Below, piece after piece: positions 1-64,000 of a DNA stretch of 64,000 nucleotides (its first letter is position 1; the number at the start of each line of letters is the position of its first letter). This DNA comes from an uncultured Planctomycetales bacterium. Lineage in GTDB: Bacteria > Omnitrophota > Gorgyraeia > Zapsychrales > Fredricksoniimonadaceae. The stretch spans positions 64,770-128,769 of the forward strand of contig CAZFNI010000002.1 in assembly GCA_964520655.1 (NCBI GenBank). Reading direction: 5' to 3'. The notes beneath the pieces were generated by a model. The model was given only the letters and a program-made list of their open reading frames with translations, had not been told where the DNA came from and made no database searches. Made by a program: the position numbers and the translations under genes.

Positions 1-252
1 ACGGACATTGAATTGAACGCGAGAATCTCCCTTAATGATCTCACCGCATTCATAAGGAGAATTCTTTAATTGGCTTGGTGCCTTGGGCCGCAGGAAAAAA
101 GAGACCGCAAAGGCAGAACCGACAAAGGCGATGCCAAGCAAAAAGAAAAAGACAATGGAAATGTAATCAGGTAAGACCATATTTTTTTAATGCTAACATA
201 ATCTAAAAAGCGCGTCTACTTCTAAATAAGCTATTTAGATGCGATTTTCTCA

Positions 253-672
253 TTAACGCTTAAATTCCGTCGCTAAGATCAAATGTTTGATCCCTGCTTT
301 TGAGGCGCTGTCAATGACCGTCACGACGAAATCATATTTGACCGCCCTGTCCCCGCTGATGATGATCGAGGGGTCGCTGTAGGTCTTGGCTAATTCCTGC
401 AGCTTAAAGACAAAAACATCCTTATCCAGACGCAAGTTATAGCGTTGATTCTCCAAATAAACATCCCCATTAGCGGTCACGGACACATTGATATCCTTGC
501 TCTCAACCGGGGTCTGGTTGGTCGAGACTTGCGGCAAGGCGATCTTGATGCTGGAGCGGTAGATCAGAGGGGTTGTGACCATGAAAATGATCAACAAAAC
601 CAAAATAACATCCGTGAACGGAGCGATATTGATCTCAGCGATCATCTTTTTTGTTCGGACGCGGCGTTTCAT
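253..672 (-). CDS. exbD: ExbD/TolR family biopolymer transport protein
   Basis: 139 aa; N-terminal single TM (IAPFTDVILVLLIIFMVTTP) typical of ExbD/TolR; immediately downstream of ExbB/TolQ-like gene. Confidence 0.8.
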   Translation of the reverse strand: MKRRVRTKKMIAEINIAPFTDVILVLLIIFMVTTPLIYRSSIKIALPQVSTNQTPVESKDINVSVTANGDVYLENQRYNLRLDKDVFVFKLQELAKTYSDPSIIISGDRAVKYDFVVTVIDSASKAGIKHLILATEFKR

Positions 673-677
673 GCGCT

Positions 678-1307
678 TTATTTCCTCTTAATGCACATTA
701 GATCCACCAGCTCGGAAGCGATCAATTCCATGTCCACCACGAAATTATCGACTTTGCGCATAAAATAGTTGTAGCAAACAACCGCAGGGATCGCCACGAC
801 CAACCCGGCCGCCGTGCAGATCAGGGATTCCGAGATACCCGTTGTCACCACATCCATCCCGCCGGAACCAGCTTTGGCTATATCGCCAAAAGCACGCATG
901 ATCCCAAGCACTGTCCCAAACAACCCGATGTAGACCGCTGTCCCGCCGATCGTCGCCACGATGCTGGTGAAGCGCTCCAGCTTGATCGTTTCCACCGTGA
1001 TCTCGCGTTCCATGGCATTGGAGATGACCTTTTCGTCGTGCCCCTGCAAATGCAGACCTGCCACAGCGACCTTGGCAGTGGGCGTATCAATATTGCGGCA
1101 GATCTCAATGGCATTATGGACTTGTCTTAGGTCATATTCCTTGCGGATCTGGTCCATCAGGTCAAAGCGGCTTACCCTGGAGCGGCGATAATAATAGATC
1201 ACGCGTTCAATGATGACCGCGATCGACACGACCGAACACAGGATCAAGACGAACATGGTGATCCCGCCGGAACCGATGATCTCGAAAATACTTTTGTTAG
1301 CGAACAT
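678..1307 (-). CDS. exbB: MotA/TolQ/ExbB proton-channel family protein
   Basis: 209 aa, 3 TM helices, conserved TolQ/ExbB C-terminal region (GLxGTVxGIMxAF); paired with exbD. Confidence 0.8.
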   Translation of the reverse strand: MFANKSIFEIIGSGGITMFVLILCSVVSIAVIIERVIYYYRRSRVSRFDLMDQIRKEYDLRQVHNAIEICRNIDTPTAKVAVAGLHLQGHDEKVISNAMEREITVETIKLERFTSIVATIGGTAVYIGLFGTVLGIMRAFGDIAKAGSGGMDVVTTGISESLICTAAGLVVAIPAVVCYNYFMRKVDNFVVDMELIASELVDLMCIKRK

Positions 1308-1380
1308 GCTCCCTCCTGTTCAATGCTCTAATAAATGAAGTCAGATTCTATCCGAAAGCAGCCGGACTGACAAACGTTTT

Positions 1381-1602
1381 TCAAAAAAGCCCACGGTATG
1401 GTTCCGACCCGCCGTTGATCGCTTTTAAAAAAGCTGGGAACTTGCGAGGCGGGATCGTCATCTCCGTGACCTTTTCATTAGTCACATCCTCAAAGATCAT
1501 CGTCATGCCGCGATGCCCCTGCTCATCATTGAAATGCTTTACATAAACGCTGTAATGCGCCCCCAGATAATCCCATTCTACCAGGTCTTGCAGTTTAGAC
1601 AT
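1381..1602 (-). CDS. hypothetical small protein (73 aa)
   Basis: ORF only; no recognisable motif. Confidence 0.3.
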   Translation of the reverse strand: MSKLQDLVEWDYLGAHYSVYVKHFNDEQGHRGMTMIFEDVTNEKVTEMTIPPRKFPAFLKAINGGSEPYRGLF

Positions 1603-1625
1603 AGCTTACCCTTTCAATAATAAAA

Positions 1626-2237
1626 TTATTCCGGTCTTTGTTTAATGATGAGCTCACTTAACCCCGCGTAGTTCGATCCGCCGAGCCGGGCTAGCGGATC
1701 AATGGCTTTGGGGTCTATGATCGTTTTACCGTTGTTCGTTTTAACCACGCTGTCATCGATCCAAATGGAATTGATCCGACCCAAGATCATCCCCTGCCGG
1801 TCTTTACCGATCTCCTCGATGCGGTATTTTTCACAGAAGAAAGCGACCTTTGGGCCTTTAAGTTTTGGCATCGGCTGGCCGTCCACCTTTTCAAGTGATA
1901 GCCCAAGCTGATCAACCTCGGAGACACCATGCGCCAAAGTGGCTGATGAGGCGACCATTGGCACTAAATGTTCAACTGATGGGATATGCACCACGAAGTG
2001 ATCTCGCGCGTCAATATTGACCCACGTATCCTTGCGCGTCTGCTCATCCTTCCATCCGACCGAGAGCATCAGGATCGCCGGGTCAGAGGACACCACATTA
2101 AAAAAAGAGAACGGCGCCAGATTAAAAGTCCCGTTGCCATTATTCGACAGCACCCAGGCAATGGGACGCGGGATGACCGTTTGGGTTAAGGTGTAATAAT
2201 TTTTGCTGGATGATTGTTGTAGACAATTTACTAACAT
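1626..2237 (-). CDS. flavin reductase-like FMN-binding domain protein
   Basis: PRPIAWVLSNNGNGTFNLAPFSFFNVVSSDPAILMLSV matches flavin-reductase/split-barrel signature; start moved to internal Met (MLVNCL) to avoid overlap with next gene. Confidence 0.7.
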   Translation of the reverse strand: MLVNCLQQSSSKNYYTLTQTVIPRPIAWVLSNNGNGTFNLAPFSFFNVVSSDPAILMLSVGWKDEQTRKDTWVNIDARDHFVVHIPSVEHLVPMVASSATLAHGVSEVDQLGLSLEKVDGQPMPKLKGPKVAFFCEKYRIEEIGKDRQGMILGRINSIWIDDSVVKTNNGKTIIDPKAIDPLARLGGSNYAGLSELIIKQRPE

Positions 2238-2884
2238 ACCGCCTGCCAAAACTCCTTCGTGTCCACATCCATGATCGTCAACTTTCTGCCGTGGCCGGCG
2301 CCGGTGTCCATGGCCCAGACATTGCAAAATTTCTGCGGGGTGTCTTTGCCAAATTTGATCGTCGGAGTGTGTCCGAGATAGATCTCATCAAAATAGCCGA
2401 TCTTCCAGTCTGGATTTGAGACGTTTAGTTCTTTGGCCTTCATGATCAATGTCCTGTCCCAAAGCAGCGTATCCTTTGATGTTTCCTCCAACGGATATTC
2501 CGGATTAAAACCACCGTGGACAAATAATCTATTACCCTCCATAAACCATAGGCTTGCTCTGGTTAGAAATTGGATATGCTCTTGAGGCATCCCGGTTGTT
2601 TGATACGATGCGACCGTCGCACTGCCGCCTTCGCTAAGCCACCCATCAGGCGCTTTGCCGCTTGTGGCCCATTCCAAACTCCACGCATCATGATTGCCTA
2701 AAATGTAAATGCATTTGGGGATCGTGATAAGTTCGTCGATGCATTCCCTCACCTGCGCCCCGCGGTCGCACACATCGCCTAAACAGATCAGCCTGTCTTG
2801 GGTTTTATCGAATTTAGAAAGCTCTAAACATTTTAATAATGCTTGATGGGCTCCATGGATATCAGCAATGACAAATGTACGCAT
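2231..2884 (-). CDS. metallophosphoesterase (PPP-family Ser/Thr phosphatase / ApaH-like)
   Basis: N-terminal DIHG, later GDxxDRG and GNHD motifs of calcineurin-like phosphoesterases. Confidence 0.75.
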   Translation of the reverse strand: MRTFVIADIHGAHQALLKCLELSKFDKTQDRLICLGDVCDRGAQVRECIDELITIPKCIYILGNHDAWSLEWATSGKAPDGWLSEGGSATVASYQTTGMPQEHIQFLTRASLWFMEGNRLFVHGGFNPEYPLEETSKDTLLWDRTLIMKAKELNVSNPDWKIGYFDEIYLGHTPTIKFGKDTPQKFCNVWAMDTGAGHGRKLTIMDVDTKEFWQAVC

Positions 2885-2891
2885 ATGTCCT

Positions 2892-3503
2892 TTATGGAAT
2901 TAGTTCTTTGAATGCCGCATGTTTATTGATCAACTTGATGGCCTGCCCGACCAAAGTCTTGCCCGGCTCTTTTCTGTGCCAGGGGCTTGCTCCTGATGGA
3001 TGAGCCAAGGGAATGACATCGAAATGATGACCGTCATAGATTGTTTTAAATTGCTTACCCACCACATGTTCAAGTTTTTCGAATTCTAGAAATTGTGATA
3101 TCGCTAGTTTCCCGACCGGGATCACGAGCGCCGGCTTTAGGATCGCCAGTTCTTTCTTAAACCAGGAAGAACAGTTCTTGACCTCATCGGGCGAGGGCGC
3201 TCGGTCGCCGCCTTTTGGATTCTTGCCCGGAAAACAACGGCAGACAGCAGCCATATAGATGGATGAACGAAAGCCAGCTTCCTCCAAACCCGTCCCCTCC
3301 TCAAACCACTTAAACAAGGTTTTGCCCGCGGTCCAGGCAAAGGGGCGTCCCAATTTAGGTTCTTTATCTCCCGGCGCTTGACCCACCAGGATCACGCGGC
3401 TGATAACAGGCCCGCCGCTGACTGGCGGGGCGTGCATTTCTTTACATTGGCGGCAAGCGCGTAATTGCTCGATGTGTTTGGCTAATTGCTTTGTTGTATC
3501 CAA
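2892..3503 (-). CDS. uracil-DNA glycosylase superfamily protein, family 4/5-like (Fe-S type)
   Basis: GQAPG (variant of GEGPG motif A), HPS motif B near C-terminus, Cys pairs (CRQC, CRC) consistent with Fe-S UDG. Confidence 0.75.
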   Translation of the reverse strand: MDTTKQLAKHIEQLRACRQCKEMHAPPVSGGPVISRVILVGQAPGDKEPKLGRPFAWTAGKTLFKWFEEGTGLEEAGFRSSIYMAAVCRCFPGKNPKGGDRAPSPDEVKNCSSWFKKELAILKPALVIPVGKLAISQFLEFEKLEHVVGKQFKTIYDGHHFDVIPLAHPSGASPWHRKEPGKTLVGQAIKLINKHAAFKELIP

Positions 3504-3515
3504 AATGACCTTGTC

Positions 3516-3863
3516 TTAAAGTTTATTGTATTTTGTATGTTTGCCTTTGGCTTTTTCGACCGGGTATTTCTTGGCGTTCTTGATCATTTTTTGTTCAATG
3601 GCTTTGGGAAGGTCGATCTGAAGGTTATCGGCCAGCTCAAACAGATATATCGCCACATCCGCCAATTCATCGGAAAGATCTTCCTTGTCCGTCTTTCCGT
3701 GCTCGATCACCTCTTGCGGGGATTTCCATTGGAAATGTTCTAACACCTCGGATGCCTCAAGCACTAAAGACAAAGCCACATCTTTATGATTATGGAACTG
3801 CCCCCAATCGCGTTCATCGCGGAATTTTCTGATCTTTTCGGTTATGGCTTTGATCTGTGACAT
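3516..3863 (-). CDS. MazG-like nucleotide pyrophosphohydrolase
   Basis: 115 aa; EASEVLEHFQW and ELADVAIYL motifs typical of MazG/dCTP pyrophosphatase family. Confidence 0.75.
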   Translation of the reverse strand: MSQIKAITEKIRKFRDERDWGQFHNHKDVALSLVLEASEVLEHFQWKSPQEVIEHGKTDKEDLSDELADVAIYLFELADNLQIDLPKAIEQKMIKNAKKYPVEKAKGKHTKYNKL

Positions 3864-4019
3864 GAGGCCCTCTTGATTTGATTTTTGGTTATGTTATCAC
3901 ACATAAACTCCTGATAAAAGTAAATACTCCGGCTTGAAATTAGCATAATTCAGCCTTGACTAACGGGGTCTATTTGTTAATCTCTTTATAGATATTAACA
4001 GCAGCAACTAGGAGATTTC

Positions 4020-5153
4020 ATGATCATTGCCATACCTAAAGAAACACTTCAGGGCGAATCCCGCGTGAGCTTTATCCCTTCTTCTGTAGATCGCCTGGTT
4101 AAAAAAGGCGCGCAGGTCATTGTGGAGAGCGGCTTAGGTTTAAGTGTCGGGTTTACTGACGACGATTACAGAAAAGCCGGTGCCACGGTGGAGGGCAACC
4201 GTCAACACCTCCTTTCCCAGGGCGATATTGTGCTGCGTTTGCGCAAACCGCCGATCGAAGAAGTCGGGCAACTCAAAAAAGGCTCTATTCATATCAGTTT
4301 CCTTGATCCATTCAATGAAAAAGACTTGGTCAATGCTTTAGCCACGAATAATATCACGGCTATTTCTGTGGAAATGATCCCACGCACCACCCGGGCTCAA
4401 AAAATGGACGCCTTAAGTTCTCAGGCGAACTTAGCTGGTTATGTGACGGTCATCTTAGCGGCAGAAAGATTACCCAAGATCTTCCCTATGCTCATGACCC
4501 CGGCAGGTACGATCTCCCCGGCCCGTGTGTTTATCATCGGTGCTGGTGTGGCTGGTCTTCAAGCCATTGCGACCGCCAAACGTTTGGGTGCGCGCGTTGA
4601 GGCTTTTGATACCCGCGCTGTTGTTAAGGAACAAGTTCAGTCGTTAGGCGCAAAGTTCATTGAGATCGATCTTGGGGAAACCGGACAAACCAAAGACGGC
4701 TACGCCAAAGCCTTAACACCGGAACAATTGGCCATTCAGCGTCAAGGCATGGCCAAGGTTTGCGCGCAGTCCGATGTGGTGATCACCACCGCCCAGTTGT
4801 TCGGCCGCAAAGCGCCTGTTGTTATCGGCAAAGATATGATCGCGCAAATGAAACCAGGCACGATCATTGTGGATATGGCCGTTGAATCCGGCGGCAACGT
4901 GGAAGGCTCCAAGGTCAATGAAGAAGTGGTCACGGAAAATGGCGTGCGCATTTTAGGGTTGGGTAATTTGCCTGGCCGCGTTGCTGTGCATGCCTCACAA
5001 ATGTATTCCGCCAACCTTCACAATTTATTAGAAGAATATTGGGATAAAGACGCCAAGAAATTCAATCTCAATTTAGAAGACGAGATCATCAAAGGCTGTG
5101 TTGTCACCCATGGCGGCAAGATCGTCAACGCCATGTTAACGAAAACGTCATAG
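4020..5153 (+). CDS. pntAA: NAD(P) transhydrogenase subunit alpha part 1 (AlaDH/PNT domain)
   Basis: 377 aa; Rossmann GAGVAGLQAI; split three-gene pnt arrangement. Confidence 0.9.
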   Translation: MIIAIPKETLQGESRVSFIPSSVDRLVKKGAQVIVESGLGLSVGFTDDDYRKAGATVEGNRQHLLSQGDIVLRLRKPPIEEVGQLKKGSIHISFLDPFNEKDLVNALATNNITAISVEMIPRTTRAQKMDALSSQANLAGYVTVILAAERLPKIFPMLMTPAGTISPARVFIIGAGVAGLQAIATAKRLGARVEAFDTRAVVKEQVQSLGAKFIEIDLGETGQTKDGYAKALTPEQLAIQRQGMAKVCAQSDVVITTAQLFGRKAPVVIGKDMIAQMKPGTIIVDMAVESGGNVEGSKVNEEVVTENGVRILGLGNLPGRVAVHASQMYSANLHNLLEEYWDKDAKKFNLNLEDEIIKGCVVTHGGKIVNAMLTKTS

Positions 5154-5161
5154 GAGCTATC

Positions 5162-5446
5162 ATGGAACTAGTTTATCTATTATTCATCCTCACCCTCTCG
5201 ATATTTCTAGGGTTCGCGTTGATCTCACGCGTTCCACCGCTGCTTCACACCCCGCTCATGTCGGAAGCCAATGCCATCTGCGGGATCATCATCATTGGGG
5301 CTTTAGTCACGGCGGGTGTACAAGCAACCGGTCCGCTCACGATCTTCTTGGGAGTTTCAGCGGTCGCTTTGGCAACCTTTAACGTGGTGGGCGGCTATTT
5401 AGTCACGGAACGCATGCTAAAAATGTTTAAAAAGAAGGAAAACTAA
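5162..5446 (+). CDS. pntAB: NAD(P) transhydrogenase subunit alpha part 2 (membrane)
   Basis: 94 aa, hydrophobic, located between pntAA and pntB. Confidence 0.85.
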   Translation: MELVYLLFILTLSIFLGFALISRVPPLLHTPLMSEANAICGIIIIGALVTAGVQATGPLTIFLGVSAVALATFNVVGGYLVTERMLKMFKKKEN

Positions 5447-6822
5447 TGAATATCGAGATCATCACTAATCTGGTTTATATTGTCAGCGCCTGTTTATTCG
5501 CTTTTGGTTTAAAATTCTTAGGCTCACCGGTCACCGCTCGTCAGGGAAACACTCTCTCTGCTGCCGGTATGCTGTTGGCCGTTTTAGCCACTCTAGTGGG
5601 TAGTCATATCCTTACCTATCAATGGATCCTCATTGGTGTTGCCATTGGCGCTGCCTTGGGAACCTTGGTCGCCTATCGGGCCGCCATGACCCAAATGCCG
5701 GAGATGATCGCTCTCTTGCACGGTTGCGGCGCGTTGGCTTCCGTATTCGTTGATTGGGGCGCCTATCATGTTCATGGGGCTGAGAATTTAGTCGAATCGA
5801 TCTCGCTTTATTTATCCATTGTGATCGGCGGCTTGACCTTTACCGGCAGCGCGGTGGCCTGGGGTAAATTAAGTGAACGCATTTCCGGTAAAGCCATCCT
5901 TTTCTCCGGACAGCGCTTGGTCAACTTTTTGATCATCGCGGGTATCTTGATCTTAGGCGCCCTGTTTTTGATGGACCCGACCAAATATCCGATCTTCCTT
6001 GGCATTTTGGGACTCTCTTTCTTATTCGGTATTTTCTTAGTCATCCCCATCGGCGGCGCGGACATGCCGGTCGTTATCTCGGTATTAAACAGTTATTCCG
6101 GGGTTGTGGCCTGTACGACGGGGTTTGTTATCCACAACACGCTGTTGATCGTTGTTGGCGCGCTCGTTGGGGCTAACGGGATCATCTTGAGTATCATCAT
6201 GTGCAAAGCCATGAACCGCTCGATCGGTAACGTTATCTTTGGCGCCTTTAAAACGGTCGTGAAGAAAAAAGAATCCGGCGAGAAAAAAGAGGCTAAATCG
6301 ATCAACTTGGAAGACGCTTTCTTGGTCCTTGAGAATGCTAAGTCGGTCGTGGTTATTCCCGGTTATGGTCTGGCCGTCGCTCAAGCCCAGCACGCAGTGC
6401 GTGAACTTGGTGAACAATTAGAAAAGAACGGCTGCGACGTGAAATATGCCATCCACCCTGTGGCCGGACGTATGCCCGGACACATGAACGTTTTATTGGC
6501 CGAAGCGAATATTTCCTACGATCAGTTGATGGAAATGGATGCCGTTAATCCGTTAATGGAGAACACGGATGTGGCCATCATCATCGGGGCCAACGACGTT
6601 GTTAACCCGGCCTCGCGTCACGATAAATCAAGCCCCATCTACGGCATGCCGATCATCAATGCCGATAAAGCCAAAACGGTCTTTGTGCTCAAACGCTCCA
6701 TGGCGACCGGTTTTGCCGGTATCGAGAATGAACTGTTCTATTATGACAACTGCCGAATGATATTCGGTGATGCGAAACAGACGGTGCAGGCTTTAGTCGC
6801 GGAATTCAAAAGCGGGCATTGA
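5446..6822 (+). CDS. pntB: NAD(P) transhydrogenase subunit beta
   Basis: 458 aa; N-terminal multi-TM plus C-terminal NADP(H)-binding domain (GYGLAVAQAQ). Confidence 0.9.
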   Translation: MNIEIITNLVYIVSACLFAFGLKFLGSPVTARQGNTLSAAGMLLAVLATLVGSHILTYQWILIGVAIGAALGTLVAYRAAMTQMPEMIALLHGCGALASVFVDWGAYHVHGAENLVESISLYLSIVIGGLTFTGSAVAWGKLSERISGKAILFSGQRLVNFLIIAGILILGALFLMDPTKYPIFLGILGLSFLFGIFLVIPIGGADMPVVISVLNSYSGVVACTTGFVIHNTLLIVVGALVGANGIILSIIMCKAMNRSIGNVIFGAFKTVVKKKESGEKKEAKSINLEDAFLVLENAKSVVVIPGYGLAVAQAQHAVRELGEQLEKNGCDVKYAIHPVAGRMPGHMNVLLAEANISYDQLMEMDAVNPLMENTDVAIIIGANDVVNPASRHDKSSPIYGMPIINADKAKTVFVLKRSMATGFAGIENELFYYDNCRMIFGDAKQTVQALVAEFKSGH

Positions 6823-6827
6823 TCGAA

Positions 6828-7787
6828 TCAATCAGTGATCGTCCCTTGAAGAAGCTTAAGTGCGTAGGTGATCTTGACATCGCGCCAGCGCAGGAAAATA
6901 ACCTCTACTGTAATGCTTTGGCCGGGAAATAAATTCAATCCATCCACAGGCGTGAGACTCACCTTATCAGCGTAAGCACGAGCCCCGTCGCCCACATCCG
7001 TGATCGACAATTGCAACGGCCCGACAAGCGGCAGATCCGAAATATTAGTGACCACAACCGGTATAATGACCCTATTGCCGTTAAGTTCTTCTTGCTCTGC
7101 CCCCATTTTAATGGTGACTTTCGCTGTTATATCAACCGGCGGATTAGGATGCTCTGCATCCTCGATCACAAACATCACAAAATCCTTTAAGCCCTGATTC
7201 TCAACGCTGATCACAGCATTGCCCTTGCCCACGATATTGCAAAGTCCTTCCGTGTTGGGCAACACCACCTTGGGATCGCTGGATACATATGTCGTTCCCG
7301 TTACCGATGAAGACAGATCCAACGTAATGTCCTCGGCATATTTACCAGAAACATACAGCTGCACATCATTGGCATCAGGCGCTAAGAAATAATTACGCTG
7401 CAAATTGACTAAGGACAACGGTGGGTTTTGAGGTTTTACATTAACGGTGACCTTTTGACCCTCTTTTAGATCGCCGGCATATACAGAAGGATCTAACGTA
7501 AGCGGGCCAGCAAAATTCTTGGGGATCTCAAAAGAAAAACTAAAATGTTTGCCATCAAATTTCTCCGGAGTTAATATCCCTAAACCTTTTACAGCAATAC
7601 TGCAATCTGTGGCATGAAGCCCGGGCAAGATCTCCACCTCAATGCTTAGTTTATCTCCAGGGGAATATTGCACCCCGTCTTTGGGTGCAATGATCTGAAA
7701 ACCGTCATCTGCGGCATGCAGCGTTGGACAAGAAGAAAAGATCAATACAAAAAGAATTTGAAGGATAAGAGACATAGAGGACAGCAC
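6828..7787 (-). CDS. secreted protein with Ig-like/BIG-type beta domains
   Basis: signal peptide (LILQILFVLIFSSCPTLHAADDG), repetitive beta-rich sequence; family not resolved. Confidence 0.4.
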   Translation of the reverse strand: MLSSMSLILQILFVLIFSSCPTLHAADDGFQIIAPKDGVQYSPGDKLSIEVEILPGLHATDCSIAVKGLGILTPEKFDGKHFSFSFEIPKNFAGPLTLDPSVYAGDLKEGQKVTVNVKPQNPPLSLVNLQRNYFLAPDANDVQLYVSGKYAEDITLDLSSSVTGTTYVSSDPKVVLPNTEGLCNIVGKGNAVISVENQGLKDFVMFVIEDAEHPNPPVDITAKVTIKMGAEQEELNGNRVIIPVVVTNISDLPLVGPLQLSITDVGDGARAYADKVSLTPVDGLNLFPGQSITVEVIFLRWRDVKITYALKLLQGTITD

Positions 7788-7798
7788 AAGGAAGGTTA

Positions 7799-8167
7799 TT
7801 AATTATTAATTCGATGCAGGGATTTTGCGGCGCGTTTTTTGATCTTCAGATCAACGTATTTAACACCAATATGATAATGTCCGCCCTTTTGCTTTAGAAC
7901 GCGCATGACTTTCGCATAACCGTTGAAGATCTCAAGGACCCCTGACATCACGACTTGGAGCTCAACAATATCCCCAACATGGTACGCAACAGCGCTGGCG
8001 AACAAAGCCCCGCTTAAAGACATGTTCTCCGTCATGGACAACTGCCATAAGGAATCAGCGTCGATCTTTTTTTCCTTATGCTGGACAAGGCGGTGGCGCA
8101 CCGTGATGATGCGTTTAGCGCGGATGCTGTCCCGGCGTTCTTCGTAGATGTGACCGTTGCCTAACAT
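7799..8167 (-). CDS. PilZ domain protein (c-di-GMP binding)
   Basis: RRxxxR-like (ERRDSIRAKR) and D/NxSxxG (ENMSLSGALF) motifs. Confidence 0.6.
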   Translation of the reverse strand: MLGNGHIYEERRDSIRAKRIITVRHRLVQHKEKKIDADSLWQLSMTENMSLSGALFASAVAYHVGDIVELQVVMSGVLEIFNGYAKVMRVLKQKGGHYHIGVKYVDLKIKKRAAKSLHRINN

Positions 8168-8207
8168 GTCGTTATTTTAATACCCTTCGCACTTAGGTCA
8201 ATAAAAA

Positions 8208-9602
<1,395 letters not shown>

Positions 9603-9603
9603 C

Positions 9604-10455
9604 TTATTTTATTGGCGCAACACCCGCCAAATCTCCGATCACATTGGTTAATTCAGAATTCGCCGGAACAACGATCTTCGAATTGGTCGCCAAAGATTTC
9701 TCCACAGCCTCAAGCTTTCTTAAGACTTGAGCATTGCCGACAAAATATTTATTAGCGGCATCATTGACCAATTGAATGGCCAACGCTTCACCTTCCGCTT
9801 CAAGGATCCTCGCCTGCTTGATACCTTCAGCTTTTTTGATCTCAGCGCGTTTTTGACCGTCCGCGGCTGTTTCCGTCGCTGTAGCAAAATCGATCGCCGC
9901 GATCTTTTCGTTCTCAGCCTTAACAACCTTGTTCATTGTTTCCTGAACATCTTTAGGCGGATCGATCTCTTTTAATTCCGTACGAACGATCTCAAGCCCC
10001 CAATTGGCCGTCTCGCGCATTAATATCGCGTAGAGATCGGAATTGATCTTGCCGCGCTCGCTATTCGCAGACTTTAGCGTCATGGTCCCGATGATATTAC
10101 GCAAGGTCGTTCTGGCCAAATTCACGATCTGCCATTGGTAATTCCCGACATTATACTGACAATTTTTTACGCTCTGTTCATCATTCTTGACCTTGAAATA
10201 CACCTGAGCGTCGACCTTCGCGTTAAGATTATCATTGGTGATGATCTCCTGGGGTTCCGCATCAACCATTTGTTCGGTAATATTGACCAAATACATATTC
10301 TCAACTAACGGGATGACCCAGTTAAAACCCGGTTCAGCAAAACGATTGTATTTACCGAAACGTTCAACCAATCCCCGGTGTGTTGGACGAACAATACGGA
10401 TCCCGAAAATAAACGCAAATACAGCAACAACAACCAGTAAGCCGATCAGTTCCAT
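9604..10455 (-). CDS. SPFH/band-7 (stomatin/prohibitin-like) membrane protein
   Basis: N-terminal TM then SPFH domain; coiled-coil C-terminus. Confidence 0.85.
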
Positions 10456-11855
10456 TATGCACTCCTTGACTTAAGGATATATTGAGTTAATAAACGCACC
10501 CCGGCCCCTGTTGCCCCATGGCCGAAATAAAAACGACAATTACCGTCAACGTAGGCGCTTCCAGCGATATCCAAATGCGCCCAGGTCGTGTTGTTGGTAA
10601 ACTGGTGCAGGAATTCCGCTGCCGTGCAAGCCCCGCCGCCGCGCACAGAACTTGTGTTCTTAAGGTCGGCGATCGGGGATTTGATATATTCTTTAATTTC
10701 CGGATAGATGGGCAAATGCCAGGCGCGGTCATCTGTTTGCTCTGCGATCGCAGAAAGCTCTTTGGCTAAGCCGTCATTGTTGGAGAAAAGCCCTGAGTAA
10801 TCGAAACCTAAAGCAACGACGCAAGCGCCCGTCAATGTGGCCATATCGATCATGACCTCAGGTTTATAATTCTTGACCACATAGGCAAAAGCATCCGCCA
10901 ACACCAAACGGCCTTCTGCATCAGTATTACCGATCTCAACGCTTTTACCCGCGTATCCTGTATAGACATCACCGGGTTTGTATGCTTTTGAACCGATCGC
11001 ATTCTCAGCGATCCCTAAAACGAACAATAAATTCTTCTTCACATTTAGCGCGATGGTGTTCTTCAGGATACCGCAAACCGCCGCAGCGCCGGACATGTCG
11101 ATCTTCATGGTCTCCATGCTGCCGGTTGGCTTGATGTTCAAGCCCCCGGTATCGTAGGTCATCCCTTTACCAATGATCGCTGTAAAAGGATCATTCTTTT
11201 TACCGCCGGCATAACGCACGATGATCAACTTAGGCTCTTTGGGACTGGCTTGATTAACCGCCAGGTGTAAATTCAATCCTTTGGCTTTCAATTCTTTTTT
11301 GTTGAGGATCTCAAGGGAGACCTCTTTGCAACCTTTGACAAGGTCTTTCACTGTCTTCTCAAGGAATTCCGAGGTCACCGTGTCAGCATTATCATTGATC
11401 AGGTCGCGCGTTAAATTAACGCCTTTGCAGATCGTCGCCGCATCTTCAAACTCTTTCTTTTTGTCAGCGATAATAACAACATGCTTCTCCTTGATCGACT
11501 TGTCATCATCAGACTTGGATTTGTACTTATCCCAAACATAAGCACCGATCATAACCCCTTCGATAATAGCAATGATCGAGCGCTCATCCGTGCTATGCGG
11601 GATCAATTCCACATCTTTGATATTTTTGATCAGGGAGGACATGAGTGCTTTGCGTACTTCCATGCGCAAAGCCGTCAGCGTCAATGATTTCTCTTTTCCC
11701 AGACCAAGAAAGAGATACAGCACTTTGTCCTCAATAACTGGGAACAACTCACCCTTCTCAAGGTCCTTTTTTAACAATTTATGTTTCTGATCCTTGGCCA
11801 ACAGGACGATCACGGCTTCTTTGTTCGCTAAAGACTTGTTTGAAAATGAGATCAC
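10455..11855 (-). CDS. pepA: leucyl aminopeptidase (M17 family)
   Basis: NTDAEGRLVLADAFAYV M17 signature; 466 aa. Confidence 0.9.
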   Translation of the reverse strand: MISFSNKSLANKEAVIVLLAKDQKHKLLKKDLEKGELFPVIEDKVLYLFLGLGKEKSLTLTALRMEVRKALMSSLIKNIKDVELIPHSTDERSIIAIIEGVMIGAYVWDKYKSKSDDDKSIKEKHVVIIADKKKEFEDAATICKGVNLTRDLINDNADTVTSEFLEKTVKDLVKGCKEVSLEILNKKELKAKGLNLHLAVNQASPKEPKLIIVRYAGGKKNDPFTAIIGKGMTYDTGGLNIKPTGSMETMKIDMSGAAAVCGILKNTIALNVKKNLLFVLGIAENAIGSKAYKPGDVYTGYAGKSVEIGNTDAEGRLVLADAFAYVVKNYKPEVMIDMATLTGACVVALGFDYSGLFSNNDGLAKELSAIAEQTDDRAWHLPIYPEIKEYIKSPIADLKNTSSVRGGGACTAAEFLHQFTNNTTWAHLDIAGSAYVDGNCRFYFGHGATGAGVRLLTQYILKSRSA

Positions 11856-11874
11856 AACCTACCTCTTTCTATAA

Positions 11875-13164
11875 CTATCGTTTGGTAATGGGAACATAAT
11901 CCCGAAGCGTTGAACCTGTATAAATCTGGAATGGACGGCCGATCTTGGATGTGGGATCCTCGATCATTTCTTTCCAGTGCGCGATCCATCCTGGCATACG
12001 GCCAATGGCGAACATCACCGGGAACATCTTTAAAGGAATGCCGATCGCTCTTAAAATGATGCCGCTGTAAAAGTCCACATTGGGGTAAAGTTTGCGAGAT
12101 ATGAAATAATCGTCTTTCAGTGCTGCCTCCTCCAAACGCTTGGCTATATCAAGCAACGGATCATTGATCCCTAACTTGGCAAATAACTCATCAGCCTTGC
12201 GTTTGATGATCTTGGCACGGGGATCAAAATTACGGTATACCCTGTGACCAAATCCCATAAGTCGGAACTTGCTGTCTTTGTCTTTGGCCATCTCAACGAA
12301 TTTTTGAACATTCCCACCTTCGTTATGGATCTGTTCGAGCATCTCGATCACAGCCTGGTTCGCTCCGCCGTGCAACGGGCCCCACAAGGCGCAGATGCCT
12401 GCGGAAATGGAAGCATACAAATTCGCATGGGAACTCCCCACCAGCCTGACCGTTGAAGTGGAACAGTTCTGTTCATGGTCCGCATGCAAGATCAAAATGA
12501 CCTGCAGCGCCTGAACAGCTTCATCGATCAGGTGATATTCCCTCGTTGGTGAAGAAAACATCATATTTAAGAAATTTTGAACATAAAGCAGATCATGACG
12601 TGGATAAACTAAGGGCTCACCAATAGATTTCTTATAGGAAAAAGCACAAATCGTGCGCACCTTTGACAATAACTGCACTGCGATCCTGTCGATATCCTCT
12701 TTGGTCGGGTTTTCTTTGACCATGTTGGGATAATAGGCGGACATGGAACATACCATCGCGGATAAGATGCCCATGGGATGCGCGCTGGACGGGTAGGCAT
12801 CAAAGAAATTCTTCATGTCCTCATGGATCATGGAATGTTCATTGAACGCATTAGAAAAAGCTTCTAACTCTTTTTGATTAGGCAAACGCCCATAGATCAA
12901 CAGATAGGCTGTTTCAACAGCCGTAGAATGCTCCGCCAGCTGTTCGATGGGGATGCCCCGATAGCGCAGAATGCCCTTATCACCGTCAAGATAAGTGATG
13001 GCGCTTTTGCATGAACCAGTGTTGCCAAAACCCGGATCAAGCGTGATATAGCCGGTCGATGCACGTAATTTACCAATGTCGATCGCTTTTTCGCCTTCGG
13101 AACCGACGACAACCGGACAATCCAGCTGCTTCCCATCAATATTGATCAGGATATTATCTGCCAT
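11875..13164 (-). CDS. gltA: citrate synthase (type II)
   Basis: 429 aa; GFGHRVY catalytic motif; full-length similarity. Confidence 0.95.
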   Translation of the reverse strand: MADNILINIDGKQLDCPVVVGSEGEKAIDIGKLRASTGYITLDPGFGNTGSCKSAITYLDGDKGILRYRGIPIEQLAEHSTAVETAYLLIYGRLPNQKELEAFSNAFNEHSMIHEDMKNFFDAYPSSAHPMGILSAMVCSMSAYYPNMVKENPTKEDIDRIAVQLLSKVRTICAFSYKKSIGEPLVYPRHDLLYVQNFLNMMFSSPTREYHLIDEAVQALQVILILHADHEQNCSTSTVRLVGSSHANLYASISAGICALWGPLHGGANQAVIEMLEQIHNEGGNVQKFVEMAKDKDSKFRLMGFGHRVYRNFDPRAKIIKRKADELFAKLGINDPLLDIAKRLEEAALKDDYFISRKLYPNVDFYSGIILRAIGIPLKMFPVMFAIGRMPGWIAHWKEMIEDPTSKIGRPFQIYTGSTLRDYVPITKR

Positions 13165-13202
13165 GATGTTATGCCTCCGTTATTAATTCCGGTATTATAG
13201 TA

Positions 13203-14258
13203 CTATTGATACGACCTGTAAATCGCCTCTATATCTTTTGCTTGGGTTAAGAAAGCATCAACGACCCTGGGGTCGAAATGGCTGGCGCTCAAGCGTTTGA
13301 TCTCTCCCGCAGCCTCCACCCAGCTCCAAGCCTTTTTGTAAGGACGGATCGATGTCAAGGCGTCAAAGACATCCGCAACCGCGGCAATTCTCCCTACTAA
13401 AGGAATGTTGTCCCCTTTAAGGGCGTTAGGGTAACCGCTGCCGTCAAATTTCTCATGATGGGATAATGCGATCGTTTCTGCCATTTTTAAGAACGCGGAA
13501 TCGCTGCCGGAGAGCATTTGCGCGCCCCAAACAGTATGCTTCTTCATTAACTCGAATTCCTCTGGATCAAGCTTACCGGGTTTAAGCAAGATCGCATCAG
13601 GCACCGCCACTTTGCCGATATCATGCAACACAACGGTGTTCAAAATAAGCTCGCATTGGCCTAAACTCAACCCCATTCCTTTTGCCAGGACATGGGCATA
13701 ACGGCTCATGCGGTTGATATGCTCCCCCGTGTGCTCGTCGCGAAATTCCGCGACCCTCGCCAAACGCCACACAACATCCATACGGGTCTGATAGAGGTCT
13801 TTGGTTCGTTCTTTGACATTCTCTTCCAAAGTCAAGTTCTGTCCGCGCACCTGGTTGTAAAGTTTGCGCATCTCGATCACACTGCGGCTGCGCAGGATCA
13901 CATCGATCCTGTCATAGGGTTTTCTTAAAAAATCCTTGGCCCCCGCCTGGAAAGCTTTCTGCCTTAAAGTCTCATCCTCTTCCGCCGTGATCATGATCAC
14001 AGGGAAATATCCATCACGGTCAACGGATAAGAACTGGTCCATGACCTCAAGACCATTAAAATGAGGCATTTTGAAATCCAGAAGGACTAAGTCCGGCGCG
14101 ATGGCTTGATATAAACTGAGCGCTTTCGTAGAATCGGTAGTCAGGGTAAGGTTGGCGAATCCAGCCTCATTGAGGATCTTCTTGAGGATTTGGACATTAA
14201 GGACATTATCGTCGATGATCAGGATCTTGGCACTTAGGATTTGCTCTTCACTTAGCAT
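13203..14258 (-). CDS. response regulator with HD-GYP c-di-GMP phosphodiesterase domain
   Basis: CheY-like receiver (LIIDDN...DLVLLDFKMP) fused to HD-GYP (HHEKFDGSGYP). Confidence 0.85.
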   Translation of the reverse strand: MLSEEQILSAKILIIDDNVLNVQILKKILNEAGFANLTLTTDSTKALSLYQAIAPDLVLLDFKMPHFNGLEVMDQFLSVDRDGYFPVIMITAEEDETLRQKAFQAGAKDFLRKPYDRIDVILRSRSVIEMRKLYNQVRGQNLTLEENVKERTKDLYQTRMDVVWRLARVAEFRDEHTGEHINRMSRYAHVLAKGMGLSLGQCELILNTVVLHDIGKVAVPDAILLKPGKLDPEEFELMKKHTVWGAQMLSGSDSAFLKMAETIALSHHEKFDGSGYPNALKGDNIPLVGRIAAVADVFDALTSIRPYKKAWSWVEAAGEIKRLSASHFDPRVVDAFLTQAKDIEAIYRSYQ

Positions 14259-14259
14259 A

Positions 14260-16053
14260 TTAGATCATATATTCTGGGTCAAGGACAAGGGCATCAGCCA
14301 ACAAATTGACGATCTTTTTTACAGCAGTCTCTGAATCAAGGTTCTCCGGCAACGACAGATCAACATTGCCAACATCAAAACGATCATCGCCCATATTCAC
14401 AACGAACGTCTGATTGGGCCTGTTCAATGTTTTAAGCATCTTCAATTCCGCATCATCGATGTCCGTCACACTGGTGATCAAGATGAGCCCCGCATCGGTC
14501 ATCAAATGCGCTAATTCCCCTAATTGTACTAGCATCGCATATTTTCCCAAAGTCTTATCTTGCGAATCTCCAGAGGACAAGACCAAGCGATTGGATACAC
14601 CCAAAAAGTACACATTTTTGCCGATATTGAATAAGGCCTCTTCCAATGCTTTAGCGATACGCTGCTTTCCCGTATCGATCTTTCCAGAGATCACAATAAA
14701 CGCACTTTTATGTTCATATTTCTTGGCACGCAGATCTGGGGTGATATGAGACCTTTCCCAGGAGAATTCGCGTTTCTTGATGTGTGTATTAAGCGCATTC
14801 TCGTTGTCAAAGACCGGAGCAAGGATGATCCCGCCACCGGCGATCTCATACTGATCGACAATGACAAAACGCCCGGTCGCTGCGATATCACCGACGCAGT
14901 CAAATGCGACCGGTTTGGCGCATTCAAAGATACACTCCCCGACTTCATGTCGGGCCACATGGTCTTTCTTGACCGCGGACAATTCCGCGGCATTTAGCAC
15001 GTGAACGATCTCGCGCAAGATCACCGGCACCTGCTGGGTGGCGATCTTAAGCTTGTATGTTTTACCCAGAACAAGAGGCTGTTTGCCCATCCAGAAAATA
15101 TTCGCCTTGAATTTATCGCTGACGCTGGGCTGCTTTTCTGATGTTCTGACCATGATCTCGCCAGGACGGATATAGATCTCAGTTTCCATGGTAAAGCCTG
15201 CCGATTGGCCGGCAAAAGCTTCCTGGCGCAGCGGTCCATTAAAATATTCAACGGATTTGATACGGTTCTTTTTGCCCGACGGCAGGAAAATGATATTATC
15301 CCCAACTTTGGCCGTACCTGTTTCAATACGACCGGCAACAATACGGCGCTCATCGCCGCTTTCAGTGAATTTATAAATATCCTGCACCGGCATCCGCAAC
15401 ACTAATTGATCCGCAGGCGCCTGCTTCTGGAATTTATCCAAAGCCCCTAAAATATCTTCTCCCTTATACCAAGGCATTTTCGTGCTTTTTGAGGCAATAT
15501 TGTCGCCGTGAAAGGCAGCGATCGGAATAAAGAAATTAGGTGTAAGGTCGATCTCTTTAAGGAATTTGGTATATTCCGTCTTGATCTGATCGAACACTTT
15601 CGCATCGTAATTGACTAAGTCCATTTTATTGACGCACACGGCCAGATTCTTGATCCCCAAAAAACGCATCATGTAGCCGTGGCGTTTGGAATTCTCGCGT
15701 ATCCCCTCATGGGCATCAATGACAAGCAGCGCCGCTTCCGCCCGGGCCGCCCCGGAGATCATGTTCTTGAGGAACTCAATATGGCCTGGCGCATCAATGA
15801 TGATATAGTCTCTTAAGGCGGATTTAAAGAATGTGCGGGCGGTGTCGATGGTGATGCCCTGCGACTGCTCGTCCTTGAGAGCGTCTAGAAGGAACGCATA
15901 TTCAAATGGTTTGGCATTGCGCTGACACTGCAACTTAACGGCTTCCAATTTCCCTTCTGGCAGTGACCCTGTATCAGCCAGCAATCGTCCAACCAATGTA
16001 CTTTTCCCATGGTCAACGTGTCCAACGATGACCACATTCATTGCTTCTCTCAC
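14260..16053 (-). CDS. cysN: sulfate adenylyltransferase subunit 1 (CysN GTPase) fused to a degenerate APS-kinase-like (CysC-like) domain
   Basis: [10 protein letters not shown]1 motif, EF-Tu-like domains; C-terminal ~170 aa CysC-like but P-loop is GKIDTGKQ (GxxxxGKQ, not GK[ST]). Confidence 0.85.
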
Positions 16054-16958
16054 ATGTACCCCTCTTTACGCAACGTTTCTAATCCGCCGCCGTCTTCTTT
16101 GTCTTGAGCTCGGCCGGAGCGTTCCGCGATATTCTTGAATTTCCCTTCGCGCAATTCTTTGACGATATCCGCGACATTCCTGGCTGTTGAGGATACTGGC
16201 GTTGTGCAGGGGTAGCATCCAAGCGATCTGTAACGTTGGCCTTTACCCTGGTCAAAATACAGATCGGTGATAGGGATATTTTCCCGTTCAATGTATTCCC
16301 AAATATTCAATTCTGTCCAGTCGAGCAAAGGATGGATGCGGATATGCGTTCCAGGCGCGAAATCAGTCTTGAACTGGTTCCATAGTTCCGGCGGCTGATC
16401 GCCCACATCCCAATCGCTGTTGCGGTCCCGTGGAGAGAAATACCGCTCCTTGGAACGACTTCCTTCCTCATCCGCGCGCGCGCCGACGATGACGCCGGTG
16501 TACGGCTCAGTATTGGTATCGATATCGTATTGGCCTGTCTTATGATTCAACCGCTTGCGCGGCCATGCGCCTGACAGTGTGTTTTTTAACGCTTCACTTT
16601 TTAATGCTTTGCAGCATGCCAGACGATCGAGCGTCCCATGCGGATATGAGCGCTTATCCTGCAGCGCCTGCACATTTTGTCCGACGACCATGTTCAAATG
16701 GAACTCCATGGCCAGCTTATCGCGGTATTGGATCATCTCCGGGATCTTGTAACTTGTATCAATGTGGACCAATGGGAATGGCACATGACCATAGAAAGCT
16801 TTGCGTGCCAGCCACAACAAAACCGTTGAGTCCTTGCCGATCGACCACAACATGACCAGCGACTTAAACTCACGATATGCTTCTCTTAAAATATAAACGC
16901 TCTGGGACTCCAAAGCGTCCAGTTTATCCATGGTCTTGCTCATGACTTCGCTTTCCAT
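16050..16958 (-). CDS. cysD: sulfate adenylyltransferase subunit 2
   Basis: 302 aa; PAPS-reductase-like ATP-PPase fold (SIGKDS); overlaps cysN start by 4 nt. Confidence 0.9.
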
Positions 16959-17671
16959 TTCGGATTATTATGCAGCCCGCATTCTTTTTGCTCCGGCTGC
17001 TCCCACCACCAGCGTCCGGCACGAATGTCCTCGCCGTCTTTGATCTCACGCGTGCAGGGAGCGCAGCCAATGCTGACAAAACCCTTTGCATGTAAAGGAT
17101 TCACATCAACACCGTTGTCCTTGATATAATCACGCACCTGATCGAGCGTCCAGTGAAGCAGCGGATTGACCTTGATCTTGCCGTTAGCCTGGTCCCATTC
17201 AAAAACTTTCGCATCGGTCCGTGTCAACGATTGAGCACTGCGCAACCCCGTCACCCAGGCATCAACGTGAGATAAAGCTCTTTGCAAGGGCTCGACTTTA
17301 CGGATGCCGCAACAGAGCTTCCTGTTCTCAACAGAATCATAGAATAAATTAATGCCTTTGGCCCTGACCATGTCCTCAACTGCTTTGGTGTGCGGGAAAT
17401 ACACTTTAAACGAGACATTCGGATAACGTTTTTGATCCTTATCCCAAAGATCATATGTCTGGGCAAACAACCGCCCGGTATCGAGAGTAAAGATCTCAAT
17501 GCCCAAATTATTCTTGGCGATCATATCCGTGATCACCTGGTCCTCTTCCCCAAGACTTGAAGCAAAAGAGACCTTGGAGCCGAATTCATTGAAAGCCAGC
17601 TTCAAGATCTCTGCCGGTGGCAAATTATTTGATCTTTCCTGAAGCATTTCTAAACGCGCTGATCTATCCAT
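16940..17671 (-). CDS. cysH: assimilatory adenylylsulfate (APS) reductase, thioredoxin-dependent
   Basis: CysH fold plus Cys-Cys (KLCCGIRK) and CxxC (GCAPCT) Fe-S ligands and ECGLH catalytic motif: APS- rather than PAPS-type. Confidence 0.85.
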
Positions 17672-17674
17672 AGT

Positions 17675-18715
17675 CTAAATATCGTAATCATAATAGGTGA
17701 CGTTCTTGGGACGGACAAAAACATATTCACCTTTGTTGAGCTTTAACTGGGCGTATTCGCCCTGACTTAGTTCCGCCGCGATCGTCTGACCTGATTCCGC
17801 CAAAAGGTCTATCTTAACGACTGAACCAGCCGGATTAATATACCTGATTATCGTCTTAATTGCACTATCATCTTGTGCTTTACGGCTGATATCCAGCTGA
17901 TGCGGTCGGATATACAATTGTCCAAGTTTTTCTTTTTGCTGGTTCTTAGTCCCCAGCAACAGTTTCCCGTTCTCCACGCGCCCATGGAACAAATTGACAT
18001 TGCCTAAAAAATTGATCACAAAAGTACTGGCTGGACGATGATAAACATCTTCCGGGGTCCCGACCTGCTCGATCTTGCCTTTATTCATCACAACGACACG
18101 GTCAGCCACCTCCAAAGCTTCTTCCTGGTCGTGAGTGACAAACAGCGAGGTGATATGCAGTTCATCGTGAAAACGGCGCAGCCACTGGCGCAATTCTTTG
18201 CGGACCTGGGCATCCAGAGAACCAAAAGGCTCATCCAATAAAAGCACTTTAGGCTCTATCGCTAACGCTCTTGCCAGCGCTACACGCTGCCGCTGCCCGC
18301 CTGATAATTGCGAGGGGAATCGGTTACCTACCCAATCGAGCTGGATCAATCCCAACAGCTCTTTAACTTTCATCCTGATCTTCTCTTCACTGGGTCTGAT
18401 CGACTTTGGTTTAACCCGCAGCCCGAAAGCGATATTATCAAAGACCGTCATATGACGGAACAACGCATAATGCTGGAAAACAAAACCAACACCGCGGTCT
18501 TTGACATCTTTTTTCCGGGCATCCTGACCATGGAATAATATCTCTCCCTGATCAGCGACTTCAAGCCCGGCAATAATGCGCAGCAGCGTCGTTTTTCCGG
18601 AACCAGAAGGTCCCAATAAGGCGATCAATTCACCTGTTTGAACGTTCAGATCAATTTTGTCTAACGCCTTAAAATCACCAAAATTCTTCGTCACTTGTTT
18701 AACGTCTATACTCAT
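17675..18715 (-). CDS. cysA: sulfate/thiosulfate ABC transporter ATP-binding protein
   Basis: Walker [18 protein letters not shown] signature, C-terminal TOBE-like domain. Confidence 0.9.
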
Positions 18716-19526
18716 GCAAATGTACCTGTTCAAGGATTGTTTTCGCGCAAAGGGTGATCAACGCCAAAAAAGCTAATAGTGACGCTGCCGCGAACGCGGC
18801 CGTAAAATTGTATTCATTGTAAAGGATCTCGATCTGCAAGGGCAGCGTATTGGTCAATCCCCGAATATGACCGGATACGACAGACACCGCCCCGAATTCA
18901 CCCATGGCGCGCGCATTACACAAAATAACGCCATATAATAGACCCCATTTGATATTTGGTAAAGTGACATGAATAAAGGTTTTAAACCCGCTTGCCCCAA
19001 GCGTCATTGCGGCTTCTTCCTCTTCATTACCCAACGATTTCATGACCGGGATCAATTCGCGGGCGACCATGGGAAAAGTCACAAAGATCGTCGCTAGGAT
19101 GATCGCGATCGGCGTAAAGATGATCTTCATGTTGTGCGCCAAAAGCCATGGGCCTAAAACACCCTGTAAACCAAAGAGCAATACATAGATCAACCCGGAA
19201 ACAACCGGCGACACCGAAAGAGGAAGGTCGATCAGCGTCAGCAGAACATTTTTCCCATGAAAATCAAATTTCGCAATGGCCCAGGATGCCGCGATACCGA
19301 ACACCACATTCAACGGCACTGCAACAGCCGCGGCCAATAAAGTCAATTTGATCGCGGCAAGCGTATGCACATCCCCCATTGAACTCAAATAAACCCCAAT
19401 GCCTTTTTTAAGCGCGCTGGTGAAGATGACTAAAAGCGGCAACATGATAAATACGCCGATAAACATAACGCTAATAAAGATCAGCACCGACCGCACAAAT
19501 GGATGATCCGCTCTTCTGGCTTTCAT
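18699..19526 (-). CDS. cysW: sulfate ABC transporter permease
   Basis: 6-TM ABC permease with EAA-like loop; between cysT and cysA. Confidence 0.85.
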
Positions 19527-20356
19527 TAAGTCATCCCGATCTTTTTCGAGGTCCAATGCTGCAAATAATTAGTGACCGCTAACAGCCCAAAAGAAACCAG
19601 CAGCATCACAACCGCGATCGCTGTGGCTCCACCATAATTATATTCTTCCAATTTCGTGATGATCAACAATGGCGCGATCTCAGTCTTATTGGGCATATTC
19701 CCCGCGATAAAGACCACCGAACCATACTCCCCGATCGTCCGTGCAAAGGCCAGACTAAAAGCCGTGATAATAGACGGTAATAAGGTCGGGAATATCACTT
19801 TAACAAATGTCTGCCATCGATTCGCACCCAGACTTTCTGCCGCGTCTTCAAGCTCGTGATCCAGTTCTTTAAGCACAGGCTCGATCGTCCGCACAATAAA
19901 CGGCAGGCCGATGAACATCAGCACAAGCGTGATCCCAAGGAAATTATACGCGGTGGGAATGCCCATCTTAAAAAAATACTGCCCCAACCACCCATTGTTG
20001 GAATAGAGCGTCGTAAACGCGATCCCCGCAACTGCTGTCGGTAAAGCAAAAGGCAGATCGATCAGCGCATCCAAGAAGCGCTTGCCAAAAAAATCATAGC
20101 GCACCAGAACCCAGGCAATGATACCGCCGAAGACGACATTGACCAAAGACGCAACAAATGCCGCGGAAAAACTTAACTGATAAGCCGCCAAAGTCCTTTT
20201 CGCCAGGATGACTCTGATAAAATCATGCCATCCAAGACTCGACGCTTTAAAAAACAGCAAAGACAAAGGGATCAGCACGATCAAACTTAAATAGAAGACC
20301 GTGTATCCCAACGCCAAATTAAATCCTGGTAAGATCGTGCGTGTTTTAAGCAGCAT
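19526..20356 (-). CDS. cysT: sulfate ABC transporter permease
   Basis: 276 aa CysT/CysU-type permease. Confidence 0.85.
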   Translation of the reverse strand: MLLKTRTILPGFNLALGYTVFYLSLIVLIPLSLLFFKASSLGWHDFIRVILAKRTLAAYQLSFSAAFVASLVNVVFGGIIAWVLVRYDFFGKRFLDALIDLPFALPTAVAGIAFTTLYSNNGWLGQYFFKMGIPTAYNFLGITLVLMFIGLPFIVRTIEPVLKELDHELEDAAESLGANRWQTFVKVIFPTLLPSIITAFSLAFARTIGEYGSVVFIAGNMPNKTEIAPLLIITKLEEYNYGGATAIAVVMLLVSFGLLAVTNYLQHWTSKKIGMT

Positions 20357-20432
20357 AAAAGGTTTTATCCATAAAAACGTGGATATAATACTAATAATTC
20401 AAACGAATAGCAAATCTTACCTTATCACAGAT

Positions 20433-21479
20433 CTAATTCCCATAGATCTGATCGAAAATACCTCTGTCTGCAAAATGCTTGGCCTGCGCTTTAGCCCAAC
20501 CGCCAAAGAGTTCATCGACCGTGAATGTATTAACAGTATTAAATTGAGACGCATGCTTATTAAGAACAGATCCGCTGCGGGGACGGAAATAGTTCTTAGC
20601 TGCTATCTCCTGACCCTCATCAGAATACAAGTAATTCAAATATTCTTCCGCGATCTTACGGTTGCCATGTCGGTCGGCAACACGATCAACAACAGCAACA
20701 GGCGGTTCAGCCAGTATTGTCACAGACGGCACAACGATCTCAAATTCATCTTTGCCAAATTCATTAACGGCTAAAAAGGCCTCATTTTCCCAGGAAATGG
20801 CCACATCTCCTATTTTACGCTCGACAAATGTGGTTGTCGCACCGCGAGCACCTGAATCTAGCAGCGGCACATTCTTATAGATCTTGCCCACAAACTCTTT
20901 TACTTTTTCTTCATCGTTATTGAATTTCTTAAGACCGTAGCCCCATGCGGCCAAATAATTCCAACGCGCGCCGCCTGAGGTTTTAGGATTTGGCGTGATA
21001 ACGGAGATCCCGGACTTGGCCAGATCATCCCAGTCCTTGATGTTCTTTGGATTACCCTTTCGCACCAGAAAGACGATCGTTGATGTATACGGGGTACTAT
21101 TATACGGAAATTTCTTTTGCCATTGAGCAGACAAAAGCCCTGATTTAGCCGCGATATTATCAATATCATACGACAAAGCAAGAGTTACCACATCCGCATC
21201 CAAGCCATCAATGACCGCACGGGCCTGTTTGCCACTCCCGCCGTGGGATTGATTAACCGTCACCTTATCTCCACTTAATGATCTCCAATGAGCCGCAAAG
21301 GCTTGATTATATTCTTTATAAAACTCACTCGTTGGATCATACGAAACATTAAGCAACATAAAAGATTTTGCATATGCACTCAGTGATGAAGTTAGCATAA
21401 CTAAAACGATAATAACTAATACATTAAATTTTTTGAGCATACTTTTCTCTCTCATTATATTTAAAATTTTAATATCCAT
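20433..21479 (-). CDS. sbp: sulfate/thiosulfate-binding periplasmic protein
   Basis: 348 aa with signal peptide; Sbp/CysP family similarity. Confidence 0.9.
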
Positions 21480-21484
21480 TAAGC

Positions 21485-21496
21485 CTATAGCTATAG
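21485..21496. promoter_or_regulatory. tandem palindrome CTATAGCTATAG in sbp upstream region (candidate operator)
   Basis: seen directly between Rrf2 gene stop and sbp start. Confidence 0.25.
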
Positions 21497-21518
21497 TAGA
21501 TTTATAGAAAAAAATTTT

Positions 21519-21986
21519 TTAAATCTGAAAATTCGCTATGTTCTGCGACAATTGTGTTTTTTCCAACAAATCAAACAAACTTGTTTTATCCAATATGGAC
21601 GACATAGCATCCCTAACCTCTTTCATGATAAATCGAATTTCACATTTCTCTTCAGACTTACATTCTTTACAGCGTTGATAGGCCGTTTGACTGACACAGG
21701 AAACGGGCGCCAAAGGCCCTTCTAAAATACGTATAACATCTCCAATCATGATCTCTTTACTCGACTTACCTAAGGCGTATCCACCCCCCTTACCTTTTTT
21801 ACTCTTTAGCAAACCATTTTTTCTCAGCTCAAGGAGAATGGCTTCCAAAAACTTTTGCGGGATCTTTTCTTCTTTAGAAATATCCGTAATAAGAATATTG
21901 TCATTTCCGGCTTTTCTGGCCAGACAAATGATCGCTTTCAATCCATATTTTGTTTTTTGAGATATCATATAAGTCCACTTAGTCAA
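21519..21986 (-). CDS. Rrf2-family transcriptional regulator (IscR/CymR-like)
   Basis: N-terminal wHTH (KTKYGLKAIICLA) and C-terminal Cys cluster (CVSQ..CKECK..C). Confidence 0.85.
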   Translation of the reverse strand: MTKWTYMISQKTKYGLKAIICLARKAGNDNILITDISKEEKIPQKFLEAILLELRKNGLLKSKKGKGGGYALGKSSKEIMIGDVIRILEGPLAPVSCVSQTAYQRCKECKSEEKCEIRFIMKEVRDAMSSILDKTSLFDLLEKTQLSQNIANFQI

Positions 21987-21999
21987 TAGGAATTATATA

Positions 22000-23043
22000 C
22001 TAGATACCGAGCTTGTCAAGTATTTTTTTTGTTCCCGCTGGCAACGGATATCTTTTGAAGTCTTCCCTTGCCGCCCACACCCGATCTTTACCAACCCTTG
22101 GCATAACACCCAGATCGCAGCGATAAACTGATAAACGTACTTTGTATTGCGTATAAAAATGCACTACATCAAATAAATACCGCGCTCTTAATAATCCAAC
22201 ACCCAGCTCTTCCCTTATCTCTCTGGCCAAAGCCACTTCCTGATCTTCTCCCGCCTCAACCTTGCCCCCAGGAAATTCCCACATCCCCTCCAATAATCCT
22301 TTTGCTTTACGTTTTTGAATAAAATATTTTCCACGATCTTCGATCAAGGCAATCACCGCATGCACATTCAAGATTTTCCTATCTTTTTTTACAGGAATAG
22401 CATTCTGACAGCCAACCTTATAAGCCCCACAGATCTTATTCACAGGACAAACATCACACAAAGGATCTTTGGGCTTACACACCAAAGCCCCCAATTCCAT
22501 TAAAGCCTGGTTGAAATCACCCGCATTCTTTTTGGGAAAGACCTTCTTTAAATAATCCTCAATAACTGCATCCTGAGATACATCCGCGTACCCCTTTAAA
22601 CACAATATCCTCATGATCACGCGCCTGACATTGGCATCAATGATCGTTAACGGAAGATCATAGGCAATGCTCAACACCGCTCCCGTCGCATATGGACCAA
22701 AACCTGGCAGCTTGCGCACCAACAGCGGATCTTTAGGCAAACACCCTCCATATTCGTTAACAACAATACCTGCGGCTTTGTGCAAATTCCTAGCCCTGGC
22801 ATAATATCCCAGCCCCTGCCACACCTTTAAAACTTTCTCTACGCGTGCTTTAGCTAGAACTTGAACCGTTGGAAAATGCTCAAACCATTTTTGATAATAG
22901 GATATAACGGTATTTACCGTTGTCTGCTGCAGCATCATTTCTGAGACCCAGACCCGGTAGGGATCTTTGGAAGTACGCCAAGGCAGATCTCGCTTGTGAA
23001 TGTCATACCACGCTAACAAAAGACTGGAAAATGATTTAGGCAT
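22000..23043 (-). CDS. mutY: A/G-specific adenine DNA glycosylase
   Basis: HhH-GPD domain, Fe-S Cys cluster (CKPKDPLCDVCPVNKIC), C-terminal NUDIX-like domain. Confidence 0.9.
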   Translation of the reverse strand: MPKSFSSLLLAWYDIHKRDLPWRTSKDPYRVWVSEMMLQQTTVNTVISYYQKWFEHFPTVQVLAKARVEKVLKVWQGLGYYARARNLHKAAGIVVNEYGGCLPKDPLLVRKLPGFGPYATGAVLSIAYDLPLTIIDANVRRVIMRILCLKGYADVSQDAVIEDYLKKVFPKKNAGDFNQALMELGALVCKPKDPLCDVCPVNKICGAYKVGCQNAIPVKKDRKILNVHAVIALIEDRGKYFIQKRKAKGLLEGMWEFPGGKVEAGEDQEVALAREIREELGVGLLRARYLFDVVHFYTQYKVRLSVYRCDLGVMPRVGKDRVWAAREDFKRYPLPAGTKKILDKLGI

Positions 23044-23395
23044 GATCGATCAGGTCAATGTAAAGATCGGCAATGTTCTTATGCAGCCCTATGGGTTGGG
23101 ACAAACGAAACCGAACATGCGGATATTTCTGGCGAACAGATTCAACGATCTCAGGAATATCTTTACTTACATGTCTTCCTGAATTTAAGAAACTGACCAG
23201 GATCACCACCTCTGTTGCGCCTTTTTGAACACAAATCTCTACACCACGCTCAATACCAGGCTCCGCAACTTCTAAAAAGGCATATTCAAAAATAGGGATG
23301 TTGGTACGAACCTTTAACTCATTGACCAAAGAAGACACTTCGTTAATTGTAACGGGAGACCTGCTCCCGTGACTGATCAGCAGGACTGCTTGCAT
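23036..23395 (-). CDS. CbiX/SirB-type sirohydrochlorin chelatase (small form)
   Basis: 119 aa; LLISHGSR motif and CbiX fold; sirohaem supply for sulfite reductase is a plausible role. Confidence 0.7.
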   Translation of the reverse strand: MQAVLLISHGSRSPVTINEVSSLVNELKVRTNIPIFEYAFLEVAEPGIERGVEICVQKGATEVVILVSFLNSGRHVSKDIPEIVESVRQKYPHVRFRLSQPIGLHKNIADLYIDLIDHA

Positions 23396-24273
23396 TAAAT
23401 GACCACCTTCAGCGGATGCTTTGAACGTGATACTGTCAAACTTGCTCCAAAGGAAAACGGAAGACAGACATGAGAACCATCCACGAACACAACCCCCTCA
23501 CGCATCAAAGAAGTCAACTCTATCGCCTTCAGAGAACTTAAAACGCCCCCCACATGATGGTATTGGGCGCCCCATGCTCTAAATAATTCCCGAGGTCTAT
23601 ACTGCATCAGTTTACTCTCCTGAGGCAGCAGCTTGCCTCCAGCTGAGAATATCCCGCCTGATGAACCCGCCGCCGTCGAGATCCACAAACCCGATGACCG
23701 CTGTTCTTCACGGACCTTGCCAATGTTGATATAATAACGGCTCAGCGCCGCGGGGCTATGGTGGCATACCAGCAGATCATTCAAGACATGCATCTGCTGC
23801 GTCCCGTCAGAAAAAGAAGCACACAAACGATTGAGATGTTTAGGCTTGACCTTCATGGCTAAAACCTTTTTTAGCAGCTTCTCGAAGTTCTCGGGATTGC
23901 CGCTGCAGAACCTCCCCACGCTCCACTGAGGATCAGAATTCACCCCCCAGATCAATTGAGACTCGACATTCCTGGCAGCCTCAAGGAAAGTCCCATCGCC
24001 ACCAAGCGTTATGATAAGATCATATTTGTCATAATTGATCGCTGAACCACGGCAGATCTTGGTATATTTAAGTTGATGTTTCTTTAAAACAGATTCAACA
24101 TACGACAATGCCCAAAAATGATTCTCATGGGTCTTTTGAAAACGCTTTACCTCTGATGATTTAAATAAGCCCTCCAGCATGGCCAGACGCCTGCGATCCC
24201 CCAAAAAATAACTGGCATACGTGCTGTTCTTGTACAACAAAAGAATATTGTTGAATTTATTGTCCATATTCAA
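23395..24273 (-). CDS. nadK: NAD+ kinase
   Basis: GGDGT motif (ITLGGDGTFLEAAR), 292 aa. Confidence 0.85.
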   Translation of the reverse strand: MNMDNKFNNILLLYKNSTYASYFLGDRRRLAMLEGLFKSSEVKRFQKTHENHFWALSYVESVLKKHQLKYTKICRGSAINYDKYDLIITLGGDGTFLEAARNVESQLIWGVNSDPQWSVGRFCSGNPENFEKLLKKVLAMKVKPKHLNRLCASFSDGTQQMHVLNDLLVCHHSPAALSRYYINIGKVREEQRSSGLWISTAAGSSGGIFSAGGKLLPQESKLMQYRPRELFRAWGAQYHHVGGVLSSLKAIELTSLMREGVVFVDGSHVCLPFSFGASLTVSRSKHPLKVVI

Positions 24274-24913
24274 AAATAACCCTCTTGCTCAAATCCTTGA
24301 CAGATGAAAAAACATGATCAGCCTGCCGCAGATAGGACGCGGGCAAAGAGGTCGCAACAGCCATGCAGCGCAGTCCGGCTGATTTTGCCGAGCGAATACC
24401 GAACGGTGCATTCTCGATAACCACCGCATCCAATGGATCAAGATCCAGGGCCTTGATAGCCTTCAGATATGGCTCTGGATGCGGCTTACCGTTAGCAACA
24501 TCGCATCCGCAAACTGTCACATCGAACAGCTCAAAAAGATCCTTGGGGAGCAACCTTTTGGCTTCATGACGCGAGGTACCTGTCACCAAAGCTAATTTAA
24601 ACTTCTTTACAGACAAAGACCTAAGCAGCGACCGAGAACCAATAATAAAACGCCGCTTAAAGGTCTTTTTAAATAATTCTTCTTTTAATGCAAGGATCTG
24701 GTGAGCTAAAGCAGGGTCAAAAACTTTCTGATGTTCTAAGAAGATCTCTTTAATGCTTTCAATCCCTTTCTGCCCTTCCCGGGAATAAATATCCTCATGG
24801 GTAACTTTAATGCCTTGATCCAGAAAGATCTTCTGCCAAACCTCAAAATGATACGGCATAGTATCTGTGATAACACCATCCATATCAAAAATAACTGCCT
24901 GGAGCTTAATTCT
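24257..24913 (-). CDS. HAD-IA family hydrolase (beta-phosphoglucomutase-like)
   Basis: DMDGVITDT motif I and downstream HAD motifs; the long ORF has a 70-aa Lys/Arg-rich N-terminal extension lacking an obvious ATG near the HAD core, so start is uncertain. Confidence 0.65.
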   Translation of the reverse strand, partial: RIKLQAVIFDMDGVITDTMPYHFEVWQKIFLDQGIKVTHEDIYSREGQKGIESIKEIFLEHQKVFDPALAHQILALKEELFKKTFKRRFIIGSRSLLRSLSVKKFKLALVTGTSRHEAKRLLPKDLFELFDVTVCGCDVANGKPHPEPYLKAIKALDLDPLDAVVIENAPFGIRSAKSAGLRCMAVATSLPASYLRQADHVFSSVKDLSKRVIFEYGQ

Positions 24914-25379
24914 TATTCGTGTAGGTATGATCTCTCTTGCGTTTATTGTAGAGGGCTTTTTGCATCTTTTTATGTTCAAGCACTTTTCGCTTTTTGTATC
25001 GCTGCAGCTCGCGGTCTGCTCGAATGGCCTGCCTCTCCTTGAAATCTTTATCACGTTTTTCACTTTTTGCTTCATCATTTCTTTCTTTTTCCGCCTGTTC
25101 TTTTTCTTTAGATTCATATTCCGCCACTTCCAACTTATGCTTTAGATCATTCTCCTGGTCTTCGTGAAACTTCTCCAAGAATACTTTTCTCTCTTCCAGT
25201 GTTGATTGATACCAATCCTTGTTGTAGGTCTTGTTGTATAAAAACCTCTCTTTGAAAGAAACCTGATCAAGTTTCGGACCATAATCAGCCGTTACGTCAT
25301 ATTTCTTTTCTTGAGCTTCAGCATTGACCTGAAGCATGGAAAAAACAAGCAAAAATGTGAGTATATATATGCGATACAT
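24906..25379 (-). CDS. secreted Lys/Glu-rich charged protein (hypothetical)
   Basis: signal peptide (ILTFLLVFSMLQVNA) followed by low-complexity KE-rich coiled region. Confidence 0.4.
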   Translation of the reverse strand: MYRIYILTFLLVFSMLQVNAEAQEKKYDVTADYGPKLDQVSFKERFLYNKTYNKDWYQSTLEERKVFLEKFHEDQENDLKHKLEVAEYESKEKEQAEKERNDEAKSEKRDKDFKERQAIRADRELQRYKKRKVLEHKKMQKALYNKRKRDHTYTNKN

Positions 25380-25391
25380 ATATTTAGTATA

Positions 25392-26078
25392 TCATTCTTT
25401 AAAACAATATCCAACGCCGCGGACTGTTTCTATCAGATCCTGGGCGCCCCCCATTTTCTTGCGCAAACCCCGGATATGCACATCCACCGCCCTATCAACA
25501 ATGAATTTACCCTCTTTCCATACACCATCCAAGATCTGTTCACGACTAAAAACCCGGCCCGGGAATCGCGACAAATATTCCAAAATATCAAATTCGATCT
25601 GAGTCAAAGCGATCGATTGATCATGATAATAAACTTTATGCTTAAGTAGATCAATGATAAGACCATGCCTCTCTCGTTTTTGCTCCAAACTGGTCTGCGA
25701 AGCCGCCATTCCTCGTCGAAGAAGAACTTTAACCCTGGCAAGCAGTAGTTTTGGGCTAAAGGGTTTTAGCATATAATCATCCGCCCCCATCTGCAACCCA
25801 ACCAACTGGTCAGATTCCTCAGATCTTGCCGTCAGCATCAGTACCGGTATATTCTTAGTTTTCTCATCCGCTCTCAAATATCGGCAAATATCCAGCCCGT
25901 CGACTCCCGGGAGCATAACATCCAGCACGATCAGGTCCGGACAAAGCTTAAGGGCCTGCTCAAACGCCCCCTCACCCTGGTAGAGCGACGCTACCTCGTA
26001 CCCCTCTTTCTTGAGGTTATACGCGATGAGATCATTGATATCAACATCATCCTCTATCACAAGAATACGTTTGGCCAT
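25392..26078 (-). CDS. OmpR/PhoB-family response regulator
   Basis: receiver (ILVIEDD...DLIVLDVMLP) plus winged-helix output domain. Confidence 0.85.
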   Translation of the reverse strand: MAKRILVIEDDVDINDLIAYNLKKEGYEVASLYQGEGAFEQALKLCPDLIVLDVMLPGVDGLDICRYLRADEKTKNIPVLMLTARSEESDQLVGLQMGADDYMLKPFSPKLLLARVKVLLRRGMAASQTSLEQKRERHGLIIDLLKHKVYYHDQSIALTQIEFDILEYLSRFPGRVFSREQILDGVWKEGKFIVDRAVDVHIRGLRKKMGGAQDLIETVRGVGYCFKE

Positions 26079-26079
26079 A

Positions 26080-27225
26080 TTATTCCCTTTGCGCATTTAG
26101 CAGCAATAACAACCTTTCCATGTCACCGCGCGTATTATAAATATGCGGAGAGATCCGAATGTTACCCTTCCACAAAGCTGCATGAACACCTTTATTTTTT
26201 AGATCTTCAAATATCCCCACGTTCCGCTCTCTATCTTTGTGCGCTATCACAATGATCGGAGAAACAATACCAACTCCTTTGGGACTTACAACATCCCACA
26301 AGGTAAGATCAACCCCCTGATGGAACAAAGAAATTAAAGCATCATTATGACGCTTGACTACCGCCAATCCAATCCCCATCAAATAATCGATCGAACTGCG
26401 CCAGGGAACAAAATTAAAAAAATTCGCCGTTCCAAAAACATCGTATTTCCTGGCACTATTATTCTGCCGCAGAGACAACTCCTCTTCACGATTGAGACTG
26501 CGCTCATCCATCAATGCGATCCAATAGCTTTGTTCATATTGCAGACTTTCTCGCAAATCCGGCCTTATCCAGCAGAATCCCGTCCCATATGGACCTAATA
26601 ACCATTTGTATCCTGCACAAACAACCACATCAACAGGTAAGGAAGAAATATCAACCGGCCATACACCGAGGACCTGCGACATATTAACAACAAAGGTAAT
26701 GCCTTTCTGCCGGCATAACGCACCAATGCCCCCGATATCCAGACACCAACCTGAAAAACTATGGATCATGGGTAGACAAATAACTTTGGTCCTTGGCGTT
26801 ATCGCATCTTTTATCTCATCGACCGTCAACACAGGACCTTCCGCCCTGATCTGACGGACATGGACCCCTTGATCCTTCCAATGAAGCCACGGCAAGATAT
26901 CCGTAGGAAAATCATTTTGCATCAGGATGACATCATCACCAGGAGCCAATCTCAATCCATGGCTTATCAGATGCATGCCGTAGGTCGCGCTATTACCAAG
27001 AATAATATCTTCTTCATGCACATGGATCAGCGCAGCCAGCGAGCGCTTCAACAAAACCGGCGTTTCGATGAACTTAGGGATCGTCAACTGCTCCGGCGAC
27101 ATTTTTAAACGGACAACGTTGATCAGCGCGTCTTTGGACACCCTGGGCAACGGCCCTTCACTGGCCGCGTTCAGCCAGATCTGGCCTGGCGTCAATTCAA
27201 AATCACCGGTAAAGTCCTGTATCAT
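26080..27225 (-). CDS. class V aminotransferase / cysteine-desulfurase-like PLP enzyme
   Basis: 381 aa; PLP-lysine context CAGYKWLLGPYG. Confidence 0.75.
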   Translation of the reverse strand: MIQDFTGDFELTPGQIWLNAASEGPLPRVSKDALINVVRLKMSPEQLTIPKFIETPVLLKRSLAALIHVHEEDIILGNSATYGMHLISHGLRLAPGDDVILMQNDFPTDILPWLHWKDQGVHVRQIRAEGPVLTVDEIKDAITPRTKVICLPMIHSFSGWCLDIGGIGALCRQKGITFVVNMSQVLGVWPVDISSLPVDVVVCAGYKWLLGPYGTGFCWIRPDLRESLQYEQSYWIALMDERSLNREEELSLRQNNSARKYDVFGTANFFNFVPWRSSIDYLMGIGLAVVKRHNDALISLFHQGVDLTLWDVVSPKGVGIVSPIIVIAHKDRERNVGIFEDLKNKGVHAALWKGNIRISPHIYNTRGDMERLLLLLNAQRE

Positions 27226-27668
27226 TTACGTAATAATGGCCGGATCGATCTAAAAAATAATTTATCCTTGGGATGCGTCAACAAACCTTCCACATCATCC
27301 GCATACACCCATCTTGCCTCGGGATGATTAGGATCGATCGGCTTTAGTTTGACCTCATCCGTTGAAAAAAGGAACATATGGATAACCTTGAGCTCGCTTC
27401 TATCTTCTTTGATACCGTCAACACCGATCTTATAACGTTTGTAATTACCCAATTCTTTAAGAAATATTAACCTTAATATCCCGGATTCCTCCTCGATCTC
27501 ACGTATGGCTGCCGCTAGTATCTCTTCGCCCGGTTCAACATGTCCTTTTGGTAAAGACCAGGAGTTCCCCCGTTGGTTCACAACCAGAATGCGTCCCTTT
27601 TTATTGACCACAACACCACCGGCTGTGACCGTTTCAAATGTTTTCTTTTGGATCCGTTCCTTGTCCAT
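27222..27668 (-). CDS. NUDIX hydrolase
   Basis: Nudix box [22 protein letters not shown]. Confidence 0.8.
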
Positions 27669-28299
27669 AATATTTTGTCCCGATCTCAATGCGCGGCAAC
27701 CCGTGGGTCACCCGATATAAATTCTTATCCCTTAATGAATATACGCATCCGCAATATTCCTGTTGATAAAAATTCTCTCTTTTGGCGATATCATACATCC
27801 TGTCCGCGCCGCCTTTTTTGCGCCAATTATACGTCCAGTATACCATACCCTCATAGCGCGACGCCGCCTTGACGCCGCTGGCATTGATCTGCTTCATATC
27901 CTTCCACCGGGACAGCCCCAGCGACGATGTAAAGACCTTATAGCCGTGCTCATAGGCATACAATGCCGCCCTCTCAAAGCGCATATCAAAACAAACGCTG
28001 CAGCGTATCCCCTTTTCAGGTTCAAATTCCATCCCCTTGACACGATCAAACCAGTTGCCTGTATCATAATCCGCGTCAATAAAAGGGATATTCATCTGTT
28101 TGGCAAAACGGATATTCTCATTTTTGCGGATCTCATATTCGCGCTGCGGATGGATATTAGGGTTATAGAAGAATATCTCAAAAGAGATCTTCGACGCCAC
28201 CATCGCTTCCATCAGTTCTCCAGAACATGGTGCGCAGCAGGAATGCAGCAGAACCTTTGTGCCGTTGTCCGGCGGGATTAATTGTTCACGGTTATCCAT
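27634..28299 (-). CDS. queH: epoxyqueuosine reductase QueH (DUF208)
   Basis: [10 protein letters not shown] motif and conserved Cys pattern of QueH. Confidence 0.85.
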
Positions 28300-28304
28300 A
28301 ATAA

Positions 28305-28357
28305 GAAAAAACCCTTGTCCTGTTCTCACAAGGCAAGGGTTTTTATTAAGCCAACCT
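28305..28357. terminator. bidirectional rho-independent terminator
   Basis: AAAAAACCCTTG...CAAGGGTTTTTATT: GC-rich inverted repeat flanked by A-run and T-run, 10 nt after csp stop. Confidence 0.7.
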
Positions 28358-28365
28358 GCTAAAGA

Positions 28366-28566
28366 TTAAACTTTAACAACATTTACAGCTTGTTCCCCTT
28401 TAGGGCCTTGCTGTATATCAAACTCGACACTTTGACCTTCTTCCAAAGTCCTGTATCCTTCAGTCTTAATAGCGGTGTGGTGCACAAAAACATCTTTGCC
28501 ATTTTCCGGGGTAATAAAGCCATAACCTTTTTGATTATTAAACCACTTTACTTTACCTTTTGCCAT
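28366..28566 (-). CDS. cspA: cold-shock protein (CspA family)
   Basis: [19 protein letters not shown]1 motif; start set to [10 protein letters not shown]. Confidence 0.9.
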
Positions 28567-28653
28567 TACTTCGACCTCCTTGATCTTTGTTTCTTTGCCT
28601 TTAAAGAACTTCTGGAAAATATTCATCATGCTCATATCTTGCGAACCTGTGAA

Positions 28654-29136
28654 TTATTGGCCGACAGCTTGCGCTTCAGCGCTTGGGTTAACAACTTCTG
28701 CCGCTTTATTGAGATGGGCAGATAAAGCCTTCCACGTTTTACGACCGACTTTGCCATCTGCTTTCAAACCATTTTGAGCCTGGAAAGATTCAATGGCTTT
28801 CTTTGTCTTAGGTCCGATCTCACCATCGATCTTGCCCGCATAGAATCCCGCGTTCTTTAACGCTTGCTGGATCTGTTTGCCCGTCGGCTTTTCAACCCCA
28901 GCAACAGCTGCGGCCGCATCCTCTACAGGAGCAACAGCCTCATTGGCCAAGGCCTCAGCATTGTCCACAACTACCGCGACATTATTGGCGTTTGTTGGAT
29001 CAGAAACGGAAACAACATTCTCACTGAGAACTCCATTTAGACCATCCATGCTCGAAGTCTCTTCCTTTTTCTTGCCGCAGCCGGATACAGACGCGACTAA
29101 AAACACAACCGCTAGCCCTAAAACAAAATTTTTCAT
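28654..29136 (-). CDS. lipoprotein with peptidoglycan-binding domain (PG_binding_1-like)
   Basis: lipobox (VSGC), C-terminal IDGxxGxxTxxAIxxFQ repeat. Confidence 0.7.
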   Translation of the reverse strand: MKNFVLGLAVVFLVASVSGCGKKKEETSSMDGLNGVLSENVVSVSDPTNANNVAVVVDNAEALANEAVAPVEDAAAAVAGVEKPTGKQIQQALKNAGFYAGKIDGEIGPKTKKAIESFQAQNGLKADGKVGRKTWKALSAHLNKAAEVVNPSAEAQAVGQ

Positions 29137-29237
29137 ACCAACGACCTCATCATTAAAAATGTGTTAAACAACAAATATTTATTCCACCTACACATATATT
29201 ATCGCGGTTTGCAGGCTTGTCAAATTTTCTTCATAAA

Positions 29238-30449
29238 TTATTCCACATAATCCAGGTCTTTAGAATACGTCTCCTCCAGTCCGGACAGCGCCCAAAATGC
29301 CAAAAGCACACACACGCCTCCAACGATCATGCCGGCGGGTACAGTACCGTATAAACCTTTAAAAGACTGGAAACCAATGGTCAAAAGTACTACTGAACCC
29401 CTGACGACATTGGGAACCGTTGTTGTAACCGTAGACCTGACGTTCGTCCCAAATTGTTCTGCAGCGATCGTCACGAACAATGCCCAATAGCCCGATGCTA
29501 CACCCAATAAAAAACAAAGCCCGTACATAAGCCCCAGCGATGCTTCCTTTGAGAACAAATACGCCGCCATCAAGCATGCATTCAATGCCATGAATACGGC
29601 CACGACCCTGATCCTGCTTTGGATCATCTGCGACCAGATACCGCTGATAAGCCCACCGCACGATAAACCGATATAGGTGAACATGACCGCCTTGCCGGCA
29701 TCAGGCAATATTTTCATCCCCAACGCCTTACCGAACTCCGGCGAGAACGTCACCAAAACGCCGACCACAAACCACAATGGGATGCCGATGATCACGCAGC
29801 GCAAATATTTAAAGAAATTGCGCCACTGACAAAAGATCAACCTTAGATCTCCCCGCTTTGAAGTCCCCTTTAATGCTTTTTGGAATAAGCCCGATTCTAG
29901 CGCCTGGATGCGCAATAATAACAGAACGATCCCCATTCCACCGCCGATAAAATAAGCTGTTCGCCAGTCGAAAAGATCGGCAATGAACGCTGCCGCTACC
30001 GCCCCGAGAATACCAACAACAGAGACAATGGTCGTCCCATATCCCCTTGTTTTGATCGGCATTGTTTCACTGACCAAAGTGATCCCCGCTCCTAATTCGC
30101 CCGCCAAACCAATACCCGCAATGAAACGCAGCAGCGCATACATGGGAATATCATGAACAAAACCATTAGCGATATTCGCTAGAGAATAAAGGAAGATTGA
30201 CCCCAACAAAACGGACAATCGACCCTTTTTATCCCCCAGGATGCCCCATAAAAAACCACCCAACAACATCCCAGCCATCTGCATATTCAGCAGCAGGATG
30301 CCATTGCTTAACAGATCCGCGTCAATCACACCAAGGGACTTTAAACTTTTGACCCGGACAATACTAAACAAGATCAGATCATAAATATCAACAAAGTATC
30401 CGAGGGAAGCCAAAAGAACAGCAGGAATTATTTTATTGTTTTTTGTCAT
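29238..30449 (-). CDS. MFS transporter
   Basis: 403 aa, 12 predicted TM, MFS loop motif (GDKKGR). Confidence 0.8.
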   Translation of the reverse strand: MTKNNKIIPAVLLASLGYFVDIYDLILFSIVRVKSLKSLGVIDADLLSNGILLLNMQMAGMLLGGFLWGILGDKKGRLSVLLGSIFLYSLANIANGFVHDIPMYALLRFIAGIGLAGELGAGITLVSETMPIKTRGYGTTIVSVVGILGAVAAAFIADLFDWRTAYFIGGGMGIVLLLLRIQALESGLFQKALKGTSKRGDLRLIFCQWRNFFKYLRCVIIGIPLWFVVGVLVTFSPEFGKALGMKILPDAGKAVMFTYIGLSCGGLISGIWSQMIQSRIRVVAVFMALNACLMAAYLFSKEASLGLMYGLCFLLGVASGYWALFVTIAAEQFGTNVRSTVTTTVPNVVRGSVVLLTIGFQSFKGLYGTVPAGMIVGGVCVLLAFWALSGLEETYSKDLDYVE

Positions 30450-30530
30450 ATGGCAAAAAAAAGCAGACTAGCTTTTAATGTAACAAAGTCAGTCTGCTCT
30501 GTTGTGAATTAGGGACAAACTCAATTATTA

Positions 30531-30758
30531 CTATTTTCCTAAAATGATCTTTTCAGCTTCCAGCCAGTCCTGTTCCGGATTACCCCAATGGCCGCCGCGT
30601 TGGATAAAAAGCTCATATGCTTTAAGGCGGATCGCATCCTGCAGATCTACTGCAGAGGCTGCAATCTCCTGCTCCTGCGTTTCGATCGCTTTCTTGACCA
30701 CTTTTCTTGTGTAAGTTCTTTTTTTAGGGGTAGTTACAGTTGTTTTACTTAATCTCAT
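30531..30758 (-). CDS. DUF2934-family small protein
   Basis: IRLKAYELFIQRGGHWGNPEQDWLEAE matches DUF2934 core. Confidence 0.55.
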   Translation of the reverse strand: MRLSKTTVTTPKKRTYTRKVVKKAIETQEQEIAASAVDLQDAIRLKAYELFIQRGGHWGNPEQDWLEAEKIILGK

Positions 30759-30815
30759 AGACCCTCCTTGAAGGATAAAAAGATTATCCTACTATTGATG
30801 TAGAGAGTCAAGCAT

Positions 30816-32018
30816 TTAAAGATGGTTCTTGATCGATGTTGTATCTAAGAGATACCGAGCAAAGGGAAATGCGCAAGTAAACGCTGGAGATACCGCATTT
30901 AACACATGAACACTTTTGCCGTCACCCTCGACGACAAAATCCTGGACCAACGACAGTTTTTCCTTATCTAAAAGCTGCGCTCGGATGCCCGGAGCGGTCC
31001 AAGTTGTAAATCCTTGAGGATCAATGGATTGCACCATGGCAACAGCTAAAGAAACAAAATATTCGCGGTCATATTTACGCATTTCTTCATGTGCGAGACC
31101 CCGAAAATTAAAAGCATTGGTCGCATACAGCTTGGATTCATAAAACATAACCTGCGCCATTTCTTTCAGACTAAAACGCTCCAGCCCCTGATAATTCTCG
31201 CGCCAAAAAGCAGGAATAGCTGTCGGGCCGATCTTGATATCGCCTGTTACCGTTTTCGTATAATGGACACCCAAGAATGGATTCTTTAAATTAGGAACCG
31301 GGTAGATGTTGATCTTCACATCCGTTTTATTCTTCGTGTACTTTAAGTACAACCCCTTAAATGGGATCATGGTGTACTTTCGACCGAAATCAAAATCCTG
31401 GGCGATCTTATCCGCGTACAAACCGCCGGCATTGATGATGATCCCGCCTTCGAATTCGCCTTGGGTGGTTTTGATCACCTGGGATTGCCGACCCAAATAC
31501 TTCGTTCCATAAAAGAACTCTACCCCAGCCGCTTCCAGATCTTTCTTCAGCGATAAACACACCTCTTTGGGGTCGACACTGGCCGTATCAGGAGAATACA
31601 AAGCCCGCTTGAATGTTTTGACATTAGGCTCTATTTCTCTAGCCTTGGCTTCATCGATCAAAGACACATTGGAGCCGTTGCGCAGCCCCCGCTTTAATAA
31701 CTCGTCTAACTGACCAAGTTCATATTCATTTTGGGCCACGACCAATTTGCCGCATTCATTAATGGCCAAGCCTTTGGATTTCACATACGCTTTCATCGCC
31801 CGGCTGCCATCGACCGTGAATTTCGCTTTCAAGCTGTCCGCCGTGTAATAGAACCCTGCATGCAAAACACCGCTGTTGCGTCCGGAAGCATGCTGCGCTT
31901 GGCCGGATTCTTTATCAATGATCAGAACACTTTTGGATCTATTGCGCTCCTTGATGGCATGGGCTATCGTTAAGCCCATGATGCCGGAACCAATGATGAT
32001 AAAATCGTATTTCTTCAT
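30816..32018 (-). CDS. lhgO: L-2-hydroxyglutarate oxidase-like FAD-dependent oxidoreductase
   Basis: FAD-binding GSGIMG N-terminus; full-length similarity to LhgO/DAO family. Confidence 0.75.
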   Translation of the reverse strand: MKKYDFIIIGSGIMGLTIAHAIKERNRSKSVLIIDKESGQAQHASGRNSGVLHAGFYYTADSLKAKFTVDGSRAMKAYVKSKGLAINECGKLVVAQNEYELGQLDELLKRGLRNGSNVSLIDEAKAREIEPNVKTFKRALYSPDTASVDPKEVCLSLKKDLEAAGVEFFYGTKYLGRQSQVIKTTQGEFEGGIIINAGGLYADKIAQDFDFGRKYTMIPFKGLYLKYTKNKTDVKINIYPVPNLKNPFLGVHYTKTVTGDIKIGPTAIPAFWRENYQGLERFSLKEMAQVMFYESKLYATNAFNFRGLAHEEMRKYDREYFVSLAVAMVQSIDPQGFTTWTAPGIRAQLLDKEKLSLVQDFVVEGDGKSVHVLNAVSPAFTCAFPFARYLLDTTSIKNHL

Positions 32019-32236
32019 GATACTTTCGAATGCGTCCCGTCGCAGTAAGATTTCTTGGAACTGAGTTTACATGTGCACCAAGCCACTTTTTGTTCGTTCT
32101 CGATCTCAACAAAAACCGGCGATTTGCCTGTAGGCCCATGACTGCCGTCGCAAAAAGGCTGTTTCTTGGATTCACCGCAGGAACACCAGGCATACTTCCC
32201 AGGTTTCATCACTTGCACAATTGGAGAAAACCCCAT
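32015..32236 (-). CDS. CDGSH-type iron-sulfur domain protein (two CDGSH motifs)
   Basis: CDGSHGP and CDGTHS motifs; overlaps lhgO start by 4 nt. Confidence 0.8.
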   Translation of the reverse strand: MGFSPIVQVMKPGKYAWCSCGESKKQPFCDGSHGPTGKSPVFVEIENEQKVAWCTCKLSSKKSYCDGTHSKVS

Positions 32237-32246
32237 AACAACCTCC

Positions 32247-32837
32247 TTATTTTTTGATCAAGAATATCGCGCTGTACGCGAATAAATTGCGTTTAATGTA
32301 GATCTCGCCTTTGATACCCAGCGCGCGTTCGCGTTCAATAGTGATGCCGCGCTCATTGCAAAAATAACGAAAATCTTTGATCGACAAGAAACGAATATTA
32401 GGCGTGTTATACCATTTATACGGCAGACCGACCGTCACCGGAACCTGACCGAACAGCAGGATTTGAAGCCGGGCGGAAAGATTGCAGAAATTAGGGATGC
32501 CGACAATAACACGCTTGCCTACCCGCAATGCCTCGGCGATCACCTTCTCAGGGCTTAAGATCTCCTGCAAGGACTCGTTGAGGATCACATAATCAAAACG
32601 CTTATCGGAATAATCCTCTAACCCGGAATCAATATCCCCGTGGGAGACCGTGACTCCGCGCTCAACGCATTTATAGATCTCTTTCTCATCGATCTCAATG
32701 CCCGTAGCGCGGCAATTCTTGTTCTTGATCAGCAGATCAAGCAATGTCCCATCGCCGCAGCCTAAGTCCAGCACGTGGCTGTTAGGCTCGATCATATCAA
32801 TAATATATTTATGGTCTAAACGGATATCAGCGCTCAT
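32247..32837 (-). CDS. metW: methionine biosynthesis protein MetW
   Basis: SAM-MTase-like fold (VLDLGCGDGTLL); immediately downstream of metX. Confidence 0.85.
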   Translation of the reverse strand: MSADIRLDHKYIIDMIEPNSHVLDLGCGDGTLLDLLIKNKNCRATGIEIDEKEIYKCVERGVTVSHGDIDSGLEDYSDKRFDYVILNESLQEILSPEKVIAEALRVGKRVIVGIPNFCNLSARLQILLFGQVPVTVGLPYKWYNTPNIRFLSIKDFRYFCNERGITIERERALGIKGEIYIKRNLFAYSAIFLIKK

Positions 32838-33946
32838 TTCACATTATTTAAAAAATGCTTCACTAATTTTGATTGATCTTCGATCTCAACCAAGAATGAA
32901 TCATGGCCGTAATCGGTCTTGATCTCAATAAAAGAAATGTCGAGGTCATTGGCCTTCATGGCTTTAACCATTTCTTTGCTCTGATACGACGGGTACAGCC
33001 AATCTGATGTAAAGGTCACGATCAGAAACTTCGACTTAGCGACTTTAAATATTTTGGACAGATCCCCCTCCTCGGAGAGGTCAAAATAATCCAATGCTTT
33101 TGACAAATACAGATAACTGTTCGCATCAAAACGGCTGACAAAGCTTTCGCCGCGATATTTTAAATAGCTCTCCACCTCGAAGTCATGGGAAAAATCATAT
33201 CCGACTTTTTCCTTATTCTTTAAACGTCGGCCGAATTTCTCTTCCATCGACTTTTCGCTCATGTAGGTGATATGACCGATCATGCGCGATACCGCCATGC
33301 CCTGCGCAGGCGCCGCTTTGTCATAGTAGTCCCCGTTATTCCAATTAGGATCTGACATGATGGCCTGACGGGCCACTTCATGCAGCGCGATCTGTTGGGC
33401 CGTATGACGATAATTGGTCGCGATCAAAATACAGGACTTTAATGTGTCGGGATAAAGTACAGCCCATTTAAGGGCCATTAGACCGCCCATGGACCCGCCG
33501 CAGGCGGAAAATAATTTCTTGATCCCCAAGTGGTCGATCAAATGTTTTTGCGCGACCACCATGTCCTCAACGGTGATGACCGGAAAGCTGATCCCGTAAG
33601 GTTTGCCTGTCGCCGGATTGATTGACGACGGACCAGTCGAGCCTTTACAGCCGCCGATCACATTGGAACAGATGATAAAATATTTATCCGTATCGAACGC
33701 TTTACCGGGACCGATCATATCGTCCCACCAGCCGGGATTCTTGTCCCCTTCATGCCAGAACGCGGCATGGGCATCACCGGTTAAGGCATGAAAGATCAGG
33801 ATGGCATTGCTTTTGTCAGCATTAAGCGTCCCGTATGTTTCATAGGCCAGCGTGATGGGGCCAAGTTTCACCCCGCTTTTTAAGACAAGCTCACGCCCAG
33901 CTTCAGCGAAACCAAAGAATTGAGTTTGAACGTAATGTTTGTCCAT
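32834..33946 (-). CDS. metX: homoserine O-acetyltransferase
   Basis: alpha/beta hydrolase with GGSMGG nucleophile elbow; 370 aa. Confidence 0.9.
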   Translation of the reverse strand: MDKHYVQTQFFGFAEAGRELVLKSGVKLGPITLAYETYGTLNADKSNAILIFHALTGDAHAAFWHEGDKNPGWWDDMIGPGKAFDTDKYFIICSNVIGGCKGSTGPSSINPATGKPYGISFPVITVEDMVVAQKHLIDHLGIKKLFSACGGSMGGLMALKWAVLYPDTLKSCILIATNYRHTAQQIALHEVARQAIMSDPNWNNGDYYDKAAPAQGMAVSRMIGHITYMSEKSMEEKFGRRLKNKEKVGYDFSHDFEVESYLKYRGESFVSRFDANSYLYLSKALDYFDLSEEGDLSKIFKVAKSKFLIVTFTSDWLYPSYQSKEMVKAMKANDLDISFIEIKTDYGHDSFLVEIEDQSKLVKHFLNNVK

Positions 33947-34975
33947 TTAGGCTTTGTTGTAGTGGAACATGGCCTCTAATGTTTTCAAGGCTTTTAAACG
34001 AATGTCTTCGGAAAAATGAACCCGGTCTTTGGGCAATGGATTCTTCAAAACCCTTAAGATGTCTTCTAAGGTGTTGGATTTCATGTAACGGCACATGGTG
34101 CAGCTGCCGACCAGCTTCTTGTCGGGAAATTCCGACTGCAGACGGCCCGAGAGCCCGCATTCGGTCAGCATTAAGAATTCTTTGGATTTTGTTTCTCTCA
34201 TGTACCCTAACATCTGTTCCGTTGAGCCGACAAAGTCTGAATTATCAATGATATTGGCATTACATTCCGGGTGACTGACGATCTTGGCCTCTGGATGTTC
34301 CAGTCGGACTTTCAAGATCTGTTCCACGTCATATTCTTCATGAACGTAACAAGTACCACTGTAATAGCGGATGTCTTTTTTGATGCCTTTGCGGGCCATG
34401 AAATTCTTCAAATTCTCGCCCATGAATTTATCCGGCAAGAAATAGATCTTGTCATTCGGGAAACGCTCAACGACGGTGTACACATTCGCGGAGGTGACAC
34501 ACACATCGCATTCCGCTTTGACTTCCGCGGTCGTATTGACATAACAGACAAACGCATAACCGGGAAACTCTTTGCGCAACGCTCTAACCTGGTCGGCATT
34601 GATCGAATCGGCCAGCGAACATCCGTCCAACGGTGCAGGTATCAACACTTCTTTTTCCGGGTTAAGGATCTTGGCCGTCTCTCCCATAAAGCGCACGGCG
34701 GTAAACACGATCGTCGATGCCTTAGTTGTCATGGCATCCTTGCTTAACTTATAGGAATCCCCAACGAAATCCGCCACGCCGTAAATGATCTCGGGGGTTA
34801 TATAGGAATGCGCCAGGATAACCGCGTTCTTTTGGGCTTTAAGATCATTGATCTCATTGATCAAAGGCACCAATTCCTCGCATTTACGCAAAGAATATTG
34901 GCACACGGCGGCCCCAAGCTTAATATTCTTAAGCTTTTCGTACAACGCTTCGGCTGTGAGATGAGTCTTTAACAT
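33947..34975 (-). CDS. nadA: quinolinate synthase
   Basis: full-length NadA similarity (AHSY, VCYVNT, HPEC, conserved Cys for 4Fe-4S); start chosen at internal Met. Confidence 0.85.
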   Translation of the reverse strand: MLKTHLTAEALYEKLKNIKLGAAVCQYSLRKCEELVPLINEINDLKAQKNAVILAHSYITPEIIYGVADFVGDSYKLSKDAMTTKASTIVFTAVRFMGETAKILNPEKEVLIPAPLDGCSLADSINADQVRALRKEFPGYAFVCYVNTTAEVKAECDVCVTSANVYTVVERFPNDKIYFLPDKFMGENLKNFMARKGIKKDIRYYSGTCYVHEEYDVEQILKVRLEHPEAKIVSHPECNANIIDNSDFVGSTEQMLGYMRETKSKEFLMLTECGLSGRLQSEFPDKKLVGSCTMCRYMKSNTLEDILRVLKNPLPKDRVHFSEDIRLKALKTLEAMFHYNKA

Positions 34976-35032
34976 AGAATGGGTTATTTTACTGTATTCT
35001 GAAGGATTTTCAAGCATTACCATCAGATTGGC

Positions 35033-36421
35033 TTAACACTTCTCGCCCCTTAAAACATGGGGCGTGGCCTCAGTGATGCGGACTTTTAAAAGAGTGCCGA
35101 TAGGGTGTCCCTGGGTGGAAAGAACGACAAGCTTGCCTCCATCCGTTCTGCCGACACTATGCAGATGAGCCTTCTCGCCTGTGGCCGGCTCGATCAAGAT
35201 GGTCAACACTTGACCGATATGAGCTCTGTTCTTTTTAAGAGTGATCTCTTTTTGAATATCATTGAGCTGCATGATGCGCTCTGTTTTCTTTTCTTCGCTC
35301 ACATCATCGGGATATTTCTTGGAGGCAATGGTGCCTTTGCGCTCGGAATATTTGAACATGAACGCGGAATCGAATTCCACGGTCTTGATCACATCGATTG
35401 TATCCTTAAACTCTTCATCTGTTTCGGTCGGGAAACCAACGATCACGTCCGTTGACAGCACAAGTCCTGGGATGCGTTTGCGCATTTTATCGACCAAGGA
35501 CAAAAAATCCGACTTGGTGTAGGTGCGGCTCATCAGATCAAGGACACGGTCATTGCCCGCCTGTAAGGGCATGTGCACCTGTTTGCAGATCTTGGGATTA
35601 TTGGCCATCAGATCAATGAATTTATCCGGAAAATCTTTGGGGTGCGGTGAGGTAAAACGCACGCGTTCAATCCCCGAAACAAGGCTTACCACTTCCATCA
35701 GATCGGCGAAATCTTTATCCTCGTGGCGATAAGAATTTACGTTCTGACCAAGCAAAGTCACCTGCTTAAATCCCTCCGCCGCCAACTGCTTGACCTCTTC
35801 GACCACATTTTCAACAGAACGGCTGCGTTCCCGGCCACGGGTATAGGGCACAACGCAAAACGTGCAAAAATTATTGCACCCGCGCATGACCGCGATCCAG
35901 GCATTGATCCCTTCCTTGCGGCTAGGGGTTATGTCCGCATAGGTCTCGAATTCAGAAAGGGTGACATCAAATGGCTTCTCGCCAGAACCTGCAGCTTCAC
36001 TGATCAACTCCGGAAGACGTTTATAACTGTCCGGCCCCGCGATAAAATCCACGCGCATGCTGCGGTCTTCAAAGATCTCCTGACGCAGATTGGTCGCCAT
36101 GCACCCCAAGATCCCAATGAGCACAGGACGACCATTGCGTTCATGACGAATAGAATGCACCCGCCCATAGACCTTACGGTGCGCATTCTCACGGATGGCG
36201 CAGGTGTTAAGCATCACAATGTCGGCAACTTCTTCAGAAGAAACGAACTCATAATTGGCCTTGCGCAGGATAGAGCGCACCAGCTCCGAGTCGTATTCGT
36301 TCATCTGACATCCGTAGGTCTCCAATAGCACGCGCTTTCCTGCCGACGAGGCAGGGAGTTTCTGCTCTGGATTCCCGACGGTGTTGTCGTTTGTTGCGCT
36401 ATGTTCGACGTGTTGCTCCAT
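35033..36421 (-). CDS. miaB: tRNA-i6A37 methylthiotransferase
   Basis: ETYGCQMNEYDSE MTTase N-domain, radical-SAM CxxxCxxC, TRAM domain; N-terminal start ambiguous and overlapped by recombinase gene. Confidence 0.9.
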   Translation of the reverse strand: MEQHVEHSATNDNTVGNPEQKLPASSAGKRVLLETYGCQMNEYDSELVRSILRKANYEFVSSEEVADIVMLNTCAIRENAHRKVYGRVHSIRHERNGRPVLIGILGCMATNLRQEIFEDRSMRVDFIAGPDSYKRLPELISEAAGSGEKPFDVTLSEFETYADITPSRKEGINAWIAVMRGCNNFCTFCVVPYTRGRERSRSVENVVEEVKQLAAEGFKQVTLLGQNVNSYRHEDKDFADLMEVVSLVSGIERVRFTSPHPKDFPDKFIDLMANNPKICKQVHMPLQAGNDRVLDLMSRTYTKSDFLSLVDKMRKRIPGLVLSTDVIVGFPTETDEEFKDTIDVIKTVEFDSAFMFKYSERKGTIASKKYPDDVSEEKKTERIMQLNDIQKEITLKKNRAHIGQVLTILIEPATGEKAHLHSVGRTDGGKLVVLSTQGHPIGTLLKVRITEATPHVLRGEKC

Positions 36422-38001
36422 TTGATTCCTTCTTCGTAACATGTTTGCCACGGTTCATTTAATTCAAACGTGACAATCTCTTGATTTTGAATGTAAATCG
36501 ATTTAAAAATAATCCTCATAAACGTTTTTATGAGGAAATCCATCTGCTCACTATCCGGCGCTTTTCTTAAATGTAAAAGAAAATCCTGTGTTGCCCTTGT
36601 CAGATTGATCGAATTGCGTTTATCTAAAATCTTTAACTGTACACCTTTGATATCCTGCTTTAATTTCTTTTCTTCATTACGCAACAATTCCGCGCGATCT
36701 TTATAAATTTCAAGGTTGATGCTATCCTGCGCAAAGACTTCATACAAGCCTTTTTGTTTCTCGAGATTCTTGTTCAGTAATTTTGTTAATCCCTCCAACT
36801 CATCTAAAAAAATCTGCTCGGGCTGAGACGCATTGAGTTTGATCATGTCCCCGAATTCTTCTAGGACATGCAGGTTCTGGCATACCACATTAACGATGTC
36901 CCAAACCTGTTTGCCAATCGCATCCGCGGAAACGCTGGCATTGTCGCATTTCAAATATGAAACGCCTTTGGATGAACAGCGATACCACGGATGTTTAACC
37001 TTGGTGCGATGATTCGAAATAGACATAATACCACGAAAATTGCCATTGCACACTTTACATTTTAGCACACCCGAAAAATGATAGTTGTTGTTTTTAAACT
37101 TCACAACAGCATTCGTGCGATTACGTTTAAGTAAGACCGATGCTTCATCAAACTGCTTTTGAGTAATAATTGGTTCATGGACATTCGGCACCTCAACAAT
37201 TTTAGAAGGATCGTTGGCCACATATTTATAAGTTTTACCCTCTCCATCTTTTGTTTTAGCTCTTGGATCATAACGATGCCGGTTCCACACTAATGTACCC
37301 AAGTATACTTTACTTTTAAGAATCGTGCCGATGAATTTGGTGTAAAACTTACCGCCTTGGCGGGAAGATGTTCCAAGCCGATAAAAATGTCCGGCGATTT
37401 GCGAAGTGCTTTGGCCACTGATATAGCGATCATAAATTTCACGGACAATTTTTGCTTCTGGTTCATGTATTTCGAGCTTTTTAATGTCTTTGTTATAACG
37501 ATAACCATACGGTGCATAACGTGCCCCTTGCCAGTGACCTTTCTTAACACCCACCAGCATTCCCGGAAAAACACGTTCTACTAAACGGTTTCGTTCAAAC
37601 TCTGCGCAACTTCCCAACATTTGAATGGCCATCTTTCCGGCGCTGGATGTTGTGTCAAAAGGTTCGGTTGCGGATTTATAACCGACACCAAGAGAATCAA
37701 ATTCTTCCAAAAGTCCCAAGAGATCTTTTAAACGACGGCTTAAACGGTCTTGCTTATACACCATGACCAAATCAAACTGTTTATTACGCGCATCAAAAAG
37801 AAGCCTCTGCAAAGCAGGCCGATCCATATTCCCACCGGAATAGCCATCATCCATGTAGACGTCTCTGCCGGGAATACTGCAAAAAACCTCCCAGCCAAAG
37901 TTTTGCGCGTATTGCAACAAAAACGTGCGTTGCACCTCCAGCGAAAAACCTTCGCGGGCTTGATCCTCTGTGCTAACTCTTGTATATAGGGCGACTTTCA
38001 T
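36301..38001 (-). CDS. large serine recombinase (resolvase-N catalytic domain + recombinase domain + zinc ribbon + coiled coil)
   Basis: YTRVSTEDQ catalytic-Ser motif, recombinase domain, CKVCNG...C zinc ribbon; 566 aa. Confidence 0.9.
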   Translation of the reverse strand: MKVALYTRVSTEDQAREGFSLEVQRTFLLQYAQNFGWEVFCSIPGRDVYMDDGYSGGNMDRPALQRLLFDARNKQFDLVMVYKQDRLSRRLKDLLGLLEEFDSLGVGYKSATEPFDTTSSAGKMAIQMLGSCAEFERNRLVERVFPGMLVGVKKGHWQGARYAPYGYRYNKDIKKLEIHEPEAKIVREIYDRYISGQSTSQIAGHFYRLGTSSRQGGKFYTKFIGTILKSKVYLGTLVWNRHRYDPRAKTKDGEGKTYKYVANDPSKIVEVPNVHEPIITQKQFDEASVLLKRNRTNAVVKFKNNNYHFSGVLKCKVCNGNFRGIMSISNHRTKVKHPWYRCSSKGVSYLKCDNASVSADAIGKQVWDIVNVVCQNLHVLEEFGDMIKLNASQPEQIFLDELEGLTKLLNKNLEKQKGLYEVFAQDSINLEIYKDRAELLRNEEKKLKQDIKGVQLKILDKRNSINLTRATQDFLLHLRKAPDSEQMDFLIKTFMRIIFKSIYIQNQEIVTFELNEPWQTCYEEGIKWSNTSNIAQQTTTPSGIQSRNSLPRRQESACYWRPTDVR

Positions 38002-38039
38002 AATCTTATTTTGTCGGGAGTGTACCGTAGTTTCGCATC

Positions 38040-38255
38040 TTATTCAAAGGCTTCTTGGCCTTCTTTTGCTTTTAACTGTCTTGCCGAATGGGTTGATAAA
38101 AACATCTTGGTCAACGTTTCAATGCCATCATAAAACGACTTTCGCGCTTGCGCGATTTCGCCCGCAGAGAGTCCTTTGGCTTTTAGCTTTTCCTCCAAAG
38201 ATTCCCAGCCGCGGGGTTCTTTATGGCCTAAATTTGACGTTGTTTCCGTAATCAT
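38040..38255 (-). CDS. hypothetical small protein (71 aa) of the element
   Basis: ORF only. Confidence 0.3.
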   Translation of the reverse strand: MITETTSNLGHKEPRGWESLEEKLKAKGLSAGEIAQARKSFYDGIETLTKMFLSTHSARQLKAKEGQEAFE

Positions 38256-38281
38256 TTGACTTACCTAAAATAGGACATTCG

Positions 38282-38300
38282 GACATCGCCAATGTCCGGT
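38282..38300. promoter_or_regulatory. perfect 7-bp-stem inverted repeat CGGACAT-cgcca-ATGTCCG upstream of 71-aa ORF
   Basis: seen directly; flanked by additional GGACAT/GTCCGAC half-sites. Confidence 0.3.
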
Positions 38301-38426
38301 TTGTCCGACCCGATGTCGCACCGTAAAATTACGTTGTCGACGAGAAATTACCTTAACAGATCCTCTAACTCGTCCTTTACGACCACGACATGACATTTTT
38401 AAAATTTTGAATCACTGACCGTCCGC

Positions 38427-38472
38427 GCCTCGCCTGACCCGCACCCGGCACCCACCATGGAAGGACCCATTC
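38427..38472. repeat. GC-rich ~45-bp direct repeat copy A (CGCCTCGCCTGACCCGCACCCGGCACCC..GGAAGGACCCAT)
   Basis: second imperfect copy at 42811-42856. Confidence 0.7.
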
Positions 38473-38487
38473 TTTATTTGTGAACGT

Positions 38488-38774
38488 TGTGAGGCTAAAA
38501 TCCCCATCCTTACACCTTGCCTTTCCCACTCCTTTTTTACCCGTCGTGTGAGCTCTTTCTTTTATTTTTTATTACTTAAGAAAATTAGCCTCACACAGCT
38601 CACACTTTCACTTAACCAATTGTGTTTTAATCACTTAACCATGTGAGCAAGGCTGTGAGTTGAGCGTGAGCAAGAATTTCTACTCACACTTTAGAATGGC
38701 CTTTTCTCAAAAAGACTGTGAGTTGACTCATCTTCATCACCGTTGCTCACGCCCTGCTCACAGTCCACCTCACA
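38488..38774. repeat. iteron-like array: ~12 copies of TGTGAG / CTCACA in both orientations, with adjacent AT-rich stretch (38556-38590)
   Basis: motifs located at 38488, 38547, 38590, 38599, 38643, 38655, 38667, 38683, 38717, 38746, 38757, 38769; overlaps 3' end of Prim-Pol gene. Confidence 0.6.
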
Positions 38775-41054
38775 GGCCTTTTTGTCAATTTTACGCAAAA
38801 CAAAAAGACGCCTTCCTGTCCCGGCCTCCCGTTTGGGTAACCGGATGACATCAATCCCTGTGCTACGCATGACCGGAGCAATTCTCATTAATTCACTCGA
38901 TAACCAGCGGGGTGTATTGGGGATTGTTTTATCTTTTGTTCCTTCCGGGGTGATTATGGCCAATAACTCCGCCGCTGACCCTGACCATTCTCCATTATTG
39001 GTCATGACCAAAGTTGTTAACCGTCTGACCAAGGGGCTCTCCTCCGCCGTATTTTCCCATTTATGGTCAACCGACTCTTTGTAATTACTCAAAAATTCCT
39101 GACGAGAAAATCCAAGTTCATCCGCAAGTGCCATGCCCCACCGCACATAGTCAGCCATTCGGAATTTTTCATGACCAGTGACACTGTTCACATGATTCAT
39201 GGCTTTTGAAATAGCCGTAAAGAATCCACCGAGAATTCCCGGCAGAGCATTTTTCCATTCCTCGTTAATCTGCCCCTCGGAACGTCCATCTTTTAAAATC
39301 GGAATATCGAAGAGGATGGAACGATCCAGTAAATCCGGCCGCCACATCAAGCTGCCGATGCCATTGATGACAAAACAGCGGCGATAGGACCGGATAAATT
39401 CATCATCATTGGTATAAAGGCTGCGTTTCATGTCGCCCTCGCCGGTAACACCACGGCAGAGAAAATCGCTGAACCACTCAATAATTTTGGAAAGATTATC
39501 GAACGCACTCACCCAATGTTTGTCCGCTGTCATTTGTGCTTGTTCGAGGTCCTTGGGCGATGAGATTAACTCAACTTTGGAAGGATCAACCAGCCTTTTG
39601 ATCGCGCGGCTGTTGTAGGATTTCCCACTTCCCTGTTCACCGTTTTGGCTGACGATCACATGAGGAATATTGGGAATAAAATAGGTGGCCGTAGTCACAA
39701 TAAAAAGACATTGGTCATCCTCGTTGAGATTACAAAACCGGAGAATGTCTTTCGGATCGCCACCTAATACCGGCATGACTTGTTCATTTTGGTGACTATA
39801 ACGACGGAAAATAGGCGGCAGATAAATGATCTCCCATCCGTTTGGCGTAATGCGTACACCTCGCCAATCTGGAGTCGTTAAGTCGAAATAAATCGCTCCA
39901 CCGTAATGACCCACACGGTTAAAAAGCTCGATTTGCCGTGAGTCTTCACATTTGGCTTCCAACTGAATGATGGCCTGATTAATGGATTCGCTATTGGGCG
40001 GGGTTTTGTGTCTGGCGCGATAGCCTTTCGCTATCCAGTTGCGGAATCTTGTACTTTTGGTCTGACAAACTTCCGAATGCTTATCAATCGGCAAGACCAC
40101 ATAGAAGCTTCCTTGCTGGTCGCGAAAAGTATCTTTGATGATCTCTTCGCATTCTTTTGTGATGATTTCGCCTTGAGAAACTTTTTGTTTGGTTGGAGTA
40201 AAAACTTCATCGCAACCGCTGACTGCCTCATCGATTACGCCCTGACCGTAGGTCCGGCCATCGGCATAATGTTTTGTGTCCCATTTTTCCCTGAATAATT
40301 TGGATTGCCGGAAGATGGAATCCATGAGCGCCGGGTTTCGCCCCGTCCAAAATGCTAATTTGCCGCATAATGCTAGATCCGCTTCGCTTTGTGAACTGTA
40401 ATGACCTTCCCACTCTCCGCTAAAAAGCTGATTAAACTTATCGGCGTCTTTACTTTGAGCAATAGCTTCTAAGATTTCTTCAACACTTCGAGGCTTTTTC
40501 TTTTGTTTTTTGGTCTTTGGTTTGGAGGAGTTTTCTTCGATTAATTTGTTTAAACCCTCGCTTTGCTCTTCGATAACCGCAGGGTATTCTTCCAATCGAT
40601 TCCCTGTAAACGTAAAAAATCGACCATTGGTATAAATTTCTATTTTGGATTTTTTGATAGCGCGGCTGATTTCTCCTTTACAGATTACATGTACGCCCGT
40701 GCCGCTAGGTGAGAGTTCCGAATATGAACCAAGCCGTTTGAGGATTTCAATAGTATGAGATGCGATAATGCCATTCTTAACACAATTATCTAAATCAACG
40801 CCGACATACGGCGGTTGAAATACAAGCCCAATGGCATCGTAATTGCGCTGAATGGATAAATCTAAGGCATTCTCAAAATCAGTCCATGTGGAAGGGTCGT
40901 TGGACTTGGCACATTCGCCGGTTAAGGCGTTCATGGGGATTTTATCGGTCTTGCCTGGCCGGTCTTTACTGGGAACAATCTTGCACCCGACCCAATTGGG
41001 GAGTTTCTTTAATTCATCGGGCACATTGTTAATCAATTTCTGATAATCGATCAT
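38691..41054 (-). CDS. replication protein: bifunctional DNA primase/polymerase (Prim-Pol) N-domain + PriCT_1-like domain + C-terminal P-loop NTPase (SF3/D5-like)
   Basis: Prim-Pol N-terminus, LALCGKLAFWTGRNPALMDSIFRQSKLFREKWD (PriCT-like), Walker A GEQGSGKSY. Confidence 0.8.
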   Translation of the reverse strand: MIDYQKLINNVPDELKKLPNWVGCKIVPSKDRPGKTDKIPMNALTGECAKSNDPSTWTDFENALDLSIQRNYDAIGLVFQPPYVGVDLDNCVKNGIIASHTIEILKRLGSYSELSPSGTGVHVICKGEISRAIKKSKIEIYTNGRFFTFTGNRLEEYPAVIEEQSEGLNKLIEENSSKPKTKKQKKKPRSVEEILEAIAQSKDADKFNQLFSGEWEGHYSSQSEADLALCGKLAFWTGRNPALMDSIFRQSKLFREKWDTKHYADGRTYGQGVIDEAVSGCDEVFTPTKQKVSQGEIITKECEEIIKDTFRDQQGSFYVVLPIDKHSEVCQTKSTRFRNWIAKGYRARHKTPPNSESINQAIIQLEAKCEDSRQIELFNRVGHYGGAIYFDLTTPDWRGVRITPNGWEIIYLPPIFRRYSHQNEQVMPVLGGDPKDILRFCNLNEDDQCLFIVTTATYFIPNIPHVIVSQNGEQGSGKSYNSRAIKRLVDPSKVELISSPKDLEQAQMTADKHWVSAFDNLSKIIEWFSDFLCRGVTGEGDMKRSLYTNDDEFIRSYRRCFVINGIGSLMWRPDLLDRSILFDIPILKDGRSEGQINEEWKNALPGILGGFFTAISKAMNHVNSVTGHEKFRMADYVRWGMALADELGFSRQEFLSNYKESVDHKWENTAEESPLVRRLTTLVMTNNGEWSGSAAELLAIITPEGTKDKTIPNTPRWLSSELMRIAPVMRSTGIDVIRLPKREAGTGRRLFVLRKIDKKACEVDCEQGVSNGDEDESTHSLFEKRPF

Positions 41055-41349
41055 GAGTTGTTCCTTCCATCTTCTTGACGTTCTCAATCAATTTTTCATA
41101 GTAACTGTTGACTTGATTTTCAATCTCATCAGCGACCGGTTTATGAATCGGTTTAAAACAATGAACTCTTAGTCCCGTGACTAAATACCTCACTGGATAA
41201 ACCAGTCTGTATCCGGGCTGATCGATGCGCGTGTAGATGGCCACATCGCCGACAAAGAACGAATCATTAAGGACAAATGAAGCAAACGCCACCAATCCCT
41301 TATTGGGTCTCACCGGCACGATTTGAATTTCTGTTAACTTGATCGTCAT
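41029..41349 (-). CDS. SpoVG-like nucleic-acid-binding protein
   Basis: IQIVPVRPNKGLVAFASFVLNDSFFVGDVAIY...PGYRLVYPVR aligns with SpoVG core. Confidence 0.55.
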   Translation of the reverse strand: MTIKLTEIQIVPVRPNKGLVAFASFVLNDSFFVGDVAIYTRIDQPGYRLVYPVRYLVTGLRVHCFKPIHKPVADEIENQVNSYYEKLIENVKKMEGTTHDRLSEID

Positions 41350-41504
41350 CAATTTTTCCTCTCTATAAAATAAAAAATCCCGTGCAATAAGTTTCATTAC
41401 ACAGGATAGCAAAACCAAAAATTTATGGTATTTACTGCAACAGGCTGGAATTATACCGATTTCAGTCTACTGAATGCCTTTTAGAAAAAGACGTTTCAGT
41501 ATAG

Positions 41505-42563
41505 TCAACCCTTCTTTCTGGGCTTTGATGGAGGTTTTTTAACTTTCATCTCCTTAAGATATTTCCTCCATACTGCCATGTCTTGCCGTTTTTTGTGCTT
41601 CACCTTCTCTTGATATCGTTGATAGTACGTTTTGTTTCGTGCGCTCTTACCGCAGTCTTTCCCTTCACTTAATAATGAGCAGTATTTCTTCTTCTCATCA
41701 AAAACAAAAGCATTACCGCAAGACGCGCATCTTGAAATAATCTTTTTGTGATACAAATCATCAAGCATGTCATTGAGAAATGAAAAGCAGAATCTCGCCA
41801 GAGGATCTTGTGACTCTGCCACGCTTTCGACAAAGGCGTAGAGCCCTTTGAGATATTGCTTGTCGATATCTCCACCATTAACAGCCCAATTACTTATCTG
41901 ACCCACCGCATCTAATAAACGGAAAAATTCTTTCTTGCTGATTCCGGCATATCCAAGCTCAAAACAGAGGGTGTCATAAAAATGACTAAACCACGCGTGA
42001 ATATCCTCTTTTAAAAAATGCACGCTTAAACCGAAATAGGAAGCCGCAAATGGATAAATACATGCGTGCTTTGCTTCGAATATGTGACCAGTCTTAGGCT
42101 CAACCTCGATGGCTGGAGCAATGGCCAGATCCACCAAAATCACATTCTGCTTTTTACTCAAATGTTGCTTTAGATAATCACTTTCAACAAGACCAAAATC
42201 TTTCAACTCGACCGTGATAGGTGAAGGTCGTTTCTGTCCATGGGCCAACAAAGACTCCATTGCTTGAAAGTCCCCTTTTGTTCTGCCTAAAATCTTCCCA
42301 AACCGGTACTCCTCCGGAGAAATAGCAACGCCTGTAATATCAAAAAATGGATTCACCAAAGCCAATAAGTAAAGATCATAATAAAATTCCGAGGATTTTT
42401 CGGAAGGACCAGTAACGCTATAAGGGAAACTTAATATCTGCCCGCGCACATGGTAATCTTTATATTTCGATGGACAGAAAACTTCTATGGGCTTGGGAAA
42501 TTTTCTAGCGTACGGATATTTATCAAGCGGCGCCTTAGGGTGGTAGATATAACTCTTCGTCAA
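41505..42563 (-). CDS. hypothetical protein (352 aa) with C-terminal Cys4 zinc-ribbon and basic tail
   Basis: CASCGN...C...C then K/R-rich tail; no family recognised. Confidence 0.5.
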   Translation of the reverse strand: MTKSYIYHPKAPLDKYPYARKFPKPIEVFCPSKYKDYHVRGQILSFPYSVTGPSEKSSEFYYDLYLLALVNPFFDITGVAISPEEYRFGKILGRTKGDFQAMESLLAHGQKRPSPITVELKDFGLVESDYLKQHLSKKQNVILVDLAIAPAIEVEPKTGHIFEAKHACIYPFAASYFGLSVHFLKEDIHAWFSHFYDTLCFELGYAGISKKEFFRLLDAVGQISNWAVNGGDIDKQYLKGLYAFVESVAESQDPLARFCFSFLNDMLDDLYHKKIISRCASCGNAFVFDEKKKYCSLLSEGKDCGKSARNKTYYQRYQEKVKHKKRQDMAVWRKYLKEMKVKKPPSKPRKKG

Positions 42564-42810
42564 ATTCTCCTCACTTTTTCAAACTTAAACACCTTCAAAT
42601 CATATCAAAAAAGTATCGATTATTCCAACTTCATACCAAATGTCATTTGTAACATAGGCATGTTACACTTTTTGACGATCAACAGGATAAGGCTCAACTA
42701 CGAAATTTGTTATTCCCGACGAGGCTTGGCTTTCGAAGATTAAAGGAAGCGTTTGATCTGCCTTTAGTAACGTAACATTCAAAAAAATACTTTTTTGCGA
42801 ACGGGCTGCC

Positions 42811-42856
42811 TTCGCCTCGCCCGACCCGCACCCGGCACCCCCCTCGGAAGGACCCA
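42811..42856. repeat. GC-rich ~45-bp direct repeat copy B
   Basis: TCGCCTCGCCCGACCCGCACCCGGCACCCCCCTCGGAAGGACCCAT; about 40/46 identical to copy A. Confidence 0.7.
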
Positions 42857-42957
42857 TCAAAAAGCTGCATAGCTGAGCACATCAACCCTGCCAGACCACC
42901 CCCAATCAGCTCATGGGAACGGTTACAATGATGGGAAGCACTAATTTGGGGGAATCA

Positions 42958-43149
42958 TAAAGCAGTATTGATCATATCAACCAACATCTGACCATCAAAC
43001 GGTTTTTGCAGAAAACCCACAGCTCCTACTTTCAAAGCACGCTCGGCGGCATTGTCCTGTTTCTCGGCAGAAATAAAAATAACGGGGCGTTTCAATCCAG
43101 AATCAAGAATTTTTTTCTCTTCATGTGAAAAATAATAAAATTTACAATT
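42958..43149 (-). pseudogene. remnant of response-regulator receiver domain (C-terminal ~60 aa only)
   Basis: minus-strand frame translates to ...KFYYFSHEEKKILDSGLKRPVIFISAEKQDNAAERALKVGAVGFLQKPFDGQMLVDMINTAL*, no start codon and no N-terminal Asp pocket. Confidence 0.4.
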
Positions 43150-43151
43150 AT

Positions 43152-43802
43152 CTATTGTATCTTTCCATCCACGAGACTGACGAACCGGGAACCCAGAACA
43201 ACCCCTTCACTTTGATTGTGAGTGACATATAAAAGAATGGGCAAAAACTCCTGATGAAGCTTGAGAATTTCTTCCATCAAGCCGGACTTTAAATCCTCGT
43301 CAAGATGCGACAGCGGCTCATCCATCAAGAGAATCTTTGGCCTTGTCACAAGCGCGCGGGCAATGGCCACGCGCTGTTGTTCGCCGCCGGAGATTTCTCC
43401 CGGCAAGCTGTCCCGGTGCTTGGACAGCCTGATCTTTTCAAGCATGGCCTCTGTCCGCTCGCGAACTTCCTGGGAAACCAGCTTCCTGGCCTTGAGTCCA
43501 AAGGCGATATTTTCATAACAACTCATATGAGGCCAGAGCGCCAGGTCTTGAAATACCATTCCAATCCGCCTATGCTCGGGTTCCAAGAAACATTTTCCGT
43601 TTTGGGCCGCTTGGGCGCCTTCGATTTCCACCGTACCTTGATCCGGCTGAATGAAACCGGCGATGATCCTGAGCAATGTCGATTTGCCCGATCCCGAGGA
43701 GCCATAAATGACAATGCGTTCCCCTTGCTCTGCCGTCAGGGATAAATCTGTCAAAATCATTTTTCCATTGAAGGATTTGTAAATACGATCCAGTTTCAAA
43801 GA
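43152..43802 (-). CDS. ABC transporter ATP-binding protein (ferric/FbpC-like, NBD only)
   Basis: Walker A GSSGSGKST, LSGGEQQR signature, Walker B LLMDEP; N-terminal extension of the long ORF overlaps the permease gene and is rejected. Confidence 0.85.
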   Translation of the reverse strand, partial: SLKLDRIYKSFNGKMILTDLSLTAEQGERIVIYGSSGSGKSTLLRIIAGFIQPDQGTVEIEGAQAAQNGKCFLEPEHRRIGMVFQDLALWPHMSCYENIAFGLKARKLVSQEVRERTEAMLEKIRLSKHRDSLPGEISGGEQQRVAIARALVTRPKILLMDEPLSHLDEDLKSGLMEEILKLHQEFLPILLYVTHNQSEGVVLGSRFVSLVDGKIQ

Positions 43803-43804
43803 CA

Positions 43805-45343
43805 TCAGGAAAACCTCTCTCGAAAAAAGAAAGCCAAAATCAGGAAAGGAAATACAGCGACTGTGAACATCATCATACACATGGCAGCAATCAAAGCTTC
43901 CGGGCTGTTTGCCATAAGCGTGAATATCCTGATTGATAAAGTATCGTAACCCGGAGGATAAACCATCATGGCGACACCCACATCTTTCAGGCAGAAAATA
44001 AAAAGGACAAGCCACGTCGCTAGTAATCCCTTGCGTGCGAGCGGGATCAGAATTCTGAAAACATGATACGGCCATGAGGCTCCGGCAATTTCAGCGGCCT
44101 CCTCCATCGCGACAGGGATTCTCGAGAAGACAGGGACCATTAACCTCGATGCCAACGCCGTATACTGGGCGACATAGCCGAAGAGCAATATGACAATCGA
44201 GGAATAAATAAAATTCGTGGACGCCCTGTTCCACAATCCGATCAGGCCGATTCCGATAACGGTTCCGGGCAGGGCAAAAAGAAATACAGTCAGGCCGTCC
44301 GCCAAAGATGAAAACCGGGAAACCTTCCTTTGAATTCCATATCCCAGACAAAAACCAAGTCCTGTCAATAGGGTGGAAGCCAGAGAGGCCAACAGAATAC
44401 TGCGTCCCAGGGAATCTTTGGCGCGGGAGAAAACCTCGGAATATACCTGGATATCAAACGATGTTAAAAACAGGGCCCCCAAAGGAAGCACGATGAGAAT
44501 AAAAAGAATCAGGGCAACTCCGATCGCCAGGACCGGCCTGTACGCTTTCAAAGGAATTACGAGCATTTGTTTCGCGGGAATGAGCTGTGGTGAATCGTAA
44601 GAGTCTTTTTTAAAAAGCCATCGTTCAAGCGCCAAAACAAGCAAAGCGACAATGCCCAGCGGAGTCGTGGCGGCCGTGGCGGCGTTAAAATCATAAAAGG
44701 CGGAAAACTGAGAAAATGACTCGACCGAAAATACGTTGAAACGGAAAAGAGTGGGTACGCCAAACTCGCCTAATGTCAGGATGAAAACAAGCAGGGCGGC
44801 CAAGGCAATGCCGCGTTTGATCAAAGGCAGAGAGACTTCCTTCAAAACAAAGGGCCAGCCCGCGTACAGCCTTGCGGTTTCTTCCAATCTGGGATTAATG
44901 GTATGCAGATAAACTTTTGTCAAAAGAATCGCAAGAGGCATCAAAGAGGAAGCCATGATCAAAAGAGAGCCTCCAAAACCGCTTAAAAAACGCGCGTGCC
45001 CTCCGAGCAGATAAATCCAGGCCAACGAGAGAAAATAAGGCGGGATAATAAGCGGCAGCATAAACAAAATAAGGAAAATATTTCTTAAAGGCAAATCCGT
45101 CTTCGTCAGCAGGACTCCCAGGGGAACGCCGAAGAGAACGACGATGACGGAAGAAGCCAACGCGAGGATAACGCTGTTCCCCAAAAGAAGCCAGGAACGT
45201 GATGTGCCAAAAAGCAAAGCATAATTTTCAAACGAAAAATGCCCTTCTGCAATAAACGATTGAAAAGCCATCCGGACAACAGGGACAATGCCGATGATGA
45301 AGAACAAGAGAAAGGCGGCTGAGAAGACGAGCTTTTTTGCCTT
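43805..45343 (-). CDS. iron(III)-type ABC transporter permease (fused two-domain, FbpB-like)
   Basis: ~512 aa, two 6-TM permease halves. Confidence 0.8.
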   Translation of the reverse strand, partial: KAKKLVFSAAFLLFFIIGIVPVVRMAFQSFIAEGHFSFENYALLFGTSRSWLLLGNSVILALASSVIVVLFGVPLGVLLTKTDLPLRNIFLILFMLPLIIPPYFLSLAWIYLLGGHARFLSGFGGSLLIMASSLMPLAILLTKVYLHTINPRLEETARLYAGWPFVLKEVSLPLIKRGIALAALLVFILTLGEFGVPTLFRFNVFSVESFSQFSAFYDFNAATAATTPLGIVALLVLALERWLFKKDSYDSPQLIPAKQMLVIPLKAYRPVLAIGVALILFILIVLPLGALFLTSFDIQVYSEVFSRAKDSLGRSILLASLASTLLTGLGFCLGYGIQRKVSRFSSLADGLTVFLFALPGTVIGIGLIGLWNRASTNFIYSSIVILLFGYVAQYTALASRLMVPVFSRIPVAMEEAAEIAGASWPYHVFRILIPLARKGLLATWLVLFIFCLKDVGVAMMVYPPGYDTLSIRIFTLMANSPEALIAAMCMMMFTVAVFPFLILAFFFRERFS

Positions 45344-45345
45344 CA

Positions 45346-46356
45346 TCAATATCCCGCCCATTCTTTCAGGTATTCCTGAATCTCTTGAAGTTTTTGAGCA
45401 ACCTCTTCGTAATCGATATTCATCGGCTTGAGTTCTTCCAATGTCCTGACATCCGCGGGTGTGGCAACGCCCGGATGCAGAGGAATTTGGGCGCAATCGG
45501 CAAAGGCAAGTTTGCGCTCCGTTTCAGGCAGAAGAAGATAATCCACGAGCTTTTTTCCGTTCTCAGAATTGGGACCGCCTTTGATCAAAAGAACCGCGTT
45601 CGGAAGAATGAGAGCTCCCAGGCCCTCCGGTTGCTGATCCGGATAAACCTGCCTTACGTTCTTACCTGAACGGACCGCATTAGTGGCATCATCGCTGTCC
45701 ACAAGACTGAAGGCATATTGTCCATTGATGACAAAAGCGGTTGATTCACCGTTGCTTGAAGAGATGGCGGCCTCATTGGCTTTCATGCCTTCCATAAACT
45801 CTTTGGCTTTTTCGTCGCCCCACAAAGTAAATAATGAAGCAACCCACGTTGTCGTGGTCCCAAATAAAGGATTGGCGACTACCGCTTTTCCCTTCCACTG
45901 AGAATCCGTGTACGCCATTATGGAATCCGGAACATCCCCGACTTTCACAATCAGAACTCTTGCCCGCGCGGAAAACCCTGTCCAATGGCCTTCGGGATCT
46001 TTGAAAGCGGCCGGTATCGCAACCGCGTTTGGTGAAAAATAAGGTTCCGTAATCCCTTTTTGTTTCAAGATAATCGCCCTGATGGGCTCATTAGCCCAGT
46101 AAACGTCGGCCTGCGGATTGCTTTTTTCAGCAATCAGCCGGTTCATGACACCCGTACTCTTGGTTTCCTCGGTATCAAAAACAGTCTTGACTCTGATTCC
46201 GGTTTCCTGTTCAAAATCTTTCAGGATAGGTTCCGAAAAAACCTGATCTTCGGAAACATAGACCACCACTTCGCCGCCCGATGCGGCAAAAGCAGGACTG
46301 TGACTCCCGCCATACGCGATTATCATGAAAATGATGAAAATCCGAATTTGTCTCAT
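45346..46356 (-). CDS. ABC transporter periplasmic substrate-binding protein (FbpA/AfuA-like)
   Basis: signal peptide, type-II SBP fold similarity. Confidence 0.8.
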   Translation of the reverse strand: MRQIRIFIIFMIIAYGGSHSPAFAASGGEVVVYVSEDQVFSEPILKDFEQETGIRVKTVFDTEETKSTGVMNRLIAEKSNPQADVYWANEPIRAIILKQKGITEPYFSPNAVAIPAAFKDPEGHWTGFSARARVLIVKVGDVPDSIMAYTDSQWKGKAVVANPLFGTTTTWVASLFTLWGDEKAKEFMEGMKANEAAISSSNGESTAFVINGQYAFSLVDSDDATNAVRSGKNVRQVYPDQQPEGLGALILPNAVLLIKGGPNSENGKKLVDYLLLPETERKLAFADCAQIPLHPGVATPADVRTLEELKPMNIDYEEVAQKLQEIQEYLKEWAGY

Positions 46357-46370
46357 CGCGCTCTCCCCCC

Positions 46371-47384
46371 TTAACGTATCGTCAATCTTTTTGGTGAAGC
46401 TCCCACTTTGACTTCATGAACAACTTGACGGCGCGCGGTATCGATAATGCTAACCGTCCCCGAACCCGTGTTGCTTACCGCGGCCCATCTGCCATCCGGC
46501 GAGAACGCGATCCAGTTGGGATTCGTCCCGACCGTAATTTCCCCGATGCTTTCGAGATTATTAGCGCGGAGAATCGTCACAATACCGTTTGTTTGTGTCG
46601 CGACCCACAGTTCTTTGCCATCGGGAGTTGTTTCGATGCCGTGCGCGTCCATCCCCGATTCGGCGAATTTCTCACCGGAAAGCAAAATGCGTCCCGTGAC
46701 TTTTTTAAGAGATGGATCGATCACCAATACGCCGTTCAGCCACCGGATGGTCAAAAATAATTTGCTGTTATCAAGGGTGGATGTAAGAACCCGCGGCCAG
46801 GCAAACAAGGGAATCTCGTCAATGACCTCCAGAGTCTCGGCATCGATTACGGCCAGCTTCATGTCTCTTTCACAGGTAGCGTATATTTTGTTTTCCGGAC
46901 CATGACGGACAATGTGAGGACCGCGGCAGCCTGCCACCTTTTTTATAACCTCAAGGTTTCCGGCGTCCAAAACCGCGATGGCGTCATCGCCGTTGAGCGT
47001 CACAAAAATCCGTTTGCCGTCCGGCGATACCTCAAGCTGGTTGGGCCCGCTTCCGACCGGAATACTCTCGAAGACTTCATTTTTTACGGGATCAATCACG
47101 CTCAGTGTTCCGTCGCCCTCATTCGTGACATAGACCCTTTTCCCGTCTGGAGAAACAGCCACACCATGCGGTTTTTGGCCTGTCTTAATATGTTTTACAA
47201 GCTGACCTTCCACCGGATCAATGACTGAAATGCCATCCCCTTTGAAGTTTGTTACATAAACTCTGACAGGTAAAGTCGTTTCAGCGTCTGTTTGTGACTC
47301 CTGGGCGTAACCCGCCCCCGACAGCCCAATAATGACCATACAACAAATCAACAAAAATCTATAAACCGTTTTATCCCTGCTCAT
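46371..47384 (-). CDS. secreted YVTN-family beta-propeller repeat protein
   Basis: signal peptide and repeated ~40-aa YVTNxxxxxxSVID units. Confidence 0.75.
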   Translation of the reverse strand: MSRDKTVYRFLLICCMVIIGLSGAGYAQESQTDAETTLPVRVYVTNFKGDGISVIDPVEGQLVKHIKTGQKPHGVAVSPDGKRVYVTNEGDGTLSVIDPVKNEVFESIPVGSGPNQLEVSPDGKRIFVTLNGDDAIAVLDAGNLEVIKKVAGCRGPHIVRHGPENKIYATCERDMKLAVIDAETLEVIDEIPLFAWPRVLTSTLDNSKLFLTIRWLNGVLVIDPSLKKVTGRILLSGEKFAESGMDAHGIETTPDGKELWVATQTNGIVTILRANNLESIGEITVGTNPNWIAFSPDGRWAAVSNTGSGTVSIIDTARRQVVHEVKVGASPKRLTIR

Positions 47385-47417
47385 TTTAAAGCCTCCTTGA
47401 GATTGAGTTAAAAATAT

Positions 47418-48065
47418 TTATTCCGTTTGAACTTTAAAGTCGTCAAAAGATGTGGCGGCATCGGCTTTGGTCCAAAGTCCTACTCCCCCCGTTTCCGCAA
47501 ACGTTTGATCCGCTGCGTGCAGGAGTTCCTGACCGTTGAGCCAGCCCGTGATCTTGTCTTCCTTATGCTGAATGGTCAGCGTAAACCATTGGCCTGTTCC
47601 GATATCCGGAACTTTCGCGTCGTCCAGGATTTTCCGGGCGCCGTCTTTCACAGAATATAGCCTGTAATTTTTCTCCAGAGGATTGTAACGGGCAATGTAA
47701 TAATTATTGGTATCCTTCGCCCGCCAAATCAGGCCCCCACCTTGATCTTCTTCTCCCTGATTTGCTCTGACTTTAACTTCAAGAAGACCGTCCTTGAAAG
47801 AAACCTCCCGCGTCCAGAAGAGGTTAAACACACCGCCGAAGCTGTCATTTATCTTCGTAATCGAAAGCACACTTGGTAAACTGGGGGCCGTGGCATCTTC
47901 GATGATCTTCCATTCCGCAAGCGGACCGCGCGGGTCGGTAGCGGCGATTTCCCATCCTTTCAGAGTCTCTGCGGATTTGACATCATCGAAACGGTAGCTT
48001 GTCTCAGCGGCAAAAGTTGAAGCCGTCCAAAAGAAAATAGACAGAATGACAAATATGATTTTCAT
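47418..48065 (-). CDS. secreted DUF1080-like (3-keto-disaccharide hydrolase / LamG-like) protein
   Basis: signal peptide; GW...GGLIWRAKD...WFTLTI...WLNGQ pattern. Confidence 0.4.
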   Translation of the reverse strand: MKIIFVILSIFFWTASTFAAETSYRFDDVKSAETLKGWEIAATDPRGPLAEWKIIEDATAPSLPSVLSITKINDSFGGVFNLFWTREVSFKDGLLEVKVRANQGEEDQGGGLIWRAKDTNNYYIARYNPLEKNYRLYSVKDGARKILDDAKVPDIGTGQWFTLTIQHKEDKITGWLNGQELLHAADQTFAETGGVGLWTKADAATSFDDFKVQTE

Positions 48066-48093
48066 TGATTCCCTCCTCCTTAATCAATCTTCG

Positions 48094-49359
48094 TTAATGG
48101 AACCTGTACAGTATTAAACCTGCCAGGGCTGCAACTAAAATCAAAACCGGTTCCTGGATTTTTTTCGTTCTGAGCAGAATCACATATGAAACAAGCGCGA
48201 TCAAGGCTGTGCTTATGTCTGAAATGGAACGCTGCCCAAGCACTAGGACCGCCCCCGCAATGGCGCCTACCGCTCCCGCTGTAACGCCGTTAACGAACGC
48301 CACCACTCCAGGGTGGGTGCCATGCTTTCGCATAAACGGCGCCGGGATAATGGTGAAAAGATAGCAAGGAAAGAACGTGGCAAAAGCGGCAATACAGGCG
48401 CCCAAGAATCCGGCAATAAGATAACCGATAAATCCGGTCGTGATCACAACGGGTCCGGGGGTGATCATAGCCACAGCAACAGCGTCAAGAAACTGCTGGT
48501 CAGTGAGCCATTGAAATTCTTTAACCACGCCTCCGAAAAGAAAAGGCACAATCGCAAGGCCGCTCCCAAAGACAAACGCCCCGGCTTTTGCGAAAAACCA
48601 GAAGATATCCCACAAAACGGACTTCCCCTCACCAATGGTTTGAACGAAGGCTGTGTCACCCGGTGCCCGAAACGAAAAAAATAGGACAAGGGCGGCCGCA
48701 AGGATAAAAAGGCCGCTTGCCAAACAGACAAAATTTTTTTCATTCTGCTTCCAGCGGTTGTTTCCGAGTTGTATCAACCAGGCAAGAAGCCCAGCGGTAA
48801 GAACGAGCAAAATGCTCTCTTGCTCGGTTGCGAAAGTAACAAGCGCCATGACGGAAAAAACAAGCCATAGGAATCCGTTCTTGCCCAGGGTTTTGGTGGT
48901 GAGTTTTTGCGCGCTGCGGGCGATGATGCCAATGATACATGCCCCAACACCATAGAAAACAGCCTGCATCCAGGAAAAACCGCCGTAGACAACATAAGCC
49001 CAGCCAATGGCAACTACCATCAGAAAAGAAGGTAAAGCGAAGGCAGTCCCGACCCATGTTGCTCCGCGTATGCCGTAATGGCAATAACCAAGATAAATCG
49101 CAAGTTGCGCGGCCAAGGGTCCCGGCGCAAGCTGGGCTAATGTCAGGCCTTCCTTATATTCCGCTTCTGAGATCCATTTCCGTTCCTCCACAAGATCGCT
49201 GTACATGTAACCGACCAAAGCCACCGGTCCGCCAAATCCAACCGAACCAAGCTTCAACGCATAACGCACCATTTGCCAGAGGGTATAAACTGGCTTGGGA
49301 ATCGCCGCTTCTTTTTCGGTCATAGTCATGTTCAAATTCGTATGATGGATATGTTTCAT
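48094..49359 (-). CDS. chrA: chromate transporter (CHR family, full-length two-domain)
   Basis: GFGGP motifs in both halves. Confidence 0.85.
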   Translation of the reverse strand: MKHIHHTNLNMTMTEKEAAIPKPVYTLWQMVRYALKLGSVGFGGPVALVGYMYSDLVEERKWISEAEYKEGLTLAQLAPGPLAAQLAIYLGYCHYGIRGATWVGTAFALPSFLMVVAIGWAYVVYGGFSWMQAVFYGVGACIIGIIARSAQKLTTKTLGKNGFLWLVFSVMALVTFATEQESILLVLTAGLLAWLIQLGNNRWKQNEKNFVCLASGLFILAAALVLFFSFRAPGDTAFVQTIGEGKSVLWDIFWFFAKAGAFVFGSGLAIVPFLFGGVVKEFQWLTDQQFLDAVAVAMITPGPVVITTGFIGYLIAGFLGACIAAFATFFPCYLFTIIPAPFMRKHGTHPGVVAFVNGVTAGAVGAIAGAVLVLGQRSISDISTALIALVSYVILLRTKKIQEPVLILVAALAGLILYRFH

Positions 49360-49362
49360 CGC

Positions 49363-50304
49363 TCAAACTCCAGGCGCTTTCTTGAAAGCCTGATAAAGGC
49401 CTTCAAACAGTTGTATCCCACGGGATTCGAGCTCCCTGTCCGAAAGACCCTGAAGAAGCCAACCCTTGAGAATGGCTGCCACACCCTCGGTTTCACAATG
49501 ATGGTGCCGACTGTCTCTGAGATCAATTTCGTGAATCAATTCGCTTATCACCTCAAGAGCTTTGTCTTGAAGCCCGAAAATCCTCACCATGGTTTCAAAA
49601 GAACAGCTATCCTGTTGATGGCCAAATAAGGCGCCTTTCATGTCAAAGGGAATTTGTCCTTTTTGAGGGCTTGCCGCATATTTAATTCTGGCCTTCGGAT
49701 CAATAAATCGGCGGATGAGCCAAATACATCCCAGCCGGTCCACATGCGGCTTAGGCCGGGTCACCCAGACTTTACCACGGTAGGCTTCAGGCTTGTACCT
49801 GGGAAGGGAAGGATGTACTTCTATGGGTTTCAACTCTTTTTCAAACTCAAGCAGCTTCTGGCTGACGGTCTTTCCGAGATGAGATGCATAGTAGTCAATC
49901 TTTTCTATATCAGCCATCTTATCGTGAAGTCTCTTAACCTTCTCAAAGAAGAACCGTGCTCTTTTTTGTTTCTTTTCCTTTTGAAACTGCCGTCTCAGAC
50001 TCTTGATTTCTTTTTCGATTTTTTCATAATCCTTGTCCCGGGCTGTCTGGAAAAGCCGTATGATTTCCCTGTCCTCCATGCCCTCAAACTTCTCAACCTT
50101 CATTAAAAATGCTTCTCCCTTAGCTTGCTCAACCTCCTGGGCAAGCCACTGAAAAGCTTCCAGGCAATCTTCCCGCTCCGGCAGAATGGAAACCCCGGCT
50201 TTGGGAGTCACGGCACCGATTCGGTTAAGTCGCCGCCAAATTGAAACCCGGCTGCTTGACGTAGGGCCGCTTGGCAGGGAATAAGAAAAGACTAGCCAGT
50301 TCAT
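49363..50304 (-). CDS. chrB: chromate-resistance protein ChrB-like
   Basis: WLIRRFIDPKARIKYA...PFDMKGALFGHQ matches ChrB C-terminal domain; adjacent to chrA. Confidence 0.65.
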   Translation of the reverse strand: MNWLVFSYSLPSGPTSSSRVSIWRRLNRIGAVTPKAGVSILPEREDCLEAFQWLAQEVEQAKGEAFLMKVEKFEGMEDREIIRLFQTARDKDYEKIEKEIKSLRRQFQKEKKQKRARFFFEKVKRLHDKMADIEKIDYYASHLGKTVSQKLLEFEKELKPIEVHPSLPRYKPEAYRGKVWVTRPKPHVDRLGCIWLIRRFIDPKARIKYAASPQKGQIPFDMKGALFGHQQDSCSFETMVRIFGLQDKALEVISELIHEIDLRDSRHHHCETEGVAAILKGWLLQGLSDRELESRGIQLFEGLYQAFKKAPGV

Positions 50305-50506
50305 AAAATCAATGTAACAGATGTTTCATTTCTTTGCAATAATATTTTAGACAGGTATTCTAGTGACTCCCCTATTGCCACCAAAGATAAAACTACCACA
50401 TTATCTTCCCGTCAGCCGTCCAGACAAATCTTTATTCAAGGCGTATTTAATTCCATTTGTCATTGTGCCAATTTCTCAACAAGATGTTATTCGTTACCAC
50501 TAGCCC

Positions 50507-51688
50507 CTATCCCCATTTCCCATCGGGCCGAGGAGAGATGAGAACTTTGAAATAAAAAGAGAAATACAATCCGAAGGCAAGCATCCAAAGGCCTTGGCTA
50601 ATACCAATCCACATAATGTAATATTGTTCATTAATTAACGGAAAGAAAACCCGGGTAATTGCGCTCAAAACAATAACGACAAACATCCATCCAATTCGTA
50701 TCGGCGGCTCGGCGATATTCCGTCCGGTGTGTCCCCAGGAGACCCGCGCCATCATCCCTAAAGTAAAAATACCAATACCTCCCGCTGTCCAGGCATGGAG
50801 CGCCGCATCATCCGGCCGGTGCCCAACCACCGCAAAGATTTTTAAAATAAATCCCAGAATCAAAAATAAATACCCGACAAATAAAACCCACAACAACGGT
50901 TTTTTCCATATCCCCGGAGTATACCATCCTACCAACCGCAACATATGCACTACAACCAACAGAACACATAGAATAGTCACTATAGCCGGAAAATTCCAAA
51001 ACACATCAATAGCAGAGAACGCAATCAGAAAAACCAAACTCGCCAGATCGAGAATCCGGCTGTTTCGTAAGATCACCGGATACCCGACCCCGCGTTCAAT
51101 AAAAAAGGGGAGAATTCTCCGACTGATCGTAAAGATCAAACTAACGATCATATAAACGGCAAACCGCAAAGACTTCCGTTCGGTCTCAAGATCGGCATGA
51201 AACAGCCCCCCGTAAAAGACAACCCCGCTTAATAAAACCAGTATCAATTTTGAAAATACGGCTGATTGCCTCCACTGTTTAACGGCAATAATCGGCCGCA
51301 TGACGGCAATCGAAAGAAAAATAAGAAATGCGGTATCACATAACGCCATCGGCCATGTCGGGACAGAGGCGGGCATGAATGCCAGAACGCGTGCAGCAGC
51401 CCAAAACAGGAATAGAACCAGCAGAGGCGTCCCGCTTAATGTCGGCAATCCCGTCCAATTCGTTACAGCCGTTAGAAGAAACCCTGCCACAACGGCCATG
51501 GTAAATCCAAAAATCATTTCATGGCCATGCCAAACCGTGAGCGGCATTGAGACAAAAATGTTTCCTTGGGCCACATAAAATATGAACCAAAATGCCATAG
51601 ACACGACTGCATAAACGGCTGCACCAAGAAAAAATATTCGGAATCCGGTCTGTAAAATAACTGGGGAGGCTTGTTTTAATTTATCCAT
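50507..51688 (-). CDS. nnrS: NnrS-family haem-copper membrane protein
   Basis: 12-TM protein with WHGHEMIFGF motif. Confidence 0.7.
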   Translation of the reverse strand: MDKLKQASPVILQTGFRIFFLGAAVYAVVSMAFWFIFYVAQGNIFVSMPLTVWHGHEMIFGFTMAVVAGFLLTAVTNWTGLPTLSGTPLLVLFLFWAAARVLAFMPASVPTWPMALCDTAFLIFLSIAVMRPIIAVKQWRQSAVFSKLILVLLSGVVFYGGLFHADLETERKSLRFAVYMIVSLIFTISRRILPFFIERGVGYPVILRNSRILDLASLVFLIAFSAIDVFWNFPAIVTILCVLLVVVHMLRLVGWYTPGIWKKPLLWVLFVGYLFLILGFILKIFAVVGHRPDDAALHAWTAGGIGIFTLGMMARVSWGHTGRNIAEPPIRIGWMFVVIVLSAITRVFFPLINEQYYIMWIGISQGLWMLAFGLYFSFYFKVLISPRPDGKWG

Positions 51689-51815
51689 AGCTTGATAACC
51701 TAATTTTTATAAGCCACTCGATATCCTTCAGGAATCATTCCGTATCCTTCATCCTCAGCACGCAAAATATATCTTAAATATTCTTTCTCTTCTCTCATCA
51801 CTACGTCTTGTGTCC

Positions 51816-52370
51816 TCAGATAGTTCTATCGTGTCTTGGCTCTATTTCTTCTCCTAATATTAAAACAATATAAGGATAATCCCTTAATGGATCTGCCCAT
51901 TTATGATACTCGATAACCTGATTAAAATGATTTCCAAGTTTTTGAATATGTTCGGCTATGTTCAGCCCCATATAAATCGGATATTCTTTGCTGACCTTTA
52001 AAAGATGTTGCACAGCACCTTTATACAAATACTCTAACCCCTTTTGTTGTCTTGAATGCCACTTTAGAAAAGCCGCTGAGATTTTAATCAGCCCTTGTAA
52101 ATAATCTCTGGATACATGACCTTGGGGTGCTATCCGCCACAAAGATTCAAACGCCTCGTGCGACTCCCACCAATAGCCATAATTATATAAATCAATGCCA
52201 TACAAATATTGTTCAGTGGTCCTCCAATTATCAGAAACGAAAACTCTAATTTCTGCTTCTTTTTTTCCATAAGAATGTCCAAGTGGATTCTCTGTAGGAT
52301 GAGGATTCTCCCCAGAAATAAACCGGTAAGGAGGAAATTTAATCTGAGTGTACCTGGGACATCCATTCAC
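51816..52370 (-). CDS. DUF309 domain protein
   Basis: YGIDLYNYGYWWESHEAFESLW...LQGLIKISAAFLKWH matches DUF309. Confidence 0.55.
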   Translation of the reverse strand: MNGCPRYTQIKFPPYRFISGENPHPTENPLGHSYGKKEAEIRVFVSDNWRTTEQYLYGIDLYNYGYWWESHEAFESLWRIAPQGHVSRDYLQGLIKISAAFLKWHSRQQKGLEYLYKGAVQHLLKVSKEYPIYMGLNIAEHIQKLGNHFNQVIEYHKWADPLRDYPYIVLILGEEIEPRHDRTI

Positions 52371-52374
52371 AACA

Positions 52375-52911
52375 TCACGCTTCCGGGTAATATACCTTCC
52401 CTATGTTCGTCTTGGCCATAGGATTCATTTTATGTACACTTTCTTTTTGAGCACCCATGATATCTCTGACATCCAGTCCGTGAAGGAGCAAAGCATCGGA
52501 GATTAAAGATCGATGGCAACGCCAAGGTACCGCTTCGGCACACATAATAACTACCGTTTTCTTATGGGCCTCTTTAATAAGTTCCTGAAGGGAATTTTCA
52601 AATTCTTTAGTTTGCATATAATCGGCATAGCCACGGAAAGAAGCATTGCGCCAGCCAAGATTCATTGAATCTTTTTTGGCATGTCTTAAGCCACCCAAAC
52701 CAGCCATGTGCTCATAATCAATCTTCTCATCGGTAAGGCTCTTTTCTAAGGCTTCCTGATTGTACTGCGGATTAAAACCCGACTTAGGTATGGTGCGCAC
52801 ATCTATTAATTTGCGAACATGAAAATCCTTAAGCATACCTATAAACTCATCAATAGGACGCGTGGAGTGACCAATGGTATAAATTACGGCTTTTCGATCT
52901 TTCTCTTTCAT
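52375..52911 (-). CDS. DUF488 (YeaO-like) domain protein
   Basis: IYTIGHSTRPIDEF...LIDVRTIPKS core. Confidence 0.65.
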   Translation of the reverse strand: MKEKDRKAVIYTIGHSTRPIDEFIGMLKDFHVRKLIDVRTIPKSGFNPQYNQEALEKSLTDEKIDYEHMAGLGGLRHAKKDSMNLGWRNASFRGYADYMQTKEFENSLQELIKEAHKKTVVIMCAEAVPWRCHRSLISDALLLHGLDVRDIMGAQKESVHKMNPMAKTNIGKVYYPEA

Positions 52912-52920
52912 CTTTTCTTT

Positions 52921-53433
52921 TTAACCGCTGGTGACTCGTTTAATTTCTTTCAACTCTTTAACTCGGATTGATGCGAGTCCCCGAATGGGAAAATGCATCA
53001 AATAAACCTTAATATTTTCGATTCTCTTCTGCCATCCAAAATCACATTTCCGGCTGTCATGAAATGTGTTGTAAGTAATCTTTCCAATAAAACAAATAAC
53101 TTGGGGCATGCAGGTTCGAATAACTCTTAATGCACGCCTTATGCCCGCCTGTTCCTCCCCTTTTTTTAGTTCAGTTACGTCTATCGTAGGCCGGTTCACC
53201 AGGTTCACAAAGTTCAACGCATATTTTGACAGAAATTTCTTATCGTAAATACGTTTGAGAGATTTATCGCATTTGAGATCACTTTCAACTTCATCAATGA
53301 GCTTAGCTTTATTCAACAAATACCAAAACATCTTGTTGTTGGAAAAAGGTACCCCACGCCGGTATGAACCAGGATGAGGATTTATGCCCACAAAGAGTAT
53401 TCTCGCATTTTTTGATATTTTGTACGTGATCAT
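52921..53433 (-). CDS. mug: G/U-mismatch uracil/thymine DNA glycosylase (Mug/TDG family 2)
   Basis: ILFVGINPHPGS...VPFSNNKMFW and VNLVNRPT motifs align with E. coli Mug. Confidence 0.75.
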   Translation of the reverse strand: MITYKISKNARILFVGINPHPGSYRRGVPFSNNKMFWYLLNKAKLIDEVESDLKCDKSLKRIYDKKFLSKYALNFVNLVNRPTIDVTELKKGEEQAGIRRALRVIRTCMPQVICFIGKITYNTFHDSRKCDFGWQKRIENIKVYLMHFPIRGLASIRVKELKEIKRVTSG

Positions 53434-53657
53434 AACGCTTTCCGTGAGCTGATTTTTTTGAGTGCTGATCCTTTGTGCATGGCCAAGTGATCAGTCTTGT
53501 CGCTTTTAATCATATATTGCGGCTCCTCCTTCGTGGCGTGGACCGTATAAGTCTTAAATGTCATAGGAGATGTGATCTTTTTCTTGATTGTTCCTCTAAC
53601 GAGACCGGCTTCTGAGTTCCATTTTACATGATCTCCTACTTTGAATTCGCGAGTCAT
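53430..53657 (-). CDS. DUF2945 (Tudor-like HVO) small protein
   Basis: KVGDHVKWNSEAG...EPQYMIKSDKTDHLAMHK pattern. Confidence 0.55.
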   Translation of the reverse strand: MTREFKVGDHVKWNSEAGLVRGTIKKKITSPMTFKTYTVHATKEEPQYMIKSDKTDHLAMHKGSALKKISSRKAL

Positions 53658-53687
53658 TGATATGCCTCCTACATTTTAAGTGAGCTG

Positions 53688-54989
53688 TCATTCCTTTTTC
53701 ATAAGCTGAATAATCAACCGTGCGGCGCGGTCGTGAGTGATATAATTCCATAGCCAATTAATGAAGGCCACCACACGATTACGAAAACCCACCAGAGACA
53801 TTAAATGAAAAAATACCCAGATCAACCATGCCACTGTACCGTGTAATTTTAAAAACTTTAAGTCCACAACCGCTCGGTTACGTCCAATCGTGGCCATGAC
53901 GCCATAATCTTTATAAACAAATGGTCTCATTTCTTGTTTTATCAATATCCTTTTCAGATTCTTCGCTAAAGTTTGAGCCTGCTGAATCGCCACAGGCGCT
54001 AACATCGGATGGCCATTAGGATATTTTTTAGAAATCATGATTGCCGTATCTCCAATGGCAAAAATATTCTTATAACCTTCCACCCTATTAAACTGATCAA
54101 CTTTAACCCTGCCGGAAGAAGTAAAATATTTAGAGTTCAACCCCTGGATTTCATTACCCTTGACACCAGCGGTCCAGATCACAATTTTTGTATTTATCTT
54201 CTTGCCGTTTGAGAGCACTAGTACTTTTCCATCGTAAGATTCAACCTTTGTGTTCAAACAAATATTGATATTAAATTCTTTCAAACATTTCTCTGCGAAA
54301 TGGGACGATTGTTCGGACAATGATTTAAACAAACGGTCCTGCATATCGATAATATGAATCTGCATCCGGTGGATATCCAATTCAGGATAATCCTTAGGAA
54401 AAATATGGCTCTTTAGCTCACCGAAGGCTCCAGCCAACTCAACACCTGTAGGTCCTCCCCCGACAATAACAATATTCATCAAACTTTCTCTTATTTCTTC
54501 ACTATCCGTCAGCAGAGCTTGTTCAAAATTTTGCAGAATCAAATATTTTAAGTTAACGGCCTCAGAAACGCCTTTCATATCTATGGCGTTACGTTTAATA
54601 TCCTCAAGCCCAAAAAAATTCGTTTTAGCACCAGAAGCAATCACCACATAATCGTATGAAACAATACCAATAGATGTTTCAATGGAATTTTGATTAGAAT
54701 CAATCCTAAGGACTTCAGCCATCCGAAAAAAGAAATTATTCTGGTGGTGAAAAATCTCACGAAACGGGCTGGCAATTGATTCCGCTTCCATGGCAGCGGT
54801 CGCTACCTGATACAAGAGCGGTTGGAATGTATGATAATTATTTTTGTCAATCAAGATAATTTGAACATCCACATTTTTTAAACTTTTTGCCAGTTTGAGA
54901 CCCGCGAATCCACCACCAATAATAACGACTCTCGGTTTATCGGTGACAGGGAGATCGACTGATATATTTCTTTCTAATTGCTTTTTCAT
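53688..54989 (-). CDS. ndh: type II NADH dehydrogenase (NDH-2)
   Basis: two GxGxxG Rossmann motifs (IIGGGFAG; VGGGPTGVE). Confidence 0.85.
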   Translation of the reverse strand: MKKQLERNISVDLPVTDKPRVVIIGGGFAGLKLAKSLKNVDVQIILIDKNNYHTFQPLLYQVATAAMEAESIASPFREIFHHQNNFFFRMAEVLRIDSNQNSIETSIGIVSYDYVVIASGAKTNFFGLEDIKRNAIDMKGVSEAVNLKYLILQNFEQALLTDSEEIRESLMNIVIVGGGPTGVELAGAFGELKSHIFPKDYPELDIHRMQIHIIDMQDRLFKSLSEQSSHFAEKCLKEFNINICLNTKVESYDGKVLVLSNGKKINTKIVIWTAGVKGNEIQGLNSKYFTSSGRVKVDQFNRVEGYKNIFAIGDTAIMISKKYPNGHPMLAPVAIQQAQTLAKNLKRILIKQEMRPFVYKDYGVMATIGRNRAVVDLKFLKLHGTVAWLIWVFFHLMSLVGFRNRVVAFINWLWNYITHDRAARLIIQLMKKE

Positions 54990-55127
54990 AAGTTTCTTTG
55001 ACTTAACTAATTTCAAGTGCTTGTTAGAGTACCGCCGGTTCTTGACCCCCTTGTTTAAAATAAGAGCCAATAATTAGTATCCTGCCAACTTTATGATAAA
55101 AGTTATCAATTCTTTAATGTAGATTAC

Positions 55128-55790
55128 CTATATCTTTTCTTTCCAGGATTCTATTTCTTCAGGCGAAATTTGATTAACTTTCTGAAGGCCCGGATTAATC
55201 ATTTTCGGGCTTGGGAGAAACGCTTGCAGATGGTAGGGTTGTGCTCCCTTAACTAATGCGGAGACCTCGCATACATCTTCGAAACTGCAAAAAGGTTGAA
55301 CGACCGTTGTTCTAAACTGATGCTGAATGCCTGAATTCTTTATCAATTCAACGCTTTCTTTAATTTTTGCAATAGGGAAATCCACTCCTATGGCCTTTTG
55401 ATACTTTCCAAAAGAAGTTTTGACATCCATAGCAATGTAGTCTACCACCCGCCGTTGAATAATCTCACGAATAATATGAGGCCTGCTGCCGTTGGTATCC
55501 AGCTTGATCAAGTAACCCAACTTTTTGACAAGATCAATGAACGCAATCAGGTCATCCTGCTGAGTAGGTTCTCCGCCGGTAATCACTACGCCATCCAGCT
55601 GATAGCGGCGCTTTCTCAAGAAGCCCATCACCTCTTCCTGAGGGATGGGCTTCTTGAATTCTTCGGGCAGAACAAGTTCCCGATTATGGCAATACGGACA
55701 GCGAAAGTTGCAGCCCTGGGTGAAAATGATCGCCGCCATCTTGCTCGGGTAATCGATCAATGAGAACTTTTGCAGGCCTCCGATGCGCAT
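55128..55790 (-). CDS. nrdG: anaerobic ribonucleotide reductase activating protein (radical SAM)
   Basis: CNFRCPYCHN motif. Confidence 0.9.
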   Translation of the reverse strand: MRIGGLQKFSLIDYPSKMAAIIFTQGCNFRCPYCHNRELVLPEEFKKPIPQEEVMGFLRKRRYQLDGVVITGGEPTQQDDLIAFIDLVKKLGYLIKLDTNGSRPHIIREIIQRRVVDYIAMDVKTSFGKYQKAIGVDFPIAKIKESVELIKNSGIQHQFRTTVVQPFCSFEDVCEVSALVKGAQPYHLQAFLPSPKMINPGLQKVNQISPEEIESWKEKI

Positions 55791-57889
55791 AATTTATAGG
55801 TCTTTCTTTCCTTAAACTCTTCTTTTTTGCCCTTATTCCATTGCGCCACAGGCCTTAAATAGCCCACAATCCTTGAATAGACCTCGCAAGCCTCCTTGCA
55901 CTTTGGACACTGTGGGTGCTCTCCGGCAACATACCCGCAACCCGGGCAAATGCTGAATGTCGGCGTAATGGTAAAATAGGGAAGCTTAAATCTTTCACAG
56001 ATCATGCGTATTAACTGTTTTAGGCCTGCTGTATCGTTAATTTTCTCACCGATAAAACCATGAAGTACTGTTCCCCCAGTGTAACGTGTTTGTAACTCAT
56101 CCTGGAGTTCCAGCACTTCCAATATATCATCGGAGTAGTTGACTGGCAGATGTGTGGAATTCGTGTAAAACGGCTCACGTCCCTCTTTCACCTCATCCTC
56201 ATTGGCGCAGATAATATCACCGAACGTTTTCTTGTCCATTTTCGCTAACCGGTAAGTGACTCCCTCTGCTGGGGTTGCCTCCAAGTTATAATTATTACCA
56301 GTCTCTTTCTGGAACTCTACTAAACGTTCCCTCATGTAATCTAAAACCTTAACAGCAAACTGGTGCCCTTGAGGATCTGTAATCGATTCCCCTATCAAAT
56401 TGATGCAGGCTTCATTCATCCCAATCAGTCCGATGGTTGAAAAATGGTTCTTCCAGTACTGATCAAAACGTTGTTTGACCTTACGCAGATAAAATTTGAT
56501 ATAGGGATAGAGGTCTTGTTCTGTAAATTGTTCCAAGACCTTACGTTTGATTTCCAGGCTGTCTTTCGCCAAAAGCATCAGATGATCCAAAGAACGAAAA
56601 AACTCTTCTTCATTCTTTGATAAATATCCCAATCGCGGCATATTAATCGTCACAACTCCAATTGAACCAGTCAATGGAGAAGCACCGAATAAACCCCCTC
56701 CTCTTTTTCTTAGTTCTCGATTATCCAATCGTAGGCGACAGCACATGCTTCTAGCATCTTCGGGGTTCATATCAGAATTAATAAAATTAGAGAAGTAGGG
56801 AATCCCGTATTTCGCCGTCATCTGCCAAAGCATACTTAAGTTCGGATTGTCCCAATTAAAATCTTTTGTTATGTTATACGTTGGAATCGGAAAAGTGAAC
56901 ACCCTGCCTTTAAAATCCCCCTCCAACATAACTTCAAAAAAAGCTTTATTTATCATGTCCTGTTCTTTTTGGAATTCTTTATATGTTGCTTCCTGGATCT
57001 TTCCGCCAATAATAACTCCATGATCGGAGTAATAAGACGGCGGGGTTAAATCCATCGTGATATTCGTAAAAGGCGTCTGAAAACCAACACGGGTCGGGAC
57101 ATTGATGTTAAACACAAACTCTTGTAAAGCTTGCTTAACTTCTTTATAAGAAAGATTGTCATAACGGATAAAAGGGGCTAAAAGCGTATCGAAATTGGAA
57201 AACGCCTGCGCTCCGGAAGCCTCCCCCTGCAATGTATAAAAAAAGTTCACAATTTGACCCAAGGCACTGCGCAGATGTTTGGCCGGGCCTGCTTCCATTT
57301 TCCCACTGGCGCCTTTAAACCCTTCTACGAGTAAATCCTGCAAATCCCATCCAACACAATACACACTAAGCAACCCTAAATCATGGATATGTAATTGTCC
57401 TTCGATATGAGCTTCTTTGATAGCGGTCGGATAGATTTGGCTGAGCCAGTATGTTTTGCTGATTTCGGAGGAGATATAATGATTAAGCCCTTGCAATGAA
57501 TACGCCATATTGCTATTTTCGTTCACCCGCCAATCTTCCTTATTAAGATACTGATTAACTAAATTGGTGTTAAATTTTGAGGTGATTTCCCTGATTTGTT
57601 TATGCTGCTCCCGGTAGATGATATAGGCCCTTGCTGTCTTTAAATAGGGAGAATTTAACAAAACCTGTTCAACAACATCCTGGATTTCTTCAACCAAAGG
57701 AAGACGTTCAACAATCATCTGCTGGGCGATATTTAAGACCCTGACCGTCAGTTTCTTTGCCATTTCTTGGTCAAATTCTCCGGTGGCTTCACCGGCTTTC
57801 CCAATGGCCACAGTTATCTTGCCGGGGTTAAAATCCTCTTCCTTACCATTTCTTTTGACAATCTTGGTTAAGGTCTTTGTCAATTCCAT
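55757..57889 (-). CDS. nrdD: anaerobic ribonucleoside-triphosphate reductase (class III)
   Basis: N-terminal ATP-cone, C-terminal Zn ribbon CPGCG...CPKC and glycyl-radical region; 710 aa. Confidence 0.9.
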   Translation of the reverse strand: MELTKTLTKIVKRNGKEEDFNPGKITVAIGKAGEATGEFDQEMAKKLTVRVLNIAQQMIVERLPLVEEIQDVVEQVLLNSPYLKTARAYIIYREQHKQIREITSKFNTNLVNQYLNKEDWRVNENSNMAYSLQGLNHYISSEISKTYWLSQIYPTAIKEAHIEGQLHIHDLGLLSVYCVGWDLQDLLVEGFKGASGKMEAGPAKHLRSALGQIVNFFYTLQGEASGAQAFSNFDTLLAPFIRYDNLSYKEVKQALQEFVFNINVPTRVGFQTPFTNITMDLTPPSYYSDHGVIIGGKIQEATYKEFQKEQDMINKAFFEVMLEGDFKGRVFTFPIPTYNITKDFNWDNPNLSMLWQMTAKYGIPYFSNFINSDMNPEDARSMCCRLRLDNRELRKRGGGLFGASPLTGSIGVVTINMPRLGYLSKNEEEFFRSLDHLMLLAKDSLEIKRKVLEQFTEQDLYPYIKFYLRKVKQRFDQYWKNHFSTIGLIGMNEACINLIGESITDPQGHQFAVKVLDYMRERLVEFQKETGNNYNLEATPAEGVTYRLAKMDKKTFGDIICANEDEVKEGREPFYTNSTHLPVNYSDDILEVLELQDELQTRYTGGTVLHGFIGEKINDTAGLKQLIRMICERFKLPYFTITPTFSICPGCGYVAGEHPQCPKCKEACEVYSRIVGYLRPVAQWNKGKKEEFKERKTYKLCASEACKSSH

Positions 57890-57923
57890 CGTCCCCTCCT
57901 CTGTTGCAATGTTTATAACATGG

Positions 57924-58967
57924 TTAACTTGTATATTTGAACATCGCCTCTACTGTTTTTAATGCTTTAATACGAATAGACTCCTCAACGGTAATTATGT
58001 CTTGTCGCTCTGGTTTCCTTAATACTCTTAAAATATCCGTTAGAGTATTGGATTTCATATACTCGCACAAAGCGCAGGAACCAACGATTTTCTTGCTCGG
58101 ATACTCTGATTCAATCCGAGAAGCTAACCCGCATTCGGTGAGCATCAAAAACTCTTCTGCTGTTGATTCGCGCATATAGGTCAGCATTTGTGAGGTACTG
58201 CCGACAAAATCTGAAGACCGGCAGACGGAAAGAGAACACTCGGGATGGCTGAGAATTTTTGCCTCTGGATATTCCGTTCTAACTTTAAAGACCATTTCCG
58301 GATTGAAGTTTTCGTGGACATGACAACAGCCGTTGAAAAATTGAATATCTTTTCTAACACCTCTTTTGTTCATTTCTTCACGTAAATTTTCTCCCATATA
58401 TCGATCCGGAAGAAAATAAATCCTGTTATTGGGAATATTGGCAATTACCTCGTAAACATTGGCAGAAGTAACACACACATCACATTCTGCCTTGACGGAA
58501 GCCGAAGTGTTAACGTAACAAACAAAAGTGTAACCTTGGAATTCTTTTCGTAAGGTCCGTATCTGATCCACCGTAATCGAGTCGGCCAGACTGCAACCAC
58601 CTGATTTAGCCGGTAGAAGCACTTCTTTGCCAGGATTAAGAATTTTAGCTGTCTCTCCCATAAAACGGACAGCTGTAAAGACAATAATAGAAGCCTTGGT
58701 CTCCACAGCTTTCCGGCTTAAAAACAGCGAATCACCAGTAAAATCACTGACGCCATAAATAATTTCAGGACTGACATAAGAATGTGCCAGAATGACGGCG
58801 TTCTTCTCCTTTTTTAACCGATTGATTTCATTGATCAACACAACCAGTTCTTCGCACTTCTTCAAAGAGTACTGACAGACCGTCCCGCCTATTTTTATAT
58901 TCTTCAGCCGTTGGTACAGTTGTTCCGCAGTTATTTCAAGTGAAAGAGAAATCGTCATATTCTTCAT
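57924..58967 (-). CDS. nadA: quinolinate synthase paralog (second nadA copy)
   Basis: ~70-75% aa identity over full length to the nadA at 33947-34975. Confidence 0.8.
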   Translation of the reverse strand: MKNMTISLSLEITAEQLYQRLKNIKIGGTVCQYSLKKCEELVVLINEINRLKKEKNAVILAHSYVSPEIIYGVSDFTGDSLFLSRKAVETKASIIVFTAVRFMGETAKILNPGKEVLLPAKSGGCSLADSITVDQIRTLRKEFQGYTFVCYVNTSASVKAECDVCVTSANVYEVIANIPNNRIYFLPDRYMGENLREEMNKRGVRKDIQFFNGCCHVHENFNPEMVFKVRTEYPEAKILSHPECSLSVCRSSDFVGSTSQMLTYMRESTAEEFLMLTECGLASRIESEYPSKKIVGSCALCEYMKSNTLTDILRVLRKPERQDIITVEESIRIKALKTVEAMFKYTS

Positions 58968-58998
58968 GCAAGAATTCTTTTAGAATTATAAACAGCCA

Positions 58999-59388
58999 TC
59001 ATGAAATAAGCGCTTCTGTTTTCTCGATTCTCACTACAAGAGCGCCTCTTGCCCAAGGGAATTCGGTCTTAACCAGATCGGCCATCGCCCCTTCTGAATG
59101 AACCTCGCCTCTGCCTGAAATCCTATACCCTTGCCCTTTTTTCCCGTCTGCTCTTTGCACTTCACTTGAGGCAACCAGCAGTTGAATTCGAGGGTTCTTC
59201 TTTAAATTTTCTTCGGTCTGAAAGTATTTCCCCGCTGGAAGGGCAATGACACCGCCATCCCGGATGCCGATCTTTCGCAACCGATATCCCCAAGCGGCGA
59301 CCGTGTGAGGACCCGATTCGGATGCCGTCGTGATGGCGATCCATTCGGTCTTGTCGAGGACTTCTCTGCATTTTTCGTCAAATGTCAT
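58999..59388 (-). CDS. pyridoxamine-5'-phosphate-oxidase-like FMN-binding split-barrel protein
   Basis: 129 aa, PNPOx-like pattern (WIAITTASESGPHTVAAWG). Confidence 0.55.
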   Translation of the reverse strand: MTFDEKCREVLDKTEWIAITTASESGPHTVAAWGYRLRKIGIRDGGVIALPAGKYFQTEENLKKNPRIQLLVASSEVQRADGKKGQGYRISGRGEVHSEGAMADLVKTEFPWARGALVVRIEKTEALIS

Positions 59389-59690
59389 AATTCTGCGTCT
59401 CCGTTTTTTACATCATGTGGCAATTCTTTTACAAATCCCTTCTTCTGTAGAATGGCATAAATTTCCTTACAACTTCGCGCCAATGTGTGGACATCTCCCA
59501 AATTTGGGATGTCCCCGCGTTTCAACCGGGACTCCCAATCGGACAAATCGATATCCAGAAATTCGAGCAATTTATAAGGGCATTCATCGCATCGGCCTTC
59601 ACAGTTCCCATCAAAAGAGAGATTGAACGGTATCTTTTCCCGCGCCTCTCTGATCAAATTCTCCATCGCTGTTTTTACGTCCGGTTTCAT
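59385..59690 (-). CDS. hypothetical Cys-rich small protein (CEGRCDECP)
   Basis: ORF with Cx3CxxC motif; overlaps downstream gene by 4 nt. Confidence 0.35.
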   Translation of the reverse strand: MKPDVKTAMENLIREAREKIPFNLSFDGNCEGRCDECPYKLLEFLDIDLSDWESRLKRGDIPNLGDVHTLARSCKEIYAILQKKGFVKELPHDVKNGDAEL

Positions 59691-59891
59691 GATCTCGTTT
59701 TTTGTGGTTCTTTTTACTCTCTAATCTCAACAACAGCGGGTCTTTTTCTTGTCTCAACGGAAACTCAAATCCCTTTAAAACGCACCCCACCCCACCGGGA
59801 AAGCACACCGCTTTTCTCCGTCGGCAGAAATCGTCTTCTCTTCGATGTTTACAGTCCCACATTTCTTATTCCAAAATGCCGTGCCTTTCTT

Positions 59892-60374
59892 TTAATCTAA
59901 ATGCACGTGGCAGCAAGTCTTATACTTATGCTCCGGCAAAGCTTCCATATTGCCGAAGACATTCTGACGCTCTTCATCGGATATAGACCGGTCAATGGCC
60001 GGATAAAGGATATTTTCTTCTTTATGATTATGCTGTTTAAGAACATCCCACAACAATTGTTCCTCTTGATCGCTTTCCGGATCTTGGCACTGTACTTTTT
60101 TATGAACCTCCTCCAAGTGCGCCTTGATCTGGCGATGTTCTTGTCTCATCACCTCGGTCGGCCCGCCATTCTTCATGCCGGTTTTCTCTTCAAACAACGG
60201 GAATAGGATCTCTTCTTCCCAGACAATATGGCGCTGCAAACCAAATTTAAACTTCTTGAAATACTCTTTCGCTTGCGGATAGTCCTGCCTCTTGAGCTCC
60301 TGGAATTTCTTAAAATATCCGTCCAGTTGATCATGATCATCCGCATAGAAAGCGGCTATCTTTTTTTCATCCAT
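59892..60374 (-). CDS. hemerythrin-like (HHE cation-binding) domain protein
   Basis: H..HxxxE..H pattern (HDQLD; QEHRQIKAHLEE; HNHKEE). Confidence 0.7.
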   Translation of the reverse strand: MDEKKIAAFYADDHDQLDGYFKKFQELKRQDYPQAKEYFKKFKFGLQRHIVWEEEILFPLFEEKTGMKNGGPTEVMRQEHRQIKAHLEEVHKKVQCQDPESDQEEQLLWDVLKQHNHKEENILYPAIDRSISDEERQNVFGNMEALPEHKYKTCCHVHLD

Positions 60375-60389
60375 GTCATCCTCCTGTTT

Positions 60390-61097
60390 TTAATCTTGTT
60401 GAAACGCGTAGTTAAAAATCGCCAAGGCATGAATGCTGGCAGTATCAAACAACGGGATACCCATGTCTTCCTTAATTAATAGAGGCAATTCTGTGCACCC
60501 AAGAATAATTCCCTGTGTCCCTTCGTTAGTTAATTTTAAGATAATCTCCCTGTGCTTTAACTCGTCTTCCTCGTCAATTCTTCCATGGCTTAACTTTTCC
60601 CAAATGGTTTTGTCAATATAACTCCGGTCTGCCTTGCCGGGAACAACAGTTTCAATCCCATAACCCTTAAATGTTTTCTGAAAGAATCCATACTCCATCG
60701 TAGCTTTGGTGCCCAGAAGGCCGACCTTCTTTAGGCGCGCCCTTTTGATGGCGTCCGCCGTTGCCTCCATGATGCTGAGCACTTTTATCGGAGAATGCCG
60801 CTGAATCGAGTCGTACGCATTATGCGGGGTATTGGCGGCGATGGCCGCAAACTCGGCCCCGGCATCTTCAAGATCGCGGACGGCATTGACGATCATCGCT
60901 GACACTTTTTCCCATTGGTTCTTTTTAAAGAGACCGATGAGCTCTTCCAAATTCAAACTGCGGATCGTCATCTGCGGAAAATTCAATCCGCCGAATTTTT
61001 TATTAAACTCCCGGCAAATAATCTGGTAATATTCAACGGTGGATTCGGGGCTCAACCCGCCGACAATTCCTATGTGTTTCATAGGTTTTCCTTGCAT
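60390..61097 (-). CDS. aspartate racemase-family (Asp/Glu/hydantoin racemase)
   Basis: two catalytic Cys regions (LSIMEA..; ILGCTELPLL). Confidence 0.8.
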   Translation of the reverse strand: MQGKPMKHIGIVGGLSPESTVEYYQIICREFNKKFGGLNFPQMTIRSLNLEELIGLFKKNQWEKVSAMIVNAVRDLEDAGAEFAAIAANTPHNAYDSIQRHSPIKVLSIMEATADAIKRARLKKVGLLGTKATMEYGFFQKTFKGYGIETVVPGKADRSYIDKTIWEKLSHGRIDEEDELKHREIILKLTNEGTQGIILGCTELPLLIKEDMGIPLFDTASIHALAIFNYAFQQD

Positions 61098-61104
61098 AAT
61101 TCAT

Positions 61105-61127
61105 AACATGTATTTATAATATATGTT
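61105..61127. promoter_or_regulatory. imperfect palindrome AACATGTATTTATAATATATGTT (candidate NsrR/Rrf2 operator) in divergent promoter
   Basis: ATGTAT half-sites in inverted orientation, 42 nt upstream of Rrf2 gene start and 8 nt upstream of racemase start. Confidence 0.4.
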
Positions 61128-61168
61128 ATATGGTAACATTACCCATTATTTAACACAAGGAGAAATTC

Positions 61169-61612
61169 ATGAAATTAACAAATTTTTGCGATTATTCGCT
61201 TCGAGTATTGATTTTTCTCGGGATCAAAGGCGAACTATCTTCCATCGGCGAGATCAGTGGGGTCTATGACATTTCTAAAAATCATGTCGTCAAAGTCGTC
61301 CACAATCTGGTAAAGCTGGGTTACATCCATTCCGTTCAAGGAAAAAAAGGCGGGATAAAGCTGGCCTTGCCGCCTGAAGAAATCAATCTGGGGAGGGTCG
61401 TAGAGCAGGTGGAGCCTGATTTTAACCTTGTAGAGTGTTTCGGTGACAGGGAAGATAACTGCTGTATCTCGCCTGCCTGCCGTTTAAAAAGTTTCTTCCG
61501 GCTGGCGCAAAGGGCATTTCTTGATACGCTTAAAAGCTATAATCTCTCCGACATTATTAAAAATAAATCTTCACTGCTCTCACTGGTGGGCGCCTCCGCT
61601 CTCGAGAAATGA
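61169..61612 (+). CDS. nsrR: Rrf2-family regulator, NsrR-like (three-Cys cluster)
   Basis: wHTH N-terminus; CCISPAC Cys cluster. Confidence 0.75.
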   Translation: MKLTNFCDYSLRVLIFLGIKGELSSIGEISGVYDISKNHVVKVVHNLVKLGYIHSVQGKKGGIKLALPPEEINLGRVVEQVEPDFNLVECFGDREDNCCISPACRLKSFFRLAQRAFLDTLKSYNLSDIIKNKSSLLSLVGASALEK

Positions 61613-61699
61613 CTTTGCAATTTATCAATATGACCCGGAAAAATAAAGCTCCCTCACGTAGAAGTCCTAACAACTTTAGACGGCGCATTTCCATAGAAT

Positions 61700-61924
61700 T
61701 TAATCAACATCCCCAAAGCGGTTAATGTCGCCGCATACACCAAAAGCACTATGCCACAAACCATAAAAAACCAACCTAAAATAACAATAATAAAAGTACC
61801 GGGGAAAAAATTTAATTGCGGCCATGCCGAAAATCAGCAATGCTAATGCTGTCCGAACATACGCAAGCAATGTTCGTTCATTCGCTAAAATTGTACGTAA
61901 TTTGTCCAACTCTCTCATACGCAT
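61700..61924 (-). CDS. DUF202 (YidH-like) small membrane protein
   Basis: LANERTLLAYVRTALAL motif. Confidence 0.5.
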   Translation of the reverse strand: MRMRELDKLRTILANERTLLAYVRTALALLIFGMAAIKFFPRYFYYCYFRLVFYGLWHSAFGVCGDINRFGDVD

Positions 61925-61927
61925 TCC

Positions 61928-62248
61928 TTAAAAAGTCACTGTCCGATCGCTTTCTTTAACGATTTCATACATATCCTTCATTGTCGAAATCGGGCACATT
62001 TCCGATCCTTCCTGCTCTCTGGACTTAATACATGTCCCGCAAGCGTATACCTTCCCGCCTGCCTTGAAGAATTTCTCGGCCTGATCAGTGGTATTGAATT
62101 TTTCTGTGCCGACCTTTTGATATTCAACCCCCTTGCCCATAAGGAAAACTTTGGCCTCATCTTTTTGTCCAAGACAAAAATTGGCGTACCGAAGCGCATT
62201 CCAGCAGGTTTCGGCATCGTTACTTGAAATAATCACACCTATTTTCAT
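61928..62248 (-). CDS. DsrE/DsrF-like sulfur-relay family protein
   Basis: 106 aa, DsrE-like fold pattern with conserved Cys (YACGTC). Confidence 0.65.
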   Translation of the reverse strand: MKIGVIISSNDAETCWNALRYANFCLGQKDEAKVFLMGKGVEYQKVGTEKFNTTDQAEKFFKAGGKVYACGTCIKSREQEGSEMCPISTMKDMYEIVKESDRTVTF

Positions 62249-62252
62249 TTTT

Positions 62253-62825
62253 CTATTCCTTCCTCATCACGATTCCATAGTGATATGGTTTTAAATCATA
62301 CTGTTGTGGATGACTAAATCCCGCCTCCTTTGCCCATTGGATGCACTGTTCCGGTTTCGGGCGAATATCCATTGAAGGACCGCGGGGCGTTGTCGGATCG
62401 TAATTCCAATGAATGATCCCGAGCCTGCCCTCTTTTCTTAAAATCCGTTTAGCCTCTTTCAACAAAACAGCCGGATTTTCAAGATGAAGGATATTAAAAA
62501 GCATAACGTAATCAATGCTCTCTTTGGATAACCCTGTCCCTTGAATTATAAAATCCCGTAAAATAGTTTTTACATTATCAATGCTGTTCTTCTTCGCTCT
62601 TTCATTCGTTATCCGAATCATCTCTGATTCAATATCCAATCCATACACAGTCCCTTTGATAATTTTAGCGGTTGGGATTGTGAAGGTGCCGTAACCGCAT
62701 CCGAACTCTACAACGTCAGCGATCTGGCTATTTATACCGAGCGTTTCGATAATCTTGGGCGGGTCAAAAAATCTTTCCCACATTTCGTGTTCTGGCATTC
62801 CGCTTTCTCTAATTTTCATACACAA
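62253..62825 (-). CDS. class I SAM-dependent methyltransferase
   Basis: VVEFGCGYGTFT motif I. Confidence 0.8.
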   Translation of the reverse strand: MCMKIRESGMPEHEMWERFFDPPKIIETLGINSQIADVVEFGCGYGTFTIPTAKIIKGTVYGLDIESEMIRITNERAKKNSIDNVKTILRDFIIQGTGLSKESIDYVMLFNILHLENPAVLLKEAKRILRKEGRLGIIHWNYDPTTPRGPSMDIRPKPEQCIQWAKEAGFSHPQQYDLKPYHYGIVMRKE

Positions 62826-62858
62826 ACCTTCTATCCTTTTCTGGCTGACTTGGAAACT

Positions 62859-63623
62859 TTACTGTCTTTCATCAAGAATCCTTATCAGCGGCTCTTCCCA
62901 GCCAAAACAGGTCCCCTTGCCAACAAGTAGTTCAAATGTATCAATACAAGCAGAATCGATACGCGTATACTCTATAAGCATACTTACAACATCATTCATG
63001 AATCCGCCGACAGTGCCATTGGAATCATCCACGCCGCCGACTTGCAACTTTCTATCCAGCCGCAAAAGTAGTTTAACCAAAAGTTCTGCGCTCTGCGCAT
63101 TGACCGGCAGATCGGAGACAACAGCGGACAACCGGGCGCATCCTTCGCGCAATGAATCCTGATTCGCAAACCAAGTGCGTGACGGCCCGGAATAGGGCTT
63201 AATATATTTCATCGATTCCGTTATAGATTTTTTGATTGCGGCCAGCTCATCTTCCTTCAATTCTCCCTTTCGGCCGCTGGATTTAACTTCTTGCTGAACT
63301 TTATCCTCTTTACTCAATGTTTTTCCATCTAACACCACATACAATGCCAGAGCCACTGCATGTTTACATAGCGTTCCCTGCTCACCCAAGTAGCACGTGC
63401 AATGCGCATCCTTAAAACGGCGGCCTGATACAGAAACCCGATATGGCTTAGTTCCAAGCACAACAGCCGTAAAATCACCAAAGGCCTCTTTAACCTCCGT
63501 CACCTTACCGCGTTCATATAAATCAACCGCGCGTTGATACGTCGTCTCATCGGTGGCAAATTTGATTTTGTTAAGGTCGTAGGTTGGTGACATATTAATA
63601 TCAGTCATTTTGTACAATCTCAT
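62859..63623 (-). CDS. SWIM zinc-finger domain protein
   Basis: CTCYLGEQGTLCKHAVA = CxCx(n)CxH SWIM signature. Confidence 0.7.
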   Translation of the reverse strand: MRLYKMTDINMSPTYDLNKIKFATDETTYQRAVDLYERGKVTEVKEAFGDFTAVVLGTKPYRVSVSGRRFKDAHCTCYLGEQGTLCKHAVALALYVVLDGKTLSKEDKVQQEVKSSGRKGELKEDELAAIKKSITESMKYIKPYSGPSRTWFANQDSLREGCARLSAVVSDLPVNAQSAELLVKLLLRLDRKLQVGGVDDSNGTVGGFMNDVVSMLIEYTRIDSACIDTFELLVGKGTCFGWEEPLIRILDERQ

Positions 63624-63891
63624 TTAATTTCTTAACAACATCCGCCATCGCTTGTGTATCTAATCGACAATAATCCTCAAGATCTTTTCTAACTGCATCT
63701 TTGTTCTTTGCATCCTGCCCTTTGATAAATGTATTAACAAAGGTTCGGCTGGCTTCATCTCCTTCTTCGATATTCATGCCCTTGTAAGTCTGGCCGGTCA
63801 AAACCGGCAGGACACTCTTTAACGATGCGCTGCCGTTTTGATCAGGATGATGGTAATGAAAAGCCTTAAAAGGCTCTAAGAGATCAACCAT
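63601..63891 (-). CDS. hypothetical protein, probably C-terminal part of a larger gene running off the window
   Basis: ORF reaches near window edge; Y-x3-D (YCRLDTQAMAD) resembles exonuclease motif III but unproven. Confidence 0.3.
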   Translation of the reverse strand: MVDLLEPFKAFHYHHPDQNGSASLKSVLPVLTGQTYKGMNIEEGDEASRTFVNTFIKGQDAKNKDAVRKDLEDYCRLDTQAMADVVKKLNEIVQND

Positions 63892-64000
63892 TCGCTCAAT
63901 GACGTTATTGATCCATCCTTGATCCTTAGGAAGCGCGCTTGCAAGATCCTTAAGAACGCCCTCTTCAAATGTTTGATTATAAACGATAACACTGCCAACC

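Follow-up and report, generated by a model that had tools for sequence, protein, structure and literature searches.

SCC cassettes target rlmH/orfX and form composite SCC arrays, and the large serine recombinases (LSRs) of phages integrate into protein-coding genes. Genomic islands are known that enter the 5' end of a tRNA-modification gene, dusA, at a single site and replace this end (Farrugia et al. 2015, PMC4482086); the few known tRNA-modification gene targets listed there are mnmE, rimO and rluA, and miaB is not among them. SCC cassettes encode primase and helicase genes of their own (PMC7581432). In the island SaPI5, PriRep5 (PDB 7ola) is a primase-Rep fusion with an iteron origin immediately downstream of its gene (PMC9371898). 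In the SSV-type archaeal integrases, the attachment site lies inside the int gene and integration changes the encoded protein (PMC7253208).

In a stretch of DNA of 64,000 nucleotides (the window), an element of ~6.6 kb was found on the minus strand, from position 36,310 to ~42,900. It comprises an LSR, a 71-aa gene (orf71), a primase-polymerase/ATPase fusion (PrimPol) with an iteron array, a SpoVG-like gene and a 352-aa gene (orf352). The region is very probably a self-replicating element in its integrated state, which is moved site-specifically by its LSR and restores its target gene, miaB. An island that restores its target gene is of a known kind; this one uses an LSR at miaB. A preliminary description had proposed a compact integrated element with an LSR and a Prim-Pol module at the 5' end of miaB, and this proposal is borne out by the domain matches, by empty sites and by related LSRs at the identical position. 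The open reading frames (ORFs) that it listed are all present and in place on the minus strand (Table 1). Related loci are designated L001, L002 and so on.

Table 1. Features of the element and its borders in the window.
Feature	Position	Strand	Evidence or remark
Host-encoded miaB body	35033..36309	-	Pfam UPF0004, radical SAM and TRAM domains
LSR, 566 aa	36301-38001	-	Pfam and PHROG profile matches
Right junction, attR crossover zone GGATG	36309..36313	-	Gly-Cys codons of MiaB motif T-Y-G-C-Q-M-N
Element-borne surrogate miaB 5' end	36310..36421	-	Alignment with empty site and leader comparison
orf71, conserved small partner of the LSR	38040..38255	-	Two-helix hairpin, AF2 pLDDT 80
GC-rich 45-nt motif, copy a, then AT-rich stretch	38426..38470	-	Conserved in relatives
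Iteron-like array, candidate replication origin	38483..38778		Overlaps primase gene 3' end
Primase-polymerase (AEP) and P-loop ATPase fusion	38691-41087, likely start 41054	-	PHROG, Pfam and PDB matches
SpoVG-like	41029-41418, 106 aa from conserved start 41349	-	Pfam SpoVG, E 1.3e-06
orf352, first gene of replication module	41505..42563	-	C-terminal Cys4 cluster, basic tail
Promoter-like site	42646-42619	-	Score 10/12; just downstream of conserved non-coding region
Conserved non-coding region upstream of orf352	42646..42860	-	85% identical to L081 4740-4928
45-nt motif, copy b	42813-42857	-	Inside conserved non-coding region
Zone that must hold the left end	42858..42955		L081 homology begins at 42857; receiver stop at 42955
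Receiver-domain C-terminal fragment, 55 aa, outside element	42955-43122	-	Matches FixJ-/CheY-type receivers

Like the dusA-associated islands (DAIs) and prophages, the element replaces the 5' end of a tRNA-modification gene with sequence of its own, and it thereby shows the insertion in a conserved gene's 5' end, with an element-borne replacement, that characterizes gene-restoring islands. The dusA islands, however, use tyrosine integrases at dusA in Proteobacteria, whereas here an LSR is found at miaB, with a surrogate start that overlaps the recombinase ORF; as a serine recombinase, the enzyme falls outside the DAI family of tyrosine integrases. SCCmec and other SCC cassettes are likewise moved by LSRs, are located in the end of a conserved RNA-modification gene that is not inactivated, and carry their own replication genes. 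In contrast to the rlmH 3' end and the CCPol/Cch proteins of SCC, the present element combines the miaB 5' end, a single LSR and an AEP PrimPol fusion, and its hosts, unlike those of SCC, are Omnitrophota-like and other uncultured bacteria. The best NCBIfam matches of the LSR were CcrB (186 bits) and CcrC (151 bits), both against a cut-off of 900, which places it outside the SCC Ccr families. The three-domain enzyme resembles the phage LSRs (TP901-1, A118, SPbeta SprA), and TP901-1 was the best PDB match for its catalytic domain (E 9.7e-30); in contrast, its identity to any LSR of cultured phages or plasmids is at most 33%, no phage genes accompany it, and its target gene is repaired rather than disrupted. 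As in the SSV-type integrases, the attachment site lies within the recombinase ORF and the encoded protein is altered on integration; there, however, a tyrosine recombinase gene is split and inactivated, whereas here only the extreme C-terminal tail of the LSR is exchanged and the gene stays whole.

Junction with miaB and related loci

The nucleophile of the LSR, Ser10, sits in YTRVSTEDQ, within a resolvase-type catalytic domain (Pfam Resolvase, 2.5e-33, aa 3-156). The C-terminal part of the protein matched Recombinase (PF07508, 2e-17) and Zn_ribbon_recom (PF13408, 6e-09), and the PHROG integrase profile was also matched (1.8e-110). The HMM searches thus recovered these three domains and the primase, as had been predicted, but PriCT, which had also been predicted, and D5_N were not found in PrimPol.

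The stop codon of the LSR (TGA, 36303-36301) falls within the miaB codons CAG ATG AAC, in agreement with the earlier placement of this stop in the N-terminal coding region of miaB. The element had been described as lying next to the gene; alignment with the empty site L002, in which divergence begins upstream of KRV(L/F)LETY, rather places the insertion inside miaB, at about native codon 10, where the element replaces the gene start. The host's own miaB start is cut off from the gene, with the element's substitute in its place. Three parts make up this substitute: a GAAGGA that resembles a Shine-Dalgarno sequence, the ATG at 36421 and 37 codons (MEQHVEH...GKRVLLETYG). It lies over the 3' end of the LSR gene in a different reading frame, so that miaB stays an intact ORF. 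The N-terminal leader of MiaB has 29-36 codons in occupied loci versus 8-15 codons (before GCQMN) in empty ones, and it varies together with the LSR clade rather than the host. Two LSR clades whose members are in different hosts served to map the crossover: nucleotide identity was ~1.00 on the element side up to ACCTTCGGATG, and synonymous sites varied from the next base. The final two LSR codons and the TGA are on the host side of the crossover, i.e., they are host-derived.

By analogy with standard LSR behaviour, the recombinase would bring together two attachment sites, one at the 3' end of its own gene and the other being the DNA for MiaB T-(Y/F)-G-C-Q-M-N, and the two would exchange within GGATG. 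In the integrated element the LSR ORF ends two codons into host DNA, at the TGA inside CAG-ATG-AAC. This arrangement is a compact answer to the cost of inserting in an important gene: one stretch of DNA encodes both the substitute start and the recombinase tail, and the host supplies the stop. With regard to annotation, the N-termini of MiaB in these genomes are chimeric, and the overlap between the recombinase and miaB genes is real and not a gene-calling error.

The mobility of the element was assessed in a set of 160 related loci. Empty sites, which the preliminary description had suggested looking for, were indeed found in close relatives without the LSR (L002, L004, L018 and others), in which MiaB starts 'MKRVFLETYGCQMN'. 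The window MiaB is 79% identical to that of L001 and 74% to that of L002; searches for proteins identical to the LSR, to MetX and to the ABC ATPase yielded no empty site from the same species, the closest one being that at 74% MiaB identity. In at least 48 loci, a related LSR has its stop in the identical CAG ATG AAC of miaB, 13 nt into the G-C-Q-M-N codons, and the host MiaBs of those loci form at least 27 clusters (70% identity). In other genomes, related LSRs occur at exactly this position with different gene content behind them. Together, the empty sites, the common junction and the mapped switch from element to host show that the element is mobile. Two elements were observed in tandem on a single contig, and the junctions outside miaB were at least partly tandem arrays. 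No free circular or attP form was found for this or any related element, and the 18 candidate contigs had no terminal overlaps. The miaB-nadA-metX row, which had been thought to be interrupted, lies downstream of the element and is uninterrupted; the upstream neighbours of miaB are not conserved among relatives.

The element family is large and is distributed in many uncultured bacteria (80 or more metagenomic loci, with host MiaBs of at least 27 lineages), and it is apparently undescribed in the searched literature, in which no paper was found that names miaB as a target of an LSR or serine recombinase. Few short coding sequences are as conserved in bacteria as the integration site of the family, GCQMN of MiaB, and a naturally occurring serine integrase whose landing site is near-universal and whose att arms are defined in sequence would be of interest for genome engineering. 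The cargo of relatives includes a type I R-M system and PDC-S35 in L001 and CBASS in L081, both absent from the window copy, and also Abi/TA systems. Because the relatives carry these systems and stack in tandem, miaB is a hotspot for defence islands in uncultured bacteria, Omnitrophota-like ones among them. The window copy, in contrast, is a backbone without accessory cargo.

Left end of the window copy

Neither attL nor a displaced native miaB start was recognised in the zone that must hold the left end, and the window copy may therefore no longer excise. The copy could be a stranded fossil, in which the left attachment site, perhaps together with a left cargo arm, has been lost, and which is inherited vertically and has kept the surrogate miaB start by selection; we consider this possible, but somewhat doubtful. 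The lack of a recognisable attL or native-start remnant fits such a history, as does the extent of the left arm: relatives usually carry several kb of cargo to the left of the conserved non-coding region, whereas the window has ~100 nt of unique sequence there. That such decay occurs is documented by L007, in which only LSR aa 444-566 and the surrogate leader are left ahead of an intact miaB; this locus is thus a fossil in which the chimeric miaB was retained after decay of the element. The truncation of the adjoining receiver gene likewise points to local deletions. On the other hand, the ORFs of the LSR, orf71 and PrimPol are all intact in the window copy, and LSR half-sites, being short and degenerate, may be overlooked when no empty site of the same species is available. 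Moreover, the relatives with tyrosine integrases also begin with orf352, there the first gene after tRNA-Met and ~200-300 bp from the junction, so that a short left arm is normal for the module.

Several candidates for the left end were discarded. Twelve element-type left arms were locally aligned with the left end of the window, and the best match to such an arm (P') reached p ~0.03-0.04 before correction for the 12 queries. Alignment of the native miaB starts of 12 empty-site relatives gave a single match, with L004 at 42796-42783, which rests on an AAAAAAGTATTTTT run and was not reproduced by the others. Neither a second GCQMN nor a T(Y/F)G remnant turned up when the window and the 10 kb upstream of related LSRs were searched in six frames, and inverted repeats between the two element ends were not convincing.

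The truncated receiver fragment, at which the element had been said to end, is real and covers positions ~70-120 of receiver domains, but it is only a neighbour: it is located only 30 nt from the stop of the ABC ATPase gene, and the half that it lacks lies on the side away from the element. The upstream region at 43-64 kb was rejected as part of a larger island, and contains ordinary transport and metabolic genes.

Replication module

PrimPol matched the PHROG DNA primase (1.8e-85, aa 20-318), the Pfam NrS-1 HBD (PF22763, 1.4e-27) and, with aa 21-302, PDB 7ola and the NrS-1 primases. It contains the AEP motifs DLD and SGTGVH and a Walker A motif, GEQGSGKS, at aa 483, and thus combines an AEP core with an NrS-1-type helix bundle. 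The C-terminal half has no Pfam family and no detectable similarity to any solved PDB structure, and is ~30% identical to plasmid 'ATP-binding' proteins. The fusion is predicted to be a replication initiator and putative helicase, the latter from the Walker A motif and the plasmid homologs. At the 3' end of the primase gene, ten TGTGAG/CTCACA hexamers in both orientations surround an AT-rich core; 10 of the 20 TGTGAG matches of the window fall within these ~290 bp, and of the 24 loci that have a full-length homolog, 16 showed 6-14 copies of the hexamer at the equivalent place. From this anatomy and the analogy to SaPI5 PriRep5, the excised circle would be copied by the PrimPol fusion, starting at the TGTGAG iterons and the AT-rich patch.

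The SpoVG-like gene overlaps the primase start by 26 nt. Its product scored 28.9 bits with Pfam PF04026, just under the cut-off of 29.6, with the full 82-position model covered; it also matched NCBIfam SpoVG (2.4e-04) and is 89% identical in L081. The orf352 product is rare, with only 10 homologs among 5.8 billion proteins, and belongs to no family in Pfam, PHROG, NCBIfam or PADLOC searches; its AF2 model (pLDDT 53) was too poor for a structure search. The orf352-SpoVG-PrimPol module is common to tyrosine-integrase elements at tRNA-Met, and a homolog of orf71 lies ahead of the LSR gene in 61 of 67 loci. These three genes, which had been taken for cargo, are thus part of the backbone. From their position, orf352 and the SpoVG-like protein are putative regulators that would bind nucleic acid and control the replication module.

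A phage satellite of the PICI/SaPI type, induced and packaged by a helper phage, shares much of this organization. SaPIs have the same replication layout (PMC9371898), with an integrase and with a primase-Rep fusion whose gene is followed directly by an iteron origin, and PrimPol resembles SaPI5 PriRep5 in its combination of primase and P-loop initiator, in its similar size (797 aa) and in being part of an integrated island. In addition, the N-terminus of PrimPol, with the primase domain, is 40-42% identical to primases of temperate Staphylococcus and Listeria phages. Sequence similarity to PriRep5, however, extends only over aa 21-301, the primase domain; the recombinase is of the serine and not the tyrosine type, and neither a recognisable master repressor nor a terminase small subunit, capsid-remodelling or packaging gene was found. 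As had been reported earlier, phage structural genes are lacking: the five ORFs gave no PHROG structural or packaging match. Two relatives are present in the viral collection IMG/VR, but these are only two of ~106. A satellite of this type is therefore very unlikely. The five ORFs also had no match to relaxase or T4SS families (Pfam, NCBIfam, PHROGs), and the element is accordingly not classified as an ICE or mobilizable element.

Base composition, proposed earlier as a check, did not set the region apart from its flanks: GC content is 0.431 versus 0.458 elsewhere in the window, and the tetranucleotide distance is within 1 sd of other windows. That the genes are ordinary, vertically inherited chromosome content which overlaps miaB by chance would agree with this composition, but is hardly conceivable in view of the empty sites in relatives, the junction common to at least 27 host MiaB clusters with its sharp element-to-host identity switch, the variable cargo and the tandem copies.

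The recombinase tail, orf71 and a 45-nt motif

In other loci, where the right end of an element joins an element-type left end (P'), the LSR ORF is extended by 20-44 codons, and 10 of 11 such junctions encode the tail pattern W-x(2-3)-[YW]-x(3-4)-[LM]-x2-[FL]-L. A free circle would similarly join the right end to P' and provide the LSR with a longer tail; in miaB, this tail would be replaced by two host residues and the host stop. With the attachment site inside its gene, the LSR would exist in two forms, and the tail swap might serve as a built-in sensor of the integrated state that biases direction together with orf71, a reading that we consider rather unlikely. We know of no tail-swap switch of this type in serine integrases. 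If the reading were true, regeneration of the target would also account for the stacking of defence islands in tandem at miaB.

The small orf71 protein has 27 homologs, no family in Pfam, PHROG or NCBIfam searches and no structural match for its AF2 model. Since its gene almost always precedes that of the recombinase, it is the best candidate for an excision or recombination directionality factor, or a regulator. Assignment to a known excisionase was rejected, as the only match, to DUF1233, was non-significant (E 0.17) and no structural neighbour was found.

The 45-nt motif occurs twice in the window, where no copies are expected by chance. Its interpretation as an RNA was rejected (no Rfam match, and folding no better than that of shuffles, z -0.2 to +1.1), and a peptide is disfavoured by indels and by the lack of start codons in relatives. 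The motif was detected in ~49 related loci, always upstream of orf71-LSR, and also in the tyrosine-integrase element L162, there downstream of PrimPol.

Gene content of the element

All of the genes between 32.8 and 47.4 kb of the window are encoded on the minus strand. The 566-aa large serine recombinase (LSR) contains the three defining domains of this class (Pfam), together with Ser10. In the primase-polymerase fusion, residues 20-318 matched a PHROG primase, and the N-terminal 300 residues matched PDB entry 7ola and the NrS-1 primases; an NrS-1 helix-bundle domain (Pfam) was also detected, as were two AEP motifs, DLD and SGTGVH, and, at residue 483, a Walker A box. Its C-terminal half showed no match in Pfam or PDB and is ∼30% identical to “ATP-binding” proteins of small plasmids. 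The SpoVG-like protein scored slightly under the Pfam cut-off, and the 71-aa and 352-aa proteins (orf71 and orf352) could not be assigned to a family from Pfam, PHROGs, NCBIfam or PADLOC. On the basis of the domain and ORF evidence, the genes are therefore as given in the preliminary description, apart from PriCT, which it had also assigned to the primase and which was not found there.

Features of the element, its flanks and related elements at tRNA-Met (window coordinates unless a locus is named)
Feature	Position	Strand	Remarks
Iron-type ABC transporter, ATPase end	43152	-	First in minus-strand order
Receiver-domain C-terminal fragment, 55 aa	43122-42955	-	After ABC ATPase
Non-coding DNA, ∼390 nt			Between receiver fragment and orf352
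45-nt GC-rich motif, copy b	42,857-42,813	-	Recurrence of copy a
orf352	42563-41505	-	
SpoVG-like gene	41349-41029	-	
Primase-polymerase fusion	41054-38691	-	
Spacer, 435 nt			Between primase-polymerase and orf71
45-nt GC-rich motif, copy a	38,470-38,426	-	Adjoins hexamer cluster
orf71	38255-38040	-	
LSR, 566 aa	38001-36301	-	
miaB, nadA, metX		-	3' of LSR, in this order
orf352-SpoVG-PrimPol elements	L162 9718-15810; also L163, L164, L165		At tRNA-Met(CAT), 3' of eno-divIC

The receiver gene, 30 nt past the stop codon of the ABC ATPase, is reduced to its final 55 codons. The missing N-terminal half lay distal to the element, and the truncation is an event separate from the insertion. Elsewhere in the window, two quinolinate synthase (NadA) genes are present (57924-58967 and 33947-35023), the upstream one adjoining an anaerobic ribonucleotide reductase. 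A tRNA-Pro(GGG) called by ARAGORN at 8630-8721, within a 464-aa ORF (8208-9602), has an unusual length of 92 nt and is probably spurious.

Insertion within the 5' end of miaB

Composition, proposed earlier as a check, did not set the element apart from its flanks (GC 0.431 versus 0.458; tetranucleotide distance within 1 sd); it is the comparative data that indicate insertion. A MiaB scan over one genome per species yielded Omnitrophota-type relatives, seven of which (L002, L004, L006, L009, L012, L018 and L045) lack a recombinase upstream of miaB, in line with the predicted empty site. In such relatives MiaB starts 8-15 codons ahead of the GCQMN motif, as in L002 (MKRVFLETYGCQMN), whose MiaB is 74% identical to that of the window. 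In L001 (MiaB 79% identical), an LSR of 82% identity and an orf71 homolog occupy exactly the same position, with other genes behind them, namely a type I restriction-modification (R-M) system and a PDC-S35 protein. In L007 the LSR is reduced to its final 123 residues while the miaB behind it is intact; the chimeric miaB is therefore retained once the recombinase decays. These comparisons bear out the core of the original interpretation, an integrated LSR and Prim-Pol element at miaB, and the finding is real.

The LSR query retrieved at least 80 loci from metagenomes, at 50-89% identity. In at least 48 of these the LSR terminates at the TGA within the CAG-ATG-AAC of GCQMN, each time 13 nt past the Gly codon. 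Clustering of the downstream MiaBs at 70% identity gave at least 27 groups, with some proteins as low as 34% identical to the window MiaB. SRR16481186 and SRR22387945 contain near-identical pieces. In nine loci (L084, L085, L093, L098, L104, L111, L114, L139 and L140) the host MiaB ORFs, of ∼357-386 aa and at most 40% identical to window MiaB, are too short for TRAM. Among the host contigs, L112 spans 800 kb, L139 676 kb and L084 381 kb.

Two LSR clades, each distributed across different hosts, served to locate the crossover. Each clade shows ∼100% DNA identity as far as ACCTTCGGATG, and synonymous-site variation begins at the very next base, which places the crossover in or adjoining GGATG (36,313-36,309). 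The putative attB would be centred on ACCTACGGATGTCAGATGAA in miaB, and the P arm of attP would be at 36,314-36,345. All of the DNA upstream of GGATG is part of the element, including the stretch that encodes ...K(R/L)R(V/I)LL(R/E)T(F/Y)G; the elements of one clade have LLRTFG even in hosts whose relatives show LETYG. The element accordingly lies inside miaB, whose first ∼10 codons are replaced by a 37-codon leader with ATG 36421 as its start. This start codon lies where the LSR frame encodes Lys-Trp of the conserved motif CYEEG(I/L/M)KW, and the preceding Glu-Glu-Gly codons double as a GAAGGA ribosome-binding site. Conversely, the final two LSR residues (V/A, R/K) and the stop codon are host-encoded, which accounts for the DVR, DAK, DAR and DVK endings across hosts.

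Among cultured phages and plasmids, no LSR was more than 33% identical to that of the window, and the literature searched contained no paper linking miaB with a serine recombinase or a mobile-element att site. The dusA islands, whose insertion into a tRNA-modification gene replaces the 5' end of that gene (PMC4482086), follow the same logic, but employ a tyrosine enzyme, whereas the window element uses a serine recombinase and a new target. The SCC cassettes, which encode Ccr serine recombinases as well as a primase and a helicase (PMC7581432), recall the window element in enzyme and architecture, although its LSR falls far below the Ccr family cut-offs. The window element thus represents, without cargo, a large and apparently undescribed family of serine-recombinase elements that target miaB and restore the gene that they enter.

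Replication module and mosaic structure

The window contains 20 TGTGAG/CTCACA hexamers, ten of which are concentrated within 38,488-38,774, in both orientations and flanking an AT-rich patch. The 24 loci with a full-length homolog include 16 in which the same cluster lies at the 3' end of the primase gene, at 6-14 copies per 500 nt versus a background of <1-2. The entry 7ola represents the SaPI5 protein PriRep5, in which primase and initiator are fused and whose gene is directly followed by an iteron origin (PMC9371898); the cluster shows this layout of a SaPI-type origin. The replication module resembles SaPI5 PriRep5 and its ori, but the packaging genes are absent from the window element.

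The 45-nt motif (ATGGGTCCTTCC..GG.GGGTGCCGGGTGCGGGTC.GGCGAGGCG) occurs in ∼49 related loci, every time on the coding strand and upstream of orf71-LSR, and is conserved at 80-94%, including in loci whose flanks are just ∼65% identical. Considered as RNA it had neither a match in Rfam nor a folding signal, and it is read here as a putative protein-binding DNA site.

The LSR was accompanied by orf71 in 61 of 67 loci. Among the 33 loci with enough upstream sequence, the primase was present in 20, SpoVG in 5 and orf352 in 1. Only 10 homologs of orf352 were found among 5.8 billion proteins, most of them encoded by the first gene after tRNA-Met, 3' of eno-divIC; next in order come SpoVG, the same primase, an HTH_17 excisionase and a tyrosine integrase. 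The four tabulated elements of this type (L162-L165) have the integrase and excisionase and no LSR, their cargo being AbiE, RadC and type I R-M. Given what is shared with these elements on the one hand and the miaB family on the other, the window element is a mosaic of two modules: a presumed regulation/replication module, common to the tRNA-Met elements, and a presumed integration module (motif, orf71, LSR and surrogate miaB start), common to the large miaB family.

L081 is the element most similar to that of the window (LSR 89%, primase 81% and SpoVG 89% identical); its left cargo (65-1286) consists of a CBASS oligonucleotide cyclase and a 2TM effector; the window copy carries no such cargo. 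The cargo of L001 (22-5383) comprises type I R-M specificity and restriction subunits and the PDC-S35 protein, which is TIR-like. Anti-phage systems are thus seen in both of these relatives.

Left end and tandem arrays

Between the start of the homology to L081 (42,857) and the end of the receiver fragment (42,955) are 98 nt, in which the boundary of the element must lie, giving a predicted length of ∼6.55-6.65 kb. Neither attL nor the displaced native miaB start was found at the left end of the window copy. Either the left half-sites are too short and too diverged to be seen without an empty site from the same species, or the left site has decayed and the window copy is stranded.

At 11 loci something other than miaB follows the LSR, whose ORF runs on for 20-44 codons. 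The added tails have a common pattern in 10 of the 11 (e.g., DEWVDAYRTTLLFLKELF, GRWQNYSNAMASLAEAVVG and DRWTQYYTTLLEFL). On contig Ga0302252_1000381 (L135 and L090), such a junction is the border of two tandem elements: two different miaB-type elements lie head to tail ahead of one miaB, the tail of the first LSR being joined to the left end of the second element, a 17.5-kb unit with miaB at its end. None of the contigs checked had circular ends, and the free form was thus not seen. In L105 (7275-8070), an LSR with a non-miaB junction is followed by an ORF for a 221-aa membrane protein and then by a short start resembling that of MiaB (MKTRRSAFISTFG), which is joined to metallophosphoesterase and HipBA island genes, an arrangement that may represent a miniature or decayed element within an array.

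Follow-up and report, generated by a model that had tools for sequence, protein, structure and literature searches.

A conserved array of short opposed iterons at the stop codon of a PrimPol–helicase gene is the probable replication origin of a small integrative element in Omnitrophota

In the 64-kb stretch of Omnitrophota DNA analyzed here (the window), short TGTGAG/CTCACA repeats form opposed sets, one of them flanking an A/T-rich tract, at the end of a gene for a PrimPol–helicase protein. Comparison of sequences makes this array the probable origin of replication for a small integrative element, with an architecture like that of SaPI/PICI and SCCmec origins. We favor this reading because the clustering is beyond chance, the layout is conserved, selection bears on the DNA and not on the peptide, and the variant of the motif is linked to residues of a predicted winged helix; because the protein joins a self-loading SF3 helicase fold to an NrS-1-type PrimPol–HBD N terminus; because the A/T-rich tract of low stability between opposed pairs of iterons is conserved; because the array accompanies the PrimPol gene whatever the neighboring genes; and because the known origins of the SaPI/PICI and SCCmec class share the layout (PMC9371898, PMC6092414, PMC7581432). 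The initial annotation of this DNA had proposed an origin for the Prim-Pol with the layout of a theta-type plasmid or phage. The comparison supports the origin, but its closest counterparts are SaPI/PICI and SCCmec, not the classical theta plasmids.

Repeats and A/T-rich tract around the PrimPol stop codon

Over the whole window, TGTGAG/CTCACA occurs 20 times for 23 expected, with no overall excess over chance. Half of these hexamers (10/20) fall within 38488–38774, at 38488, 38547, 38642, 38654, and 38717 on the plus strand and at 38590, 38599, 38683, 38757, and 38769 on the minus strand. With two additional GTGAG pentamers (38666, plus; 38746, minus), the total comes to 12, as in the first count of about twelve copies, in both orientations, over some 290 bp. 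Two GTGAA variants (38479–38484, plus; 38607–38611, minus) occupy sites that are kept in relatives, and the array in the window thus holds 12–14 copies of a motif of 5–7 nt. The density of hexamers is 34.8/kb in 38488–38774 versus 0.157/kb outside (a ratio of 222), so that the hexamer is not equally frequent in the rest of the window, and the Poisson probability of at least 10 hexamers in that interval is 9e-21. No other hexamer forms as large a cluster within 300 bp anywhere in the window (the runner-up has six copies).

Relative to the PrimPol stop codon, the array begins 83 nt upstream and ends 212 nt downstream. Because that codon is at 38691–38693, four copies are in the last 28 codons and the remainder downstream, which agrees with the placement first given, at the 3′ end of the gene and just past it. 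Eight of the 12 copies are non-coding.

Block A (38746..38774, minus strand), within the last codons, contains three direct iterons, TGTGAG, TGTGAG, and GTGAGC, with spacings of 12 and 11 nt, and codes for the C-E ... C-E ... G-V-S portion of the tail. The coding tail also contains a single iteron (38717..38722, plus strand) that is inverted with respect to block A in this clade; at this site, most relatives carry a direct copy instead. Directly after the stop codon comes another iteron (38683..38688, minus strand), and most relatives have one 0–10 nt past the stop. Block B (38642..38670, plus strand), kept in relatives, has three iterons with spacings of 12 and 12 nt and is inverted with respect to block A. 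Together, blocks A and B form a 32-nt imperfect inverted repeat (I1) around the stop codon.

A spacer element, CAATTGGTTA (38613..38622, minus strand), is found 10–19 nt before block C, with the family consensus CAAnnnGTTA (base frequencies in 67 loci: C 75%, A 82%, A 90%, then G 82%, T 85%, T 100%, A 81%). By sequence resemblance, the element fits CAANNNNTTR, the core of the IHF consensus. The window spacer also agrees at 7/8 bases with the NrS-1 primase site TTTGGTTA (PMC8718748), a resemblance that is a lead only. Block C (38580..38611, minus strand) is made of one GTGAA and two TGTGAG with a spacing of 9 nt, then the flank GCTAATTTTC (family consensus of the block, TGTGAGGnTTGTGAGGCTA), and constitutes the left arm of an inverted repeat about the A/T-rich tract. 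The right arm is block D (38479..38503, plus strand), with TGTGAA and TGTGAG at a spacing of 9 nt plus the flank GCTAAAATCC; it is inverted with respect to block C and kept as GGATTTTAgcCTCACaatgCTCAC in relatives. The arms of this C/D repeat (I2) are 20 nt long, 85% complementary, and 86 nt apart. On the far side of the A/T-rich tract, there is a single iteron (38547..38552, plus strand), of which only part of the family has an equivalent.

The A/T-rich tract (38553..38589, no strand assigned) is a candidate DNA-unwinding element by its base composition and low stability. The run at 38556–38590, initially described as pure A/T, contains in fact 29 A+T out of 35 (83%), with a longest pure A/T stretch of 15 nt (38560–38574). 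In stability, the tract still ranks second from the bottom among the 40-mers of the element and within the lowest 0.3% of those in the window. In 67 relatives, the interval between C and D measures 84–116 nt (mostly 93–116 nt) and always contains a 30-mer with 22–27 A/T. No DnaA-box-like 9-mer (with at most one mismatch) occurs in the array of the window; such 9-mers are present in 26 of 87 relatives, a two-fold and non-universal enrichment. Origins of the SaPI/SCCmec class do not require a DnaA box.

Conservation in related loci and variants of the motif

The comparison set contains 87 distinct related loci, mostly from Omnitrophota MAGs. The four-block layout is common to them, and order, orientation, and distance from the stop codon persist in loci whose proteins are as little as 53% identical. 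It consists of three to four direct copies within the final codons and three inverted copies past the stop, then two copies, an A/T-rich interval of 95–115 nt, and two inverted copies. At least eight GTGAR copies are present within 460 nt around the stop codon in 81/87 loci (median 13), at a density about 10 times that in the remainder of each locus. Throughout the 87 loci, the spacing between copies on the same strand is overwhelmingly 9–12 nt. Block C was located in 67 loci, in nearly all of which it starts 87–89 nt past the stop, and the base 5′ of GTGA is a T in ~80% of the sites. Conservation as coding sequence only, which had been named at the outset as a finding that would speak against an origin, does not apply, since the repeats, non-coding ones included, keep position, orientation, and spacing in the 87 distinct loci. 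The genes downstream vary by locus, but the array is invariably found at the PrimPol stop codon; the comparison indicates that the array travels with the PrimPol gene, not with the neighboring genes.

Two variants of the repeat are found across the related loci, TGTGAG (~48 loci) and TGTGAAC (~20 loci), with GTGA as the invariant core. In TGTGAG loci, the tail peptide is C-E/V-S; in GTGAAC loci, it is V-N, with the motif in a different reading frame. The wing preceding the tail and the terminal RPF are constant between the two groups. Because the peptide and the frame change while the motif stays, selection bears on the DNA motif rather than on the tail peptide. The same observation weighs against the suggestion that the cluster results from chance, from composition, or from a repetitive C-terminal peptide. 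Four copies do lie in the coding sequence for a repetitive C-E/G-V-S tail, but the Poisson probability given above, the non-coding majority of copies, the persistence of the motif over the peptide, and the maintenance of the array in 87 loci refute this explanation, to which we attach practically no probability.

Three of the 444 alignment columns separate TGTGAG from TGTGAA loci perfectly, namely 717 (W vs. A), 739, and 749 (R vs. K). These three and the next seven best-separating columns are all within residues 677–757; judged from the alignment, the residues that go with the motif variant all belong to the predicted winged helix. The K/GAA state arises at at least three separate places on a neighbor-joining tree (helicase core, unbootstrapped). 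The link between residues and motif could reflect the exchange of an entire DBD-plus-array cassette, not point co-evolution.

These comparisons bear on the possibility that the array is a transcriptional operator or terminator, with the PrimPol or another protein of the element controlling read-through or the promoter of a downstream operon (orf43, orf71, recombinase). The array does lie between two groups of genes read in the same direction, operators commonly contain inverted repeats, and a conserved GC-rich element with short direct repeats occurs between the array and the next genes. However, 12–16 sites over 300 bp with an A/T-rich centre exceed the needs of an operator, and the position is fixed to the PrimPol stop codon while the distance to the next gene (0.3–1.8 kb) and its identity vary. 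In addition, the promoter-like conserved element is a distinct sequence farther downstream, and the motif variant tracks the C-terminal domain of the helicase protein itself. We consider an operator or terminator unlikely; a regulatory side role alongside the origin is possible, for example in autoregulation or copy control via blocks A and B. The GC-rich conserved element is 45 nt long, with its short direct repeats 3′ of the array and before the next genes; as a structured RNA it was rejected, with no supported pairs in RNAalifold.

The inverted repeats could also form a structured RNA or DNA hairpin, either a 3′-UTR stabilizer, a terminator, or a stem–loop like that of pRN1 in which the sequence is irrelevant. 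Single strands do fold better than shuffled sequences (z = −3.1 for C/D and −4.3 for A/B), and the origin of pRN1 is a stem–loop (PMC4234260). But z-scores of −3 to −4 reflect nothing more than the inverted copies of the motif. The spacers of the C/D arms are 48% identical versus ~44% expected, with essentially no covariation; those of A/B have a complementarity of 0.40 within loci versus 0.37 between loci, and the spacer lengths of the arms differ. The absence of spacer covariation in both pairs of arms led us to reject a conserved hairpin. A hairpin also leaves no place for the direct copies (for example, the fourth of block A and the one after the stop), and the motif itself is conserved, whereas pRN stem–loops conserve structure and not sequence (PMC4234260). 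A scan of 36000–43500 against Rfam at E ≤ 1 gave no match. A hairpin as the reason for the array is highly improbable; cruciform extrusion as part of the function of an origin is possible.

The PrimPol–helicase protein and its element

The gene of the proposed initiator (38691..41054, minus strand; stop codon at 38691–38693) is an open reading frame for a PrimPol/SF3-helicase/winged-helix protein of 787 residues, 100% identical to a database protein (P0001) that starts with the ATG at 41054. The N-terminal ~300 residues match the NrS-1 PrimPol and HBD (Pfam PF22763, E 1.4e-27, above the cut-off), with PDB sequence matches to 6a9w and 7ola_A and to NrS-1 N300 at E 4e-45; Foldseek gives 2e-18 to NrS-1 PrimPol–HBD, at ~27% identity. 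For the helicase/winged-helix half, searches of Pfam, NCBIfam, and PDB sequences returned no useful family. In a first AlphaFold model (full-length, 25 sequences), residues 438–637 were poor (pLDDT <50), and Foldseek on that model found the PrimPol domain only. A second model, restricted to residues 300–787 and built with 84 sequences (pLDDT 85.9), overcame the poor region. It resembles in Foldseek the SF3 primase–helicases 5dgk, 7ola_C, NrS-1 CTR, D5/E5, and SaPIbov1 Rep, with modest TM-scores of 0.38–0.53 for this single AlphaFold model. SCCmec Cch (5dgk_A, E 1.4e-9) is among the best fold matches; SaPI5 PriRep (7ola_C) has E 1.4e-8 over 454 columns and TM 0.48/0.53, and 8tch is also matched.

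The C-terminal domain (coding region 38790..39035, minus strand; residues ~674–755; wing tip REAGTGRR) is predicted to be a winged helix from its secondary structure pattern in the model, three helices and then a β hairpin at 694–755, with pLDDT 72–91 in the winged-helix region. The Prim-Pol/helicase of the initial annotation combines the parts that the origin reading calls for, namely an NrS-1-type PrimPol with HBD, an SF3 helicase fold, and this predicted winged helix.

The gene belongs to an integrated element of ~7 kb, with a large serine recombinase and adjoining miaB. The order in the window is PrimPol–helicase, array, small ORFs, and recombinase. The recombinase gene (36301..38001, minus strand; Pfam Resolvase, Recombinase, and Zn_ribbon_recom), outside the origin, abuts the 5′ end of miaB, as it does in ~30 relatives where the gene is 67–92% identical and 3′ of the array. 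Its best NCBIfam matches are CcrB (186 bits) and CcrC (151 bits), for curated cut-offs of 900 bits; it is a large serine recombinase and not a Ccr equivalog. Across loci, its placement varies, downstream in some and upstream and divergent in others. Only the PrimPol–helicase and the recombinase are present in all loci. A SpoVG-like protein and orf71 were rejected as iteron binders and are not universal partners of the array, because both are missing from many loci with an array. A terminal overlap indicating a circular or excised copy was observed in 0/53 whole-contig loci.

The gene content also bears on the idea of a centromere-like site for partition, or one for packaging or recombination, to which a segregation or packaging protein would bind. 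Plasmid centromeres, like parC of R1, do have two clusters of short repeats with a spacing of about one helical turn, a likeness to the present array. Among the proteins of the element, however, no ParA/ParM/ParB-like or terminase gene product was found, and apart from the recombinase, the PrimPol–helicase is the only protein common to all loci. The sites of large serine recombinases are simple, ~50 bp long, and located at element ends, unlike this internal array of 300 bp. We regard this explanation as very unlikely.

Among annotated plasmids and phages, no full-length relatives of the 787-residue protein were found; the matches are partial, at 26–42% identity, to the N-terminal PrimPol in phages and to the helicase/winged-helix part in plasmids. 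In distant homologs (26–34% identity), other hexamer clusters occur at the end of the gene in 12/57 viral contigs versus about one expected. In plasmid pH6Ac (12 kb), a count by eye gave about seven copies of TGTC[CA]A 3′ of the homologous gene; the automatic hexamer scan flagged none. The complete genome of Ca. Velamenicoccus archaeovorus includes one element of the family.

Known origins and a proposed mechanism

In SaPIs and PICIs, Rep binds specifically its own iterons, and rep with ori drives autonomous replication. The initiators known there include PriRep5 of SaPI5 and the Rep proteins of SaPI1 and SaPIbov1. The origins, directly after the rep ORF, contain 6–12 iterons of five or six nucleotides around an A/T-rich centre, with two or more on each side, opposite in orientation to those across the centre (PMC9371898, PMC6092414). 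The present array is similarly at the end of the gene, in the same place in 87 loci, with C (two to three copies) and D (two copies) inverted around the 29/35 A+T tract. The initiators are alike in being self-loading SF3-type helicases with a C-terminal winged helix (predicted here from the model), and SaPI5 has a primase fusion, PriRep5, whose N-terminal primase matches the 787-residue protein (E 7e-45). On the other hand, the helicase/winged-helix part is without sequence-level similarity to that of SaPIs, the host phylum is Omnitrophota instead of Staphylococcus aureus for SaPIs, the iterons begin within the coding sequence of the initiator, and there are two opposed sets (A/B and C/D) versus one. 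PICIs are elements of ~10–15 kb with a tyrosine integrase, an Stl-like master repressor, induction dependent on a helper phage, and packaging genes. The present element, at ~7 kb, has a large serine recombinase in place of the tyrosine integrase and no recognizable Stl-type repressor or packaging genes; neither repressor, terminase-small-subunit, capsid-remodeling, nor helper-interference families were found among its ORFs.

In SCCmec, the helicase recognizes 5-nt iterons through its C-terminal domain, and priming starts preferentially at these iterons (PMC7581432), the same double use as that proposed below for GTGA. The succession of helicase gene, short iterons, and large serine recombinase gene is also the same, the putative SCCmec ori being between cch2 and ccrC. 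But the recombinase scores 186 bits for a Ccr cut-off of 900, a fused AEP PrimPol replaces the CCPol–MP pair, there are at least 12 iterons in opposed sets versus three direct ones in SCCmec, and integration is beside miaB and not at the 3′ end of rlmH (orfX) as for SCC.

[quoted passage not shown] ORF904 of pRN1 has the same succession of PrimPol, SF3 helicase, and winged helix with the origin directly 3′ of its gene; here, the 20-nt arms of I2 enclose 86 nt and the iteron contains GTG. In contrast to pRN1, an archaeal (Sulfolobus) plasmid, the present element is integrated and bacterial, its sequence motif is conserved, and its spacers are without covariation.

Classical theta origins (pPS10, RK2, R6K, F) and the ori of phage λ share with the array the repeated initiator sites beside an A/T-rich unwinding element. 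Those origins use mostly direct iterons of 17–22 bp, a Rep_3/WH1–WH2 Rep or λ O, and the host DnaA, DnaB, and DnaG. Here, a motif of 5–7 nt forms opposed sets, helicase and primase are parts of the initiator, and there is neither a match to a Rep family nor a DnaA box in the array.

Of the solved structures, that of phage NrS-1 PrimPol, a primase–polymerase whose helicase-like C-terminal domain is ring-shaped, is nearest to the N-terminal PrimPol and HBD, and the C-terminal fold matches 6k9c and 6lrb; the identity is ~27%, and no iteron origin is described in the NrS-1 literature examined. NrS-1 PrimPol recognizes 5′-GTGA-3′, starting at the base 5′ of GTGA, and the recognition sites of the primase are 5′-GTGA/GTGG-3′ and 5′-TTTGGTTA-3′ (PMC8718748). 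Both resemble sequences of the array, the iteron core GTGA and the spacer ATTGGTTA, which constitutes a lead.

From the repeats, their position and conservation, the folds, and the variant link, we infer a mechanism of binding, melting, loading, and priming. Once the element is excised, the winged helix at the C terminus would bind the iterons, T-GTGA-G(S), as duplex DNA. These recur at about one helical turn in opposed sets, and oligomers would form on both sides of the A/T-rich tract that separates block C from block D. The other set, blocks A and B around the stop codon, may serve for control or as an additional zone of loading. The tract would then melt, SF3 helicase rings would load and travel outward 3′ to 5′, and the fused PrimPol would prime DNA synthesis without the host primase. 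With GTGA, the primase recognition site of the related NrS-1 PrimPol, as their core, the iterons may double as priming sites, because this polarity would send primers outward behind each helicase.

A tentative extension, which we find conceivable but somewhat doubtful, is that one hexamer is read twice by one polypeptide, as duplex by the winged helix and as single-stranded 5′-T|GTGA-3′ by the helix-bundle domain of the PrimPol. Duplex specificity would be set by positions 5–8, covarying with W717/A and R749/K, and reading of the melted iteron by the helix-bundle domain would give the primer start. With primers running from the iterons outward behind the 3′–5′ rings, origin recognition and leading-strand priming would therefore be tied to one sequence. 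Part of the origin would be written inside the frame of its own initiator, the linker peptide being dictated by the DNA sites.

The TGTGAG/Arg and TGTGAA/Lys loci, two naturally occurring groups, offer a ready swap of specificity, and the match of the iteron core to the GTGA primase site makes the coupling of recognition and priming testable in vitro. If the origin reading is correct, one protein and ~300 bp of DNA would form a self-contained replicon, belonging to a family of small integrative elements widespread in Omnitrophota. The SaPI/SCCmec style of origin, with a self-loading helicase and short opposed iterons, would then reach well beyond the Firmicutes and extend to an NrS-1-type PrimPol fusion. 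To our knowledge, genetic tools for Omnitrophota are nearly lacking and plasmids have not been described in the phylum; the gene with its array is a candidate minimal replicon for vectors.

The iteron array and its layout in relatives

TGTGAG and its complement CTCACA occur 20 times in the 64-kb window, against 23 expected. Ten of these hexamers fall within 38488-38774 which, with two GTGAG pentamers (38666, +, and 38746, -), gives the about twelve copies reported in the initial annotation. That annotation had proposed this array as an origin for the PrimPol protein (a 787-aa PrimPol/SF3-helicase protein with a predicted winged helix; gene at 38691-41054, -). The hexamer is 222 times denser there than in the rest of the window (Poisson P ~9e-21), and no 300-bp stretch of the window contains any other hexamer more than six times. 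Two GTGAA variants, at 38479 and 38607, occupy positions that are kept in relatives. The array lies, as described, at the 3′ end of the gene and just downstream: the stop codon is at 38691-38693, with four copies in the last 28 codons and the remainder intergenic. The tract at 38556-38590, taken for a run of pure A/T, in fact contains 29 A+T out of 35, the longest pure run being 15 nt; only one 40-mer of the element is less stable, and the tract ranks among the least stable 0.3% in the window. Second in strength among the hexamer clusters of the window is TGACCA/TGGTCA, with six copies within 300 bp (38982-39280), inside the PrimPol ORF (region coding for residues ~680-700).

Loci encoding relatives of the PrimPol protein were fetched from genomes (34) and metagenomes (80), and 87 of the 114 are distinct in sequence around the gene end. 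The repeats are conserved in these homologs: at least eight GTGAR copies per 460 nt around the stop are present in 81 of the 87 loci (median 13), a density ~10 times that of the rest of each locus, with neighboring copies on the same strand 9-12 nt apart (about one helical turn). One common block layout is observed throughout. Read on the strand of the PrimPol gene, block A lies within the final ~90 nt of the ORF and has three direct copies (a fourth is usual); one further copy comes straight after the stop codon, and then block B with three inverted copies. A spacer, CAAnnnGTTA (38613-38622, -, in the window), is conserved in 67 loci between B and C, 10-19 nt ahead of C. Block C, with two direct copies (TGTGAGGnTTGTGAGGCTA), was located in 67 loci and starts, with few exceptions, 87-89 nt past the stop. 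The interval between C and D is mostly 93-116 nt and holds in every case a 30-mer with 22-27 A/T; block D follows, with GGATTTTAGC ahead of its two inverted copies. Blocks C and D form the arms of an inverted repeat (I2) around the A/T-rich tract, and blocks A and B those of a second one (I1) around the stop codon.

One T position of the CAAnnnGTTA spacer is invariant across the 67 loci. The IHF consensus is WATCAANNNNTTR, and the spacer fits the core of that consensus. In the window, two copies of TGGTTAAGTGA stand at a distance of 23 nt (38608-38618 and 38631-38641). A perfect DnaA box, TTATCCACA, is found just beyond block D in some loci of the TGTGAA type (L012, L015, L016, and L071, 287-294 nt past the stop) and near-perfect boxes between blocks B and C in others; the window contains no DnaA box.

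The PrimPol protein and its probable reading of the repeats

The PrimPol protein has a 100% identical entry in the database, on a 204-kb NCBI contig, and its relatives are almost all from Omnitrophota MAGs. Residues 1-300 comprise an NrS-1-type PrimPol and a helix-bundle domain (Pfam PF22763, E 1.4e-27, in agreement with Foldseek; E ~5e-45 against NrS-1 and SaPI5 PriRep in the PDB). After residue 300, Pfam, NCBIfam, and PDB sequence searches found no family. A structure model of residues 300-787 (84 input sequences, pLDDT 85.9) matches SF3 primase-helicases: ASFV PrimPol, SCCmec Cch (5dgk), the NrS-1 CTR, poxvirus D5/E5, SaPIbov1 Rep, and SaPI5 PriRep (7ola_C; 454 aligned columns, TM 0.48/0.53). 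In the predicted structure, the last folded unit (~694-755) has three helices and a β hairpin and can be read as a winged helix with REAGTGRR at the wing tip. A disordered tail of ~30 residues follows, with an acidic stretch and RPF at the end. Nearly all family members end with such an acidic stretch and R-P-F or R-P-Y (e.g., EVDSDRPF, 38694-38720, -, in the window). The tip of bacterial SSB, DDDIPF, recruits replication proteins; the acidic R-P-F/Y end recalls it and may, by analogy, be a docking motif for host factors.

The array always accompanies the PrimPol gene, and the other neighbors vary: in one group of loci the recombinase gene lies downstream with the same orientation, and in a second group it is upstream and divergent; the gene next after the array changes from locus to locus; and the SpoVG-like gene and orf71 (a small ORF between array and recombinase) are often missing. 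The repeats are of two types, TGTGAG(S)A in ~48 loci and TGTGAAC(G)T in ~20. Among 444 aligned columns (residues 315-758), there are only three positions at which TGTGAG and TGTGAA loci share no residue: 717 (W vs. A), 739, and 749 (R vs. K, in the wing). The ten best separating columns are all in 677-757, the predicted winged helix, and loci with mixed arrays all have R. These correlations point to the C-terminal domain of the PrimPol protein itself as the probable reader of the repeats. A neighbor-joining tree of the helicase core places the K/GAA loci in one large clade, as a pair within R/GAG loci, and on basal branches, a scatter that suggests at least three switches or exchanges. The link between motif and residues would fit equally point co-evolution and the exchange of domain plus array as a cassette.

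Across sites GTGA is invariant, and T precedes it in ~80%. Block A encodes C-E..C-E..G-V-S in the TGTGAG group and V-N..G-V-N in the TGTGAAC group, with different codon phases (TGT GAG vs. GTG AAC); the wing upstream of the tail and the RPF/RPY end downstream are unchanged between the groups. Since peptide and codon phase change while the motif stays, the DNA sites dictate the tail peptide and not the reverse. The arms could instead be kept for base-pairing, and they do fold better than shuffled sequence, but no covariation between arms was found in the spacers for either C/D or A/B, which makes maintenance for pairing very improbable.

The element and its neighborhood

The genes of the element are all on the minus strand of the window. 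In order of transcription, they encode a 352-aa protein with no assigned function (41505-42563), a weak SpoVG-like protein (41029-41418; Pfam E 1.3e-6, just under the cut-off), the PrimPol protein and, after the array and two small ORFs, a 566-aa large serine recombinase (36301-38001). With miaB adjoining the 3′ end of the recombinase gene and an ABC-transporter gene on the other side, the set looks like an integrated element of ~7 kb. In ~30 relatives, the recombinase 3′ end overlaps the annotated miaB start by ~100-150 nt (36301-36451 in the window), which points to a conserved integration site at the miaB 5′ end; the MiaB profile match begins only at ORF residue 40-42. No excised copy was seen among the fetched loci. 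The SpoVG-like ORF overlaps the start of the PrimPol gene, and in the database relative P0071 SpoVG and PrimPol-HBD domains are within one protein. The SpoVG-like protein may bind nucleic acids as a partner of the primase; its gene is missing from many loci.

A conserved GC-rich element of ~45 nt, ATGGGTCCTTCC..GGGGGTG..GCGGGTCGGGCGAGGCG, is present downstream of the array in 47 of the 87 loci, 209-1700 nt past the PrimPol stop across the fetched loci. After it come GTCAGTGAT, a run of A/T, and short direct repeats varying by locus (TGTCATGTCG, GTTACGTTAC, and others). Two direct copies in the window (38426-38470 and 42813-42857, -) bracket a 4.4-kb module (352-aa ORF, SpoVG-like gene, PrimPol gene, and array), each standing ahead of an operon. 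The GC-rich element, for which no Rfam match or conserved RNA structure was found, may act as a promoter/operator or, like repeats in composite SCC islands, be of att type. Between its left copy and the ABC-transporter gene, 42955-43125 (-) resembles a decayed receiver gene of a response regulator: its start, MKRKKFLILD, is cut off by a stop codon, and further on a different frame encodes a receiver domain's C-terminal end. In locus L008, the cargo of the element after the array is a restriction-modification system of type I (HsdR- and HsdM-like ORFs, 10754-15220), which an excisionase-like HTH gene precedes.

Relation to known origins and possible priming

The array is not a classical theta origin according to the motif and DnaA-box analyses. 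SaPI origins come directly after the rep ORF, with six to twelve penta- or hexanucleotide iterons, at least two on each side of an A/T-rich center in opposite orientation, bound by the winged helix in the C-terminal domain of the self-loading SF3-type Rep (PMC9371898). All sequence-level features of this type are present in the window layout and, as in SaPI5, the primase is fused to the helicase protein. SaPI-like origin features are also described in Gram-negative PICIs (PMC6092414). The element itself is not a PICI, since its integrase is a serine and not a tyrosine enzyme, and neither repressor nor packaging genes were seen among its ORFs. SCCmec has a putative origin in the interval from cch2 to the serine recombinase gene ccrC; the C-terminal domain of its helicase binds 5-nt iterons, and priming preferentially starts at these (PMC7581432). 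An SCC identity is unlikely too, with a recombinase far below the Ccr cut-offs and integration at miaB, not rlmH. In pRN1, the origin is a stem–loop directly after the PrimPol-SF3-wH gene (PMC4234260). More distant helicase/wH homologs (26%-34% identity) occur on small plasmids and viral contigs. At the gene end of 12 of 57 viral contigs (~1 expected), a different hexamer is clustered above all or nearly all control windows, with 9-13 copies in several. In the 12-kb plasmid pH6Ac, inspection by eye gives ~seven copies of TGTC[CA]A in the stretch past the gene, a group not flagged in the automatic scan. These clusters suggest that iteron arrays recur at the gene end across this class of proteins.

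The NrS-1 PrimPol recognizes 5′-GTGA/GTGG-3′ through its helix-bundle domain, starting at the base 5′ of the site, and has a second site, 5′-TTTGGTTA-3′ (PMC8718748). The recognition site GTGA is the iteron core here, with a conserved 5′ T. In the window, the spacer reads ATTGGTTA-A-GTGA (38608-38620, -), including the family-conserved GTTA, and agrees with TTTGGTTA at 7/8 bases, a match that alone is not significant (~0.2 expected by rough count for a region of this size). With the blocks oriented as they are, primers begun at iterons would run outward from the A/T tract, in the direction in which a 3′-5′ SF3 ring would move on the same strand. This polarity would fit a possible double use of the iterons, in origin recognition and in priming, as proposed from their resemblance to the NrS-1 site.

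The origin interpretation of the initial annotation is supported at the level of sequence, and we consider it probable that the array is a SaPI/SCCmec-type origin for a PrimPol-SF3-helicase initiator in an Omnitrophota serine-recombinase integrative element. The origin sites would then be written into the reading frame of their own initiator, with an iteron core equal to a known primase recognition site.

Follow-up and report, generated by a model that had tools for sequence, protein, structure and literature searches.

What does a 352-residue protein outside every recognised family do at the head of the replication genes of a small mobile element? The protein is encoded by gene X, on the minus strand of the 64,000-nucleotide stretch of DNA analysed here (the window), and its features are as follows.

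41505..42563, minus strand: gene X, 352 amino acids, unclassified family, stop codon at 41505-41507 (open-reading-frame list, homologues, dN/dS, AlphaFold2)
41652..41729, minus strand: Cys4 zinc ribbon, FCS/CGNR-like, residues 279-304 (CASCGNAFVFDEKKKYCSLLSEGKDC), from conservation and weak zinc-finger similarity
41508..41651, minus strand: basic C-terminal helix and tail, residues 305-352, 19 of 48 residues Lys or Arg, pI 10.7

The frame is unbroken over 352 codons' worth of protein. Translation starts at a TTG codon (42563-42561), downstream of a GAGGAG ribosome-binding site and four bases after GTGAGGAG, and the start residue is common to close homologues. Comparison with close relatives gave dN/dS values of 0.10-0.27, indicating purifying selection. 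The reading frame is thus real and beyond chance, given these values, the 207 family representatives described below and an AlphaFold2 model with a pLDDT of 86.8, and the intact 352-residue protein proposed in an earlier note on this DNA stands. So does its description of the N-terminal ~270 residues as aromatic-rich, Phe, Tyr and Trp making up 15.6% of residues 1-270.

The same note had called the protein an orphan, unique in sequence. A search among 5.8 billion proteins did return just 10 close relatives. The orphan label is nevertheless wrong because a profile search recovered 207 cluster representatives, 39 of them at E<=1e-30 with lengths of 340-400 residues and mostly full length; a repeat profile search of the 5.8-billion-protein database added one further member. 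The other half of the description, that no catalytic or structural family can be recognised, was borne out. Searched as a single sequence against Pfam, NCBIfam, PHROGs and PADLOC, X gave sub-threshold zinc-finger matches at most, scans of 43 and a further 67 family members against the family libraries gave nothing above threshold, and neither the protein nor the family profile matched PDB sequences significantly. The remote-homology check by predicted structure that the note had proposed was also run. An AlphaFold model from an alignment of 11 sequences was too poor for use (pLDDT 53), and that from 43 sequences (pLDDT 86.8, pTM 0.80) had no Foldseek neighbour in PDB or BFVD at E<=1e-3.

The C-terminal module is where the family is best defined. 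The cysteines follow CASCGN-x10-C-x8-C, that is CxxC-x12-C-x8-C with C279, C282, C295 and C304 as ligands, so that the Cys4 ribbon of the earlier note holds while its spacing (x17 and x6) has to be replaced by x10 and x8. Among 43 family sequences C279, C282 and C304 never vary and C295 is kept in at least 90%, and all four cysteines are invariant in 67 distant members. The ribbon is of the type "KKYCS...CGKxARN", with Y294-C295-S296 at the third ligand, and the 'CGKxARNxRxY' motif is conserved in the family. Lys and Arg account for 40% of the last 48 residues (pI 10.7), as the claim of a basic tail had it, and helices are predicted at 304-316 and 318-338 in the AlphaFold2 model. Ribbon and basic helix form the best-conserved segment of X, with 53-63% identity even across allelic types. 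Both features behind the earlier suggestion of nucleic-acid binding are real and best-conserved, and they fit that function as judged from sequence. We suggest that X binds nucleic acid through the conserved ribbon and basic helix, with an aromatic/arginine face on the N-terminal beta-sheet as a probable further contact. Outside the cysteines, the invariant or near-invariant residues are F29, Y37, R40, G41 and Y62, all in the N-terminal strands. From the family alignment X is not an enzyme, because no His, Asp or Glu is invariant.

Known zinc fingers resemble this module in part. X has the ligand pattern of FCS/MYM or SAP30 fingers (C-x2-C ... [FY]-C-S ... C), so that zinc binding is predicted, and like the FCS/MYM, SAP30 and CGNR fingers it shows C-x2-C ... 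[FY]-C-S ... C-G-basic. It differs from all three in that its last Cys stands 8 residues past CS and in that scores stay below curated cutoffs, and such fingers cover just ~30 of its 352 residues. The zf-SAP30 model gave 15.7 bits against a cutoff of 25 (E 0.016, not significant), structure 2kdp gave E 0.39, the family profile reached E 0.12 with the polyhomeotic FCS finger 2l8e, and zf-CGNR (PF11706) gave a single match (E 0.0088) among 67 distant members, which does not place the family there. The C-G-K-S-A-R-N of the window protein resembles the CGNR signature but differs from it. DUF6076 (PF19553), an uncharacterised bacterial family mentioned in no paper that we found, does not match the window protein; seven family members (5 of 43 and 2 of 67) match it weakly and below the gathering score of 23.5 bits (best E 0.0036; P0047 at 13.9 bits) over profile positions 24-94 of 168, a region that corresponds to the helix and zinc ribbon of X and allows at best a distant relationship of the C-terminal module only. 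Two catalytic identities were considered and rejected. An HUH/Rep initiator or relaxase disagrees with the lack of conserved His, Asp or Glu and of any Pfam or PDB match. A zinc-finger TnpB/IscB-like RuvC nuclease, a candidate in view of the size of X, its zinc finger and its place at the end of the element, disagrees with the lack of conserved acidic residues and of a PDB neighbour in Foldseek at E<=1e-3.

Downstream of gene X lie the following features.

41029..41349, minus strand: SpoVG-like gene, probable start MTIKLTE at 41349 (Pfam SpoVG, E 1.3e-6, just below cutoff)
38691..41087, minus strand: primase-polymerase/helicase of the phage/plasmid primase type with an NrS-1-like helix-bundle domain (Pfam, PHROGs)
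38480..38790, both orientations: about 13 GTGAG[C/G/T] motifs flanking an AT-rich stretch (sequence reading; inverted repeats I1 and I4)
38040..38255, minus strand: small Xis-like gene, 71 amino acids (weak DUF1233 excisionase match)
36301..38001, minus strand: large serine recombinase (integrase) with Resolvase, Recombinase and Zn_ribbon_recom domains

The three recombinase domains were matched at E 2.5e-33, 2e-17 and 6e-9. The 3' end of this gene overlaps the 5' region of host miaB, and an identical recombinase-miaB junction is found in locus L057; by its sequence the element belongs to the integrating type with a large serine recombinase at the insertion-site end. The Xis-like gene occupies the slot of HTH_17 excisionase-type genes in L001 and L003, the primase-helicase has relatives in phages and plasmids, and the SpoVG-like gene is the conserved partner of X in Omnitrophota elements. 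Four of the window's five exact TGTGAGC matches fall within 38480..38790, and this region at the 3' end of the primase-helicase gene is probably the replication origin, judging by its repeats. The best explanation of the locus is an integrating, self-replicating element of ~6.5 kb with five genes only. The integrase, primase/replicase and iteron origin by which phage satellites are recognised are all there, the origin by pattern only, and none of the five genes matches a PHROG or Pfam family for helper exploitation (capsid remodelling, small terminase, interference). No relatives were found in IMG/VR or in cultured phages, and a tRNA 3'-end direct repeat was not found at the far end of L001. 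The literature search combining SpoVG, primase, integrase and satellite returned nothing, and a survey paper on the primase family makes no mention of an X-like neighbour. An article on Dehalococcoides IME1 deals with elements of 21-28 kb and is unrelated.

The gene-neighbourhood comparison covered about 40 loci, which were gathered by X homology alone, so that the neighbouring genes were not pre-selected. Their order is co-directional: X, a SpoVG-like or other small gene, a primase/helicase, a small HTH gene and a Tyr or Ser integrase. X leads this cassette, ahead of the replication genes, in every locus with enough sequence, and keeps the position across NrS-1-like, DnaG/Toprim, DUF5906, PrimPol and DnaB plus DnaD-like primase types and with both integrase classes. 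The family of X, an uncharacterised one whose members probably bind nucleic acid, belongs to small integrating mobile elements of uncultivated bacteria.

The sequence of X evolves differently from the backbone. Between the window and L018 the SpoVG gene is 92-94% identical, the primase 86-88% and the upstream DNA 77%, against 33-35% for X, and the X gene of L002 has a recombination breakpoint after residue 24. As read from these alignments, X is exchanged as a cassette between near-identical elements. Selection on X is purifying within a type, and deep alleles exchanged between near-identical backbones are the signature of a specificity or conflict gene. The earlier note had proposed that absence or pseudogenisation in most homologous elements would speak against its view of the gene. 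Elements with a homologous primase number roughly 700. Every element with a primase of at least 73% identity has X, and four of four at 56-68% identity lack it, one of which is inserted at the same miaB site; the copy in L052 is decaying. The outcome of this check is divided. The slot holds an iteron array and a DUF5659-like gene in one X-less element and a different 403-residue gene in another; kinship of X with the DUF5659-like gene that replaces it was ruled out by hhalign.

The DNA around gene X contains the following features.

42813..42857, minus strand: GC-rich conserved DNA element, copy 1, core GGGTCGGGCGAGGCG, upstream of X
42648..42667, minus strand: palindrome TGTAACA-N6-TGTTACA, ~20 nt upstream of the X -35 box (sequence, alignments)
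42599..42628, minus strand: predicted X promoter, -35 TTGGAA, 18-nt spacer, extended -10 TGATATGAT (promoter scan)
41469..41500, minus strand: hairpin ACTGAA...TTCAGT immediately 3' of the X stop codon (alignment, fold)
41366..41407, minus strand: intrinsic-terminator-like hairpin, ATCCTGTGTAATG-loop-TATTGCACGGGAT and T-run, between X and the SpoVG-like gene
38426..38470, minus strand: GC-rich conserved DNA element, copy 2, upstream of the Xis-like gene

On the promoter side, seven loci and also L017/L018 share a conserved TTTTGnTATGAT and GTGAGGA ribosome-binding site. The palindrome keeps its half-sites with a variable spacer in the window, L051, L017 and L018, and is a candidate protein-binding site on these sequence grounds. 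The two GC-rich copies form a 45-nt direct repeat with 91% identity. Such repeats are widespread in related elements, and a reading as an X-specific binding site was rejected because they also occur in elements without X; a reading as structured RNA was rejected as well (no Rfam match, no covariation). On the 3' side, the ACTGAA...TTCAGT hairpin is confined to type A/B X cassettes (fold z = -4.1 for the intergenic region). By contrast, the terminator-like hairpin, with 13-14 bp and a T-run ~17 nt upstream of the ribosome-binding site of the SpoVG-like gene (terminator scan), is near-invariant in eight loci that span all X types. Pairing extends to 94.6% of cells in its alignment, and compensatory change occurs at 9 of 13 pairs, a level reached in 0 of 500 shuffles. 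Its covariance model matches once within the 64-kb window, the other matches following X in distant loci, and a hairpin with T-run lies 3' of X in 26 of 39 loci versus 35 of 498 random windows. The promoter scan scored no promoter-like site in 41350-41504, and none lies between the terminator and the first downstream ribosome-binding site. Gene X had been taken as the first gene of an operon. It is first by position; its own conserved promoter and the terminator-like hairpin before the next gene argue against a single unit.

Our tentative best explanation is that X is a resident nucleic-acid-binding control protein acting at a terminator-gated operon. X would be transcribed from its own conserved, predicted sigma-70 promoter with extended -10, and the transcript would reach the covarying terminator hairpin ahead of the SpoVG-like, primase/helicase, Xis and integrase genes. 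X would then be the main product of the integrated element, and the replication-excision genes would be expressed only upon transcription past the terminator. X may act at this gate or at the promoter-proximal palindrome, either to silence the element or to free it when a signal arrives, and its deep, swappable allelic types could represent differing signal, competitor or immunity specificities. A more specific proposal, which we consider unlikely, makes X a new fold family of RNA/DNA-binding switch in which ribbon and helix would read the conserved 'GUAA...UUAC' terminator hairpin found 3' of the gene across the family. The rest of the protein, which evolves fast, would respond to a signal such as a helper phage, a competitor or the state of the host, and would thereby control read-through into the replication, excision and integration genes.

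Two known systems would be comparable. Stl-type proteins, the master repressors of staphylococcal pathogenicity islands and further phage-inducible chromosomal islands, are HTH proteins transcribed divergently from the operon that they repress. Like Stl, X resides in a small integrating island with primase/replication, xis and int genes, has highly divergent alleles in otherwise similar islands and combines a conserved nucleic-acid-binding part with a faster-evolving remainder. Unlike Stl, it carries a zinc ribbon and is co-directional with the operon, with a terminator between, and unlike phage-inducible chromosomal islands the element here shows no helper phage, packaging or interference genes. 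Immunity of satellite phage P4 depends on premature transcription termination upstream of the operon of alpha, its primase-helicase, and the effector is a small RNA (CI). Both have a promoter (constitutive in P4) with termination ahead of the primase-helicase genes in a small integrating replicon, and in both iterons adjoin the primase-helicase gene. By contrast, the candidate effector here is the 352-residue protein X and not an RNA, sequence similarity is absent, and the window element has a serine recombinase and lacks sid, psu and delta genes.

A close rival to the control-protein reading, possible though somewhat unlikely in our estimate, is that X is accessory cargo in a variable edge slot, a moron-like defence, anti-defence or exclusion gene that would be expressed from the integrated element but stand outside the life cycle of the element. 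Its predicted own promoter and terminator, a G+C of 0.409 below those of the primase gene (0.452) and host DNA (0.49-0.50), and its variable presence are the sequence characters by which morons would be recognised. Like phage morons and P4-like cargo hotspots, it is patchily present among related backbones, with other genes taking the slot, and cassettes of deep allelic lineages are swapped between conserved flanks; moreover, it sits at the att-proximal end of the element, and elements of the same kind carry AbiE, type I restriction-modification, TIR and ApeA. However, X and its neighbours match no defence-system model in PADLOC-DB, the two matches among 43 family members being at chance level (E>0.007), X lacks any effector domain, be it nuclease, NTPase or membrane segment, and no relatives were found in IMG/VR viral contigs, cultured phages or plasmids. 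Unlike in cargo hotspots, the slot in close relatives always holds an X family gene with the SpoVG-like gene and never mixed unrelated systems, and position and orientation before the replication module are fixed across unrelated backbones in about 40 loci.

A role within replication is harder to accommodate. Initiator, regulator and accessory function had been offered as options for X, and initiator is the least likely of the three because the 3' end of the primase-helicase gene is where the iteron-like repeats and AT-rich stretch are found, because His, Asp and Glu are never invariant in the family and because a terminator divides X from the replication genes; we regard such a role as unlikely. 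The milder version, in which X would assist the SpoVG-like protein and primase-helicase as a loader or as an organiser that binds the origin or single strands, is quite improbable. SpoVG proteins bind DNA and RNA, and the pairing with one, the nucleic-acid-binding features of X, its constant place directly upstream of the replication genes and the primase-less L003, which has only X and a 186-residue gene with three 18-nt iterons, would all suit it. Yet the candidate origin lies far from X, beyond the conserved terminator, related primases function in X-less elements, L029 already has a DnaD-like organiser with DnaB, X has neither an NTPase nor an HUH/Rep-type motif, and 33% identity in X beside 86% in the primase is hard to fit to a tight physical partnership. 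Very improbable, finally, is a transfer or packaging protein (nucleoprotein, capsid-like or relaxase substitute) carrying the excised element from cell to cell. Nothing else in the element is a candidate for horizontal transfer, no neighbour of the fold is known, and X has a basic tail of the sort frequent in nucleic-acid-packaging proteins, but it resembles no viral protein structure or PHROG family and matches no IMG/VR viral contig, a relaxase-type catalytic Tyr/His/acidic set is lacking beyond a single Tyr, and one 352-residue protein is insufficient for a particle.

Small primase-xis-int integrating replicons are a known kind of mobile element, and the X family is the sole conserved unknown in these ~five-gene elements and also a practical metagenome marker for them. 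Together with the conserved terminator, X offers a point of control over excision and replication that is concrete and testable. As cargo, X would be a candidate new defence or exclusion protein; as a switch, it would represent an element regulator of a new type and a new nucleic-acid-binding fold, and should the fold-family switch proposal be true, X would mark a class of integrating replicons, 4-8 kb long and not described before, in Omnitrophota and other uncultivated bacteria. X bears on how small replicons are silenced and spread in uncultivated, ultra-small bacteria such as Omnitrophota.

Gene X is a real, selected gene without a known family. Its reading frame (41505..42563, minus strand) runs without interruption over 352 amino acids from the first start codon, TTG at 42563, which lies four bases downstream of GTGAGGAG, and the start residue is common to close homologues. 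The dN/dS of X was 0.27, 0.10 and 0.17 against its counterparts in L051, L001 and L002, respectively (L-numbers denote other loci or elements compared with the window). The G+C content of X is low, aromatic residues account for 15.6% of residues 1-270, and the C-terminal 48 residues are basic (40% Lys/Arg; pI 10.7). Given cysteines at positions 279, 282, 295 and 304, the C-terminal zinc ribbon reads CxxC-x12-C-x8-C (CASCGN-x10-C-x8-C), correcting the x17 and x6 spacing of the earlier note.

The same note had regarded X as an orphan, a view that gave way to profile searching. A word-indexed search of 5.8 billion proteins returned only 10 relatives, and all 3 of those located in GTDB genomes came from Candidatus Omnitrophota MAGs; when 1.84 billion cluster representatives were searched exhaustively with a profile, 207 family representatives were recovered at E<=1e-3. 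Thirty-nine of the 207 reached E<=1e-30 and were mostly full length (340-400 aa), and the weaker matches had only the C-terminal third in common. Among 43 full-length members, F29, Y37, C279, C282 and C304 are invariant and R40, G41, Y62, L69, I142, P254, F258, C259, F262, L270 and C295 are at least 90% conserved; no His, Asp or Glu is conserved in this set, evidence against X being a metal-dependent enzyme. The four ribbon cysteines are likewise invariant in 67 more distant members, with the motif CxxCGxxFxYxxxKKYCSxxxEGRDCGKxARNKRYY. X carries a conserved Cys4 ribbon followed by a basic helix, and the AlphaFold2 model built from the 43-sequence alignment (pLDDT 86.8, pTM 0.80) places the following predicted segments along the protein.

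Predicted segments of X (residues)
26-34, 37-45, 59-70 and 141-154: strands of an N-terminal antiparallel sheet, with two helices
185-272: four-helix segment
276-300: ribbon
304-338: long basic helices after the ribbon

The claim that X matches no recognised family held, as no curated library claims the family and Foldseek comparison of the confident model with 350,542 PDB chains and BFVD gave no match at E<=1e-3, the top matches being zinc-finger-sized pieces. NCBIfam, PHROGs and PADLOC returned no family matches. In Pfam, X itself had a sub-threshold zf-SAP30 match, and seven family members had a sub-threshold match to DUF6076 spanning profile positions 24-94, that is, helix plus ribbon. One distant member touched zf-CGNR, and the family profile met the FCS finger of polyhomeotic-like 1 at E 0.12. 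The family has no annotation and, within the reach of the searches that could be run, no structural match.

The element headed by X, a small integrating replicon carrying primase, xis and int, is of an established type, and its features in the window are as follows.

Features of the window element
42813-42857 and 38426-38470, minus strand: GC-rich element, a 91% direct repeat flanking X, the SpoVG-like gene and the primase
42667-42648: promoter-proximal palindrome TGTAACA-N6-TGTTACA, half-sites conserved, spacer variable
42628-42599: X promoter, TTGGAA-18-TGATATGAT
41407-41366: hairpin of 13-14 bp plus T-run, after the X stop codon and ahead of the SpoVG-like ribosome-binding site
41029-41349, minus strand: SpoVG-like gene, following X
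38691-41087, minus strand: primase-polymerase/helicase (798 aa), downstream of X
38040-38255, minus strand: Xis-like gene (71 aa), downstream of X
36301-38001, minus strand: large serine recombinase, 3' end entering the 5' region of host miaB

The primase-helicase 3' end and the sequence just beyond it (38480-38790) hold about 13 GTGAG[C/G/T] motifs, in both orientations, on either side of an AT-rich stretch. Comparison with P4 and staphylococcal islands makes this region the likely replication origin and the primase-helicase its likely initiator. The recombinase frame overlaps the miaB 5' region by ~150 nt (36301-36451), as it does in L057, and because it ends inside miaB the attachment junction is probably within the recombinase 3' end. 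At the left junction, directly after the ABC ATPase stop codon (43152), a host response-regulator gene is cut down to the C-terminal ~56 aa of its receiver domain (42955-43124, minus strand); the L058 counterpart is full length (128 aa). The GC-rich element, which is also rich in G-tracts (core GGGTC-N-GGCGAGGCG, 45-88 nt conserved), recurs at L001 14098-14143, L017 4095-4140 and 9034-9076, L019 7707-7785, L020 14398-14483, L054 10495-10509 and L060 6012-6026. It lies upstream of xis/int in many elements, at up to 85% nucleotide identity even beside ~29% identical proteins, is present in elements without X as well, and gave no Rfam match and no RNA covariation.

X has a promoter of its own and is followed by a conserved terminator. 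All close loci conserve an extended -10 promoter (TTTTGnTATGAT) ~35 nt upstream of X, together with a GTGAGGA ribosome-binding site, and the hairpin behind X is near-invariant in eight loci covering all X types (intergenic fold, z = -4.1). A covariance model of its copies found one match in the 64-kb window, at the 41407-41366 site, and also matched the hairpin after X in the distant members L012, L020, L028, L029, L033-35, L040 and L043. In an alignment fitted to that model, and including a few reverse-strand self-matches, 94.6% of cells were paired with compensatory change in 9 of 13 pairs (34 such cells), values reached by none of 500 shuffles; slid controls were 33-48% paired. A simple scan detected a hairpin plus T-run after X in 26/39 loci vs 35/498 random windows. 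Since no promoter-like site scored between the terminator and the SpoVG-like gene, the replication-excision genes appear to depend on read-through. X is thus the lead gene by position, as the earlier note had it, but of an operon gated by a terminator.

Cassette-like allelic exchange of X is established by comparison of the window with L018 and L051.

Divergence from the window
L018: X 33-35% aa (dN 0.68, synonymous sites saturated); SpoVG-like 92-94% aa (dS 0.37); primase 86-88% aa (dS 0.67); upstream DNA 77% nt over 308 nt
L051: X 95% aa (dS 0.09); SpoVG-like 93-94% aa (dS 0.27); primase 81% aa (dS 1.5); upstream DNA 96% nt over 114 nt

At least four deep types of X exist: A (window, L051, L001), B (L002), C (L011) and D (L015-L018), with the ribbon as the best-conserved segment between them (53-63%). 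The L002 protein is 96% identical to that of the window over residues 1-24 and 36-57% beyond, indicating a recombination breakpoint. X is also absent from some related backbones and is dispensable for them: it is missing from four distinct elements whose primases are 56-68% identical, and a six-frame HMM search of their loci found nothing. One of the X-less elements, L057/L058, is inserted between a response-regulator gene and miaB, like that of the window; in place of X and SpoVG it has a DUF5659-like gene and about twelve iterons of ~55 nt (array at 5950-6720 of L058, also in L057; repeat ..GCATATATACGC..TAGGGG). X-less L059 has an unrelated 403-aa gene, then a similar hairpin. The copy in L052 (975-3984) is decaying: a truncated X of 327 aa stands beside a SpoVG-like gene fused to a shortened primase (569 aa).

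Wherever it occurs, X heads a replication-integration cassette. In about 40 loci, recovered by X homology alone, it opens a co-directional array, and arrays with enough downstream sequence go on to a replication module and close on a small HTH gene and an integrase. The module may be NrS-1-like, DnaG/Toprim, DUF5906, PrimPol, AEP plus UvrD, or DnaD-like plus DnaB. Both tyrosine and serine recombinases occur as the integrase; tyrosine-integrase elements immediately follow a tRNA-Met(CAT) gene that lies downstream of eno-divIC, and the serine-recombinase element of the window is inserted at miaB. No relatives of X were found in IMG/VR, cultured phages or PLSDB plasmids. The tyrosine-integrase elements (L001 9795-9890, L003 108-205, L002, L052, L011) have a conserved terminator hairpin just after tRNA-Met and, 3' of it, tandem GTGCTA[A/G]CAC-TGTGCTA[A/G]CAA sites, which may be integrase arm sites or operators; both copies vary together (A in L001; G in L003, L002 and L052). 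L003 (1-3902) is a minimal primase-less element: besides X it has a 186-aa gene containing three 18-nt iterons (1821-1917), a gene of HTH_17 type and a tyrosine integrase, and AbiE, RadC and type I restriction cargo lie behind it. Elsewhere, L005 (an Omnitrophota MAG) has a c-di-GMP-I riboswitch (7897-8014) upstream of its eno region, and the window encodes an unusually long tRNA-Pro(GGG) (8630-8721, minus strand; 92 nt by ARAGORN) that the Rfam tRNA model does not report at its gathering threshold.

The function we infer for X, tentatively, is that of a resident control protein. The protein would be expressed from the element in its integrated state, and its site of action on nucleic acid would be either the terminator gate or the palindrome, a candidate target, with the allelic types encoding different specificities. 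It would operate in the manner of Stl repressors or of the termination-based immunity of P4, without belonging to either family. Weaknesses of this proposal are that no candidate target co-varies with X type and that the backbone can exist without X. A close rival, only slightly more doubtful, is that X is accessory conflict cargo: its own promoter and terminator, low G+C, presence or absence among backbones and cassette swapping all fit, but X is strictly coupled in position to replication modules across unrelated backbones and has neither an effector domain nor a PADLOC match.

That X is a replication accessory is unlikely, being weakened by the iteron location, the terminator between X and the replication genes, the elements lacking X, and the unequal divergence of X and primase. 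A role in transfer or packaging, with no positive evidence, is very improbable. With control by a resident protein as the favoured reading, X and its terminator represent a concrete, testable control point, and X serves as a marker of one class of elements found in uncultivated bacteria.
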